Shown one piece after another: positions 1 through 64,000 of a DNA stretch of 64,000 nt. Numbering within the stretch: the first letter of the stretch is position 1; every line of letters starts with the position of its first letter. A program made the position numbers and the translations under genes. The stretch is taken from NCBI GenBank assembly GCA_965113315.1, contig OZ220366.1; one strand, given 5' to 3'. This DNA is from Podarcis vaucheri. Lineage: Eukaryota. The notes below the pieces were generated by a model. That model was not told the origin of the DNA, ran no database searches, and saw nothing but the letters and a program-made list of their open reading frames with translations.

Positions 1-1561
1 TGCCAGTATTTTTATCTCAGGGCATCGTTTGGGACTGATTGCTAGGATATGATAATCTTCATAATCATATTTCACTCACTGAGTTCTAAGGAACATTCCA
101 CCCCCCAGCAGACACGGTGTAAATTATGTCGGCTCTCTGCCTGGAACTATGGACTGGTATGGGAATTGATTGCTTGTTGCCTTTCCATGAATGGGAAAGC
201 AAACTGAACGATGATTTTTAGGAGAAGAGTGGTCAGATGGGATCAGTCAGTCCCTTCTGTACTCATATTATAATGGAAGCACAAAAAAAGCTCATGTCCA
301 ATTAAATATAATTACTAAATACCCAGAGACTAAAACTAAGTACATATATGTCTCATTTTAACTAAAACCTATACATGTAAAAATCCAGTATTGTTGTCTA
401 TATACTTGCAATATTCCCTAACATGAAATTCTGCACGTCTACTCAAAAGTAAGCCACAATGAGTTCCAAGGTTTTAGTTCTTGTCAGCATGTATAAGATT
501 TTAGCCCAAAAAGTTTCTCAACAGGAAACTAGTCTGATAGCCCATTTCACTGCAAAACCCTAATAACAAGGATTAAGAGTGATTTATCTTAATACAGAGA
601 CATACAAAGATGTTATGATTCTGTAATGTAGCTCTGAAGTGTCACCTTATCACTTTTTAAACCATAACAACCTAAAATTCTGTTTTATCTTATGTGGTGT
701 ACATGCCTTATCTGGGAGAAAGAGAAAACACCCTTTGATAAAATGTATTTTTTAGCAATAAATACATTGTACCATCCTGAACAAATACATATTAATCTTA
801 ACACGTTTCCCCTACTATTAATTCATACTGATTTTTAAAAGATTATCTTAAGTGTTGCAAAATTCATTATCACTTCAATTCATAAACTGCTAGCAAGAAG
901 TTCCTCTTTTGAATACAGTATTTGTTTCACTTTACATTTTGATTCTTTGCATTTTTCTTTAAATATGCAGCAAGGCAGAATAGATTTAAATTGTGGAATA
1001 ATAATTCACATAAACTTGTGCATGAGCCATAATTCAACCTTTGCCATTTTTATGATGTAGTTAGTATGCCAAAGTAATATTTATGATCTGATTTCTGCAC
1101 CTAAGTAAGCTCTTGAATTCTCTGACAAAAGCAGATATATGTTCATATTCACTGTGGCTTCTAGTCCACAGACCTCCACAGCAACAGCCTGCAAGTGCAT
1201 TGATGCACACACAAACATCCAGGAGTGGTCAGCCGAGTGGGGCAGGGGAGTGGAGTCACCCTCCTGCTAGTGGCGTCACTGCCACTTACCGGAATGGGTG
1301 GGAAGCAAGATGGTGGCTGCGCAGGAACCCTGCTGGGAGCACCAGATTGGCTCTGCCAATGAGCCCTTCCAACCTGCCCTTGCTGTTGCCCAACCTTCTC
1401 TCCCATCGCAGTTGTTGTTGGGATAGCAGCATTGCACCACTGCATCACCACTCCAGACACTCCCACAAACATCTCTTAATTATTATTTTTATTCACTCTA
1501 TTTCCATACTACTGAAGTTTCTAAATGCTATGTACATGGTGTGGTAAGTGTTGGCTTTCAC

Positions 1562-2115
1562 CAGGGGTCGGCCAAAATTTTTAGCCGCAGGCCTTCTACT
1601 GTCCCTCAGACCTTGTAGTGGGCTGGAGAAGCAGCACTGGGGGGGAGGAGCTGAAAGAAGAAGTGAGGGGGGGAAATAGTCCTCCTCCCCACACCACCCC
1701 CAGCCGCTGTGCTTCACTCCCCAGGGGCTGCCTCCGCCACCACTTCTGCTTCTAGTGGGTAGGCAGAACGAACTCGTCCACTCCGCTCTCTGGCCCACAG
1801 GAGCACCAGGGCGGCAGCAGCAGAGGGAAGATGAGTGGCACGAAAGGGCTGGCTCCAGAGAGGGCCTGCTTAAAATGGCACTCAGCCAGCTCCCTTCCTC
1901 CTCTAGGCAGGGCAGGGAGAAGCCAGAAGGAGGGAGGGAGGAGGCACCGCCACATTGTGTGTGAGGGAAGGAGGGGGAAATGGAATGGCGCAGAGAAAAA
2001 TTTGTGCAGCTCAAATGAACAGAGACCCTACACCGATCCACGTACAGTCCATGGACAGGATCCTGAAGGCAATTGCACCTGATCCAGCCCATGGGCCTTA
2101 GTTTGCTGTCCCCTG
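1562..2115. mobile_element. Non-autonomous hAT-type DNA transposon
   Basis: Ends CAGGGGTCGGCCAAA ... GTTTGCTGTCCCCTG form imperfect TIRs. 8-bp TSD GCTTTCAC (1554-1561) / GCTTTGAC (2116-2123), 7/8 identical. GC-rich interior, no transposase. Confidence 0.85.
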
Positions 2116-3705
2116 GCTTTGACAGTACCATTCCTCTTTTGGGTTTAAGGAGTATAGTCTCTGGATTCAACTTCCTTTCTCCCAATTGTGTACTGAAAGA
2201 AAGATATTCTGTTAGGGGAGTGATCTTTAATAGGTAGGTGGCAGTCACAAGGACCGTAGCATCCACAGCAACTTAAGGTGTGCTGTGAAAAAAGCATCAA
2301 CACCATGTCCTTTCTTCACTGAGGGATTTTTTAAAAATAAGGTTTTTCACTTGAACTCATCCATGCACTTTTCTCCTAGATTGGCCTTTTCTGATCTTGA
2401 ACCTAGGTAGGAAAACAAACATCAGAAATAAGAGAGCTAGGGAAGGATTTAGGTGAGGGGACAGCTCCTCCCAGCTAAATACCTCATTTCTTGTAAAACA
2501 CAGACCTCCCACCACACACACCACAATTTTATTTGTGAATGGGGAAGGCTCATGAATAAACAGTGCCTGCTGTCATCCAGCCTGAACTGACCCTGAGAAT
2601 GGAAGTATATTCTTTTGTATAATTTCCAAGAAATGAAACAGTATCCCCTCCCTCCTAGTCTTTTTATGAAACTGAAACTTAAATATTAGCATGTAAGAAT
2701 TGCTCATCGGGGGTGGGGGGGAATGAGGTTTTATTTTAGGAACTTTTAATGGGAACAGAAATGTTGCATTATGAAGTACTGCACTCTGTAGTTATTTAAG
2801 GGTGCAAGTAAATGCTAAATTTAAATTTCAGTGAAAGGAATTAATGAATATTTCTCCTACTTACGCAACTCAGACAAAAACCTGTTAGCACATTTGGATT
2901 AATTACATACCAAGAAGACTGGGTTAAATAAACCACAATTCATCTGCTTTAAATGCTTCTCTCTATATAATCACAGTATGCTCATGAAATATTTCAGGGC
3001 AGAATGTTCATTTTACATTTCCTGAATCACAGGTAGCTTTCAAAATAACACAAGTCTCTACAGAATAAGCAGCTCCTTAACAATGATGTAGTTTAAGCTT
3101 TTGTTATACAGCATATTTGTACTGAAAAAAGAAGTGGAGTGCAGTTTAAAAAATACGGATGGTTTTAGCATTTCATAGTTTTATATATTTTTAGAAATAA
3201 GTAACTGATGTTTCTTGGGAAAGGTGGTGTTTGTATTCACAAAAGAATGAATGACTGAAGATTATGAAGTGGCTTTTATCAGTTGACAATGTGTAATACA
3301 TCACTTTCTTCAGGTGGTCTTTCCGGGGTACCCTCTTTAGGGGGGAACATGTACTACGTCACTTTCCTCAAAGAGTGATAAGCTAGCCCTGTTGCATTTA
3401 TGGCGTCCTCCTGTTTATTCTGGTTAACCTTTCTCCCAAAGTCCAGCCTGAAATGCACCATTGACAATACCCCCATCCAAAACAAAGATTATGAGTGGCA
3501 TCCAATGATGTCCACCAGCTTGGGTAACAGGACTTCAGATTTTTTTCCCCCTCCCTCAAGCCTCCTGCATCCCTGAAATCTGTTTCAGAAGAGTCCTCAA
3601 CCCTTCAAGCAGATTTTGGGGTTTTGAATGGGGGAGGGTTAAAAGAGGGCAACAGGAAGTAAAGCCACATTGTTGCAAGTAGACATCTACTGGTGCCATG
3701 TTGAA

Positions 3706-3772
<67 letters not shown>
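3706..3772. repeat. Compound microsatellite (CT)n(CA)n(GA)n
   Basis: Directly visible. Confidence 0.97.
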
Positions 3773-3775
<3 letters not shown>

Positions 3776-3813
3776 TTATTGTAAAATATATATGCAGTCA
3801 AGATGATCAAGTG

Positions 3814-4171
3814 CCTGGAAGGAAGTTGGGCATGTTCAGCCTGGAAAAGAGAAGACTGAGAAGAGATATGATAGCCATTTCAAACATCTAAAGGACTGTC
3901 ACATAAAAGATGGAGCAAGGTGGTCTCCTCCTGCTCCAGAGGCTAGGACCCAAACCAATGACTTCAAGTTACAAGAAAAGAGATTCTGACTAAACATTCA
4001 GAAGAACTTTCTGGTGGTCAGAGCTGTTTGCCAGTGGAAAAGACTCCCTCAGAAGGTTTTAAGCAGAGGTTGGATGGCCATCTGTCATGGATGCTTTAGT
4101 TAAGATCCCTGCATTGCAGGGGCTTGGAGTAGATAACCCTTGGGTTCCCTTCAAACTCTACAATTCTATGA
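3814..4171 (+). mobile_element. CR1 LINE 3' fragment
   Basis: Encodes LGMFSLEKRRLRRDMIAI (typical CR1 ORF2 C-terminus) and ends in the CR1 terminal motif CCCTTCAAACTCTACAATTCTATGA. Confidence 0.88.
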
Positions 4172-5818
4172 CCTTGAATTTAACCCTTCAAAATCTTCCA
4201 GTGTTAGGTGTATAATACTGAGTTAAAATTAGAAACAGGTCCACTCTGGTTTCTTTTGGATTACTGATCCAAAGGCTCAGTCCTTGATCTATATCAGGAA
4301 TGCTGTAATAGAGATTTTAGAAAGATGTGCATTAAATACTCTGAAGACTTGAAGTGCAATGTGTAAATACATATTTACTGACTCACTTCCACCTTGGAGA
4401 TGCTGGAAGAGAGATGCATACAAGCATCAAGGATTTATCAGTGTGTCTGATATTTTATACATGGCTTGAATATAGTTTCATGCTGTCACCCTGTTGTAGG
4501 TGTTTCATGGGGTTTTTTTTTGTAAGTGATCATTTGTTTTATTTCCAAACTATGGCTTTTGGGCAAGTATCCCTTGGGCTAAAAACCAGAGCAAGATTTA
4601 CATGAAAAATGCAGCCATGCAGTATTAAACAGTTTTGTTCTCCTATCTTCAAAGCTTTTTAAATATTTGTCTTCAACTTTCAAATGATGTACCACAGGGA
4701 AGGTCCCTCAACTAGAAATACGCAATACATAGTTTACAAACTTTTACAATATTATCACAAAGACCTTAGCCAATAAAGCAGGGGAGAAAATAAAATTTAC
4801 ATTATATTTGTGGCAGAAAAAAATATATATTCTTTTAAGTATGAACACAATGATAAAATCCTAAATAGTCCTATGCAAATGATCTATACGGGAGTATGCA
4901 ATTCTAATCTTACTCATAGTAGACTTATTGAAGTCAATGGATACTGTTAACTCAGGATCATTAATTTAAGTGAGTTAATTCTAAGCAGAATTTAGTTGTA
5001 TGCAACCCCAACGGTATGCACAGGACTTGTAGCATTTGCAAGATTGCAATTGAATCACAGAGAATGTATTAAAAGAATCACACTTCACTCAGCCATATGC
5101 TGTACCAAACTATATACAAAACTGCAACCCATTAGATATCCTTAGCATCCTTTCCCTGCTGATGTCACCCAAAACTGATTCCCTGTCCCCCCACCACTAC
5201 AACCAGTTCTAGATCACTTTAGTTCCTGCTCACATTACAAGAGTCATCTTATCTTTGTATTTGTGGCACTAGGAAGCAATCCTATCTGTTTAGGATTCAC
5301 TTGATGTCTTACTGATTAAACGTGTTATTCGGACCCAAATCAGATCAGAAAATTTCCAAATTTGTTTCCCCTCTCCCAGTTGGCAGCAGTGTCCATGCGG
5401 AAATTGGTAAAAAAATAAAATCTGGATTTCCCTTTTTCCTTTTCTTTTTTTTTTGCGATTTTGCCAAAAAAGCTCAACAACTTTTCGTTCTGAATTTTCA
5501 CTGTTTGAAATATGACAACCCTATTTTATATAGTTATTGTTGTTTCCCACTCTGGAATAGCTTCTTACCATGAAAAGTGGGTTAGAAATGCCTTTAAACA
5601 AACAAATCCCATACCGTCCAACATTCAGCGGGGGGAACGGGGATTAAAATGCCCTGTGAAAAAGTAGAAAAATAGAAGCCTCTTTTAAAGGACAATAATA
5701 TTTTTTTGGGGGGGAGGGGGGGAATGGAGAAGATGTTTCAGTACAACACTTGCTCATGCACTCTGTTATAAGCCAGCAAGGTATACATACTCTTATATTT
5801 GTAGGTAATATTATGGGT

Positions 5819-6183
5819 GGGGACGCGGGTGGCGCTGTGGGTTAAAGCCTCAGCGCCTAGGGCTTGCCGATCGAAAGGTCGGCGGTTCGAATCCCCGCGG
5901 CGGGGTGCGCTCCCGCTGCTCGGTCCCAGCGCCTGCCAACCTAGCAGTTCGAAAGCACCCCCGGGTGCAAGTAGATAAATAGGTACCGCTTACCAGCGGG
6001 AAGGTAAACGGCGTTCCGTGTGCTGCGCTGGCTCGCCAGATGCAGCTTTGTCACGCTGGCCACGTGACCCGGAAGTGTCTCCGGACAGCGCTGGCCCCCG
6101 GCCAATAGAGTGAGATGGGCGCACAAACCCCAGAGTCTGTCAAGACTGGCCCGTTCGGGCAGGGGTACCTTTACCTTTACCTT
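5819..6183 (+). mobile_element. Sauria SINE, full length, young
   Basis: tRNA-like head with A box (GGTGGCGCTGTGG) and B box (GGTTCGAATCC); (ACCTTT)n tail; 13-bp TSD TAATATTATGGGT at 5806-5818 and 6184-6196; CpGs retained. Confidence 0.93.
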
Positions 6184-7159
6184 TAATATTATGGGTACAC
6201 AATAGAGAACCTTTAGGCTCCCACATTGAACAATATAGGTTCAAAAGTCCTTTAGAACTCTAAAATTATATGATTTTATGAAGTGGTCAAAGCATGTTAT
6301 TTCACAGTCAACAGAAATAATGTCCAGTATCTGGATGGAATTCTAAATGTCCCTATACCATTTTAGTAACATCTCTATTATCATTGCAGATGAATGTAAA
6401 GTGTCACTAGTACTTTCCAAAAGCATGAGGTCATGGTAATGTCGTGGTTTATTATTACTTTGAATTATGATTTTTATGCCTTCCTCAGGTTCTCAGCTGT
6501 TGAACTAATGCACTTAAGTGGGGTTTTTTAAAGTACACAAATCTTTTAGTGCACGTCAGTGTACTCAATTAGGTTTCAGAACATTATGAGTTCAAAAAAA
6601 TGCTGCTACCTTTTACGTTCATGAAATTAGCAAATTGACAGTTTGTTTCAAATGTAGGTGTGTGGGGAGGGGGCATTAATGCTTCCTTCCCTCACTTTTA
6701 AAATTGCAACATGGAGTAGTGATTTAACCATGATGCAGCTTCCTAAAGAACAGTGCATACCAAGCACAGATATATTTGGCTTTGTGTTGCATTATTATAC
6801 CTAGTAATGGCTTGTGGTGTTTTGTCTCATTACAGCCCAAGTAAAGTGCCGTGTGGTACAAAATATTAGCTGACCATGCCATGCTATACAGTGCACTAGT
6901 ACAGTACATAGTTAAATTATGGGAATCAACTACCACAAGATACACTGATGCCCACCAACATAGATGGCTTTAAAGGGGAATTAGACAAATTTCATATCCA
7001 ATATTGGATGTGGTGTGCCTCTAAACACCATTTGCTGGAGAACACAAATGGGAAGACTCCACAGTTAACTGAATATTGTTAAAAGTAATAAAATCTTTGC
7101 AAACCATAGTTCCTGCACCCATGTCTATTAAATTCCTTCATCTAATATTCTACAGTTCC

Positions 7160-7406
7160 CGACTGCCATATTTCAAGAGGTAAAAATCCAGACGCAAAAA
7201 GTAGTTGAGCTTTTTTATAACCCCTCCGCCAGACCTAACCACGCCACAGCCACAGCCACAGCCCAATCCTGAACCATTCGTGCACAGAAAAAAGGTAAAC
7301 CCAAAATCCAGGACATTTGCTTTGAAATGTAAAATTTTCCCAGATGGCCATGTAGGACCCCTAAAAGAGGACATGTCTGGGAGTTCCTAGACTTATGGCA
7401 ACCATA
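7160..7406. mobile_element. Degraded hAT-type MITE (TAGGGTTGCCATA-type ends)
   Basis: Left GACTGCCATATT, right TTATGGCAACCATA. Similar right ends occur at ~5460-5523 and ~53270-53325. Confidence 0.5.
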
Positions 7407-10400
7407 TACCTGGCAAAAGAAGCAAAAGCATTCTGCAGGAATGATCCAAGTCTTCATTAGTATATTCTAACTGCTCCCCAGTTTTAGTGAAACGGCTCCC
7501 CTTTTTGCCCAGGTTTTGGAAATCTCAGCTTTACCTAACAAAATAGTTTAATGCTGAATTCCAAGGGACTGGCTGCAAGTGACAGAGCAAGAGGGGGTAG
7601 TCCAGGATCAATCTTGCTGCTTCTCTTTGTTCACAGCCAGCAACGATTTTTGTCACAGGTTAACCATACAGGTTTATACATTATAATATGTATACACACA
7701 AATCATAAACACACAAAAATGGAATCGTGTCCTGTTTTCCCCTAATCAGATTCATTATACACTGTTCAAATTACATGTCATCAGCCAGCTTGCACAAAAG
7801 CCCAAACCAAGTTTTATCTCTCTTATGGAGAGTCATTTCATTAAAGAATATTTTCTCACTCCAAAGAAATAGGACAGCTTTTACCAGGTGTTGCGACTAA
7901 TTGCCTGAAATAATGGGACACTGTCTAAGAAGTGTAAGTTATAGCAGAATAGCTCCAATTAACTGATAAAGACCAAGGTCATGATTAAAAGAGAAAACTA
8001 GTTCCAGAAATATCTTATTTGCAAGCTTACCCAAAAGATAAATAGGTAATGGACCCTTCTTTCCAATATGATTGGTTAATTGCCACTGCTGATGGGTGCC
8101 AATAGCTCAAGGGCGAAAAGACTCATCTCACTTAAGATAATAAATACAGGTATCAGATTCAGGCCACTGAAACTTTATATTCACAATATCCACTGAGGAC
8201 AGCACAAGAATAAATCAGTCCCTCCAGAGGTTCCCTACACCTAGCTAGCAAGGAAGAGTAGGATGACTCCATAAACTGTATTGACTTAAATATCAATAAA
8301 TTAGCTTCATATGTGTCAATGTGTGTCTTTGTCACTCTTCTAAGATATAACATATGTGAAAAGGGCTAGTGGTAGTGACAAAAGAAAGCCTTCCACAGAT
8401 TTTGTGTCTGTGCAACATTGGGAATGTGGGAGTCTTGGGAATGTGGCATTGATAATATGGTATTTTTTCCAACATCATGCATCACAGTGTCATGTGTCAT
8501 GGCATACCCTTCTCTGATTGGCTGTTTTCACATGTGTTTTGTTTACTTTAGTCAAGCATGCAATTTTCCTTACTTGTCCCAGAGTAAGGACTCCATGAAA
8601 TGCAGCTGGCTTGAGTTCATCAACATCATTTGACATGTGATCTATGCCGTCTGCAAGCATTTGGGGTCCAGGTGGCTCAAACGGGACAAACTATTTGGTG
8701 CCAGATGAAGATAACCTTATTTGTCCAGGTATTTAAAATGGCAGATGGTTTTTTGAAATTAGGTTCCATTTTCTTTTTAGGTTTCAAGTTCTAATCTTTC
8801 CTTATGCCTTTGTTGGTTGCAAATTGTAATTGCGATGTGGTTGCAAATTGTAATGATATGTTGTGCAGATTAATTTTGTTCACACTTCCATACACCACCC
8901 TGGAATATTTTGATGAAGGATGGCTAATAAATATTCAAAATAAAATGGGAGGAAACTTTGCTCTTCCTACTGGTTTCACCTGCTGTCACTTCATCCATTG
9001 CTGCTGGCCTGCCACCTGTCTGGAAATGATTACCCATCATGTTGCTATTAAGCACACATGCAAAAAATGATTTTCATTTCTAAATGAGCACAGGGATACC
9101 CTGAAAGCTGCCCCATGTTTGAATATGTGCACTGCTCTTTCTTTTTTACATGCTTTCAATTCAGAATATTGGGTAGCATAGCAGGATACAATGGTGGGTG
9201 GCAGTGGACTTAGGAAGTGGGGGACTGGCAGAGCACAATGGAGGGGGTGAATCTCTTTGGGGGCATGATCAGGGTACGGGGCATGTGGGGGTGTGGGGGT
9301 GTGTTACTGCTACTTGGCTAACAAATGTTGGCTGTGGAATTGATCACCTTGATGGTCCCAAACTAACAAAAGATTACTTGATCCCAACATGTGGCAACAG
9401 CAAATATCAAATCATGTTGAGAAATAGCTTGTTCTTATTGGATGGTCTTTGCTTACTGAAGAAAGGATGTGTGCAGTTTCATGCCCATGAGTTCATGTTC
9501 TTATGTTATTGTGAAGCATTTAGGATAAAGCACTCCAGGCTACGATTAAAGATGAGATATGAACCTGTCAAAAGTTTAATATTTTGGTAGCGGAGTGGAA
9601 AGATGTGCATATCTTAAAATATTATTTGATTCCTAGCTAATTCTGTTTTCTGCTCAGTGGGTATTGATTATGGAACACTAGTCAAAACTTACAGCATTTC
9701 TTGCTAAATTAATAACAATCAGGAGGAATTAATTGTAGGCAGTGATTAATTCACTAGGAAACAACCCACACCAAAGTCAATATTGCTTCTATCAACTCTA
9801 CAATCGATACCCCTTTCTTCCCCTCAGTGTCATCAGTCTTTTAAACTATGCTGCCATTGCAGCATAGATGTATCGTGATATGTGGTGGTATGGGAAAGCA
9901 GTGCTGTCTTCTCTTTGGGGAGAGACAGGAGTTTCCTATGGTGACAATTAGCAAATCAAGACAGAGTGGCTCTATGGATTAGAATTTTTTTTGCCACATG
10001 TTCACAAAGTGAATGTACTCCTGAGTTATGTTATCATCTCACAGGGCAATTCTATATGCAGGAAGCTGGTACACCTTGAAGTTAAGGCATAGTAAAGTAT
10101 ACCAGATCCAAACACCATCCTGGAGCCGTCTAAGCTAGACAAATCCTGGCAAAGGGAAAACAAACCTTTAAACAGAGTTGAAATTATGCTAACCCCTTTT
10201 TTAATAGCTTAATTTACACTGGGTTCCCAAACCATGTGACTATGCTGAACAGGTTTAAGATCCACCCTAAATCTCCCTCCTTCATGTCTGCCCCTCCTCT
10301 GGGATTGCTCTTTTTCACAATTTATATAGCCTTTTTATTCCAGGGTTTAAACAGTATACAGACTCACACCTGAGCCTTGCTGAGCCAGGCTGAGAAGATA

Positions 10401-12874
10401 CATCAGCAAATCTCATTCTATACTGATGATGGGGACTTATGCCGGGAGAGCCCACCACCACCAGGAACCTTCTGCCTTACCCACACATCCACTGGATCAT
10501 CCTGGTGGATCCTGCTATAGAATTGCTTCATTTGATACTACAAGGAGGCAATTAATTTATTTCATGTGGTTACTACATTAGTATACAATTTTGATACCTT
10601 TTGTGATATGGAAAAATGGTAAGCTCAACTTTTCTAACAGCAATATTGCAGCTTGATCTACAATCTATTCTACAGCTATTCAATGTTAAAATAAAACAAA
10701 ATGGAGAGAGACCAAGCGACAACAGTTATGTGTAAAAAATATTTATAGACATGTTTCTACCCTTTCCAAGGTAAAAAAAACAAAAACATTTTTATAATAT
10801 CAAATGAAGGAACTGAGGGTTCTGATGGTTAAATGAGCTAAATCACCTGTAAGGAAATTGAAAATTGTTTGTTCCAGGTTAACCGACGGTACTCCAGAAA
10901 GAACAGCGTGGGCGGGACAGAAGGGGAAATTTTGTCAGGGGCCTGCTCTTTCTCACTTATTACAGCTTTCCAATAAGTTGTTTGATTGATTATTTGATGC
11001 ATTTAGATGCTGTATTTTAAGAATGAATTCTTTTCAGGGTAGCTTACTGTTAAAAATAATTCAAACAGTAACATCTCATCAACTCACAAAAATAGCACAG
11101 CATAGAAAATAACCAAACTAGCAACAATAAAGTAAACCTAAAATAAATCCCTGTAATAAAGAAAGATTTTCATATATTCCCACACACAGATAAACCACTG
11201 CACAGCTGGTGCAGGCGGGATGGACAGTAGATGACCAGTGGACTGACTTGGTATAAGACACATTAGTGGTGCTTGAGGAGAATGTGCTCCACAGCCGTAA
11301 CCAGCACTGCCTGAAAACCAAGAAACGTCCCTTCAGACAGACAAATGGAAAGGCAGAAGCAAAAGGCACAATGTATTTCTTGCCAAAGACTGGGGCCGAA
11401 ACTACATGTCCTGCTTCTCCTGGCAAGAAATGACCACTGCTTGCTTTATCCTTACTAAGGGAAAGCCCCACCCACTCACCCACCCACACACAGAGGTAGC
11501 TAGCCTAACAGACACATCCCAAAAGCCAGTGTCAGTTCCAGGCTTGGTGGGCAGGTAAATCAAGATTACCACAAGGGAATCTTCTCCTAACCCATCTGCT
11601 CTCCTTCAATCTCCAGTCTGCATTCCCACTGCTGCTCAGATTGTTGAGCAAAGGGTGGCAGCTGTTGTTCCTATTGCTCCCTTCATTATTTGCCCCCTAG
11701 GGGAGAGAGAGGGACAGGAAGGTAACTGGAAAAGGAACAGCACCAGGACCAGGATGTAGTGGGCCTCCTGCTGAAATATGGGCCTTAACAGATACCCAGC
11801 AATGCCAACTCCTGACATTAACCCTGCAAAAAGCCTTTCAACAAAACAGTGTGCTTCTGGTATGGAATTTTGTCATCTCATTTCTATGGTGAGAGGGGCA
11901 CTTGAAGAAGCCAGATGTTGTGTGGTTCCTCTTCAAAATAGACTGTGCTTCTGGCCAACACGGCAGTTTTATACACTTAGGTCTATGCAACTGTTTACAG
12001 CAATAGCCACTATCAGGCTGGTAATCATGCCAAAGACTTAAAGGGAGTGGGGAGTTCATATAGTTCTATGTAGTATAAAAAGAAAATAATACCCTGGATT
12101 AAAAATGCACTGCTATATGAAGAGGAATAGTTCAGCAAATTTCCACATAGGGTTGATTTGTCTTTGTGGCATGTGTTTGAGAAAAAGCAGAAAGAGGATA
12201 ACTACTCCAATCCTGGTCCTGGATAAGAAGAAACGGATCAAGAGCAGAAGCCTCTTCTATGAATCCCCAGTAAAGACAGTTACCAAAGCCACATATAAAC
12301 AAATTAGATCATTCTGGACAGGTTTTAGAAACAAAATGTCCCAGTACAGAAATTATATGTCCGATTATACTTCCACATGAAGATACAAACCAGGCTTTCA
12401 GATTGGAAGCTGTTGTAGATCTTTGAATATATCAGAAGAATTACTAAAAGGACTGCTATGCTAGCTAATTAGTGGCTTGGATCATCACTTCAGATTGCGA
12501 GGTCACAATGAGTTTGAAATCCAATTAATGAAAATCACTTCTTGCTGACTATACAATTGAAAACAGATCTGTATATTGACCTCTCCTGTTTGGACACCTT
12601 GTATAATTTCTATGGTTTAATTGCATGGATTACCCCAATTTGAAGAGCTTATTAAATTCCAGACTTCAACTTACAACATGTCTACTGGAAGATGCCCTTT
12701 TTCATGGTAAAATAAATGGCTGTTAAGAAGTGAAGCAAGCATCCTGATTAAGTAGGCTGGAAATGAAATTGCTAGAAAAATGAGTTGTATAATGAATTAC
12801 AAGCTCCTCAGCCAAGGGAACCATAATCAGGACTATAGCTCTAATACCACCAATATAATTCACCAAACCTAAAT

Positions 12875-13002
12875 CATGGGTAGGAACCTGTGGCTCTCAA
12901 GATGTTCCCAGACTACAGTTTCCATCATCCCTAGTCACTGGCTGTGGTTGATGGGAGATGTACCTCAAAAGCATCTGGAAGGCCAGAGGTTTTCCATTCC
13001 TG
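12875..13002. mobile_element. Short palindromic hAT-type MITE (degraded)
   Basis: AACCTGTGGCTCTCAAGATG ... CATCTGGAAGGCCAGAGGTT inverted arms around a GACTACA...CCATCA core. Related fragments at ~15103-15197 and ~52785-52845. Confidence 0.7.
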
Positions 13003-13368
13003 GCCTTGATCAAAGATGGATTTCAGTACTGTGGTGCTACACAGTGGAGGAAGGCAGGGCCTCACCAGGGCGTGAGGCAAGTGACAATGATCCTTGAACA
13101 TCAATAAATAATACTGTGCGCCCCATAAACAACAAACCAACCAGGCAATTTAAAATGTCAACAAGCAATTGATCAGATTTTAATAAAGGATGCAAAACAA
13201 TGCAACAGCTATTTAGGCATGAGAAATCCAAAGAAGGTAAATATAGTGACCTGTGCACATATATATCTCCAGCTAGACAGAATACTGATGATAAAATGCA
13301 GCTGGTAGAGCATGGGACTCTTAATTTCAGGATCATGGGTTTGAGCACTACATTAGGCAAAAGATTCA

Positions 13369-13432
13369 GGCATTGCAAGGGGTTGAACTAGATGACCCTT
13401 GTGGTCCCTTCTGACTCTGTGATTCTATGATT
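13369..13432 (+). mobile_element. CR1 3' terminal fragment
   Basis: GGGTTGAACTAGATGACC...GTCCCTTCTGACTCTGTGATTCTATGA, matching the tail at 4110-4171. Confidence 0.8.
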
Positions 13433-14904
13433 TCAAAACATTTGATCTACCGTACTTCCTACTCCAAATACCTAGGGTAAGAGCTCCATTGTTTAACAAG
13501 AGCAGGGTAGTATCTATTCATATGGATAGCATTCTCTATTGAAAAACTCTACCAAGAAAACATTTCTGGTGTGTTTTTGAAAAACTCTTCTGCTGATTTC
13601 CTGGTAATGACGAGCAAATCTACCACTTTCTCTGGAATCCAAGCTTGGAGCAGTGCTGCTGAACCTGCACCTGTCCATGAAATTGCAGATGGCTCATGTA
13701 ACACAGGCTATTGCCTTCAAAACAGGAAGGAGGAGGAGAAGCAGCTTGCTTTTGTGAGATGAACACACATTTCCAAAACACTAATTATTTGTTCTCCACA
13801 ATATTATGGATGTCTCATGCATTTACAACTGGGATTCATCTTCATGCATCATTAAAAGCCTAATGTATACCATTGGAAAGCAAGCGAGAGAGAATTGGGG
13901 GGAAATAAGGAGAGAGTCTGCTGCTCAGAAATTACAAATTCTTTAGTTATTTTGCCAAGAGACTTTCTGTGATATTCATTTTCTAAAGTCTTCTGCTGAA
14001 TTGGAAGAATTAGAGGCAGGAAAATAATATATATCCTTAACAGATATGCAAATAGCCGGTTTTAGAATGTTCGTTAGAGAAGTCAACAGTTGTCACGTAT
14101 GCAAATCTAACATCTCAATCAGAGAGGCAAGAATCTGAGAGCCAATATCTCTTCCATGTCAGTGAGCTGGTTCTGCAACATCCCACATCTGTTTCAACAC
14201 ATATACACATGTTGAAATAGATGCAAGTGGTCTCACCGTATGTGATGGTGTTTGCATGATTTTTTGAGACAGAAATTATCTTTGTAACAATTGCCATATG
14301 CAGAGAAACTCAGCTGGAATTCAGTTAGAATTCAGTAATATTTGAACAAAAAAAATTATACCCTTATGCAGTTAAGAAGCAGAGTAAGGCACAATTAACA
14401 TGGTTGACTGTCAAAGCTATAGAAATTGAACAAAAAGCACACAGTAGTGCAATTAGTATATCACTGAAATTCTCCTACTTCTTTTTGAAAGATAATTTGG
14501 AGTTGTTTTTTTAAAGTCAACCTTTTTAAAATAGGCATACGATTTCTGTCACTTAAAGCAATGTTGTTTTGGGATCAAATAATAATTGAGCTTTCATAGC
14601 AAATAAAGGAATAAGAAACAAACAAAAGGAAGACATTGAGCAGCTATATTTGTATTGCACAACATCAGTCAAGAGTCCCTTGCAATCTAAAAAAACACAT
14701 GAAATTTAGATGTACAGGGCTTCCAAGTTCACTTCAAGGGAGGAGAAAGGCCTGTAGATCCCTTCCTTTGGAACATGGAGCTTCAGATTCTGCAGAACTG
14801 ATGGATCTCAGTCCTCCTGAACAGACTTCAAAATTATAATTCTTAATTATTAGTTTATTATTACTATGATTTGTTAGGGAAGTCACGTCCACCTCTTACA
14901 GAGT

Positions 14905-15100
14905 ACTCTTCCCAGGGCAGTTTAACAACCAGCCTCTCTTCCCAGGGAAGTCTGGGTACTGTAGCCCTGTGAGAGAAATACACATCTCCTATCAACTCTC
15001 AGCACCCTTAGTCAACTACACCTCCCAGGAATATTTGGGGGAAGCTATGACTGCTTAAAGTGGTATAATACTGTTTTAAATGTATAGTGAAGATGGGACT
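14905..15100. mobile_element. Degraded MITE fragment, superfamily uncertain
   Basis: Internal inverted CTGGGTACTGTAG / CTACACCTCCCAG and an AAATGTATAGTGAAGATGGG end resembling a common squamate MITE; from recall only. Confidence 0.45.
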
Positions 15101-16254
15101 TTGCAGCCTCTGGATGTTGTGAACTACAACTCCTATCACCCACATCTGGCATGGCTGATGAAAGCTGGGGTCCAAAACATCAGTTTGGCAGACACTGGTT
15201 TACAGTCTAAAATACACTCACACAAATGAATGGTTCTTAGGTACAAAGTTCAGCAGGTAGGACTTCATCAGGTCACTCTGGTGATCTTAGTGGTGGTAGT
15301 TGGTATATGGATGGTGTTGGGCTCTCAGCTCAGGCCATCATTCAGGCATGATGGAAGGTGCCTGGCAGCTGCTTCCTCTCCCTCTGATATCAATGCTAAG
15401 TCATTATAAATATAGCTAACAATACAATGGCAGTCATTTGTATGTATGTATCCCTTTAGAAATATTTTATATTTGATCTAAAATATAAATTAGGTACACT
15501 CAGTGCAGATTTCCCCCTAATAATGGCAATTTTAAAATGAACATTGACATTTGAAACAGAGTTGAAAACAGACCTTTTTGCTGATAAACTCAAAGACCAT
15601 TTCAATTAAAAGTGCATCCTTAAGAAAAGATGAAAGCTGTTGCTCTTACTCTCTTTAAACCGTTTGCGTTCAGCGAAGCCTTCAAGCCACAAGGCTATGA
15701 TTTTGCTTTCATTCTGTATCCCTGACAGCTACAGGAATTAACATTTGCCTTCTTCAAAACACTAAACCTGAGTGTGTCAGTATTCAGCTAGGAGTGCTAA
15801 ATAAGTGTGCATCCAATCATGTCATAATGTATTCTGGCATTACAGCCCAACCTGTCATATCACAAGCCAGCAGGTAGGCAGCAGAGTGACAGAGCTGGAC
15901 ACATACGCCACTACAGGTTGAGATGGGCTAGATATAAGAAAAGCCCTGCCTGATAATAAATCATGCTGCATCCATGCTGTTTACACCATTCATTTTTGTC
16001 ATGAGATAAAATGCCGGTCCTCTGTAGTAGCAATTACATTTTATCAGCCTAGTAACCAAAGAAGCAAACAGTAATTGTCATGTAACATCATGTAAGATTA
16101 CAATAGCTGGATAATCATTCCTTTAATCAGTGATAACTCAGTTCTCTTACCTGCTTTAGTGTGCTCCCCCCCCCCAGTCATGCCATTCATCATGAACTGA
16201 GGTACCACAATAAACTGAGAAAGCCAGATTTCTTAGCAGAGTTTTTGAAAAGAG

Positions 16255-16680
16255 TCATGGAATCATATAACTGTAGGGTCAGAGGGGACCCTGAAAATCA
16301 TCTACTCCAAAGCTTTGCCATGCAGGAATCTCAACTAAAGTATCCCTTCTTGTAACTTGAAGCTGTTGATTTGGATCCTAGCCTCTGGAGCACGAAAAAA
16401 CAAACTTGCTCCATCTTCCATGTGACAGCCCTTTAGATATTTGAAGATGGCTATCCAGGCTAAACATACCCAACTCCCTCAACCATTCCTCATACGGCTT
16501 GGTTTCCAGACCCTTTAGCATCTTGGTTCCCCTCCTCTGCTTGTCAATATCCTTCTTAAATTGTGGTGCCCAGAACCAGACACAGTACTTTAGGCATGGT
16601 CAGACCAAGGCAGAAGAGAGTGGGATTATTACTTCCCTTGATAGGAACACTTTATTTCTGTTGAAGCAGCCTAGGTTAGA
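16255..16680 (-). mobile_element. CR1 LINE 3' fragment
   Basis: Reverse complement resembles 3814-4171 (ttgtaacttgaag, cttgctccatcttccatgtgacagccc, ccaggctaaacatacccaactccc); tail TCATGGAATCATA. Confidence 0.82.
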
Positions 16681-17253
16681 AATACTGTGGATACTCAGTA
16701 AATTTTACATTCTGTTTAACAATGCAATTCTATGCATGTCTACTGAGAACTAATGTGGCTTATTCCCAGGTGAGTTGATACAGTACTGCATCCTAATAAG
16801 ACTAGAATAGTCCAATGCTGCTGTCCTAGCTTTTCCAGAAAGTCAGCAGCTGGACATCAGAACAGGAAAGGGTAGTGAGAATATGTGTATCATGATGGAG
16901 GCAGCTTTGTCTTTCTTCAGTGGAGTTTCTTTCCATATTAGATCCCTTTTCCAAGGGGGACCTGGCCACCCTACCAAATAACAAAGTAACAGGGTGATCC
17001 TAACCACGTCTACCCAGAAGAAAGTCTGTTGAATTCAATAGGGCTTGCTCCCAGATGAATGGGGTTAGGATTCCAGCCTAATGGATTATCTTGTATTGTC
17101 TAATTACATTGTGAAATATAGAGATATAGCTGATAATATTTCTCTTTTGCTAGGTCATCAAGTTTCAATAATATGTGGAAAGACATTTATCTGCATTCTT
17201 AATGAATATAGAAAGTAATTATCTTGGGTGATTTTTTTAAAAAATCAATTAAG

Positions 17254-17508
17254 AAGAAGAAGAAGAAGAGTTTGGATTTGATATCCCGCCTTTCACTCCC
17301 CTTCAGGAGTCTCAAAGCGGCTAACATTCTCCTTTCCCTTCCTCCCCCACAACAAACACTCTGTGAGGTGAGTGGGGCTGAGAGACTTCACAGAAGTGTG
17401 ACTGGCCCAAGGTCACCCAGCAGCTGCATGTGGAGGAGCGGAGACACGAACCCGGTTTCCCAGATTACGTGACTACCGCTCTTAACCACTACACCATACT
17501 GGCTCTCC
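17254..17508 (-). mobile_element. tRNA-derived SINE with CORE-like body and (TTC)n tail (Squam3-like)
   Basis: Minus strand reads GGAGAGCCAGTATGGTGTAGTGGTTAAGAGC (A box)...GGGTTCG (B box)...GGGTGACCTTGGGCCAGTCAC (CORE-like)...(TTC)n. Flanking direct repeat AATTAAG at 17247-17253 and 17510-17516. Confidence 0.85.
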
Positions 17509-17749
17509 TAATTAAGTGTTTTCTTATTGCTGTTCAGTGTGGGTGTGTGGGTAAAGGTGTCTCTATGTGTGTAAAGTACGAGAATGAGCTCCAACCCAAT
17601 GCCGTATGTTCTATATTTTAATGAGAATGCTCTTTTTCTAACTTGGCCTTACTGATTATTGTGATATTCAATGTCATGTTCTTCCCTTCTGGAATTTGCA
17701 CACAAACTAAACAAAAGAAAAGAAGTCCTCTTACTATATATTATTCTAA

Positions 17750-17840
17750 TAGTGCGATCCTATACATGTTTTCTTGGAAGCAAGCCCCACTGTGTTTAAT
17801 GAGGCTTATTCCCTATGCAAGGGTGTTTACAATTGCAGCC
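17750..17840. mobile_element. ~90-bp palindromic MITE-like element (representative copy)
   Basis: GCGATCCTATAC...AAGCCCCA..TGAGGCTT...ATTGCAGCC. Related copies at ~425-506, ~16722-16795, ~16992-17079, ~18580-18735, ~20603-20693 and ~43940-44030. Confidence 0.7.
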
Positions 17841-18012
17841 TTACCTGCAATCCTGACACACCCTTATTAGGAGTAAGCCCTATTAAACACAGTGGGATTT
17901 AGAATAGGCATAAACCTTTATTAGATTGCGTTGTAAAGCAATCCCTTTTGGATTTGGATTTCCTTGTGCATTTTTATTGTTTTGGCATTATCTCAATGCT
18001 AGTTTTGGATCT

Positions 18013-18015
<3 letters not shown>

Positions 18016-18060
<45 letters not shown>
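18016..18060. repeat. (GA)n microsatellite
   Basis: Directly visible. Confidence 0.97.
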
Positions 18061-18061
<1 letters not shown>

Positions 18062-19519
18062 ATGCAAGATTAAAGGCTATTGTAACTTTTAACAAAATTA
18101 TACAATTACAAAATCAAAATCATCTTCAAATTCAGTATCACTTCATATTTTAATACCAGAATCCCCTTCCAATTCATGATTTTCCTTGTTAACCGATTGA
18201 TTTTTTTTCCTGGGTCAAAGGGTGATGCTCACATATTAAAAAGCCATCCTCTTATACAGTATATCATAACTGCTTGCCACAGAATTAACAGATGGGGGCA
18301 TCAAAGCAAAACAAAATTAAGTAATTATTACAACATGCGAGAATGCTTAACAATATTCTACTGCTATTGTGTTTTGACTGACTAAATGAAAAGAAGTATT
18401 GGTTTAACTCACAGACTGAACATATTTGGTTTGCCTTTAATTCAGTGCATGTCCTGTATTTTTACTGAAAGGTAGAATAATAAACTTGGCATGCAAAATC
18501 ATAACATAATTCTGCATGGCAACCTGGAATATGAGTCTGATCCCATGATCTGTTTTGAAGAAGATAGGTAATAAATTTAGGTGCAATTCTCTATGAATCT
18601 CTTCAGAAGCGAACCCTGTACCATTCAGTGTGTATCATTGCAGCAATGCTTGCAATCCCGCCATGTCTATTCAGAAGTGAATTCTACTGAATTCAGTGGG
18701 GCTTACTCCCAGGTAAACGGAATTAGAATTCCAACTTTTGGCACTTTCCTAGCTGCACAATTGTTGGTTTATTTGAAACATCCCCCCCCCCCCCCCGGAA
18801 TGAAGTGCTTACATATTTGGGAAGAAAATAAAGTGTTTATTATATATTAATAAGCAATGGTTATATATATATTAATTTATTATATATTATATAGTGAAAG
18901 GAAAGCATGATGATAATAAATATGTAAATATCTGTCTGCGGGGTGAGGGGAGAGATGGGAATATATGGTGGTGTGTCATGTAGGAAGTGAACAGAAACAG
19001 AATACAAACAGCCCTTTCTTTAACAAATACATGCCAGGATGCCACTGGCAATATGTTACATTTCTATCTATATTTACAGATACCATCTTGTCTTAAGAAA
19101 TCTCAGAAAATCTACACCTAATAGATTGAAGCTGATGGTTTCAATTCATTCCTTGCTATGCCTTGACCTGCCTGGTACCCCCATAAAGAATTTATCAACT
19201 TATTCCTGGCCATTACAAGGTCTTCTTTAAATCCTTGTCAGTTTTCTGATTATATTGTTACGAATGTAGATGTCTATGCAAATGCATCAGTTCCTTATTT
19301 TATGAAGAGAGCTACTTTCTTACCAAACAAAATGAGTGATATATGGATTTCTTAGCAATACACAGTACTTAGCAAATTGGTTTTATTTCAGTCTGTGGAA
19401 CTAAAACGGATTCACCCAACGATCCTATGAAGTAAGATGGTGTCGCCACTGGTGTCAATGTCATTGAATGCTCGTTCAATGGTGTAATCAATACATGGAT
19501 CATCTGAATCAGGAGACGT

Positions 19520-20030
19520 AGTCCAGGAGCTAGATTAGTGTTTGAAGGTCACGATGGGTTGGATCTAGGACAGTAAAATGAAGCTGAACCCAGTTAAGAT
19601 GGTGGTGTTGTGCACTCTGAGTTCTCAGGTGCAAGAGATAACTTGTTCTGGATCCAGTTGCACTCCCTGGAAGGAGCTTGGGGGTACTTCTGGAACCCAG
19701 GTGGTGTCAGTGGCTATTTTTAGCTGCAGTTGGTTCTTCAGCTATGTCTCTTTTGGACTGTACTCCATGCTCTGGCAACCATCAGGTGGTTGGCAGCCTC
19801 AATATGGTGCATTAGCATCACTATGATTCAGCTTCTGTTGTGTGCTGAAGATGCCATTTTGTTCCTTGGCCTTTAACAGCTGAAAAGTAATTTTGGGGAG
19901 CTCCCTAAAAACCTGATGATTGCTGTTTATAGTTGGTTGTTTTTGTTTTAAATTGTACTGCTTTTATTGTTGTAGCCCCCCATGAGACCTTATAATAAAG
20001 GATGGATAATAATAAATAATGCTAATACTA
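19520..20030 (+). mobile_element. Old degraded L2 LINE fragments
   Basis: MGWI*DSKMKLNPVKM resembles the L2 post-RT motif W...KLKLNPxKT; L2-type tail at ~19965-20030. Confidence 0.55.
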
Positions 20031-23000
20031 ATGGAGTTTACTCAATTACAAATAGATGGATTTGCTTTCTTTCATTCTTGACCATCTAATGCTAATTTAG
20101 CATTACTGCAGGATCTTTTGCTAAGATCAACCCACCCTATGCTCTCAGTTGTGATATAATAGTGGTGAGTGGGTTATTTCCAGTATTAAGAACTATGTGT
20201 CTATTACAGGATACACAAGTGATAACAAAGGTTTTTGTGTGTTTTTTAAAAAAAGAAAGTTCTGCCATGGTGCTATTCCTTTTTAATCTACTTCATAATA
20301 TATACAACTACTATACCCTCTTCTGCTACCATGCTTTCTGTTCAAGATCTAACACTTATCTCAAGACATTAAAATAGTCAATAAAGTCAGGAATTACCCT
20401 GACCTTCATCTATAGCTCTTCTGCTCAATTCAGCATGCTGCATATTGATGAGCTCTGCTCTGTAGCATAGTTCACTTGGATTTTCTAATATTTGGATATG
20501 TCTGTAGGAGCTATAAATGGTAAGTGCTTATTGATCCAACATCATTTGTTATTCATTACTGTGATGAGCTTCATAATACCTTTGATATAATAGTTCTAAA
20601 ATCAGCCGAATTCTATACAAGTCTACTCAGAAGTAAGTCTCCTTGAGTTCATTGGGACTTTTACTCAGGCCTGTGTGTATAAGATTTTAGACTTACTAAT
20701 ATAGGATTTTAGATTACTTTTCATTCATTTATTCAATTTCTGCCTCACCCTTTCTTCTGAAGGAGCCCACGGTGGCAAACACATCAATAATAAAAATAAT
20801 AATAATTGTAAAGGCATTCTAAAAACAGTTTAAAATATTAAAAACCAGCCAGTGATTTACAGATTGCCAAGAACAGTATCTATCAGTCACCCAATGTTTG
20901 AGAAAACAGGAATCTTTTTCAATTCCTCCTGCAAGTCAATAATGAGAGAGATTAATGCATCTCACTAGGGAGGACATTCCACAAATGGCCACTGAGATGG
21001 CTCTGCTGTGAATTCAAACCAACCAGGCAGCTCCCAGTGCCTGGATATTGCATAACTAGTGCATAGATATTGGATGGATAAGTGTCCCTTCAGCATAAAG
21101 ATTATAGACTTTCATTAAAGCATAAAAACTATGTGATTTGGTTAAATATGATTTTAATCTACTTCATTTTCTCTGTCTCTTCCTCTCTCTTCTCTCCAAA
21201 GTACAGATAATTTTGGGTGGTAACCACTAATACAAAACATGAGTGGTAATGGAACTATTAGCCAATTATAAAAGCATTTAAAACATTAGACAATAGTGTA
21301 GCAACACCAAGCAAATACAAGTTGTCCTTACAATTCAGCACCACACTGTAATAATGAAACCCAAACAGTGGGTTTGAAATAGGATTGATACTGTCATAAC
21401 TCTGAAGATTTTTTTAGTGATTGTAAAATTTGAAGAATAAAACCATACAGAGCAAAGATAAATGTAACCTTTATTATATCAACTAGACGAATTAACTAAT
21501 GCAAGGTTTCATTGACTTTCTTTTCATTTTCGTGAAATGATGGGGTGGGATTCAAGATGAGAAATTCACAAAATATTAATTGTTCTTTACCAGTTCTTCA
21601 AACACTTGGCAAATATAGCAATTAAATTACCGAATGCTTAATGTGGGTGTGTTTGTTCAATTCTGTGGTGAGAGCTGGGGTCATTTACCTCTATCTGTTG
21701 TCTACCTGGCATGGGTTATTCCACCCCAACTTCAAGCACCATAGCAATCTGTTAACAGATCTGTGCTTCTAGTGAGGAGGCACTTGACCAACCCACTCTC
21801 CCCTGATTCACTAGTCAACTGTGAGATACTGGATGGGAAAGTCTCCTTTCACCATGAAGAGGCTTCCCATCCTTGGGACATGTTGGTCTGCCCCTGACAC
21901 ACATGCTCCACCTTTTTGTTCCCTCTACCATCAGAGCACTGAAGACAGAGCAGCTATAGCACTGGTCCTTATGGTGTTAATGGGGACAGTACTCCTATCT
22001 CTGCCTCCAAGAGCACACTCCTTTCTTGACCTTGAAGAGGGACAATCCTCAAATTCCTATGGCCCCTTGGAGACCACAGGACCACACCCTTCCAAAGACC
22101 ATTGCATTACATCCTCAAATGTTATTTTTTAAGCTTAACATGCTGCCCGTTTTTTTGAAATTGAACTTATAAGGCGGTCAACACGTAAAGGAGGAATAAT
22201 TTCTAAAACTCACTAACTTTGAATTCGCATTGATTGTATATTACAGAGGACATGAACCTCGATTTGGATTTCTACCACACATTTTCAAAGGACTAAAAAT
22301 AATAACTGTCTTGCCAGGGATAACAGAAAGAAGGCGTTTGAATGAGATTTGGTAATGAGGTAGTCATTGGAGAGCCCTGGTGGCACTTCATAAGAAGGGG
22401 CAGCCCCTGAAGCAAAGTTAGCCGTTGATTAGCATGCCAAGTTAGAGTACTTAAAGGGAAGAGGAAGTCAGTCAGAAAGAGGCAAGTGGGTGGTAAAGGG
22501 GACAGACTAATGAAGAGGCCGCTGTTGTGGCAAAATTTAATGCTAATATTTTCTCATTATTTGGAGAGGGAGGATATAGCTGCTTTTTTAAGAGTGTTAC
22601 ATCATGAATACCAATTAGAAGAAGAAATGCAGGCACTTGGTTGTCACCACGAATATGCAATGCTCTAATGTGCCTGAGGCCTTAGCGCATAGTAATTGGG
22701 TGGACTGCAAAGGGTGCTGAATGCAAATTAATGCATTCTGAGATGATGGGGGAGGGTTGCAAATCCTTTTCCTTCTTTAAATGAAGAACAAGGCAAATGC
22801 TAAAGAGTACACTTGGAATCCAGATATACAAACATTCACTCTATGGAGGAGGGACTTGCAATGTAATATTTGTACTGAGGGTGTGTGTGAATACTTATTT
22901 TTGCATACATACTGCAGAGGGAGTGCTTTATGTGAATGTACAACCACAGAGATTGGATTATCATTTCTTCTCAGCTGAAAAATGACCAGTTGTTCAGTTG

Positions 23001-23074
23001 GGTTCCTTATAGAATCAATCAAAATATAAATAACTTTGGCAGCAATTCTTGAACCAGTAATTGTGATAAATTGA

Positions 23075-23345
23075 ATAATAGAATTATAGAGTTTGAATGG
23101 AACCCAGAGGCCATCTAGTCCAACCCCTGCAACACAGGAATCTCAACTAAAGCACCCCTGACAAATGACCATCCAAACTCTGCTTAAAAGCCGTCAACGA
23201 AAGAGAGTCCACCACCCTACATAGGAGTCTGTTCCACTGTTGAACAGCTCTTACCCTTCTGATATTTACTCAGAAGCTCTTTTCTTGTAATCCATTGGTT
23301 TGGATCCTACTCTCTGCAAAAGGAGAAAACAAGATTTCATCTCCC
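23075..23345 (-). mobile_element. CR1 LINE 3' fragment
   Basis: ATAGAATTATAGAGTTTGAA...CATCTAGTCCAACCCCTGCAA; reverse complement of the family at 3814-4171. Confidence 0.83.
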
Positions 23346-24547
23346 ATAGATTAACTTCAATTTTTTCACCCATTCTTGTAATCTGTTTGCATACTATAAA
23401 GGTACAACGAGGCTTTGTTGCATAAATACATTTCAAACGTTTCAAGTCAGGAGAAACACCCTGATCATGATTAGTTTTAACAATGTTTAATTAGTAAAAT
23501 ACTACTTATTCTTTACTTTGTGATCAGGCCAGTTTATGTGGAAAAAGTCATTCTCTCAGGTAACTTGGTCCTGAGCTGTTTCGGTCATCAGTGACTGAAA
23601 TAAATCGATTCATTCATTCATTCATTCATTAAAATAAAAAAAAACATGTTAAACTTGGCTTGGTTGCTATTTGGAAGTCAGTAATTTGAGGTTTGTTATT
23701 AATTTTTAAGGAAAGACACTTGAGAGAACATTTCTACACCTCTGTCTCTCCAAACTGCTCTTTTGTGGAAATCACAGGAGGTGTGGACAATTCTATCTAG
23801 TTTGATACTTTCAAGTTGTTCTAGAAGGGAAGTAGAAGGCCTATTATACCGGGTGAATCTATTAACATAATTAGCATTGCATTCTGCCTAGCAGCTCTCA
23901 AGATGGGATGCACTGGGGGGAAAATACACTTGTGATGAACAGTAAAGTAATAGCAGGAAAGTGTATTCATTTTCTTATCTCACAGAATCATAGCATCAGT
24001 GAGAAATAGGCAAGTGTATATTTCTGCTGAGCGTTTTAAACACGAGAGTAAAGCAGATTTTTTCAGTGGCTGGGAAAGCCACACATTAGACATGAGGAAA
24101 ATGTACATGAGGGTAATGGAAAGAACGCTAGAGAAGAATGCATGAGAGTGAGTTGCTTGGTAACAGAATGTGTGGGTTGGGAAAGAGGGATTGAATATAA
24201 ATAGTGGCAGGCGCAAGTAGAGTGGCAGGCTCAAATAGCTCCGTGTACAGTAAAGCAACAGATAACTGAGATTGGTATTTACCTTGTGGCTGATGTATGT
24301 GTCCGATAAAAATGTTGGATGCTTTAGGTCTGCTTCTGAGATAAGTGTGTGTGTGTGTGTTGCTTTTATAACACATGAAGTTTCAACACCTAGTTCCCAC
24401 TTTAGAGAATCTGAATGCTGCATGCTTCCTTATAGAAATAACCTAGCGGAAGCTCCTAGGTGAGATCCATTATGGCTATATGGTCTGTCATATATAAGGT
24501 ATACCAGTCATCATGTGAGCAATTCTTTGGCACTGGGTGACATTCTA

Positions 24548-24909
24548 GGTAAAGGTAAAGGTACCCCTGCCCGAACGGGCCAGTCTTGACAGACTCTGGG
24601 GTTTGTGCGCCCATCTCACATTTATTGGCCGGGGGCCAGCGCTGTCCGAAGACACTTCCGGGTCACGTGGCCAGCGTGACAACGCTGCTCTGGCGAGCCA
24701 GAGCCGCACACGGAACGCCGTTTACCTTCCCGCTGGTAAGCGGTACCTATTTATCTACTTGCCCCCGGGGGTGCTTTCGAACTGCTAGGTGGGCAGGCGC
24801 TGGGACCGAGCAGCGGGAGCGCACCCCGCCGCGGGGATTCGAACCGCCGACCTTTCGATCGGCAAGCCCTAGGCGCTGAGGCTTTAGCCCGCAGCGCCAC
24901 CCGCGTCCC
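24548..24909 (-). mobile_element. Sauria SINE, full length, young
   Basis: Close reverse complement of 5819-6183; (AAAGGT)n tail; 13-bp TSD GGGTGACATTCTA at 24535-24547 and 24910-24922. Confidence 0.93.
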
Positions 24910-25102
24910 GGGTGACATTCTAAGCCCAAGTTAAACCCAACCCCAACATTTGGGCCAAACATTTTAGCAGATGCACACACCCTGTACCACACTTCCACCC
25001 TCAACTCTTGAAGCGGTATAGCGGCTTTCCCAGCAAGTTTCAGAGCCTTTATTTTGCCCCAAAACAATTTTGGAAAAACCTCCCCTGGGTGGGTAATATA
25101 GC

Positions 25103-25586
25103 TGTCCAGGATTGGCAGAGGAGGAATGGTGGAGACTGCCTTCCCATCCTGACCCTTCCAGGGAGGAGGAAGTGGAAAACAGTATAGATTTACAACAGGG
25201 GGTTGAGGGAGGTCACAGCTCAGAGGCAGATGAAAGGGAAAGGTCAGAAATCATAGGAGAGCCAGAGCAGATGGCTGACACTTCACTAGAAAGCATTCCA
25301 GACCCACCATCTCCCAGAACCCTGCGGGCCTTAAAAGTAGGAGAGCAAAGAACTCAAAGACAGAGGGCACTTAGCAGTACCTGTAGAGGAGGTGATGATG
25401 GTGACAAAGGAGGAAGTGGGAGAGACAGAGGGTGGAGATTCACTCGGGACAACGCTATTACCAAGAGGCTGAGTTCTATAGCCTCTCGCTGTAAAGTTTA
25501 AAATAAAAAAGGACTGTAAGAAACTTTTCCCTTGTCTTTATACTTTCCTGGGCAACCAGCTGGGATCCGCTGATAGCATTCTGACA
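25103..25586 (+). mobile_element. Solo LTR (484 bp) of an LTR retrotransposon
   Basis: TGTC...GACA termini; 5-bp TSD ATAGC (25098-25102, 25587-25591); AATAAA at 25502-25507. Confidence 0.82.
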
Positions 25587-25636
25587 ATAGCTTCACATGG
25601 CTCTTACTTAGGATGGGAAATAAGTGGGATTGGGGG

Positions 25637-25720
25637 CATAGCTGTCCCTTTTTTAAAAAGGGAAATTCCCGTATTCCGAATAGGATTCCTCGCAAGAAAA
25701 GGGAAATGTTGACAGCTCTG
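25637..25720. mobile_element. 84-bp hAT-type MITE
   Basis: TIRs CATAGCTGTC / GACAGCTCTG; perfect 8-bp TSD ATTGGGGG (25629-25636, 25721-25728). Confidence 0.88.
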
Positions 25721-27002
25721 ATTGGGGGTTCACAAATAAGATCGAGGGAAAGGCTCTTGGGCTCTGTAGCATTTCTGTTTTTTGTCACTAGTGTGACAAA
25801 GCCCAACAGTTTAATGAGCTCAGAAGAAGAATTGTTGTACTTAAAAACAACAGCAACGGAGGAGAGGGTGCTCTGCTTGTTTGCACCTTGATAAATATTA
25901 GTTTGCTGTTTCCAACGTTAGTCTCTGACCTGTATGATCACCATAGAGGAGCACAGTGAAGAAGTGTCAGCTTATTTGCAGGGTTGTTCATAGTTCTCAG
26001 CATCAGACACATTATATCCTATAGTAGGCTAACAAGTTCTTCAAGTCCATGACAATTTTGTACAGCCTACCTGTCCTACTGGCATTTGAAAACACATTAA
26101 TAGCAAAGGAACAGCAACACAGTGCCTGCATGCAGAGAGTGAGAGAGAGCTCTTTCAAGACTCTGGAGATCCTGGCAAAGCTGCCATAAATCTCTTCTGG
26201 CATCTAGTACTCCAGGGTATTTTACCTTTTGATCTTGTGTTGCAACTAACAATCTCTCCAAACAAAATTAAGTGTAGAGCAAGCTCTGGAATTCCCATGC
26301 TGCTATTCACAGAACTCCTTATTAAATACAATCAATAGCTATGAACACATGATTTGCCACCAGTACGCTACAGTGACATGGATATACAATGAAATCCTCA
26401 TTTAACTGATTTCTCCATGACAGAATATAGTTCCTTCACTGAATGCTCATTTTAAACTTTCTGAATCCATCAGCAGCTGGCAGCAATCTTCTAGAATACC
26501 TGAACAAAATGAATAAACCCTTAGATTACAAGAGACAAGGCATCCTAGGATTATGGTTCTAATTACGGCAAAAGTTGACATAAATAAATCTGAGTGTTTC
26601 CTCTTCTGAAATGTGTTTGTCCATTTTGAATCAGATGCAGTTTTTCATTCCTGATCCACTACAATAGTCAATATTGGTGTATACCATTCAGAAATAATGC
26701 AATGGCATTACTTCCCCTTAATATATGAACTTATTTTGATAATGTAATTAAAACCAATGAAAGTCTCCCTGGGCAGTTCTACTCTAAGTAGATTTATGCT
26801 TCTGTACCTAATGTTCATCACAATAAATTTGTCGGGCAACAACAGCCAAATGATTCTTCACAGCAACAAAAGCGATCTACGGCCAGTCCTCATTACTATA
26901 AGTATCTTTCCTTTGGTTGGAATAAGAAGGCTCCATGGTCTCACTGTGTCAGTAGCTTTCAGCCTGGGAACTATTACCTAACTAGCTTCTTTGTTTGGGG
27001 AA

Positions 27003-27102
27003 GTTTTTAATGTTGATGTTTTGTTGTATTTTTAATATTTTGTTGGAACCCGCCCAGAGTGGCTGGAAAAGCCCAGCCAGATGGGTGAGGTATAAATAAT
27101 AA

Positions 27103-27148
<46 letters not shown>
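27003..27148 (+). mobile_element. L2 3' tail with (TTA)n
   Basis: CCGCCCAGAGTGGCTGG...CCAGATGGGTGAGGTATAAATAATAAA(TTA)n; same family as 49492-49720. Confidence 0.75.
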
Positions 27149-27149
<1 letters not shown>

Positions 27150-30100
27150 GCAACTCTCCTTGAATTTCTCCTTTGCTTTCTTGTCTTCTTGTTGTCAAAG
27201 GACATAACAAAGCTATTATTCTGCATGTTTAATGAAGGAATATCTTAGTGTCCTGTAGTTGCAGAGCAACATGGGAAAGTCTGCAGATGATTGATGACCA
27301 TAAGCCATAAATCTCCTTTTAATAAAAATACGGAATGCTATGAAAACTATGCTTTGCTCATACGTTAGTTTTGAAGACAAGCAATTGTATGGGCTGGTAA
27401 AAGGGAGGAATCCAATTATAGAAGAGTAGCTGTATTATCCGGTACCAGATTGCTGATCAACCTTCTAGCATCCAAAAATGAAGTTGACTGCTGTCTACTG
27501 AAGTACATATTTTAGCAAAGTTAAAATTACTTATACACAATGCTGCCTGAACTTGTTATGCATCCAGCATTCACAAAGACAGCTCATAATTATGAAATCA
27601 ACATTTCCCCTTCCCTGCCAACTCCATCATAATCTGAGCACACAACTCAACTGAAGTTTATATCTAGCTCATGCCTAACTTGCCAAGTTGCAACCAGGTA
27701 GCCTTTCCTTCTGTTACCACCCTTTCTCAGACAACTTATCTATGAAAACTGGGGTGGAACAGGAAACAGAAAAGAATGTCTAGTGGTAGTGGATGGCAGC
27801 CACCAACAAGCTCTCCCCTCTACTGATTCTCTTGCTTTGTTTGAGAAGGGGGTAAAAGAAGCAAAGAGGTGTAGTGGGGAGGAGGTAGGATAGATGGTTC
27901 AGTCTACTTTCAATCTGTGCCACTTTCATGTGGTAAATGATGCGTTCATCCTGTCCCTTTTCCACATGCACCTGTGATTTCTTTTTTTAGAAAAACTGCA
28001 CAAAAAATATAGTTTTGACAGCATTTTCAAAAATATACATTTCTCTTAAAACAGAGGGAAATGTAGAGGGGGGTGCTGGGTACACTTGCCTGAGGCCTTG
28101 GAAGGCTAAGCCGGCCAGGGGTTGGGTGCTGGAGACCGTCTGCTTTTTCAATTGAGTTTATAACTTTATTTTAACAAGACTCCTGCCCTGGGCCTGCCTT
28201 AAAACATTATTTTTGGTTTTAATTGAAGTTGCACATTTTTTTGTAATTTCCGTATGCATTTTGAGAATTGTATCATAAAATTGGGAGACATGTGAAAACT
28301 GAAGGATAACGATCTATGTATTTGTCTGGAAAGAGAGAATCAGGTCAATTTGTTTACAGGTTTAGACTGGGATGGGGGAGGAATACCCAAGCATTTGTAG
28401 TGAGATGTTTCCTCAGGTATGACAAAATTCTGAGCCTTCTTGGAAAACTTTTGGTAAAACACAGAGATCTCCATGAAAGCTATGAAAAGCCAAGCTAAAA
28501 AGGAGATGAATTTTGGAAGCCTATGCATCCCTACTTTGGGCCATCCCCAGTCACATACCTGCATATTACCACATGAAATCACAGGACAAACCTGATGTAT
28601 GTGCATTCCAGCCCATCAGTTTGGTAGTCATTTCCACAATACTCTTCTCCACTGCTGAATTCACAAGAATTACTGATGTGTACCTACTGTTGTATCCATA
28701 GAAGGCTGGGACATATGCCTTCCATATGATTGTATCCCCAGGGATGGTTGCAAAGAGTAAATGAAGGCATATTTTGAGTTCCATTTGTTTATGGTGAATC
28801 ATGCCTCAGCTCATTTTATGGATCTTAATTGAGTTCTGTAGAGGGTTACCTATGAAAGCCTATGCTACCATAAACAAATTTGTGTTACCTGATGTCATTT
28901 TATTAGGATATTTTCCTTTCTTACTCCCCTTTTCTCATTATCTATGTGTAAAATAAGAATATTTAACAAAGTAGTTTATGAATATCCAAGATTACCTCTA
29001 TTTTGTCACTCAATCATTGCCAAGATTAATGAGAACCAGTGCAGTAAATAATTGCTCTGAGCTGTTAAACACATCATCATTCTACTTGCTTATAGGGGAA
29101 CACATCTTATCATAGTTCTTATACATGATTAATGCTGCTATACTAATTTTTTTTGAGTCTAGCAGAATCTGCTAGAGGAGTTCTCATATTAGTGCCATGG
29201 CCAAAATAAAGCAGAATCCAAAGTAGACTCACTTTTCTGAGTGGTAATGTTGACAGACATGAGCTTAAGTAGATCCAATTCACAAAAATCGTTTTTGATA
29301 TAGTTTTAATATCATTTATGAAAGCTATTCTCCTATAGGTATAGTTGTCTTCAAACTTAATGACTTATCCTTTATAAAAAAAGAACCAAAATAAGTTATA
29401 GAACCTAATCTCCCACATTATGAAAAATTAACATTATGAATTCAGAATGGTTCTATTTGGTTACAAAGTACCAGAGGTTTTTAAAATGTCATTTTTAATG
29501 GCTCAGAATAATCTTTCTCGCTGAGGAATAAAAACTCATGATTTTTTTATCATTATTTGCAACAGAAAGTTCTTTTAGATTTGCATAACATTGCTATTAG
29601 AAATGAGGACATCTGACTTTATCCTGGTTGGAAAAATATTTTTTGAGATATTCCAGCAGAGAAAACAGAAGCTATAAACTGACATGGAAGGATATTTGTT
29701 GATGACCATGTCAGCATCATTTTTTTTCTAATCTTGTATTTCTCTCTCCCCTACCCCACATTAATATTAGAAACTGTTATTGTGTAACTTTTTTGTTTTA
29801 GATACATTTGAACAATAATATATGAGTATAATAACCAAGTTATCACTATACTCTGTATGCAGACACTCCAGTCCAAACAGTACCAATATGGATATGAAGC
29901 TGGCTTTTCCATTTGTATGTATGCCTAGCTGGATAGAAAATTGTGCATGCATCACACATGATTTCCCAGGCAATCCAACAACTGGGGGCTGCATGTGCAT
30001 AGCACTTTTGGGTAGAGTGTGCATCAGATTTGGATGAATCCCAAATCTTTAGGTGAAGCGCAATGCCTTGGCATGATCTTGGATTATCAGAGGTGAAGTG

Positions 30101-30743
30101 GGATTTCTATGAAGCTGTACAAGTTGAAACAGGTACCACTGAAGCATTACACGATATAGACATCAAAAACTGCACCAGACAAGCATCTGCTGAAAGCAAA
30201 AGCAATGCCTCTAAGCTTACAATGAGGCAATAATGCCATAGGGTGGAATAATGGGGAAAGAGAGAGCAAACCGCAGGGTGGAGAGAGGGCAGAAGGTGAC
30301 TCACTGATCAAGCTTGTCATCAGACGGAATGAGCTCCTTCATTATAAGATCTTGCTTATAATTAGAGGAAATGGTACCGGCGCTCTCTAATATCAAAGTT
30401 TTGGTTAAGAAATGTTGATGGAGTGCTTAATTGACATCACTGTCAGTGGAGGCTGGGATTGATAGCTGTTGGGTGTGTGTGTGAGTGTGATGTCCTCCAG
30501 AGGTGAAGCTCAAGTCCTATTTGTTTTCAATTTGGCAGACCTCTCTTGTGTGCTATTTACAGGCCACTTGCCAAAAAAACAACAACACACACGAACACAA
30601 AATGAGGAGACAAATTGATTCTTTTACTCTCCCTAAAACTGTAACGGTTGCTCTTGTGGGAAAACTACTGCTGCTAACTTTCTGAAATTTGGCAGGATTC
30701 ATGCCCTCAGAAGGAATTACTTTACCTGCAAATTTCAGCCAAT

Positions 30744-30769
30744 TCTCTCTCTCTCTGTCTCTCTCTGTC

Positions 30770-30813
<44 letters not shown>
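30744..30813. repeat. (CT)n microsatellite with CTGT interruptions
   Basis: Directly visible. Confidence 0.96.
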
Positions 30814-30820
<7 letters not shown>

Positions 30821-31634
30821 GACATGCTTCATCCATTTTTTTCAAAATACCCTGCCTTTTGACCCTCACAAGTGTTTGTCTTTTCCCCTTTAAGATACTG
30901 TAAATCTAGGTTCCTACACCTCCAGATGTTGGATACCTGACAGGCTACATGGTCGCTCCACTTGTATTAATGCTGTGCTCCTTGGAGCACCTGAACTATG
31001 CAGGGATGGCTGACCCTCAGTTCGGGGGCCTGATCTGCCCCCCTCCCAAGCAAATCTTTCTATCCCTCAGCCAAGACTAATTTTGGCAGTGGTGCTGGCA
31101 AAAAAAACCAAAAAACCTTGGATATAGCACTACAGCGGTCGAAGACCCTGATATAGAGATGCAAAATTTCCCTTATTCATACATCAGATCAATTATTTGA
31201 GGAGTGGAAATATATAGATATCTGATAGCTATTAGATATCTAAGTTGTTTTTTTTTTATAATAATTTTTATTGCATTTTTTCCAAATTACAGAAAGAACA
31301 AAAGGATAGGCAGAATAGAAGAAAAAAAGAAAAAAGAACAGAAAATCACAAACCATTTCAGCAACTTATTTCAAATTTCCATTGGACTTCCCCACATCTC
31401 CCCCATGATGCATTCTTGATAATAAAGTTATCAGCAAATTATACCCTTATTTCGTGTGTTTCTTTATATTTTCAATTGCAATTTAAGTTTAAATCTCTTA
31501 TTCTCCTTTTACTCTAAAGATATAACATAGTGTCATTTTTACCCATTTAAACTTTGATTCTTTCATAAATGTTATCAATTTCATAGGTAATTAAATTTCA
31601 TTGCTGGGGCTAACGTTCCAAATCATACGGCATC

Positions 31635-34600
31635 TTATGTTTCATACAACTTATAATACTTTTGCAAATAGTCTTTAAATTTTTTCCAGTCCTCCTCCAT
31701 TGCCTCTTCTCCCAAGTCTCGGATCCTTGCAGTCATCTCGGCCAGTTCCATGTAGTTCATCAATTGCGTCTGCCAGTCCTCCAGTGTGGGCAAATCTTGG
31801 GTCTTCCAATGCTTAGCGATAAGGATTCTTGCTGCTGTTGTAGCGTACATAAAAAATGTTCTATCCTTTTTTAACACCTTCTGGCCGACAATGCCCAGAA
31901 GGAAGGCCTCTGGTTTCTTGGGGAAGGTGTACTTGAACACCTTTTTTAACTCGTTATAGATCATTTCCCAAAAGGCCTTCAGTCTTGGACAAGTCCACCA
32001 GAGGTGAAAGAATGTCCCTTCAGCCTCCTTGCATTTCCAACATTTATTGTCAGACAAATGGTATATCTTAGCGAGCTTGACTGGGGTCATGTACCACCTG
32101 TATACCATTTTCATAATGTTTTCTTTCAAGGCATTACATGCCGTAAATTTCATACCGGTGGTCCATAACCTTTCCCAGTCCTCAGACATAATATTGTAAC
32201 CAATGTCTTGAGCCCATTTTATCATGGCTGATTTAACTGTCTCATCCTGAGTATTCCATTTAAGCAGCAAGTTGTACATTCTCGATAATACCTTGGTACC
32301 AATTTTGCACCTTATCCTTTAATTTTTCAAAGCTCTGCAACCTCCAATTGCCTCCAATGTTTTCTATTATTTCCCAATATTTCGGCCAATATGCCTCCAT
32401 ATTGGATGTTTTCCGAGCTTTGGCCTCTATTGGTGAAATCCACCTCGGAGTTTTACTTTCCAGTAAGTCTTTGTATTTTTTCCAGACCATATATATTGCT
32501 TTTCTGACAATATGGTTTTTGAACATTCCATGTGTTTTCCCCTTGTCATACCACAAATACGCATGCCAACCTAACGAATTATTGAAGCCTTCCAGATCAA
32601 GGACATCAGTGTTTTCCAATAAGATCCAATCTTTCATCCAGCAGAAGGCCGCAGCTTCATAATATAACCTTAAGTCCGGCAGGGCGAACCCCCCTCTCTC
32701 CTTTGCATCAGTTAGTATTTTAAACTTTATTCGGGGCTTTTTGCCCTGCCAGACAAACCTAGAAATATCCCTCTGCCACTTTCCAAAACATTCCACTCTG
32801 TCCACGACCTGCAAGGCTTGAAACAAAAACAACATCTTTGGCAAAACGTTCATTTTTATAGCTGCAATTCGGCCTAACAAGGATAATTTCAATCTTGACC
32901 AAATTTCTAGATCTTTTTTCATAGTTATCTTTAAACAGATTCAAATTCTTAGAAGACAGGTTGACCCCCAGGTATTTCACTTTTTTAACAATGTTTAGTT
33001 CTGTTTCCTTCTGAAACCCCTCTGTTTCAGTAACCGTCAAGTTTTTCCCTAGCACCTTAGTTTTTTGTTTGTTCAGCTTAAAACCCGCCACCCGACCAAA
33101 TTTCTGAATCAATTCCAAAACTCTTTTTGTACTAGGTTCTGGCTCCTGTAATGTTAAAACCAAGTCATCTGCAAATGCTTTCAGTTTATATTGTTTCGCT
33201 CCGACCCGTATTCCTTGTACCTGCCGATCCTCCCTTATCATATTCAGCAAAACCTCCAGGACTGAAATAAACAACAGAGGGGATAGGGGGCACCCCTGGC
33301 GTGTTCCTTTTTCAATATGAAGTTCTTCTGTCACCACATTGTTCACTATCAACTTAGCTTTTTGTTCTGAATAGATTGCCTCTATTCCATTCTCAAACCC
33401 CCTTCCCACTCCCATCCCTTCCAAGTTTTTCTTCATAAATTTCCAAGAAATGTTGTCAAAGGCCTTCTCCGCATCAATAAAAATTAACACTGCTTTGGTG
33501 TTAATATTTGTTTGTAAAAGTTCCAGAATATCGATAATATTCCTGGTGTTATCAAACAAGTGTCTACCTGGGAGAAAGCCTGCTTGGTCCTTATGAATTA
33601 CTTCATTTAATACTTTTTAAAATCTGTTAGCCAACACATCTGCAAATATTTTGTAATCCACGTTTAGGAGTGAGATGGGGCGGTAGTTCTTAAGTTGAGT
33701 CTTTTCAGTTTCCACTTTAGGTATCAGTGTGATGAATGCTTCTTTCCACGTATCTGGTGCCCTCCCTCCCCCCATAATCTGGTTACAAACCTCCATTAAT
33801 GGTTGTATCAAATAGTCTTTTAACATCCTGTAGTACTTGGAGGTGAGTCCATCAGGGCCTGGAGATTTGCCTAGTTGCATATTCTGAATGGCATCCTCGA
33901 TTTCCTGTTGTGTTATTTTACAATTCAAGATTGATCTCTTCTCTTGAGATAATTTTGGTAGGCCGTTGTCTTTCAAAAATTGTTCTATCTCAGTTGCTTC
34001 CTCGGATTCTTGTGTGTACAATTTTTTAAAATATTTCTGGAAACACTTTCTAATTTCTCCCGGTTTCTGAATGTTTTTCCCTTCAACTTCTAAGTTGGTG
34101 ACATAATTTAATTTTTGTCTCTTTTTCAACTGCCAAGCTAGCAGTTTCCCACATTTGTTCGCAGATTCAAAAGATCTTTGTTTCATTTGTTTGATTTTCC
34201 ATTCCACTTCTTGGTTAATCAATTTCGCATATTGTGACTGGTGAAATTTGATTTCTCTTAAAGTCTCTTTTGATTTTGGATTCACTCTTAATTTTTTCTC
34301 TCCATCTCTTATCTTCTCCAATATCTTGTCTTTTTTACCATTCCAAAGTTTTTTCTTGATCGTATTCTGTTGTATCAGAAACCCTCTCATAACAGCTTTG
34401 CTTGCGTCCCAGATTATTCTTTTTTCCACCGAGGTATTCAAGTTAATTTCAAAATAGTCCTTTAAAGCTTTTTGGGCCTTCTTTACAATCTCTTGATCTC
34501 TTAGCAGGTTGTCATTCATTTTCCATCTGAAGGAGTCGGCAGTAGTAAATCTCATTTCCATTTTCAAAGCGTTATGGTCGGAGCAAGTCTTTGGGCAGAT

Positions 34601-35257
34601 TTCTATTTTTATAGTCTTAGGTGCCAGCCCTCTAGTTGCCCAGATTTGGTCGATTCTTGTCCATGACAGGTGGGCCTCAGAAAAGAAAGTTCCTTCTTTA
34701 CCTAGGGGGTTTCTCGTCCTCCATAAATCAATTAGGTCCATATTGTCAGTTAGTTCAAAGAAAGTTTTTGGTAGTCTTCCATCTTTAGTCAGATTCTGAT
34801 TCTGTGACTTATCCATAAAAGTAGAGACGACCCCATTCATATCTCCCATCATAATGATGTTGGAATAGTCCAGATAGTCCAGTAGTGTCTCATGCAGCTT
34901 CTTATAAAATTCTGATTTCCCCTCATTTGGTGCATATATTCCTAATATCAAAACTTTCTCTCCTTGAGTCGAAATTTCAATAGCCAGGATTCTTCCTTGT
35001 TCATCTTTAAACAAAAATTTTGGTGATAAATTCTCCTTGGCGTAGATCACCACGCCTCTCTTCTTAACTCTATCTGATGAAATAAATTCTTGGCCTAATC
35101 TTTTATTTATTAACACCTTCCTGTGTAACCTGGTCACGTGGGTTTCTTGCAAACAAATTATGTCCAAATTCTCTTTCTTTAGAATATGGAAGATCCTTTT
35201 GCGTTTTTCTGGGGAATTCGCGCCATTAATGTTCCAACTATACAGCTGCAGAGACAT
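31635..35257 (-). pseudogene. L1 ORF2 (APE endonuclease, reverse transcriptase, CCHC), disrupted
   Basis: ATG at 35257, 17 nt after the ORF1 stop. EN motifs SWNING, LQETH, IYAPN, GDMN, RID, SDH; RT motifs YRPISLLN, DAEKAFD, GTRQGCPLSP, FADD, KYLG; C-terminal CWKC-x8-H-x4-C. In-frame TAA at 33617-33619; frameshifts near 32915 and 32297. Confidence 0.94.
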
Positions 35258-35274
35258 CCTGTAACAATCTGTTG

Positions 35275-36324
35275 TTACTCTTGTTGGGCGTCTTCTTTTT
35301 TGTCCAAATCCGAGGGTGGTAACTCTTTTCCAGACTCTGGTGGTGGCCAAATAGCTGCCACTCCTTTCTGCAAGTCTTCTCCGTGGTCGTGTAGGAACTT
35401 CTGGCTGTCCTCTTTCGTTTTGATTTTTGTCTTCTTTCCTTTGTATTTGAATGAGAGGCCTTGTGGGAACTCCCACCTGTATGGTATTCCGTTACCCCTC
35501 AAAAGTCCAGCTAGGTCAGTGTAGTTAGATCTGAGATCCAGTAATTGTTTAGGAATATCCTTGTAGATTTGTGCTCTTCTGTCCTGGATCTCAAGTGCTT
35601 TGTTAAAATGTAGGTCGAGTAGCTTGTCTCTCTCCTGCTTAGTCCTTAAGATAATCAAACAGTCTCTAGGTCTGTCCTTCCCAGCAGCTCTTCCCAATCT
35701 GAATGCAGTTGTTATTTTAAAGTCTGTATCTTCGTTTATACCCCAGAATTTAGAAAATTCTGTTGTTAAAAAGCCAATCAAGTCCTCTTTCTCAATCTCT
35801 GGGATAGAGCGTAATCTCAAATTATTTTCCCTGTTTCGCAGTTCCACCAAAGACAGATAGGCCTGTTGGTCAGTAATATGTTTATGGAGCGGCCTTACCT
35901 CTCCTTTCAATTCCTCCACTTCTTTAGTTGCTGCTTCTGCTTTTTCATTCGCAGCCTCGGCCAATTTTCGATTTTCAGATACAACGTCCTTTAGACTTCC
36001 AATATCTTGTGAATGCTTAGCCACCTGTTCAGAGAGTTTGGTAATTGAAGATGTGGCTAAGTCAATTTTTGCAGTTTGATCATCCACTTTTTTGTTCAAA
36101 ATTGCAAATTGTTGTAACATTTCCTCTAGGAGAATGTTAGATCCCCCAGCTGCCATATCTTCACTTGTTAACTGTTCAGGTTCTTCAGCTGGGGTTGTTG
36201 GTGATGGTACAGCCTGTAGAACCGCAGGGACTGAAGATCTGTGAGCCTGGGAAACCAGAGTTGATTGTACCAATTTGCCTTTGCCTGCTTTCGACGCAGC
36301 TCTTGTTTTTACTCGGTTGCTCAT
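35275..36324 (-). CDS. L1 ORF1p, intact, 349 aa (coiled coil, RRM, CTD)
   Basis: Heptad-rich helical region, then RNRENNLRLRSIPE, AFRLG, PRDCLIIL, IYKDIP and YRWEFPQGLSF, matching the L1 ORF1 motif order. Confidence 0.9.
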   Translation of the reverse strand: MSNRVKTRAASKAGKGKLVQSTLVSQAHRSSVPAVLQAVPSPTTPAEEPEQLTSEDMAAGGSNILLEEMLQQFAILNKKVDDQTAKIDLATSSITKLSEQVAKHSQDIGSLKDVVSENRKLAEAANEKAEAATKEVEELKGEVRPLHKHITDQQAYLSLVELRNRENNLRLRSIPEIEKEDLIGFLTTEFSKFWGINEDTDFKITTAFRLGRAAGKDRPRDCLIILRTKQERDKLLDLHFNKALEIQDRRAQIYKDIPKQLLDLRSNYTDLAGLLRGNGIPYRWEFPQGLSFKYKGKKTKIKTKEDSQKFLHDHGEDLQKGVAAIWPPPESGKELPPSDLDKKEDAQQE

Positions 36325-36929
36325 TCCACACCTGTCTTTGGATTCAAGGTCAAGCTGTCAAAAGTTCCATGGAAAAGACAGGCCTCAGAGTGAATAACCA
36401 GACCACAGAGAGACAAAACAAAGTTGGTTCTCAGGAAATTGTAAATCCCAAACTCCACTAGAGGGAGTATTGTTCAGTTCATGAAAGAAGAAACAAAGTT
36501 TCAGTCGCCATTAAAGTTCCTACAGTTAAATAAGTAAGCCATAGTCTTTAGAGAGGACCTTTTCCCTCTGGCAGAGCCCTCTCAATTTTGCCACAATAGT
36601 TTCTTAAAAGGTGCAAAATACAGTTGCTTAATTGTATCCACCAGTAATGCCTCTAAGTATCAGTTTCAGCTTTGTAAGTGTATCCGCAAAACAGCCTTTT
36701 GCCCACTGCAAGTCCGGGACTAGGGGTTTTCAAGTCTTTAAAGTTTTTAAAAGTCTAACAGAGGAGAAAAACCCCAAACAGAATAAACACAGTAGCAGGA
36801 AAAAAAAGATAACTTGCCTTTCACCTTCAGTTTCCAACTTCTCCAGACGTATGCTGTCTCTCATTTAAAAACCCTTTTGTACTGCTTCCAGCTTGTCAGT
36901 TCCTTTGCCTTTGATCACTAAGCACCACC

Positions 36930-37248
36930 GGGAGACGGACTTCCTTTTTCTCGTCTCCCGCTTTCAGCCGAATTCACGAATTTATAATCCAATCTCAAAT
37001 AAGTCTTACTCACGAGTAGTTAATTTGTAATCCAATGTAAAGGAAGAAAGGTCGGCGCTCATCCGTAACAGCCGCGCGGCTTCACTCCCGCAGAAAGAGC
37101 GATGAATCCACAGCACCGCTTCCCCTCCGCGCTTCCGGAGCCCCTTACGGGGTCCCTTCTTCGTTTTGGGGGTCGCTCTGGGTGCCCGCCGGATCCCACG
37201 GCCACGAGCTCGCTCTGCTCGTGGTTTAACTTAATGGGTCGTCGCTTT
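36930..37248 (-). promoter_or_regulatory. CpG-rich L1 5' UTR, probable internal promoter
   Basis: Dense CpGs at the element 5' end in an otherwise CpG-poor window. Internal Pol II promoters are established for L1; activity here is inferred. Confidence 0.65.
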
Positions 37249-37527
37249 TATTAGATATCTAAGTTAAAAGCATTTTACACCAGCCTCAATGAGGATGTAG
37301 TTAAATTGAAATTGAAGCATAAATACTTTAGCACCTTTCTACAAGGTATTTGCTTTGATTGATTATTGCTGTAACTAATCCCAAATGCTTCCAGTTTCTA
37401 GGATTCACAACCTTAGCTGTCACTACAATCCTTCCTTTCTACAGCAGAATTAGTGAATGAAACCAATTATCTGAGAAATGATGTATTCCCATTAGTTTCC
37501 ACTACCAAACTACAGTGGTGTAATATA

Positions 37528-37743
37528 CAGTGGTACCTCTGGTTCCGAACCGGATCCGTTCCGGAGGCCCGATTGCAACGTGAAAAGCCCGCAACCTGAT
37601 GCTTGTGCGAAGAGCGATTTAGCGCTACTGCGCATGCGCGAGTGACAAAACCTGGAAGTAACCCTTTGCGGTACTTCTGGGTCGCTGTGGGACAGAACCT
37701 GAAAAAACATAACATGAAGCAAATGTAATGTGAGGTATGACTG
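37528..37743. mobile_element. Tc1/mariner (Tigger/pogo-like) MITE
   Basis: TA|CAGTGGTACCTC ... GAGGTATGACTG|TA; TA TSD. Confidence 0.82.
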
Positions 37744-37745
37744 TA

Positions 37746-38307
37746 GTGCAGAAAGAGCCACTGAGGCTCTCCTGGTATGCCCCATGGAGGACCTTAAGGT
37801 CCATAAATAGCAACACCCTAGAGGTCCCGGGCCCTAAGGAAGTCAGATTAGCCTCAACCAGAGTCAGGGCCTTTTCAACACTGGCTCCGGCCTGGTGGAA
37901 CGCTCTGTCTCATGAGACCAGGGCCCTGCAGGATCTGATTTCTTTCTGCAAGGCCTGTAAGACAGAGTTGTTCCACCTAGCCTTTGGTTTGGAATCAACT
38001 TGATCCCCTCACCCTCTTTCTTTTTTCCCCCTTTCTCTTTCTGTGACAGAAATCCTATTTGGGGACTTCCCTGGCTTCCCACATAGGCTCAGTCTGGATA
38101 GTTAGCCTTGGTGAAGACTTGACCTTTTCACTCCCCAAAAAGTTTTTGATTTGAGTTTCTACTGAAATGAGGCTGCATTTTAATGTTGTATTTTAATCTT
38201 GTTTTTTAAGTTGTATTTCAATCAATTGTTTTTATACCTGGTGTTAGCCGCCCTGAGCGTGGTCTTGGCTAGGGAGGATGGGGTATAAATAAATGTTATT
38301 ACTACTA

Positions 38308-38341
<34 letters not shown>
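37746..38341 (+). mobile_element. L2 LINE 3' fragment with (TAC)n tail
   Basis: RTLRS...RAFSTLAPAWWNAL...FCKACKTELFHLAF is the L2 ORF2 C-terminal signature; 3' UTR ends AGCCGCCCTGAG...GGGGTATAAATAAA(TAC)n. Confidence 0.87.
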
Positions 38342-40689
38342 ATTGGCACCAACAATTTTTTAAAAACTATCAATCAGGATATTTTCCCCATTCCAGTTTT
38401 GTATCAGTTCCTTGGTTCTAGTCTACATTCCGTTCCTTCTGAACTACAGCCTTGGCTCAGGCCCTCTACTTTTGCATTAAATCAACATGTGACAAGAAAG
38501 AGTGAGGACAAGTACATCAGCATCCCCTGCCTCTCTCCACATTACCATCTCTATTGCTCTCCATGAATGATAGGGTTAACTTTTGCAGTGAGGAGCCAAC
38601 TTTCCTGATGCAGGCTCCTTGTATGACCTGAGAAACCTGGAGAATGAGCAGCCTATACCACATGGAGACGTTACATTGTCCTTGCTATCCTCTACACACA
38701 ATGTGAATTGATTTTCCGCAGAGGTAGAATGTCTGAATAGGGCTTAGGAGACTTTCTAAAATCAGCTTCAGAACTAGAGAGTGCACATCATGTTGCAGTT
38801 TCCAGTTCCTTTCATTAATTAACATATTTCCCTTCCATTACCAATTCACTCTGCTAAAACTGCAGGCAAGGAACTCTTGATGTGACATGTATAATAGTGT
38901 CATATTCTTTTTATGCTGCATGGGCACATGCACAATCCCATCAAGACTGCTTCTCTGCTGTGTCCTGCCACTGTGCATGTTTGTATCAGCAATGCAGAAA
39001 GACCCAAATGAATGGAAAGAATGAAAAGGTGTGGGCTTCTGAATGCATGCACAGCCTTCACCATGAGATAGAGGTGGAATCTACACACATATAAAAAAAA
39101 GTTCTGAAAATGCTTTTTTAAAAGTGTTTTTAAAAATACATTGAATTTTCCATAAGGCTCACCATCACCATCTTGTGTCACATTGTATATTGCACTCAAA
39201 ACACACTTAAAACATTTTATTTGCCCCTGTATAGCTGAGTCAGAAACAGGAACAGATTGCGATAGTGTATTGGTTTCACTTTGGAAACAAGACTGTGGAT
39301 AAATGAGGATGGGGTAATTCTGGAAGCATTTCTATTAAAAATCAAATAGGAGCATCCCTCTGAAAGGCTGGGAGAGAAGTCTGTGATGGCAACTGAGCTT
39401 CCAAGGCTTCAACGACAAGGTAATAACAAAGCCTTTGGGCCTATTTCCCTTCAGTGCTCTCTCTCACAGTGTAATTTCCATTAATGTCAATAGGGGATTA
39501 CAGACTTATACGGAAGAGAGTTTATCTTCCAGTGTGTGAAAGTGATTTATTACCATTAGGACTTTGGGAATAAAAAGGAACCTGGAACCTAGAAATGTAG
39601 GGGCGTTTATCTGCTTTTAATGCAGGAGCAGCTTTATTATATGGGAGCCAAATATTTAACTTAAGCAGTTAACAAGATGTATTAATAATATTTAAGTGGT
39701 ATGATGGTTCCTGATGCATCCTTACACTGGCAGAACTTAATAGGTCAAGGGACATTCATGGTAAATCCTGTTAATGTATGGAAATGACAAGGCTATTTCT
39801 CCAAGGTCTTGATTTTTATAGACTGAGCATTTTGCATTTCCAAAAGATCCAGGATCATTTGTCTCTGAATGGTAAATGATCTAAAATTCCCAGTGCATAA
39901 CATGCTGTGAGCACAGCCATAAATTAATTATATGTGTTTTTATGCTTGAAATGTTTTATCAGTGGAATAATTCTACAGCTGAGAAAAAAGAACAACAGAC
40001 CTGATTTTGACCTCTGCTGCAACATTTCATTGCCATTACTACAGACAAAAGACTCTAAAAAATAGATGAAAGCTCATAACTTAATGTGTATTCTTGAGTC
40101 AAAATCCACATCCAAATTTACCACTAGTAATATGAGAATGTGTTCCTGTGATGAGATCCCTTACTGTTCTGATAAGCATCTGGACAAAAATGTTCAAACA
40201 TCGTGGGTTCTCCTTAGGTATGGACGTCTGGCTATTTCCATTACCATTTCACATGTTTATACACATGATTCTGCTCCAGTTCAGCATTAATTTGTGGTTA
40301 TTTAAAAAATGAAACTTCCCAAAATATGAATTTAAATATGCATTCTATCTCAAGGTACATATTTAAAGGTGTATTTTGATACATTTAAACGGTGTATCAC
40401 AATATATGAAGGAATGGAAAAGAAGAAAGGAAAGGTGGGAGAGAATAATGAGGAGAAGGATGTCCTGCTTTTCCTTCCAAAGGAGCCAAGTGCAGCAAAC
40501 ACACTACTAATAAAACATCTAAAAACCATTCCAGTATAGATGCAGCTTGGGAAAGATCTCTACTTCAAAGGTTTCTTGGAGGAGGAATGGCCAACAGTGA
40601 GAGCACCTGCCTAATATTTAATAGGAGGGAATTATAAATGGTAGCTTCTTTTAATCTTCAGGTGCTTATTTTCAGTTATTACTCTTCAG

Positions 40690-41140
40690 TTAGATATTAC
40701 AGGTTTCTAGATTGGCTGGTAAACGCTTGGCTTCTTTCAAGATATTTCACTTCAGTTCCTTAACTTAGTTGCATGGGATGTCGCAATGTTGCTCGCACAT
40801 TGCCTCTGAACTCAGCCCTCCAGTTAACGCCTGTCTGAATACTCTCACAAGACACTAAACACTGTCCTTCTATCTAAGCTCAGAGAATCCTTTCTCTAGC
40901 TGTTGATATTTTCCTTAGGGTGGATGTTATACACACAGATCAGAACCAACTCTCAACTCCTTCCAGCTCTCTCTGAAACCATCTCTGCAACTATCTGAAC
41001 ATTCTCTTAGAAACTGCTCCTTTTATTTTTCCTCCCAAAGTGCTGTCTCCACACACACACACACACACACACACACCCAACTAGCGGTCTTGGTAGTCAA
41101 TCAGAGAGAGGCTCCAGCGCTAGCTCTGCTGTCCGTCACA
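40690..41140 (-). mobile_element. Possible degraded LTR remnant containing (CA)n
   Basis: Minus strand starts TGTGA at 41140, followed by ATAAAAGGAG and a purine-rich stretch. Other end and TSD not found. Confidence 0.35.
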
Positions 41141-41330
41141 GCCTCCTATCAGAGATACAGTGGTAGTGCCTCAGCAGGGGGTTGGACTAGGGGAACTTTA
41201 ATTATGCTTCCAGTGTCATAATTCTACATGTATCTAGAGTGGTGTGGAAGCAACTGCGGAGTCAAAGTCTATCAACACTACCACAAGGAAAGGCAAAAGG
41301 GGTGTATAGTCAACAGGCATGTATGCAGTA

Positions 41331-41774
41331 CTACCCGGGACAGGTTGGGGTTGTGCAGAGTTGTTAAGGCAGCAGAGAGCATTGTTGGCTGCCCACTCTC
41401 CACCTTAGAGCAGATTTATGCCACAAGGTGCCATAGGAAGGCACTGGACATAGTAAAAGATCCATCGCATCCTGGTCACTGTCTCTTTGAGCTCCTGCCG
41501 TCGGGACGGAGATACAGGACGATGAAGACAAGAATGAGCCGTCTTAAGAACAGCTTCTTCCCCAGAGCGATCTCGGCCCTGAATGGGAAGCCTGGACTTT
41601 GAAAGTCATCTAATCTTCCTTGCTGTATTATACTGTATTGTTTTAATTAGTGTTTTTATAGTTGTTTTGATTTTGTGTGGAGTGCCCTACCTGGGTGGAT
41701 GGAGCAGCCAAGTAATTTCGTTGTCCCCGAGAGGGGGCAATGACAATAAAGATATTATTATTATTATTATTATT
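41331..41774 (+). mobile_element. Rex1/Babar LINE 3' fragment
   Basis: RVVKAAESIVG...RCHRKALDIVKDPSHPGHCLFELLPSGRRYR...RLKNSFFPRAI is the Rex1/Babar C-terminal signature; ends GACAATAAAG(ATT)n. Confidence 0.88.
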
Positions 41775-42394
41775 AAACGTAGTCAAGCACTCTGATCACT
41801 TATCAGTCTGCCTCACTATTAAATTCTCATATACATAAGAGCAAACCAATACTATAGTCTTCTAATCATCCACAGAGCCATTAAAGCAAATGAGAATTGC
41901 TAAAATGAATTGTTAACATGAATCTTTAATAATGAACGTGTCCCCTTTTCCTCTAGTTGCGTGTCATATCATGTCAGTACCAGATGATAAATATATATTT
42001 TTAATCAGATGTAATTTCTAAAAATAAAATGTGGCAATGGCTGAAAGAGGAATGGCCCATTCTGAGCTGGAGAGAAAATGCTAATAAAAAAAATGCTGTA
42101 TATTCTAACAAAAGTGATACTGGCAACTTGATAATTAATTTAGTTAATATGGAATGATATCAATTTTTCCTACAATAGTTGTGTCGTGAACATTAAAATG
42201 GGAGAGATTTAAATTTAACACCACCCTGGCTTTATAACGTTTTATTCTAATGTATTTGTGGTAATTTATTTTCTTGTTTTGCATAAGATTCAGATGTGAA
42301 TGTATTATATAAAGAGAAATCTATATTTTATTGTTTCAAACAGCATTATAATGTTAATTGCCTTGCCCCAGTGCCAGAAAATTAGCCTAAATAA

Positions 42395-42410
42395 CAGTGC
42401 CATCTGCTGA
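42395..42410 (-). promoter_or_regulatory. Candidate CTCF site
   Basis: Minus strand TCAGCAGATGGCACTG versus the core CCASYAGRKGGCRSYR; lies in apparently non-repeat DNA. Confidence 0.5.
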
Positions 42411-42722
42411 GAAGTTGTAGTGACTTGCAGGAGAAGTTTTACAGTTTGAAAGTGGAATGAACCGCAAGAGTGAAAAGGAGAAAAGAAACAGGAACAAAGT
42501 AAAAAGGTATTATTTGTTTAGGTATTTATTTATTAAAATATCTGTAAACCACTAATTTATGTAGAATATCAAGGCAGTGTACAATGTAAACAAAAGCAAA
42601 AAAAAGCATAGCATATGTAAAATACCCTAAATGTAATAATGATGAGGCCAATGAAAAGGAAAGTACAAAGGTGCTACTACAATTCAGTAATCAAAACAGA
42701 TAGAGAGGCTAACTGAGAGGAG

Positions 42723-43002
42723 CAGTAGGAGACAGCATGGTAGGGTACCACTGCTCACCTGACCTCATGTCACTACTGCTTTCCAGGTGATGGAGGAGGA
42801 AGGGAAAGAGGCAAGGTGGAACAGAGGTTGATGCACTGCAAACGCAGTAGCGGGAACACTGGATTGTCTCAATGAGTGTGTTTGCACCCTACCAACCTTG
42901 CCACTGCCTCACTCCTTCCCATCTGCCTCCTGGTAAACAGTAGTGATGTGACCAACCAGAGGTCAGGTGAGCAGTGCCACCCTACTATGCTGTCTGCTAC
43001 TG
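42723..43002. mobile_element. Fold-back MITE with 44-bp TIRs
   Basis: CAGTAGGAGACAGCATGGTAGGGTACCACTGCTCACCTGACCTC matches the reverse complement of the right end at 40/44, with further internal pairing. Candidate 8-bp TSD is only 5/8. Confidence 0.78.
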
Positions 43003-45368
43003 AACAGTAGCATATTCCATCTGGGAGAATTTAAAATATAGGAAATTAAATTAGGAAACATATGTAATTTGATTCTATATTTCATACTGAATTCCTTTGC
43101 CTCACATATCCTTCACAGTGATGGGTGACCTACATTCTTTGTTTCAGCTTCCTATATTCAAAAGGCTGGTCCAAAATGTGGATTTTTATTCAGATTTAGG
43201 ATCTGAATTTGTTTGGATTGACTCTGAATCAATCTGCACCAAACCAAGGCCCAATCTGAATCACTATTCTGTTCCCAAACACAATCAGTGGGGCCTTGTA
43301 GAGGCCATTTGTAAGATGTTGCTACCCAGCCTGGTCCCACAATTAGTTTGCTTGGTTAGGGTACAAGTCAGTAATGGGGCTAAAGTTTCTAAATAGTTTC
43401 CAAACAAGTCCTTGTAGACTACTGCATAAAACTTGAGGCTGTGTGCTTTTATTTGGGAAAGGCATACGTAACTGTTTAAAGATCTAAAATATAGAAAAGG
43501 TGCTGCAGCTCAAGTTGCTACCAAAGTTCATCAAAAGTGATGAAGCAGTTCCTTCTCATAAATGTTATCTGAGGAATTTCAGTGAATTTAAGAGACTAAA
43601 GAGATTTCTTGGGGGAGCAGATATATCTAGTTGCAGCCACCTTGTCATGTTCAGTTGTCAAAAATCTGGTAAATGACCAATTGACAATACATGATAATAA
43701 ATATTCTTGTTATAGGATACATGGAATGTACTTTACTCACAGTATTCCATTAATAGCTCACATTTCTTCTACAGTGGAATTCATAGCAGGGTAAATAGGG
43801 TTCTTGGGCAGTTTCCATCCTGCATTGACAAGACTCAGACTTGTGTAGCTTCTGTGCCAAAAGTGCCATGTAGTTCAGTATACATTGACTGACATAGTTA
43901 TAGCTGAATGACATGATTTAGTCCATTGATTTCAAGGGGACATGCATTCAACCAACCCTATTTACCTGGGAGTAAGACCAATGAATTTAATAGGACTTAC
44001 TGCAGAGTAGACATGATTAAGCTTCCACTGTTACTCTGACTCCAAATCATAATGGATATCAAAAAAAAGGCACTTGGCAGATGTATGAACATGCAACCAT
44101 TCTCTCATTTGCCATGAGAAATGCAATAATCTTTCCTATGTACTTTGCAATGCTATTTTATTTCTAGCTACCTCCCTGACTTCCCTCCCCTGGTAACAGT
44201 TCAGCACTTACTGTTTGGAGATCTGAATGAAAATGGCTGCTGTGATCTTAATGAAAGGCTTAATGCATTCAATTTTATGAATCAAACAATGTGGCATGTA
44301 GCTTTTTACTTCTTTGGAAGACGAATAATAGAGATCCCTCTGATTATTAAGAGATTGGAAGGGAAAGATTTTCTATTTTATCACTCTTTTGCACATTTTT
44401 ACAACCAATTTATTTCCTGGTGATTTAAAGATGGAGCATATTGTCTGAACATAAATAATGTTTTTGAACATTTGTGAGATGCTAAACATTATCTCTATTA
44501 TTCCTGTGAACATATCAGATCTAACAGCTATTTTATTTTTATTTTGTAGGTATTGTGCTGCATTGCAGAGAAGAAAGCATCATTGAGGAAGATTATTTTG
44601 AATGGTGTTTATTTAATTGCTACTGCTGTTTTTGTAACAATTGTGCATGAAGATTTATATTCAGAATGAAATTGGAATAAGGCATAGAATTATTATACAA
44701 AATGTTCATCTCTGCCCCCAGGTAACAATAGCACAGTACTTTTCTATGTCTTATTAAGGCTTGTTTTACCATTTAGGCAATAAAAAAAGCTAGTTGTCAC
44801 CATGCAAAAATTCTTTGTGATGCCTAACACTCAAAATGCTTTTATTCAGAATGGACTGGGTAGCTACAAGCAGATCATGACCTTCAGTAAACAGATATCC
44901 ATTCATTGTTGTTTCTCTTTCAAACATGGCTTGTTCATCCCCAGAAGATGCTTTCATGTGCTACACTACTAGTTATTTGGCAAGTAATTGATTGTCCTCC
45001 TTCTCATTGGCTGATTGTTCATTGCTACATTCAGTATGTATTTGTGTGTTTTCTTAAGATGATGTGTTATTGCTTAACTGTCTGTTTTCCTTGGAGAAAT
45101 AAGACTGTCAGTTTGTGCGCTTGATCTTTGCCAGTCCTGGCTGCTCAAATCATGGAGGTCAGCCTAATAAGTAATACATGTTTTCCTTACAGAAAACTTA
45201 GTACCTTTGGTACTGAAAGAGGCAGTGATATGGCTCTTTTAGATTAGGGGGAATAGTCTCTGGACCCTTATGTTTTGAACACCCAGTGTCTAACACCCTT
45301 TTTGTGGGCAATGTGCGTGAACAAGCTGGGCTAGTGCCCTTCCCAAGGTTTATGAGTAAAACTGATTA

Positions 45369-45848
45369 CAGTGGTGCCCCGCAAGACGAATGCCTTGCAA
45401 GACGGAAAACCCGCAAGACGAAAGGGTTTTCCGTTTGCAAGTTGCTTCGCAAGACGAATTTCCCTATGGGCTTGCTTCGCAAATCTCCGGGGACCTCTTT
45501 TAAATGCTGGCGGTGGGGAGCAAAGCCTCCCCTCCCCTCCGGCCTTCAGAAGAGGTCCAGGAAGGCCGGCGGGGGCTGAAAGGCTTTGCTCCCCACCGCC
45601 AGCATATTAAAAGCAGTCCGGGATAGCAGGGAAGCACTTCCCGCTATCCCGGACGGCTTTTGAAGGCAGGCAGGGGGGAGCAAAGACTTTTGCACCCCGC
45701 CGGCCTTCAGAAAAAGCCTTTTTTGAGGTTTTTGGTGATTTTTGAAGCTTTTCCAAAGCTTTTCCGACACTGTGCTTCGCAAGACGAAAAACTCGCAAGA
45801 AGAAAAAACTTGCGGAACGAATTAATTTCGTCTTGCGAGGCACCACTG
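45369..45848. mobile_element. Tc1/mariner-type MITE (CGCAAGACGAA family), 480 bp
   Basis: TA TSD; 22-bp TIR CAGTGGTGCCYCGCAAGACGAA; subterminal CGCAAGACGAA repeats; GC-rich palindromic interior. Confidence 0.92.
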
Positions 45849-46390
45849 TAACTGATTCTCTGTAGTTCAGCTTTCAGCTTGGTATTGGCACTCAAAAACT
45901 GCCTTGGTTTCCTTAGCTGATTATGCATACCAAGAGCTAAGATAGGAGGAATGTGATCCTGCTGGTTCTCCTAGCAACCTTAGTGGAGCTTATGGCTTGT
46001 TGTTCTTCCTTTTGGCTGGTGACCTATGGCTTTCCATAAGTTTTCAGCCTGACTTCTATGCTGCATGAAACCAACAGTGTGATTGGTATAATAAAGGTGT
46101 CACATGGTCAAACCACCTTCCTCCCATCAGGACTTTGGATATTGCATTTGGAACCAGCTGGAATTTCAAGCCCTCTTTAAAGGCAGGCCCACAAAGAGCA
46201 TGGTGCAGTACTCAAGCCGGTACATGATTAAACATGGGTTACTATGACTAGAGCTAAGTATTTAAAAATGTATTTTCTCTCAAAACAGGCATTTTAAAAC
46301 ACATTTTCAACTGAGAACTCAAGTACTTTTAGAATTTATGTAATCTTAATTTTATTCTGTTGTCTATACTTTTCCATAGTTTTAAAATTA

Positions 46391-46560
46391 CCCATATTTT
46401 TCGCTCTATAACACGCACCCGACCATAACACGCACGTAGTTTTTAGAGGAGGAAAATCTGTAGGCATGCCACCCGTAGGCATTTCCTCCATAACACGCAC
46501 ATACATTTCCCCTTACTTTCTAGGAGGAAAAAAGTGAGTGTTGTGGTGCAAAAAATACGG
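46391..46560. mobile_element. Tigger/pogo-like MITE, 170 bp
   Basis: TA|CCCATATTTTTCGC ... GCAAAAAATACGG|TA; three ATAACACGCAC repeats. Confidence 0.8.
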
Positions 46561-48924
46561 TATATCACTTCTGCACAAATTCCATTTAAAAAAACAATAA
46601 ACCAGCAAAAAATAAAACAAGACGTAAAAGTATAAATAAAAATGCACTGTAGTTTAAGGAAATCTGGAATTGCTCACAAATATTAGGACTGGTATCCCCA
46701 AAAATGTGTCACCCTTCAAAAATCCTATCTTTCCTCTAAATGAAGAAAAATATTGTAGTTTTTACATGTGTGCATTTTTTGTTTCATTATAAGGAAATTA
46801 TTCTTTTAAAAATATATTATTTATCCGTGCATAAATACAAATGAACTTGATGATATCTCATTTAGCAATTAGAGAAATAAGATACTGTTGAAGATATTAC
46901 AGCTACCTTATCAGCTGTTTGAGTTCATTTCAAATATTGATGTAAGAACTTCATACAGATCTCACTGAACCAGCATGGGCAAATAAAGGAAGAATAAACT
47001 TGAGTACCTGTCAAAAGAACTAACCAATTTAGAATCAGCTGTCAATGTGTCTAGTACTGCCATATACATACAATTCTGCAAGTGCATAAGCGATGAATGG
47101 CCAAGATTCAATCATACTGAATCATTGTTTTAGTTCTGGCCTAAATTGTGATAATCCATAGAGTGAAGCTCCAGGGCATCAGTTTTTTGTTTTTTAAAAT
47201 TATTCTATAGAAATGCATTTTCCAGAGGCCTCTCATTCTCCTTTTAAAGTATTCTCTTTGTAGAGAGGCACTGTTCAAAGAAAGAAAGAACAGTGCTAAA
47301 ATCATGTGTTTGTTTGTTGTCTTTATGGACAGGATATCAGCCAATCTGCTGGATAGCATTTTCAAATGCTTTATAAACAATTATATGTGAACATTATTTG
47401 TTTGAACAAGTCAGAAATGCAAAAAAGTTCTTTCAATACTCAGTGGTCTAGCATGTTTTCATAAATAATGCAGTGCAAAATGGGAGAGCAGCATTTTTTA
47501 TTATTTTAAAGAACATGGAGATGCTTCAGTATTCTGTTTGATAGACAATCGAGAACACACATTGAAAGGCAGCCATTTCAAATACTGCTGCTTGTTTGCA
47601 ACAGAAGAAGTGCAAGTAGCTTCTATTTCTCCTCTTTTCTGTAAAATGTGCACAGCCCAGATTTCCACCCTTCCTCCGTGGAGATATTCACACAAAGCAT
47701 GTATTACTGTTGGACAGGGCTTCTTCGCTTTTACACACTACTCAAACCCTCCATCAGATAATTGTGTGATGAGGACAACAGAGACACACTTTCTGACCTC
47801 ACCTCTTCCACTGTGTCACTACTGGTCCCACATTCCCCACCATTCATATTGTAGAACACCACCCCAGTCGCTAAGCTGTTTGAGATTCCAGGGTTTCTGA
47901 GCACTTACCTTGGGTTCAGTTTCCTTGGCACAAGGGACAGCGGAGATGTGGAGGTAATGCTCCGCTTGTGCTGAGGCACACCTCGCACCCGGCATGCAAC
48001 AGTGTGCCCAGGAGCCTTGCGCCCACGCTCCCTGAACTTGTGCCTCTTGGCTAGCAAACAGGGTTTTCCCCCTGATTGTTTGTCCTCTCACAGGTTTGGT
48101 TACTAGACATAACGCTTGGCTGGCGCATGACCGGGGACGCAGATGTAATCAAGTATCGGGGGACATTTTAGGGAAACACCTGCTAACACGTGTATTTGCT
48201 AATGCTGGAACTGGGCTTAGATGGAAATACATCATATTCAGAGTGGTTTCACTACAGTTTCCAATTGTTGACTTCTGCTAATAAAAGGAGCCTCTGCAGA
48301 ACTAGCCGGCAGCTTGCTTGGAGCATGCTTGCCAGCTTGCTCATGCACAGCTCACCTGCAGCCAGCCTCCTGTCATCCTCCGTTATTCCTACACAGAGAC
48401 TGTGGTGTCTTTATGATATATGGTTTTTTTTTTACACATATATGCAACCTGAGCACAAGGTGGAGGGGCTCACAGGAATTAATTCCCCTAGAAGGTCTTG
48501 CTTCTCCTATAGTCAAGCACGGCTCTCACTCTCTGGCTTCTGTCTGCAGCCTACGTCTAGGCCTGCTCACACCTATTCCACTCTGGCTATTGTCCTTCTC
48601 TCTACCAGCCAGGTGATGGAGGAGGCACACTCATTTGCCTTCTGACACAGAACAACTTCATTTGTCAAATTAACAATCATATTTAGGTGGCAACTGTGGT
48701 CCCTGCATGGCTAATTGAATAAAGGGGGGAAAACCTCCCCTATTACATTTTTAACTCTAACTGGATCCAGGAGCCCAATAATTGCAAGGGATTCATGCAG
48801 ACTAACCTGCAAACAGAACATGTCAATGACTATGTTATAAATTCACTGTCCATAGAGTGATATGGGTGTGTCAGCTGAATTGGTAGGTCGGCTGCTGGTT
48901 GGGTACTTATAATGCAAGCACTCG

Positions 48925-49165
48925 AATTGGAGAATAGCCTCTACCACAGGCTATTGAAGAAGCATTAACTCAGGAAGAAAGGGATAAATGAGCTAAGAGG
49001 AAGGCATGTTTGGCAAATCCTCACCGTGACCAACTCCCACCCAGAAACCTACGACCCCAATGTGGAAGGACGTGTGGATCCAGAACTGGCCTCCACAGTC
49101 ACGGACACATGTTAAGACCATATTCATGGAAGACCATCTTATTTGGCTACAAGTGATCGCATGTA
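48925..49165 (+). mobile_element. RTE-clade (non-BovB) LINE 3' fragment
   Basis: Manual translation EEALTQEERDK*AKRKACLANPHRDQLPPRNLRPQCGRTCGSRTGLHSH, a decayed C-terminal zinc-finger motif typical of RTE elements. Confidence 0.7.
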
Positions 49166-49491
49166 GAATGATAGGTTCAGTTGCATAGACTTATATCCAG
49201 GACTTACGTCCAATTCTCTGCCACCAACAACCATCCAGCTCAAAGACTGCAGTGAAATTGTAACTGACCACAGGATAAGATATCACACCATACCAACATT
49301 ACCTGAATAATATGTCTGTTAAGGCCCTTAACAGCTATACTTTCCTAGCATTTTGTAGCGTGAGTAAATATGGAAAGCCCTTAATGCAACATGTTAAAAC
49401 AAAAGATTTTTTTGTAGTTGTAGTTGTTGTTGTTAATCAAATTCTTTATAATTAGCTCAGTCAGTTTCTTTCTTGGGGTTACCACAAAACA

Positions 49492-49684
49492 TGGCACCCT
49501 CCCTGTGGAACACCCTCCCATCAGATGTCAAGACGATGAAGAACTACACTGCTTTTAGAAGACATCTGAAGGCAGCCCTGTATCGGTAAGTTTTTGATGT
49601 TTGATATTTTATTATATTTTTTGTATTTTGCTGGGAGCCCCCCCCCCCCGAGTGGCTGTGGAAACTCAACCAGATGGGTGATGG

Positions 49685-49720
<36 letters not shown>
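49492..49720 (+). mobile_element. L2 LINE 3' fragment with (TTA)n
   Basis: APSLWNTLPSDV...FRRHLKAALYR L2 C-terminus plus tail. Confidence 0.82.
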
Positions 49721-51308
49721 TACAGAGGTGTGCTGGCTGAGTGTGAGGCCCACACCGAAGTAGCTGGCAGTCAGCATAGGTTAACCTTTTCTTGCAGCCG
49801 TCATGCCCTGAAATGGTCATATGAAATGATCCTGGGTCAACCAGGGCAGATCACTGTTTGATGAAGGATCGTCTATATGCTGTCTTTTGTGACATCTCAA
49901 AATGTACTAGGGCAGGTGAACTTTGCTGTCTTGCTTGGCCTTCTTCTTTATTGATCGAGACAGTTACAAGAAGAATATATTACATAGTGAAAACCTGTTA
50001 TTAGTTTAGCACTGAGTTTGCTTTACTGCTACTGTTATTTCTATTATTATTATTACTATTTAGACTATTACTCTCAAATTTATTCAAATGTTAGTGGTCC
50101 TCCTGGGCTTTGACACCTGAAACCTATGTTTTTAAGGTCCACTCTGTTGCCGTGATTATAATTTGTTTTAACTATTTTTAATACTGAATTTTAAATTGCT
50201 TCAACCCACCCTATGAGCTACTGGTGAAGGGCATGCAATAAATTTAACAATGATGATATAATAATTGTTTCCTTATTCAGTAGGCCACACAGAACAAGCC
50301 AAGGCATATGTAGAGAACTTTCCAAAGCAGCCTCACTGTTTTATACACTGAGGATGTGCATTGACAGTTAAGAACATAAGCCTGTCTTCCCCCTTCACAC
50401 AATGGGCAATCTTTGGATTGGGAGAGACCGGATTTCCAGTGCAGAATGTAATTGGATAGTTCATATCACAGACATCCACTAGCTGAAACAACTGAAAACA
50501 TTTTTTTTTCCAACAATCTTGTCCAGCAGGTGGGAAAGGTCGCTGCCGTAGATGTCATGTATTGTTTTTTAACAATATTTTTGTACTGTTTAAAACATTA
50601 TGTTTAGTTGTTCCTAAATCACCTTGACATGCATGTAAAAGGTGATCCATAAATTTAATAATAGAAATAATAATATCAGGACTTGTAAACGTGGGGTTTT
50701 TTCTGGATTTCCCATGTCAACTAATGGGACTACTTCTTCAGCCTCACCTCATTCAGAAAGGAGTCTTCAAGCCTTCAATTTAGAAACAGTGCAGCCTTGA
50801 TGAGAATTGCAAAACCAGCCTCTTCCTTACTCATTTTTATTTAGAAGTGCTAACTTCCTGTCAATACCACATACCTCAGAAGATGTGACTGACATTTGAA
50901 TAAATGAAATGATTTCTCCGATAATGGATAGCTGATGTGTTGGTGCATACCGAGATCCAATCCAATCCATATCAAATATAGTTTATTTCAGAATGCAGCT
51001 GAAGTGAATTGCTGATCCATGCTAGAAATATTAATTGCATTTCTCCCTTTCTTAGTTGTGTGTGTGTGTGTATCTGCTTGCTCACAATGCTATGCCGAGG
51101 CTGGCTTTTACAAGTAAAATTTGGCATTTCAAGACAGTTTTTCATTATCTTGTATCATGCCGGCATGTCAGGAGCTTTATGGACAACAACCAGTACATTT
51201 TCTTCAAAATCATTTTCCAAGATTAGCAAAAGAAGCTATTCTACATTGAGCAGACAATTCATGTATGTGGGGGGGGGGGGAGGTTAAAACTGTTAGTCTA
51301 AGCCTTTA

Positions 51309-51724
51309 CAGTGGTACCTCACAAGACGAATGCCTCGCAAGACAAAAAACTCGCTAGACGAAAGGTTTTTCCGTTTTCGATTTGCCTCACAAGACAAATT
51401 TCACCTATGGGCTTGCTTCGCAAGACGAAAACGTCTCGCGACTTTGTTTCCTTTGTCTAAAATCAAAGACATGTTTTGTTTATAAAGTTAATTTATTTTC
51501 CCTTCAATTTTTGAACTGCTCTTTACAGTATGTGTGACTTTAAAGAGCAGTTAATAAACTGTTGTTGTACCAAATTTGGCTTTGTTTGGACTTTTTTTGA
51601 CCATAGGAACGCATTAATTGATTTTCAATGCATTCCTATGGGATTTCGTGATTCGCAAGACGAAAAATTCGCTAGACGACAAAACTTGCGGAACGAATTA
51701 ATTTCGTCTTGCGGGGCACCACTG
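51309..51724. mobile_element. Tc1/mariner-type MITE (CGCAAGACGAA family), 416 bp
   Basis: TA|CAGTGGTACCTCACAAGACGAA ... TTCGTCTTGCGGGGCACCACTG|TA; AT-rich interior. Confidence 0.9.
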
Positions 51725-52027
51725 TATTTAGTTCATTTACTGAAAAATATTGCCACATGTACAACTCTAGGTGCTGAATGTAATCACTCTATGCTGCAAC
51801 TTTTGCACCCACAAACCATATCCAGCCATATTAGCACTGGCTAGATTATTTCTGCACACATTGTTGACATTGGACTGGGAGTGATGAGACTGGGAGAATA
51901 TTCAACAGAATTGCTTGCTGATCATTTCCCCCCAAGACGCATCACCCAGAACAGGAACAATTTGCCTGCTGGTGGCAGGGCTGCAGTAATAGCCTCTTGA
52001 CACGGCAACCCCTACCACTTATTGGTA

Positions 52028-52318
52028 CAGTGGTACCTCGCAAGACGAATGCCTCGCAAGATGTGCGCAAGGAAAACGCGCAAAACGAAAGAGTTTTCTG
52101 TTTTTTGAGTCGTTCCGCAAGACGAATTTCCCTATGGGCTTGCTAGTTCTTGCGAGTTTGTTTCCTTTTTCTTAAAGCCACTAAGCCGCTAAGCCGTTAA
52201 TAGCCACTAAGCCGCTAATAGCCGCTAAGCCACTAATAGCCGGGCTTCGCAAGACGAAAAAACCGCAAGACGAAGAGACTCGCGGAACGGATTAATTTCG
52301 TCTTGTGAGGCACCACTG
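52028..52318. mobile_element. Tc1/mariner-type MITE (CGCAAGACGAA family), 291 bp
   Basis: TA|CAGTGGTACCTCGCAAGACGAA ... TTCGTCTTGTGAGGCACCACTG|TA; interior AGCCRCTA tandem repeats. Confidence 0.9.
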
Positions 52319-52938
52319 TAGTGGGAGGCTCAAAGGATCTGTGAAGTCAGGGTTGCATGGATGCACCCGTGGAGCCAATCCTGTTTTGCTGCCAGTGTAC
52401 CTGCACAGCACCAACTCACCACTGCTTTTGCCCTGACCATGGGGATCTACAAGCAGCAAGGGGGCAACTTTCTGCACCATGAACCATAATCTCAGGATTC
52501 TCAGATTTCATTTAAATAAACAAACAGTAAGTTTCTAGCATCTGTAGAACCTGAGATATGAAAAAAAAATGTACAGGCACTATTTTTCTAATTTTTTGTA
52601 ATAAAGTAGCTTGTTCCCCACTGTCAATATTTTTCTTTGCCAACCCCTAGAAAAATTCTGATGGATGTTCACGCCCTTCCTGACAAGTAGTAGCAGCAAC
52701 ACACCACCCAGAGGCTATTAATACAGGTACACCCCACCAGAGAATATCCTCGGCAAATTAGATAGAGTCACCCAGCCTACCCTGAGCTGTTGTTGGACTA
52801 CAATTCCCATCATACTCGATCATTGGCCATGTGAACTAGGACTGACCGTAGGGCCAAAGGTTGGCCATGTCCGGCCATTCCACCCAGTTCAACCCACAAG
52901 GTGGGTCAAAGGAATATAACGCAACACAAGACCAAACA

Positions 52939-53115
52939 NNNNNNNNNNNNNNNNNNNNNNNNNNNNNNNNNNNNNNNNNNNNNNNNNNNNNNNNNNNNNN
53001 NNNNNNNNNNNNNNNNNNNNNNNNNNNNNNNNNNNNNNNNNNNNNNNNNNNNNNNNNNNNNNNNNNNNNNNNNNNNNNNNNNNNNNNNNNNNNNNNNNNN
53101 NNNNNNNNNNNNNNN
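52939..53115. other. Assembly gap (177 N)
   Basis: Run of N. The right flank (53116-53325) is a MITE end terminating in TATGGCAACCCTA. Confidence 0.99.
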
Positions 53116-55920
53116 AGGAAAATTCCTGACATGTCCTGGTTTTCTGGTGTAAAAATGGTGTCGGGGGGAATTTAGCCGATTCGGCAAAATGTCAGGGGAA
53201 ATCCAGGTGTATGACAATGCGATAGAAAAAGCAGCATAAAATCACTAATTTGGGGGGAGGCTTTCCCAAAAAAGCCAACAATTTTTGTGGTTTCAGGAAT
53301 TCAACTTTTGAATTATGGCAACCCTATATAATAGCAAGCTAATTCCCCCAAACGGTACAGAGATCAGTATCCACGAGTGGAATTTATACCATCAGAGTTA
53401 CAGTGCCTTTGCTTCTTCTCTAAAAACTTCTAGAGCTGAGCCAGCAGACCTCGTGGGAAGATAATTCCATTTCCTATCAGCTTAACAGCTATGTTGCAAT
53501 CAAGCCACTAAGGTTTGTACTGGAAAGTATCTCATATGTTTATGATCAGGTGTCAGGATTAGAGCATTATGAGATCCGGCCAAATTTCCCCATTCTAAAG
53601 CCTGTTTGTCTTCTGGGGGCGGTGGGGACAATGGAACTCAAAAGCCTGCTTCAAGTGAAGATTTATTTGAGTTTTCCGGATCAGCTAGCTCTAACCAAAA
53701 ACCATCAGCATTCAGTGGAAATTTAGCTCAAGAGGCATCCGCTGGGATATCTTTTAATTTGATCATTAATCCTAATTGCACAAGTCACTGGCTTCCAGGC
53801 TAAAATAAATAAGAGAAAAGAAAAGGGCAGCAGCCTTCTTTTCAGCTTTGGCATCTATACCTACCTCAATATTTAAATAGCAAATTAAGTCATTAACACA
53901 CACAAAAATCCAGGAAAAGCAAAATATGAAAATTTGTTCTATTAACTCATATAAAACTTTAATGTGGAATGAAAATGATTCATTTAGTTTGATGGCTTGT
54001 ATTTTCAGCTTCTAAAGACTTTCAAGTGTAACTGTTAATGGTCCAGTCTCGAAGAATGCATCGTTGCCTCTTGAACGTGGACTTTATTTCACTTCCAGTG
54101 CCCCCAGTTAACTAGGCCAAATCCTGACTACTACATGATTTTAAAAAATGACATTTTGCTTTCACTGATTATGTAGCATGATTCCTTTCTTATTGAAAAA
54201 AGAAAGAGGGAAAGCAAGTCAGTTTTTCCAAGTACAGTGAAACAATATGTTAATGTTAAACAAATGAAAATGGGCTTGTCCTTACTGATAAGTACATGTC
54301 TATATACTAGAACTGTGCAGTTGTTATGCATGTGTCTGTATGCATAGCATTTGGAATCTGCTTGATTTGTTTCAGATCTGCTCTGTGTTCTTCCAGTCCA
54401 ATTCATTATGTAAGTGCAAATCTCATCTGTTAAATCCAAAGCTGTTTCACCTCATTAACTATAACAGGGAATCTAAAAACAGTATAACTTTTCACATAAG
54501 TGGATAAAATTTGCAGCCATTACAGGCATGGTCACCCCTTCAAAGTGAATGAAGCCTGGTAAATTTCAAAAAAGATTGCTGCAGTTCTTTCTCAAGGGCA
54601 GAGAACCACATTCTCTCAAGTAGTCCTTTTTTTTTGGGGGGGGGAGGCCAATCAGATTGAAAACTGGAACACGAGGGAGGCATGCCAGGTAAAATTACTG
54701 TCAAAGTTCAGACAGATCCTGTAGGTCCAGGAGCCATCATGCTACATGGTTTTACCATAATTATATATGTAAATAAATGGAGAAATTATCACCATGAGAA
54801 GAGGGAGAAAAGGGAAAGTGAACATGCTATGTTTTTAAATTGTTAAGAAAAAAGAATGATTGAGGAAGAAACAAGCCACTCCACCACTTACACCCTGCTC
54901 TTACAGCCAAAACCACCAACACGCTGTGATTGGAATGCTCTGTGAAAATAATTCACTATGATTAAAAGCTGGGCCTGTCCCTGCCCACTGCCCTCGCCCA
55001 CATTCCCAATCATCTCAGCTCAAGCTTGATTTCATTTATGGGGGAAAAATAGGGGAGTAGGGAAAGCTTTGTTTCTGAAAGGACGCAACAAACCTACTCA
55101 AGGATGCAACAAACCTACTCTCAGCTCTGCCCCCACCTGACTTTGGAGCATGAGATCATTACCCAAATCACCCCAGATCACGCCATTATTTAGGGTACAC
55201 ATGGAGTTAATGCATACTCCTTATCCATATTCTTGCAAATTGATTCCCAAAATACTGTCAACTGAAATGTGCACTAATACACCAGGGTTTAGGTGGTTGC
55301 CACATTGTGCCATGAGAAAAAAAGCATACTGAAAGCTTCACATATCAGTGTGGAGTATGGAAGGAGAGCAGGGTCAACCCCTCCCCCCAAGTTTCATTTC
55401 ATTTTTACCAATTTATCATAAGCAGGAGCCAACCATTCCAAGCTGGGAACTAACAGTCAGAACAGCTGACACATTCTGGAGAAGGTCAGGACCAATGCAC
55501 CTTTATATTGCTTTACAGTCAGAGACTCTTGTTCTGCTTCCAGCTGCTCATCTCTGATATACTGAAATTGTGTGTGAGCCCTTCCTGTGCAGACCTTCTG
55601 TGCAGTTTGCTGTCCATGAAGTTATTTTGGGTTTTTTTCTAAGTGTTTGTGTAACTAATGAATCAGGAGCAGTCTGTGGGGCAGGGCAACACTGCTTATT
55701 TGACCCTTCATCACCATTGCTCTGACTTATTGAAAAGAATAGGGGGAGGTGGTAATGTCAATGCAGTGGAAACACACCAGTGGATCCAATTCAGCATTCC
55801 TACTGCTCCATTTGCACCATGCAGGTGTAACTGCCTCCCTTTCTGAAAGCAGCCCTGTATTGGGAGGTGTTTAGTGCTTGATGTTTTTATTATGTTTTTA
55901 GATATGCTGTAAGCCACCCA

Positions 55921-57004
55921 TAATTCAAAAGCATCAATTCTTCGGCGATCAGCCTTCTTTATGGTCCAGCTCTCACTTCCATACATCACTACTGGGAAAA
56001 CCATGGCTTTTACTATACGGACCTTTGTTGGCAAGGTGATGTCTCTGCTTTTTAAGATGTTGTCTAGGTTTGCCATCGCCTTTCTCCCAAGGAGCAGGCG
56101 TCTTTTAATTTCGTGACTGCTGTCCAGTGGCGTAGCGTGGGGGGTGCCAGGGGTGCCGGCCGCACCGGGCGCAACATTTTGGGGGGCGCATTTGGCCGGC
56201 CCTCCTCGAGGAAGCAGGAACCCCACTGTCCTCGGACCTCCTCTGAAGGCTGGCGGTGGGGTGGAGAGACCTCCTCCCCGCGCCAGCCTTCGGATGGCTG
56301 TCCTGAAGACTTGTGGTGGGAGCAGTGGCGTAGCATGGGGGTGCAGGGGGGCCTGCTGCACCTGGCACAACATCTGGGGGCGCACGGAAGAGACTCGAGT
56401 GCTAAAATCCATGGGTTAGGGGGCGCAAATTACTTGCCTTGCCCCGGGTGCTGAGAACCCACGCTACGCCACTGCTGCTGTCACCATCTGCACTGATCAT
56501 GGCGCCCAAGAAAGTAAAATCTCTCACTGCCTCCATTTCTTCCCCATCTATTTGCCAGGAGGTGATGGGCCCAGTGGCCATGATCTTCGTTTTTTTGATG
56601 TTGAGCTTCAGACCATATTTTGCGCTCTCCTCTTTCACCCTCATTAAAAGGTTCTTTAATTCCTCTTCACTTTCTGCCATCAAGGTTGTGTCATCTGCAT
56701 ATCTGAGGTTGTTGATAAAATCAGCCCTGAGCGCTCACTGGAAGGACAGATCGTGAAGCTGAGGCTCCAATACTTTGGCCACCTCATGAGAAGAGAAGAC
56801 TCCCTGGAAAAGACCCTGATGTTGGGAAAGATGGAGGGCACAAGGAGAAGGGGACGACAGAGAATGAGCTGGTTGGATGGTGTTCTTGAAGCTACTAGCA
56901 TGAGTTTGATCAAACTGCGGGAGACAGTGGAGGACAGAAGTGCCTGGGGTGCTCTGGTCCATGGGGTCACGAAGAGTCGGACACGACTAAACGACTAAAC
57001 AACA
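55921..57004. mobile_element. BovB (RTE) LINE, 5'-truncated and 5'-inverted
   Basis: Minus segment 55921-~56717 encodes INNLRYADDTTLMAESEEELKNLLMRVKEES...RIDAFELW. Plus segment ~56718-57004 encodes KLRLQYFGHLMRREDSLEKTLMLGK...HGVTKSRTRLND*. 10-bp TSD AAGCCACCCA (55911-55920, 57005-57014). Confidence 0.94.
56125..56474. mobile_element. hAT-type MITE (350 bp) nested in BovB
   Basis: Perfect 17-bp TIR CAGTGGCGTAGCGTGGG / CCCACGCTACGCCACTG; perfect 8-bp TSD CTGCTGTC (56117-56124, 56475-56482). Confidence 0.93.
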
Positions 57005-57562
57005 AAGCCACCCAAGGTAGCTGGGGAAAGCCAGCCTGATGGGCGGGGTATAAATGTTGTTGTTGTTGTTGTTTCTTGGTAAGCCACAGTGATGGCAGTA
57101 ATGGTAACAGGGCAGGTATCCAGCAGCACCATACCGGCCACTACTCTAATGAGTTTTTTGTTATTATATCATTATTTTATTATTTATTTAATTTATATAC
57201 TGCTCTATACCCGGAGGTCTCAGGATGCTTCACAGAACAAAATCAAAATTTAAACAATCTTCATCAAGTCTTGCTTTGAGTCGTTCTTGGACATCAGCAT
57301 CTGTGTCTTGTTCCAGACACCTCTCTGTTGACTGAACATAACAGGGCCACTGGGGAACTTGCATGGGCTAGTAATCAATGAACTTGTTTTGTTTGGCTGT
57401 AGTAAGTTTACATGTCCAAGGAGGTTCATATACCCTCATATATCAGCTCCAACAATGATAAAGCACTGGAATTGATGGAAGGTGCCTTTCTTGGATTTAC
57501 AGAAATTATTGTTGTTATTTGATTTGTATGCTGCCCATCTGACTGGATTCAGCTAGTGTTTC

Positions 57563-57924
57563 TGTTATGTACTGAAGTTCTCACCCTGGGCCAGCAGGGG
57601 GATACTGATAGTTATGCAAATCATAGAATCATAGAGTTGGAAGAGACCACAAGGGCCATCGAGTCCAACCCCCTGTCCAACCCCCTGCCACTTTCGAAGG
57701 ATCGAAAGTGACGTTCAGTGATTGGATAGTTTGAATGCAAATGAAGGATCAAAAGTGACATTCAGTGATTGGATAGTTTTAGAAAGTTGCTACAGTTACG
57801 TTGTTCTGGAGCTCTATATAAGCAGGCTGACTGAGCTCCTCAGTTCAGTTCAGTTCTGGCCTCTGAATAAAGAGCTGTTTGAAGAATCGCTGTGTCGTCT
57901 GATATGTTCGCCCACAACTTAACA
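57563..57924 (+). mobile_element. Solo LTR with an inserted CR1 tail
   Basis: TGTTA...TAACA termini; 5-bp TSD GTTTC (57558-57562, 57925-57929); TATATAA 57815-57821; AATAAA 57866-57871; duplicated ~47-bp U3 unit. Confidence 0.9.
57622..57688 (-). mobile_element. Short CR1 3' tail inside the LTR
   Basis: CATAGAATCATAGAGTTGGAAGAGACCACAAGGGCCATCGAGTCCAACCCCCTG is the reverse complement of a CR1 terminus. Confidence 0.85.
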
Positions 57925-60763
57925 GTTTCATCATCTCCACCTCTCAAGTTACCACTTAACTGGAGACTCCAGTTAATTTTATTAGTTAATAGTTAAATTA
58001 CTGTTCAAATTTACTATTAAAAATTAGTTATTAAAAGTTTTGGAAGACTTTCCAAATCTGTTTCCTAATATGCAATATCAACAACTGTTTCTTTCATGTT
58101 GCTGTTTTACTTCTTTATTCATTCTCCAGATTAAATCTGGTGATGCTTGAAAAATGTTAATTTCCAAACCAATGAAGAGTATATTTTGATGCTCATTTTG
58201 CTATAGCAACATGTGCTGGTTTTTTATTCCCTCATAAACTTGTGTGTCAAAAATATGGACACTGGATTAATTACAATTCACTAATTTGTGTCCATTACTG
58301 CCTTTGTTTTACAGACAGAAAGTTATTTAACTCAACAGATGGGAAGATGTCTGCAAGTCATAAACCTAATACTATTCTAGTAAAAGTCAACATAAGGTTC
58401 TTGCTTCTTGAAGTGTAAAGCTACTTTATACAAATGAAATTTCACAATAAAATTACTTAGTACTTACTGCAAAGTCCCACAACACATATCAAACCATTCA
58501 AGATAAAAGGATTTCCTCTTATTGGAACACATAAGACCTCCATAATATTTTGTGTCCCTCTTGTGATTGACTATATAGCTTAGCCCACATGTTTGAAAAA
58601 GAAAGTGTATCATAGCACAGTAAAATGTTGCTCAAGAAACTACTTCTTTTCACAAAATGCTTATCTGGAATTCATGAGATCTGGGATAAACTTCAGGCAG
58701 TGTTGCAGAGATTCCATGTGAATCCCTAAAACACAGGTAAAGTTAACTCCTTGGACCAGTTAATCTGATTTAACACCAATTTATATGCAATTTATGGAGA
58801 AAGACTATTTTCCCTGGAATGGTGGCTGAGCGACTGCAGGATCCATGGCCTCTTTTTTTGCAGATGGATAGGGAGAACCACAGATGACAGGCAGATGCAG
58901 AAAGGTACAGGGCCACTGCTCTTCTGCTGCTGGTGCTCCATGGACAAAACTGGGATAAGAGGCTGATTATGATTCTTGTACACATGAATCTTTTGGTTTT
59001 ATCTCAGAATGCAGGATTTTACTTTCTTGCCAAGCAGTTTGATCAGTAAGGGTAGGAGATGTTCAAGGCTTTTCTATCCCCCACCAAATGGCCCAGCAGA
59101 AAATTAGCAAGAGGGGAATCTGGGGTGATGTCTTCAGGTCACCACAAACCCCTTGCTGTTCAACTTCAGACCTTCGAAAGAGACAAACCCGGAAGGAGGG
59201 AAACTGATACATGTTGCAAACTCACCCATGGAGCTAAGAGCCACTACCTCCCCACTCCTGTTATTCCCCCCGGTCAGCAACAGTGACCCACCTGCAGGCA
59301 AGAGAACATAGTGGTTCTGCTCCATCCAGCGAACGCTTCTGCCTGAAACATGCTCAGAACAGAATTTGTAATTTATGAAACTACACTCAAGAAAATGCAG
59401 TGCATAGCACTGTCTACATGTATCATTTCAACAGAAACTTGAAAGTAAGTTATATTAATGTTACCGCCTCCCATTCTAACTTCCTTTCTATCAAAGCAAT
59501 AGTTGGTCCCTCCATAGCATATAGTTTATTAAAATTGAAATTAGTGATTGAAATTATATCTCCAGGAAGCTGTCATGATTCCCATTACAATGAGAATGTA
59601 ATTACAGTTTAATTTATAACAAGTGTATTTCAATTATTTTTCTCAGAAATGAGAAACTTATTATTAGCAACTAATTTCAAGAATGCCAAGGTTTTGTCTG
59701 CAGATGATTCATTTATTTGCTGCCAAATAAAAACAAGAGACTAGACTTTATGTTGAAGAGGGTACGTATGAAAAAGTTTAAAATAAACTATGGTGCAAGT
59801 ATAATCTGTTGGAGGCACATGTGATTCTCTCTGCACCTTTATTATAAGTAAATGTGATTATCTCTGTCTTGGAAAGAGTGACAGTTAAGTGTTGGAAGGG
59901 GGGAGAATTATTCTCAAGGACACTTCTTAAAAATGAATTTAGAAGCATGCTGCTTAATAAATAATGCAGCCTACCAGTCCTTGATGCTTTACTTTCAGGA
60001 CTAGGACTCCCTGCAAATTGCCAAGAGCATTTAATGTTACAGAAATGATAATAATTTGTGCAATTCAATGCGCAAGAGTTCAAAGATTCAAACGTCTAAG
60101 CATTTTTGTAATATCCAGGCATTATTGCTTTACCGATTCCACATCGAAGTATCACAGTCTGGTAGGCATGTTTGCACATCACATTGCAATGAATGAAATA
60201 CGCCAAAGAGCCTGAATTTGCACAAACCTTATTGTCTTCAATGGATCTTGAATTAAAGAGGTCCTTGAAGGACTGTGCTCAGTGTGCAATGAGTGAATGT
60301 GAACAGACTTACGCCAACAAAATGCATCACTTCTAGGTAGGGATGGACATATCTGTTGATTTCAGTTTCGCTCAATTTTGCATTCTTTCAATTTTAAGTT
60401 TGGTTCACTCCATTTATGCATCTGTTTGAAGTATTTAAAAAAATGGCAAGAAAGCCAGTATTTTAGTGTTTATGCCTCCCATTATACACATTTTAATGCC
60501 ATTTTGCCTAATATGCACATTTTTCTAACACATTTTACATGTTAGTTCAGTAATATATGCATTTTAATGCACTTACCCCTAAAATAGGCATTTTATTATA
60601 CATTTTTGATCAAAGAACTGCACTGCCAGACTTGGAAAAGTGTAGATTTCAAAAGCTAGCTGCGTTTGGCTTTGCGCATTGTTTCAGGAAGCTTGGAGGC
60701 AATGTGCTTCTGGTTGCTGGAAACTGCAGACGGGGAGAGTGCCCTCATACTTAGGTCCTCCTT

Positions 60764-60976
60764 TAAAAAATTCCTTCCAGTAGCACCTTAAAGACCAACT
60801 AAGTTAGTTCTTGGTATGAGCTTTCGTGTGCATGCACATTTCTTCAGATACACAGAAGAAGTGTGCATGCACACGAAAGCTCATACCAAGAACTAACTTA
60901 GTTGGTCTTTAAGGTGCTACTGGAAGGAATTTTTTTATTTTGACTATGGCAGACCAACACAGCTACCTATCTGTAA
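60764..60976. mobile_element. Penelope-like element remnant: inverted pseudo-LTR fold-back
   Basis: 81-bp inverted arms 60765-60845 / 60855-60935 with one mismatch and a 9-nt loop; 13-bp flanking direct repeat TTAGGTCCTCCTT (60751-60763, 60977-60989); hammerhead core motifs. Confidence 0.82.
60814..60851 (-). ncRNA. Minimal type I hammerhead ribozyme motif (possibly inactivated)
   Basis: Minus strand GUAU-CUGAAGA-A-AUGUGCAUGCACAC-GAAA-GC-UC-AUAC: stem I GUAU/AUAC, core CUGANGA and GAAA, palindromic AGCU stem III, UC cleavage site. Confidence 0.65.
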
Positions 60977-61749
60977 TTAGGTCCTCCTTGTGGGCTTCCC
61001 ATAGGCATCTGGTTGGCCACTTCAATAACAGAATGCTGGACTAGATAGGTCATTGATCTGATCCTACATGTTCTTCTTATGTTCTTACATTCGATAGGGA
61101 TATTTTTGTCCCATCCCTACTTCTAGATGCTATTTCAATGAGAAAAGAAAAGGACTTGTTAATTGTCCCATTAAAAAGAATTGGATTTAAAAGTGTTGAA
61201 CTTTGGCTGGACCTTGTCCAATATATTTTTGATGACATTGCATCTTACTTACATAAAAACTAGCATATGGCAAATGGTGGGGTGTCTTTAATCTTAATAT
61301 TTTAGTAAAATCCTGAGATACGTTTGGATATCTAAAGTGGGTATTTTAAGATGAAGAAAATCAAATGCTCTGAATAAGTATATATAGAGATAATTATTTC
61401 AAACTACAAGAAAAACAACTTCTTTTATCTCTGCAAGACCACTGAGCCAAAAATATAGCAGCAATTTTAAGGTTTGTTTAAGAAAAAAAGATGTTAAGTT
61501 CAGCAATCCAAAAATGGGTCTTTTCAAGAAAGCATTTCCTGCAGCTGTGAGATCTTATGACATCTTAAGTTTAGAACTTGTAACTAAAACGAGTTACCCA
61601 TTGTGTTTACAGAAGTTCTATTCATGGCAGGCTGCCTTTGCTAACCAGCTGAAATCTGGAAGTATTTATAAACAACAAAATACACTGGGAAGCCTGATTT
61701 TAAAAATCAGCCAGGTTGTTTAGGAATTTATCCCTCCACCTTTATACAA

Positions 61750-61805
<56 letters not shown>

Positions 61806-61826
61806 TACTACTACTACTACTATTAT
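61750..61826. repeat. (ATT)n(ACT)n microsatellite
   Basis: Directly visible. Confidence 0.96.
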
Positions 61827-61899
61827 CATCTTCTCACTTATTGAAGATGGTGGGGGCAATCTAACAATCTGTTAGGTGAAAAGGTTTAATTAAAAATCT

Positions 61900-62150
61900 A
61901 GCACCAGTGGTACAGCACATTATGGTTTGCATGTAAAAAGTTTTCTGGGTTTATCCACACATCTCCAAGTAGAGCTGGGAAGTCAGAAAAGCCTCTGCCA
62001 GTCAGTGTGGACAATATGAACTAGATGGTACCATGTAAGGCAACTTCCTGTTTCTATCAGCTCTTAGTTTATTCACAATCTGAGGGCTAGAAAATTGAGA
62101 AAGGGCTGTAGTTCAGTGGTAGAGCAATGTAAGGCAGGTCTCTATGTTCC
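61900..62150 (+). mobile_element. Two degraded tRNA-derived SINE copies, the second internally deleted
   Basis: CAGTGGTACAGCA...TGCCAGTCAGTGTGGACAAT...TAAGGCAACTTCCT, then GGGCTGTAGTTCAGTGGTAGAGCA joined directly to the tail TAAGGCAGGTCTCTATGTTCC (62103-62150). Confidence 0.6.
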
Positions 62151-64000
62151 AATGTAAACTTCACCATTACCTTCTGTGTGACAAGAAATGCTCTTTTTAC
62201 ATGAACATAGATCATTTATCATGTGGCATTCTGCATGTGCACCAGAGCCGATTTGGACAAAAAAACCAAAACATGCTGAACCAAATAGGCCACCCAATCC
62301 TATGACCCAGCTAAGATGTTCAGTGTCATCACAGAGACAGAGGATCAACACGTGATACTTCTACCTTCTGAATAAGCAAGAATGTCAGTAAAAAGCTTCC
62401 CCTTGTGCATGCTCATCTACCCTAAGACTCAGTATGAATGAAACTAAACAGGTAATAAAAAGTCTTGAGTCTGTGAAATTCATGCAAAATAATTAACAAT
62501 CAGTAGGGCCTGATCCTGAATCACTAAAAGCAATCATTTGCTCTTCAGTTACTGTCAATAAGATTGACCACCCTGATTCTACATTACTTTAAACATTTCT
62601 CTGTAGGCAATGGGATCAAAGACATAAAAATGTGGAAGATATAGGAGGACCTCCTGTTAAACACACCAGTAAGATAAGCAGGTGGAAGGAAATGTAATAA
62701 ATGTTTTTGTTTTTCGCAGATAGCCTTGCTTTGCATGCTTTTGCAAACTTTCACTAGTTTAAGTGGCATCTGCTGTTGGGCAAGTCCAATATCCAAAACC
62801 TCTTTGGATTATTAACTTTTTTTCCAGCTTAGAATGTGCAGAAAAATCAATTCTCTACTGCAACTGGCTTGTGCATGGCTCAGCAGAGAATGAAAACTGC
62901 CAGCTACAGCTCTTTGATTCACTGCCTGGCCCTAATTCTGAGTACCCTTCTCAACAGCCTTAGGGATTTTTGAATATGCATGTTGGTCTCCTAGGTGTTA
63001 TAAGGCAGTTGATCATAGTCAACATATACATTTGCCAAAGCACACCCCTCTCCTCTAGAATATTTATCTTCCTCACTAGCATACTCCGTTTTGGAGGAAT
63101 AGCATAGGACAGGCCTGTGCCAGATCGACCACATAGTATTGACCTCCCTGTGCCAATGAAACAAGCACTCAAGGGATAATCTCTGCCTCATTTGCAGCAT
63201 TTCAGTTTTATAGTCTTTATGGCCAGAAGGGGCATGGGATAATTTAGCCGCGCCTCTGCAATTTATTCCACTTGGATTGAAGAAAGCTTTTTAAAAAATG
63301 ATCCCCCATCTGGATCTAAATGCTCTAAACAACTGTGGTTTTTGTATTCCCTTTGACATACAGTTTCTGTGTTTTATTAAATTTGATGCTGGAAACAGCT
63401 CCTTATTTGAAGTCGGAATCTGCATAACTACAGCACCCACTCTTTGGACCTTCCTTTGCAGAAGGGCCTTCTGGGCTCATATTATTTTCACAGAAGAACT
63501 GTAGTTATATACAGTTCTAACCCAAAATGGTACACTCTTCCATTGTCTCCCCAAACAGAAGGATGCTAACCAACATCCCTTCTGATCAGCAAACTTGGTG
63601 CCATTATTCCTGCACCAAATGATCAGCCAAGTATGTCCACCAGTGAAGACGTCCTTATAGGAATAACAAGATACACATTAATTTTTTGTCTCTATAATTC
63701 ATGCTGCTCAGTATCAAGACAAACAAGGAGAAAAGGGGCTGATTAAGCAGCTTATCAAGTGCAGAACTGCACCTGACAAATACAAAACCAGGCACCTGTG
63801 TTCCACATGTACATGAATCTATGTAGATCATTGAAGATCATACCCTGTAAGAACACATATTATTTAATGAACTAGAACTGAAATAAATGCAAAATTTATC
63901 AGCAATTTGAAGGCAAATTGTCTGTTCCACTCAGCATGGGATATTGTGGCAAGGCTGTATCTGACCAGAGGGACTGCAATTAGTATGCAATCTCAGCTGA

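Follow-up and report, generated by a model that had tools for sequence, protein, structure and literature searches.

A 213-bp fold-back insertion with damaged hammerhead motifs, probably a Penelope-like by-product, in Podarcis vaucheri

The EN+ Penelope-like retroelements (PLEs) leave insertions of a recognizable build. In the cited passages, an inverted 5′-truncated copy adjoins the 5′ end and a tail of 30–40 bp stands on one end only (PMC8557442), and the rotifer examples have head-to-head repeats, a palindrome at the junction and target-site duplications (TSDs) of 8–10 bp (PMC3846280). The inverted truncated copy, the one-sided tail and the duplication make the standard PLE picture there (PMC8557442; PMC8969392). 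A lizard PLE protein is described to cut and extend both target strands in vitro, and its reverse transcription begins at two sites, one at each end of the tail, in a stem-loop that lies 111–118 nt from where stem II starts (PMC11167929).

Here, we analysed an insertion in a 64,000-nucleotide stretch of Podarcis vaucheri DNA, called the window below. The insertion shares with the complex EN+ PLE insertions, as far as the passages of PMC8557442 and PMC3846280 describe them, the head-to-head copies, the junction palindrome, the tail at one end, the TSD and the heavy 5′ truncation. It differs in that both copies are only about 90–120 nt long, no coding sequence is left and the whole makes a tight hairpin. 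Its duplication is 13 bp versus the rotifer range above, and its tail of about 41 nt lies at the upper edge of the described lengths.

The metazoan PLEs carry type I hammerhead ribozymes, and the passages of PMC4209133 give them a 4-bp stem I, CUGAAGA plus one nucleotide, GAAA and a palindromic minimal stem III, all shared by the locus. The minimal hammerhead of Chrysemys picta bellii in the supplement of that paper has the same layout as the motif here when compared by eye. Their stem II opens with G-C, which the family majority here shares, and the stem II here stands apart by forming a perfect palindrome of 14 nt around a 2-nt loop. Unlike those ribozymes, both copies here are damaged, and as they lie on opposite strands and point outward, no tandem dimer can form. 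The intact PLE minimal hammerheads are themselves described as weak, needing a dimer or a protein (PMC4209133; PMC11167929).

In Poseidon of Anolis carolinensis, as its passages in PMC11167929 have it, the hammerhead lies shortly upstream of the two tail-bounding 3′ ends, as here. The outer end is 111–118 nt from stem II there and 116 nt here, a likeness of layout; the clade may be Poseidon or Neptune. No RNA ends are seen at the predicted cut in either element. Stem II is also where the ORF of Poseidon begins. Our locus has no long ORF there, the frame of the ATG at 60867 being only 9 codons long, and the agreement at 116 nt may thus be coincidental.

Two other systems bear likeness in part. 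A single short Harbinger insertion of Xenopus folds into a tight duplex without a nearby second copy, as here, but according to the passages of PMC5625713 its palindrome is in the consensus, whereas here the palindrome arises anew at insertion. The non-LTR retrozymes, as described in bioRxiv 10.64898/2026.07.22.740005, are short, non-coding, hammerhead-bearing and PLE-derived, as is the locus. However, their units are arrayed head-to-tail and one strand carries two or more complete motifs, whereas the copies here are head-to-head and neither motif is complete, which places the locus outside the retrozyme definition.

We consider the insertion most probably (about 0.85) a by-product copy of the doubly 5′-truncated end of an EN+ PLE. 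The features that speak for it are the head-to-head inverted 5′-truncated copy, the tail of about 41 nt at one end, the TSD and a dispersed multicopy family. A sequence-only reading of the stretch had proposed a Penelope-type origin, and the layout of inverted truncated copy, direct copy, one-sided tail and TSD agrees with it. The identity is taken from the fit of layout and motif and not from a linked ORF; motif pattern scans of viral and metagenome contigs for a link to RT or GIY-YIG gave 0 matches.

The insertion and its surroundings

The features of the locus are the following.

60751–60763, plus strand: left TSD copy, 13 bp, identical to 60977–60989; with the insert and one copy removed, the halves of the host repeat come back in register
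60764–60857, minus strand: inverted 5′-truncated copy of the element end, tail-less, with the paired arm 60765–60845, assigned by arm pairing and family RNA reads
60814–60851, minus strand: minimal type I hammerhead layout in which G10.1 is replaced by A, with a predicted cut between 60818 and 60817, from motif analysis
60843–60857, strandless: inversion apex, which coincides with a 5-bp inverted repeat (5-nt loop) that the family itself carries; A at 60854 here, T in the family
60855–60935, plus strand: direct copy, paired arm, with a hammerhead remnant in which stem II, GAAA and AGCU are intact, stem I is absent and the core is broken
60936–60976, plus strand: unpaired 3′ extension (tail) of about 41 nt, on one side only, reaching the family 3′ end
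60977–60989, plus strand: right TSD copy, 13 bp, identical to 60751–60763
60690–61100, plus strand: older multicopy host repeat split by the insertion, seen from raised summed depth on both sides and from insert-free contigs of other copies

The 213-bp fold-back anatomy is real. The inverted arms, noticed earlier as near-perfect over 81 bp, pair at 80 of their 81 positions (60765–60845 with 60855–60935) with a single mismatch at 60839 and a 9-nt loop. No other short-loop inverted repeat in the window comes near this length, as the runners-up have arms of 22 and 19 nt. The hairpin folds with about −150 kcal/mol (z about −24) on both strands, and none of 200 shuffles is equally stable on either strand. 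The earlier claim of a 13-bp TSD holds as well, the match being exact over 13 bp and stopping before a 14th. The orientation of the two head-to-head copies was set by the hammerhead sense and the upstream family reads. Neither a second copy of the element within the 64-kb window nor a tandem array over the insert was found.

The read evidence comes from four coded runs on 60420–61319. X1 and X12 are from organism A and one sample; X3 is DNA of organism B, and X23 is RNA of organism B, about 12% of the run. In read-derived DNA, the left junction is spanned by X1 contig 1 (60420–60790) with 0 differences, and X1 carries 0.97 of the sampled words. Other copies of the host repeat, which we take to be a CR1-like 3′ end, cross the site without the insert (joints from 60739/60742 to 60979–60996). 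Moreover, the loose-end consensus before 60987 is identical to 60731–60760 at 21 of 30 letters, gap-free and compared by eye. These two observations independently confirm the insertion boundaries.

The exact TSD, the host repeat back in register, the 0-difference junction contig and the 0.97 word share all argue against an assembly or library artefact, although no listed contig spans the entire insert. A MITE or a microRNA-type hairpin with chance hammerhead likeness could be proposed instead, as Rfam microRNA-precursor models match over the insertion with E down to 7e-11, but every such match is below its gathering score. The repeats also meet in the middle and leave an unpaired tail at one end, unlike the terminal inverted repeats of a MITE, and the hammerhead descriptor described below finds 0 matches in 100 shuffled windows. 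We therefore hold artefact, MITE and microRNA together as barely credible; a microRNA-precursor identity was rejected, the scores below gathering being those of a generic hairpin.

A presence/absence polymorphism was considered and rejected. Among the 14 listed runs with half or more of the words, 13 have shares of 0.68–0.69, near the flank-only expectation of 0.685, but X12 is among these and comes from the same sample as X1. RNA runs are absent from the listed ones, which carries no weight as evidence. An organism B contig ends at 60753 with 36 letters unplaced; this would fit an empty site, and no such joint is among those listed.

Several other features lie around the insertion. At 59985–60336, two open frames (76 and 47 codons) overlap; they have a protein-like look and no matches; the 47-aa frame (60193–60333) has 0 matches among 1.84 billion proteins, and one nearby frame has no solved-structure match. 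As for a host gene, Pfam gave no match above the curated cut-off for the 12 frames near the insertion (18 frames in all). Another moderately repeated stretch at 60480–60570, with a summed depth of about 2400 versus 37 in X1, overlaps a 41-nt imperfect direct repeat. Farther away are a near full-length L1-type element on the minus strand (31635–36357), whose ORF1-like, endonuclease and RT frames are split over several reading frames, and a run of 177 N (52939–53115). A second LINE, presumably RTE/BovB-like, has left fragments at 55711–56998, with RT recognized by RVT_1 (E 6.9e-11). By its repeats, the window looks vertebrate-like and perhaps squamate.

Hammerhead motifs within the hairpin

The minus-strand motif has the full minimal type I layout that the sequence-only reading described. 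Stem I has 4 of 4 pairs and is followed by CUGAAGA with one extra A, a stem II of 5 of 6 pairs, GAAA and the palindromic AGCU; C17 is 60818, so the predicted cleavage falls between 60818 and 60817, as had been proposed. The minus copy thus has the CUGANGA core, the extra nucleotide, GAAA, NUH and the closing stem I of minimal type I hammerheads, which the plus copy does not. The mismatch noted earlier at the base of stem II is also there: the conserved G10.1-C11.1 pair is A.C in the minus copy, while the family majority keeps it.

The plus copy is damaged further than was noticed. Its core is broken, with A at core position 4 (CAGAAGA), but stem I is also gone, with 0 of 4 pairs and its 5′ strand missing. 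The palindromic stem II claimed for the minus motif is a perfect 14-nt palindrome in the plus copy only. Hence, both motifs at the locus are damaged relative to the family.

For the search, a minimal-hammerhead descriptor based on PMC4209133 was run with one stem II mismatch allowed or none. With one mismatch, the minus copy is the only match in the window on both strands, leaving no second same-strand motif there for dimer cleavage; without mismatch, the window has 0 matches. Rfam returned no hammerhead family among its 18 matches up to E 5.

The hairpin appears to leave little room for the ribozyme. From core position 3 onward, the unpaired probability is predicted to be below 0.1, and opening the core would cost 21–23 kcal/mol. 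When the folding of nascent minus-strand RNA is modelled, the motif is already paired once it is complete. Whichever strand is transcribed, the antisense arm comes first and the motif second, so there is no predicted window for the ribozyme to fold. The hairpin had been expected to compete with the ribozyme fold, and it is indeed predicted to win; a meaningful competition between the two finds no support. Self-cleavage at the locus is therefore unlikely in these folding models. No pile-up of RNA ends was found in the one fragmented RNA run (X23), which is a weak test of cleavage.

Family copies and the origin of the fold-back

The family is very abundant. The three DNA runs gave 12432, 18671 and 8450 contigs on 60420–61319, host-repeat contigs included, and the X1 summed depth over the element is 1.3–3.1 million versus about 38 on the unique flank, although summed depth is no copy number. 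This copy differs from the family majority at three sites (60839, 60854 and 60961), two of which break its motifs. At 60839, the majority has C on the plus strand with 97–99.5% of the summed depth in the three DNA runs (99.0% in X1) and in 386 of 388 family RNA reads. The family has T at 60854 in 254 of 254 RNA reads and G at 60961 with 87% in X1. The family majority thus keeps G10.1 and the CUGAAGA core, a conservation that had been set beforehand as a test of the hammerhead claim, and therefore the defects at the locus are this copy's own.

The position 60937 is A in organism A (G 1–2%) and G in organism B (85%), and this copy is A-type. The difference suggests different dominant subfamilies in two close species, with an alignment effect of the T-run also possible.

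Two 3′ ends, spaced by about 40 nt, are evident in the family: at 60976, 311 RNA reads pass from the element into flanks that differ from one another (agreement 0.47), and the range 60936–60945 is where many contigs stop. The inverted arm uses the inner end, so it is without the last 41 nt or so of the family 3′ end, and the direct arm uses the outer one. At the other side, 239 RNA reads of the family agree with the top strand as far as 60857, except for their T at 60854, and continue beyond it in upstream sequence of the family (agreement 0.94). A depth drop at 60854 was rejected as a truncation hot-spot, being an edge effect of the reference.

The sequence-only reading raised the prospect that the 213-bp unit is a dedicated hairpin family, and named variable inversion points as the result that would speak for one-off by-products instead. 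The reference runs antisense and then sense, and so another copy whose sequence jumps from the left arm into the right one has a head-to-head junction at that point. At least 15 distinct arm-to-arm joints were found in other copies, and they are scattered, with offsets from −56 to +85 nt among those listed; the count excludes the host-repeat joints, and for several listed joints the letters between the arms are not given. When the 15 listed joints were inspected by eye, two complete hammerheads are kept in none, one in five, nearly one in two and none at all in eight. With inversion points so variable and no listed joint keeping two complete hammerheads, the 213-bp unit is not the amplifying entity.

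A non-autonomous hairpin family, amplified as one piece with its apex fixed and its ribozyme locked in conformation, would have some points in its favour. At 60854, 13% of that position's depth is non-T in organism A versus 2% in organism B, and both short-read contigs and RNA libraries tend to contain too few hairpins. Non-autonomous PLE derivatives are also known to exist (bioRxiv 10.64898/2026.07.22.740005). However, the non-T residual, a rough ceiling for a shared apex, when set against the family depth at 60839 comes to just 1.2–1.5% in organism A (0.3% in organism B), which is similar to the residual at 60839 itself. The scattered joints, the single RNA read out of 1584 that lies wholly on the stretch (X23) and the lack of a second copy or a retrozyme-like tandem array in the window count against it as well, and we regard it as very improbable.

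In the family, 60853–60857 is the reverse complement of 60843–60847, which places the apex of the hairpin at an inverted repeat of 5 bp that is native to the element. This position would fit the joining of two antisense cDNAs there. In the proposed route, both strands of a 13-bp staggered cut would prime short antisense cDNAs, the top-strand one starting at the inner, tail-less site and the bottom-strand one at the outer site. Such unequal starts would give the 41-nt asymmetry between the arms. The two cDNAs would then anneal via the 5-nt match and be joined head-to-head at this short inverted repeat, next to the core of the hammerhead.

The hammerhead would be an inherited passenger of the element's terminal repeat in this route; the plus copy would never have had the 5′ strand of stem I, and the minus copy would have lost G10.1. 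The join of two cDNAs would account for every feature of the insertion. Two cDNAs that truncate independently are expected to give joint offsets as spread as the −56 to +85 nt of the 15 listed. A single cDNA would serve less well: folding back from the tail end, it would place the loop on the bottom strand, whereas the native antisense loop of the apex lies on the top strand, and starting at the tail-less end, it could not make the tail.

Antisense self-priming reads the same apex differently. The antisense RNA would fold back at the 5-bp inverted repeat and prime its own sense cDNA, and the tail would later be lost from one end on resolution. Such a process has been proposed for PLE junction palindromes (PMC3846280, passages cited), the loop polarity is as the model needs, and the deepest listed arm-to-arm joint in X1 lies inside the palindromic stem II. 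Offsets in both directions, up to 56 and 85 nt, are not readily given by a single fold-back, and in vitro work on the lizard PLE demonstrates that both strands of the target serve as primers (PMC11167929). We find self-priming rather unlikely and favour the two-cDNA route by about two to one. In the PLE literature searched, which held few subscription papers, 'twin priming' is absent and 'self-priming' is found only in PMC3846280; the two-cDNA reading may be in print.

The deepest listed X1 joint (60825/60863, depth 363.5 versus about 38 on the flank) belongs to other copies and is possibly a second recurrent inversion point. On a more speculative note, the hammerhead palindromes, namely the 5-bp repeat across stem I and the core and the 14-nt stem II, might be preferred points of cDNA joining. 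Ribozyme anatomy would then dictate the inverted insertions of Penelope, and thousands of resulting hairpins would explain the prominence of Penelope among the ADAR targets of lizards. This is possible, though on the doubtful side.

A>G signal in the family and its bearing

The sequence-only reading named the hairpin as a possible ADAR substrate, and the RNA reads favour this at the family level only. Three positions in family RNA (X23) have A>G on one strand: 42/242 versus 3/166 reads on the other at 60885, 114/314 versus 1/179 at 60900 and 98/344 versus 3/264 at 60911. These rates are 17–36% on one strand and below 2% on the other in the listed rows, and G at the same positions in X1 and X3 DNA is 0.02–0.5%. 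Each of the three is preceded by U, which holds for 5 of the 26 adenosines in the arms (P about 0.004, post hoc). The signal looks like ADAR-like editing of the family. The compared RNA and DNA come from different samples and individuals, and a strand skew also occurs at 60995 in the host repeat (C>T, 42/149 versus 4/129), yet that variant is common in DNA.

About the locus itself, the reads say little. X23 has 0 reads on the unique flanks 60420–60689 and 61080–61319, and organism B may lack the insertion. Editing of this very copy would follow by extension from the family. Either strand, if transcribed, is predicted to form an 81-bp duplex that would be edited by ADAR without self-cleavage.

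In a lizard, Penelope is reported to be heavily edited, with more than 40,000 hyper-edited sites (PMC5625713). The A>G changes there are as in the family RNA here, and the cited passages give no structural reason for the Penelope signal. The origin of the PLE inverted ends is likewise still described as unresolved in the passages of PMC8557442.

In summary, the locus is an ordinary insertion by-product of a known kind, and its ribozyme motifs are damaged and predicted to be inactive. It carries little weight of its own as one decayed copy among very many. The family is the useful part: a genome with so many short junctions could separate two-strand priming from antisense self-priming, and the family could give a structural reason for the heavy Penelope editing reported in a lizard. 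The remaining value thus lies in the junction population of the family and its editing signal.
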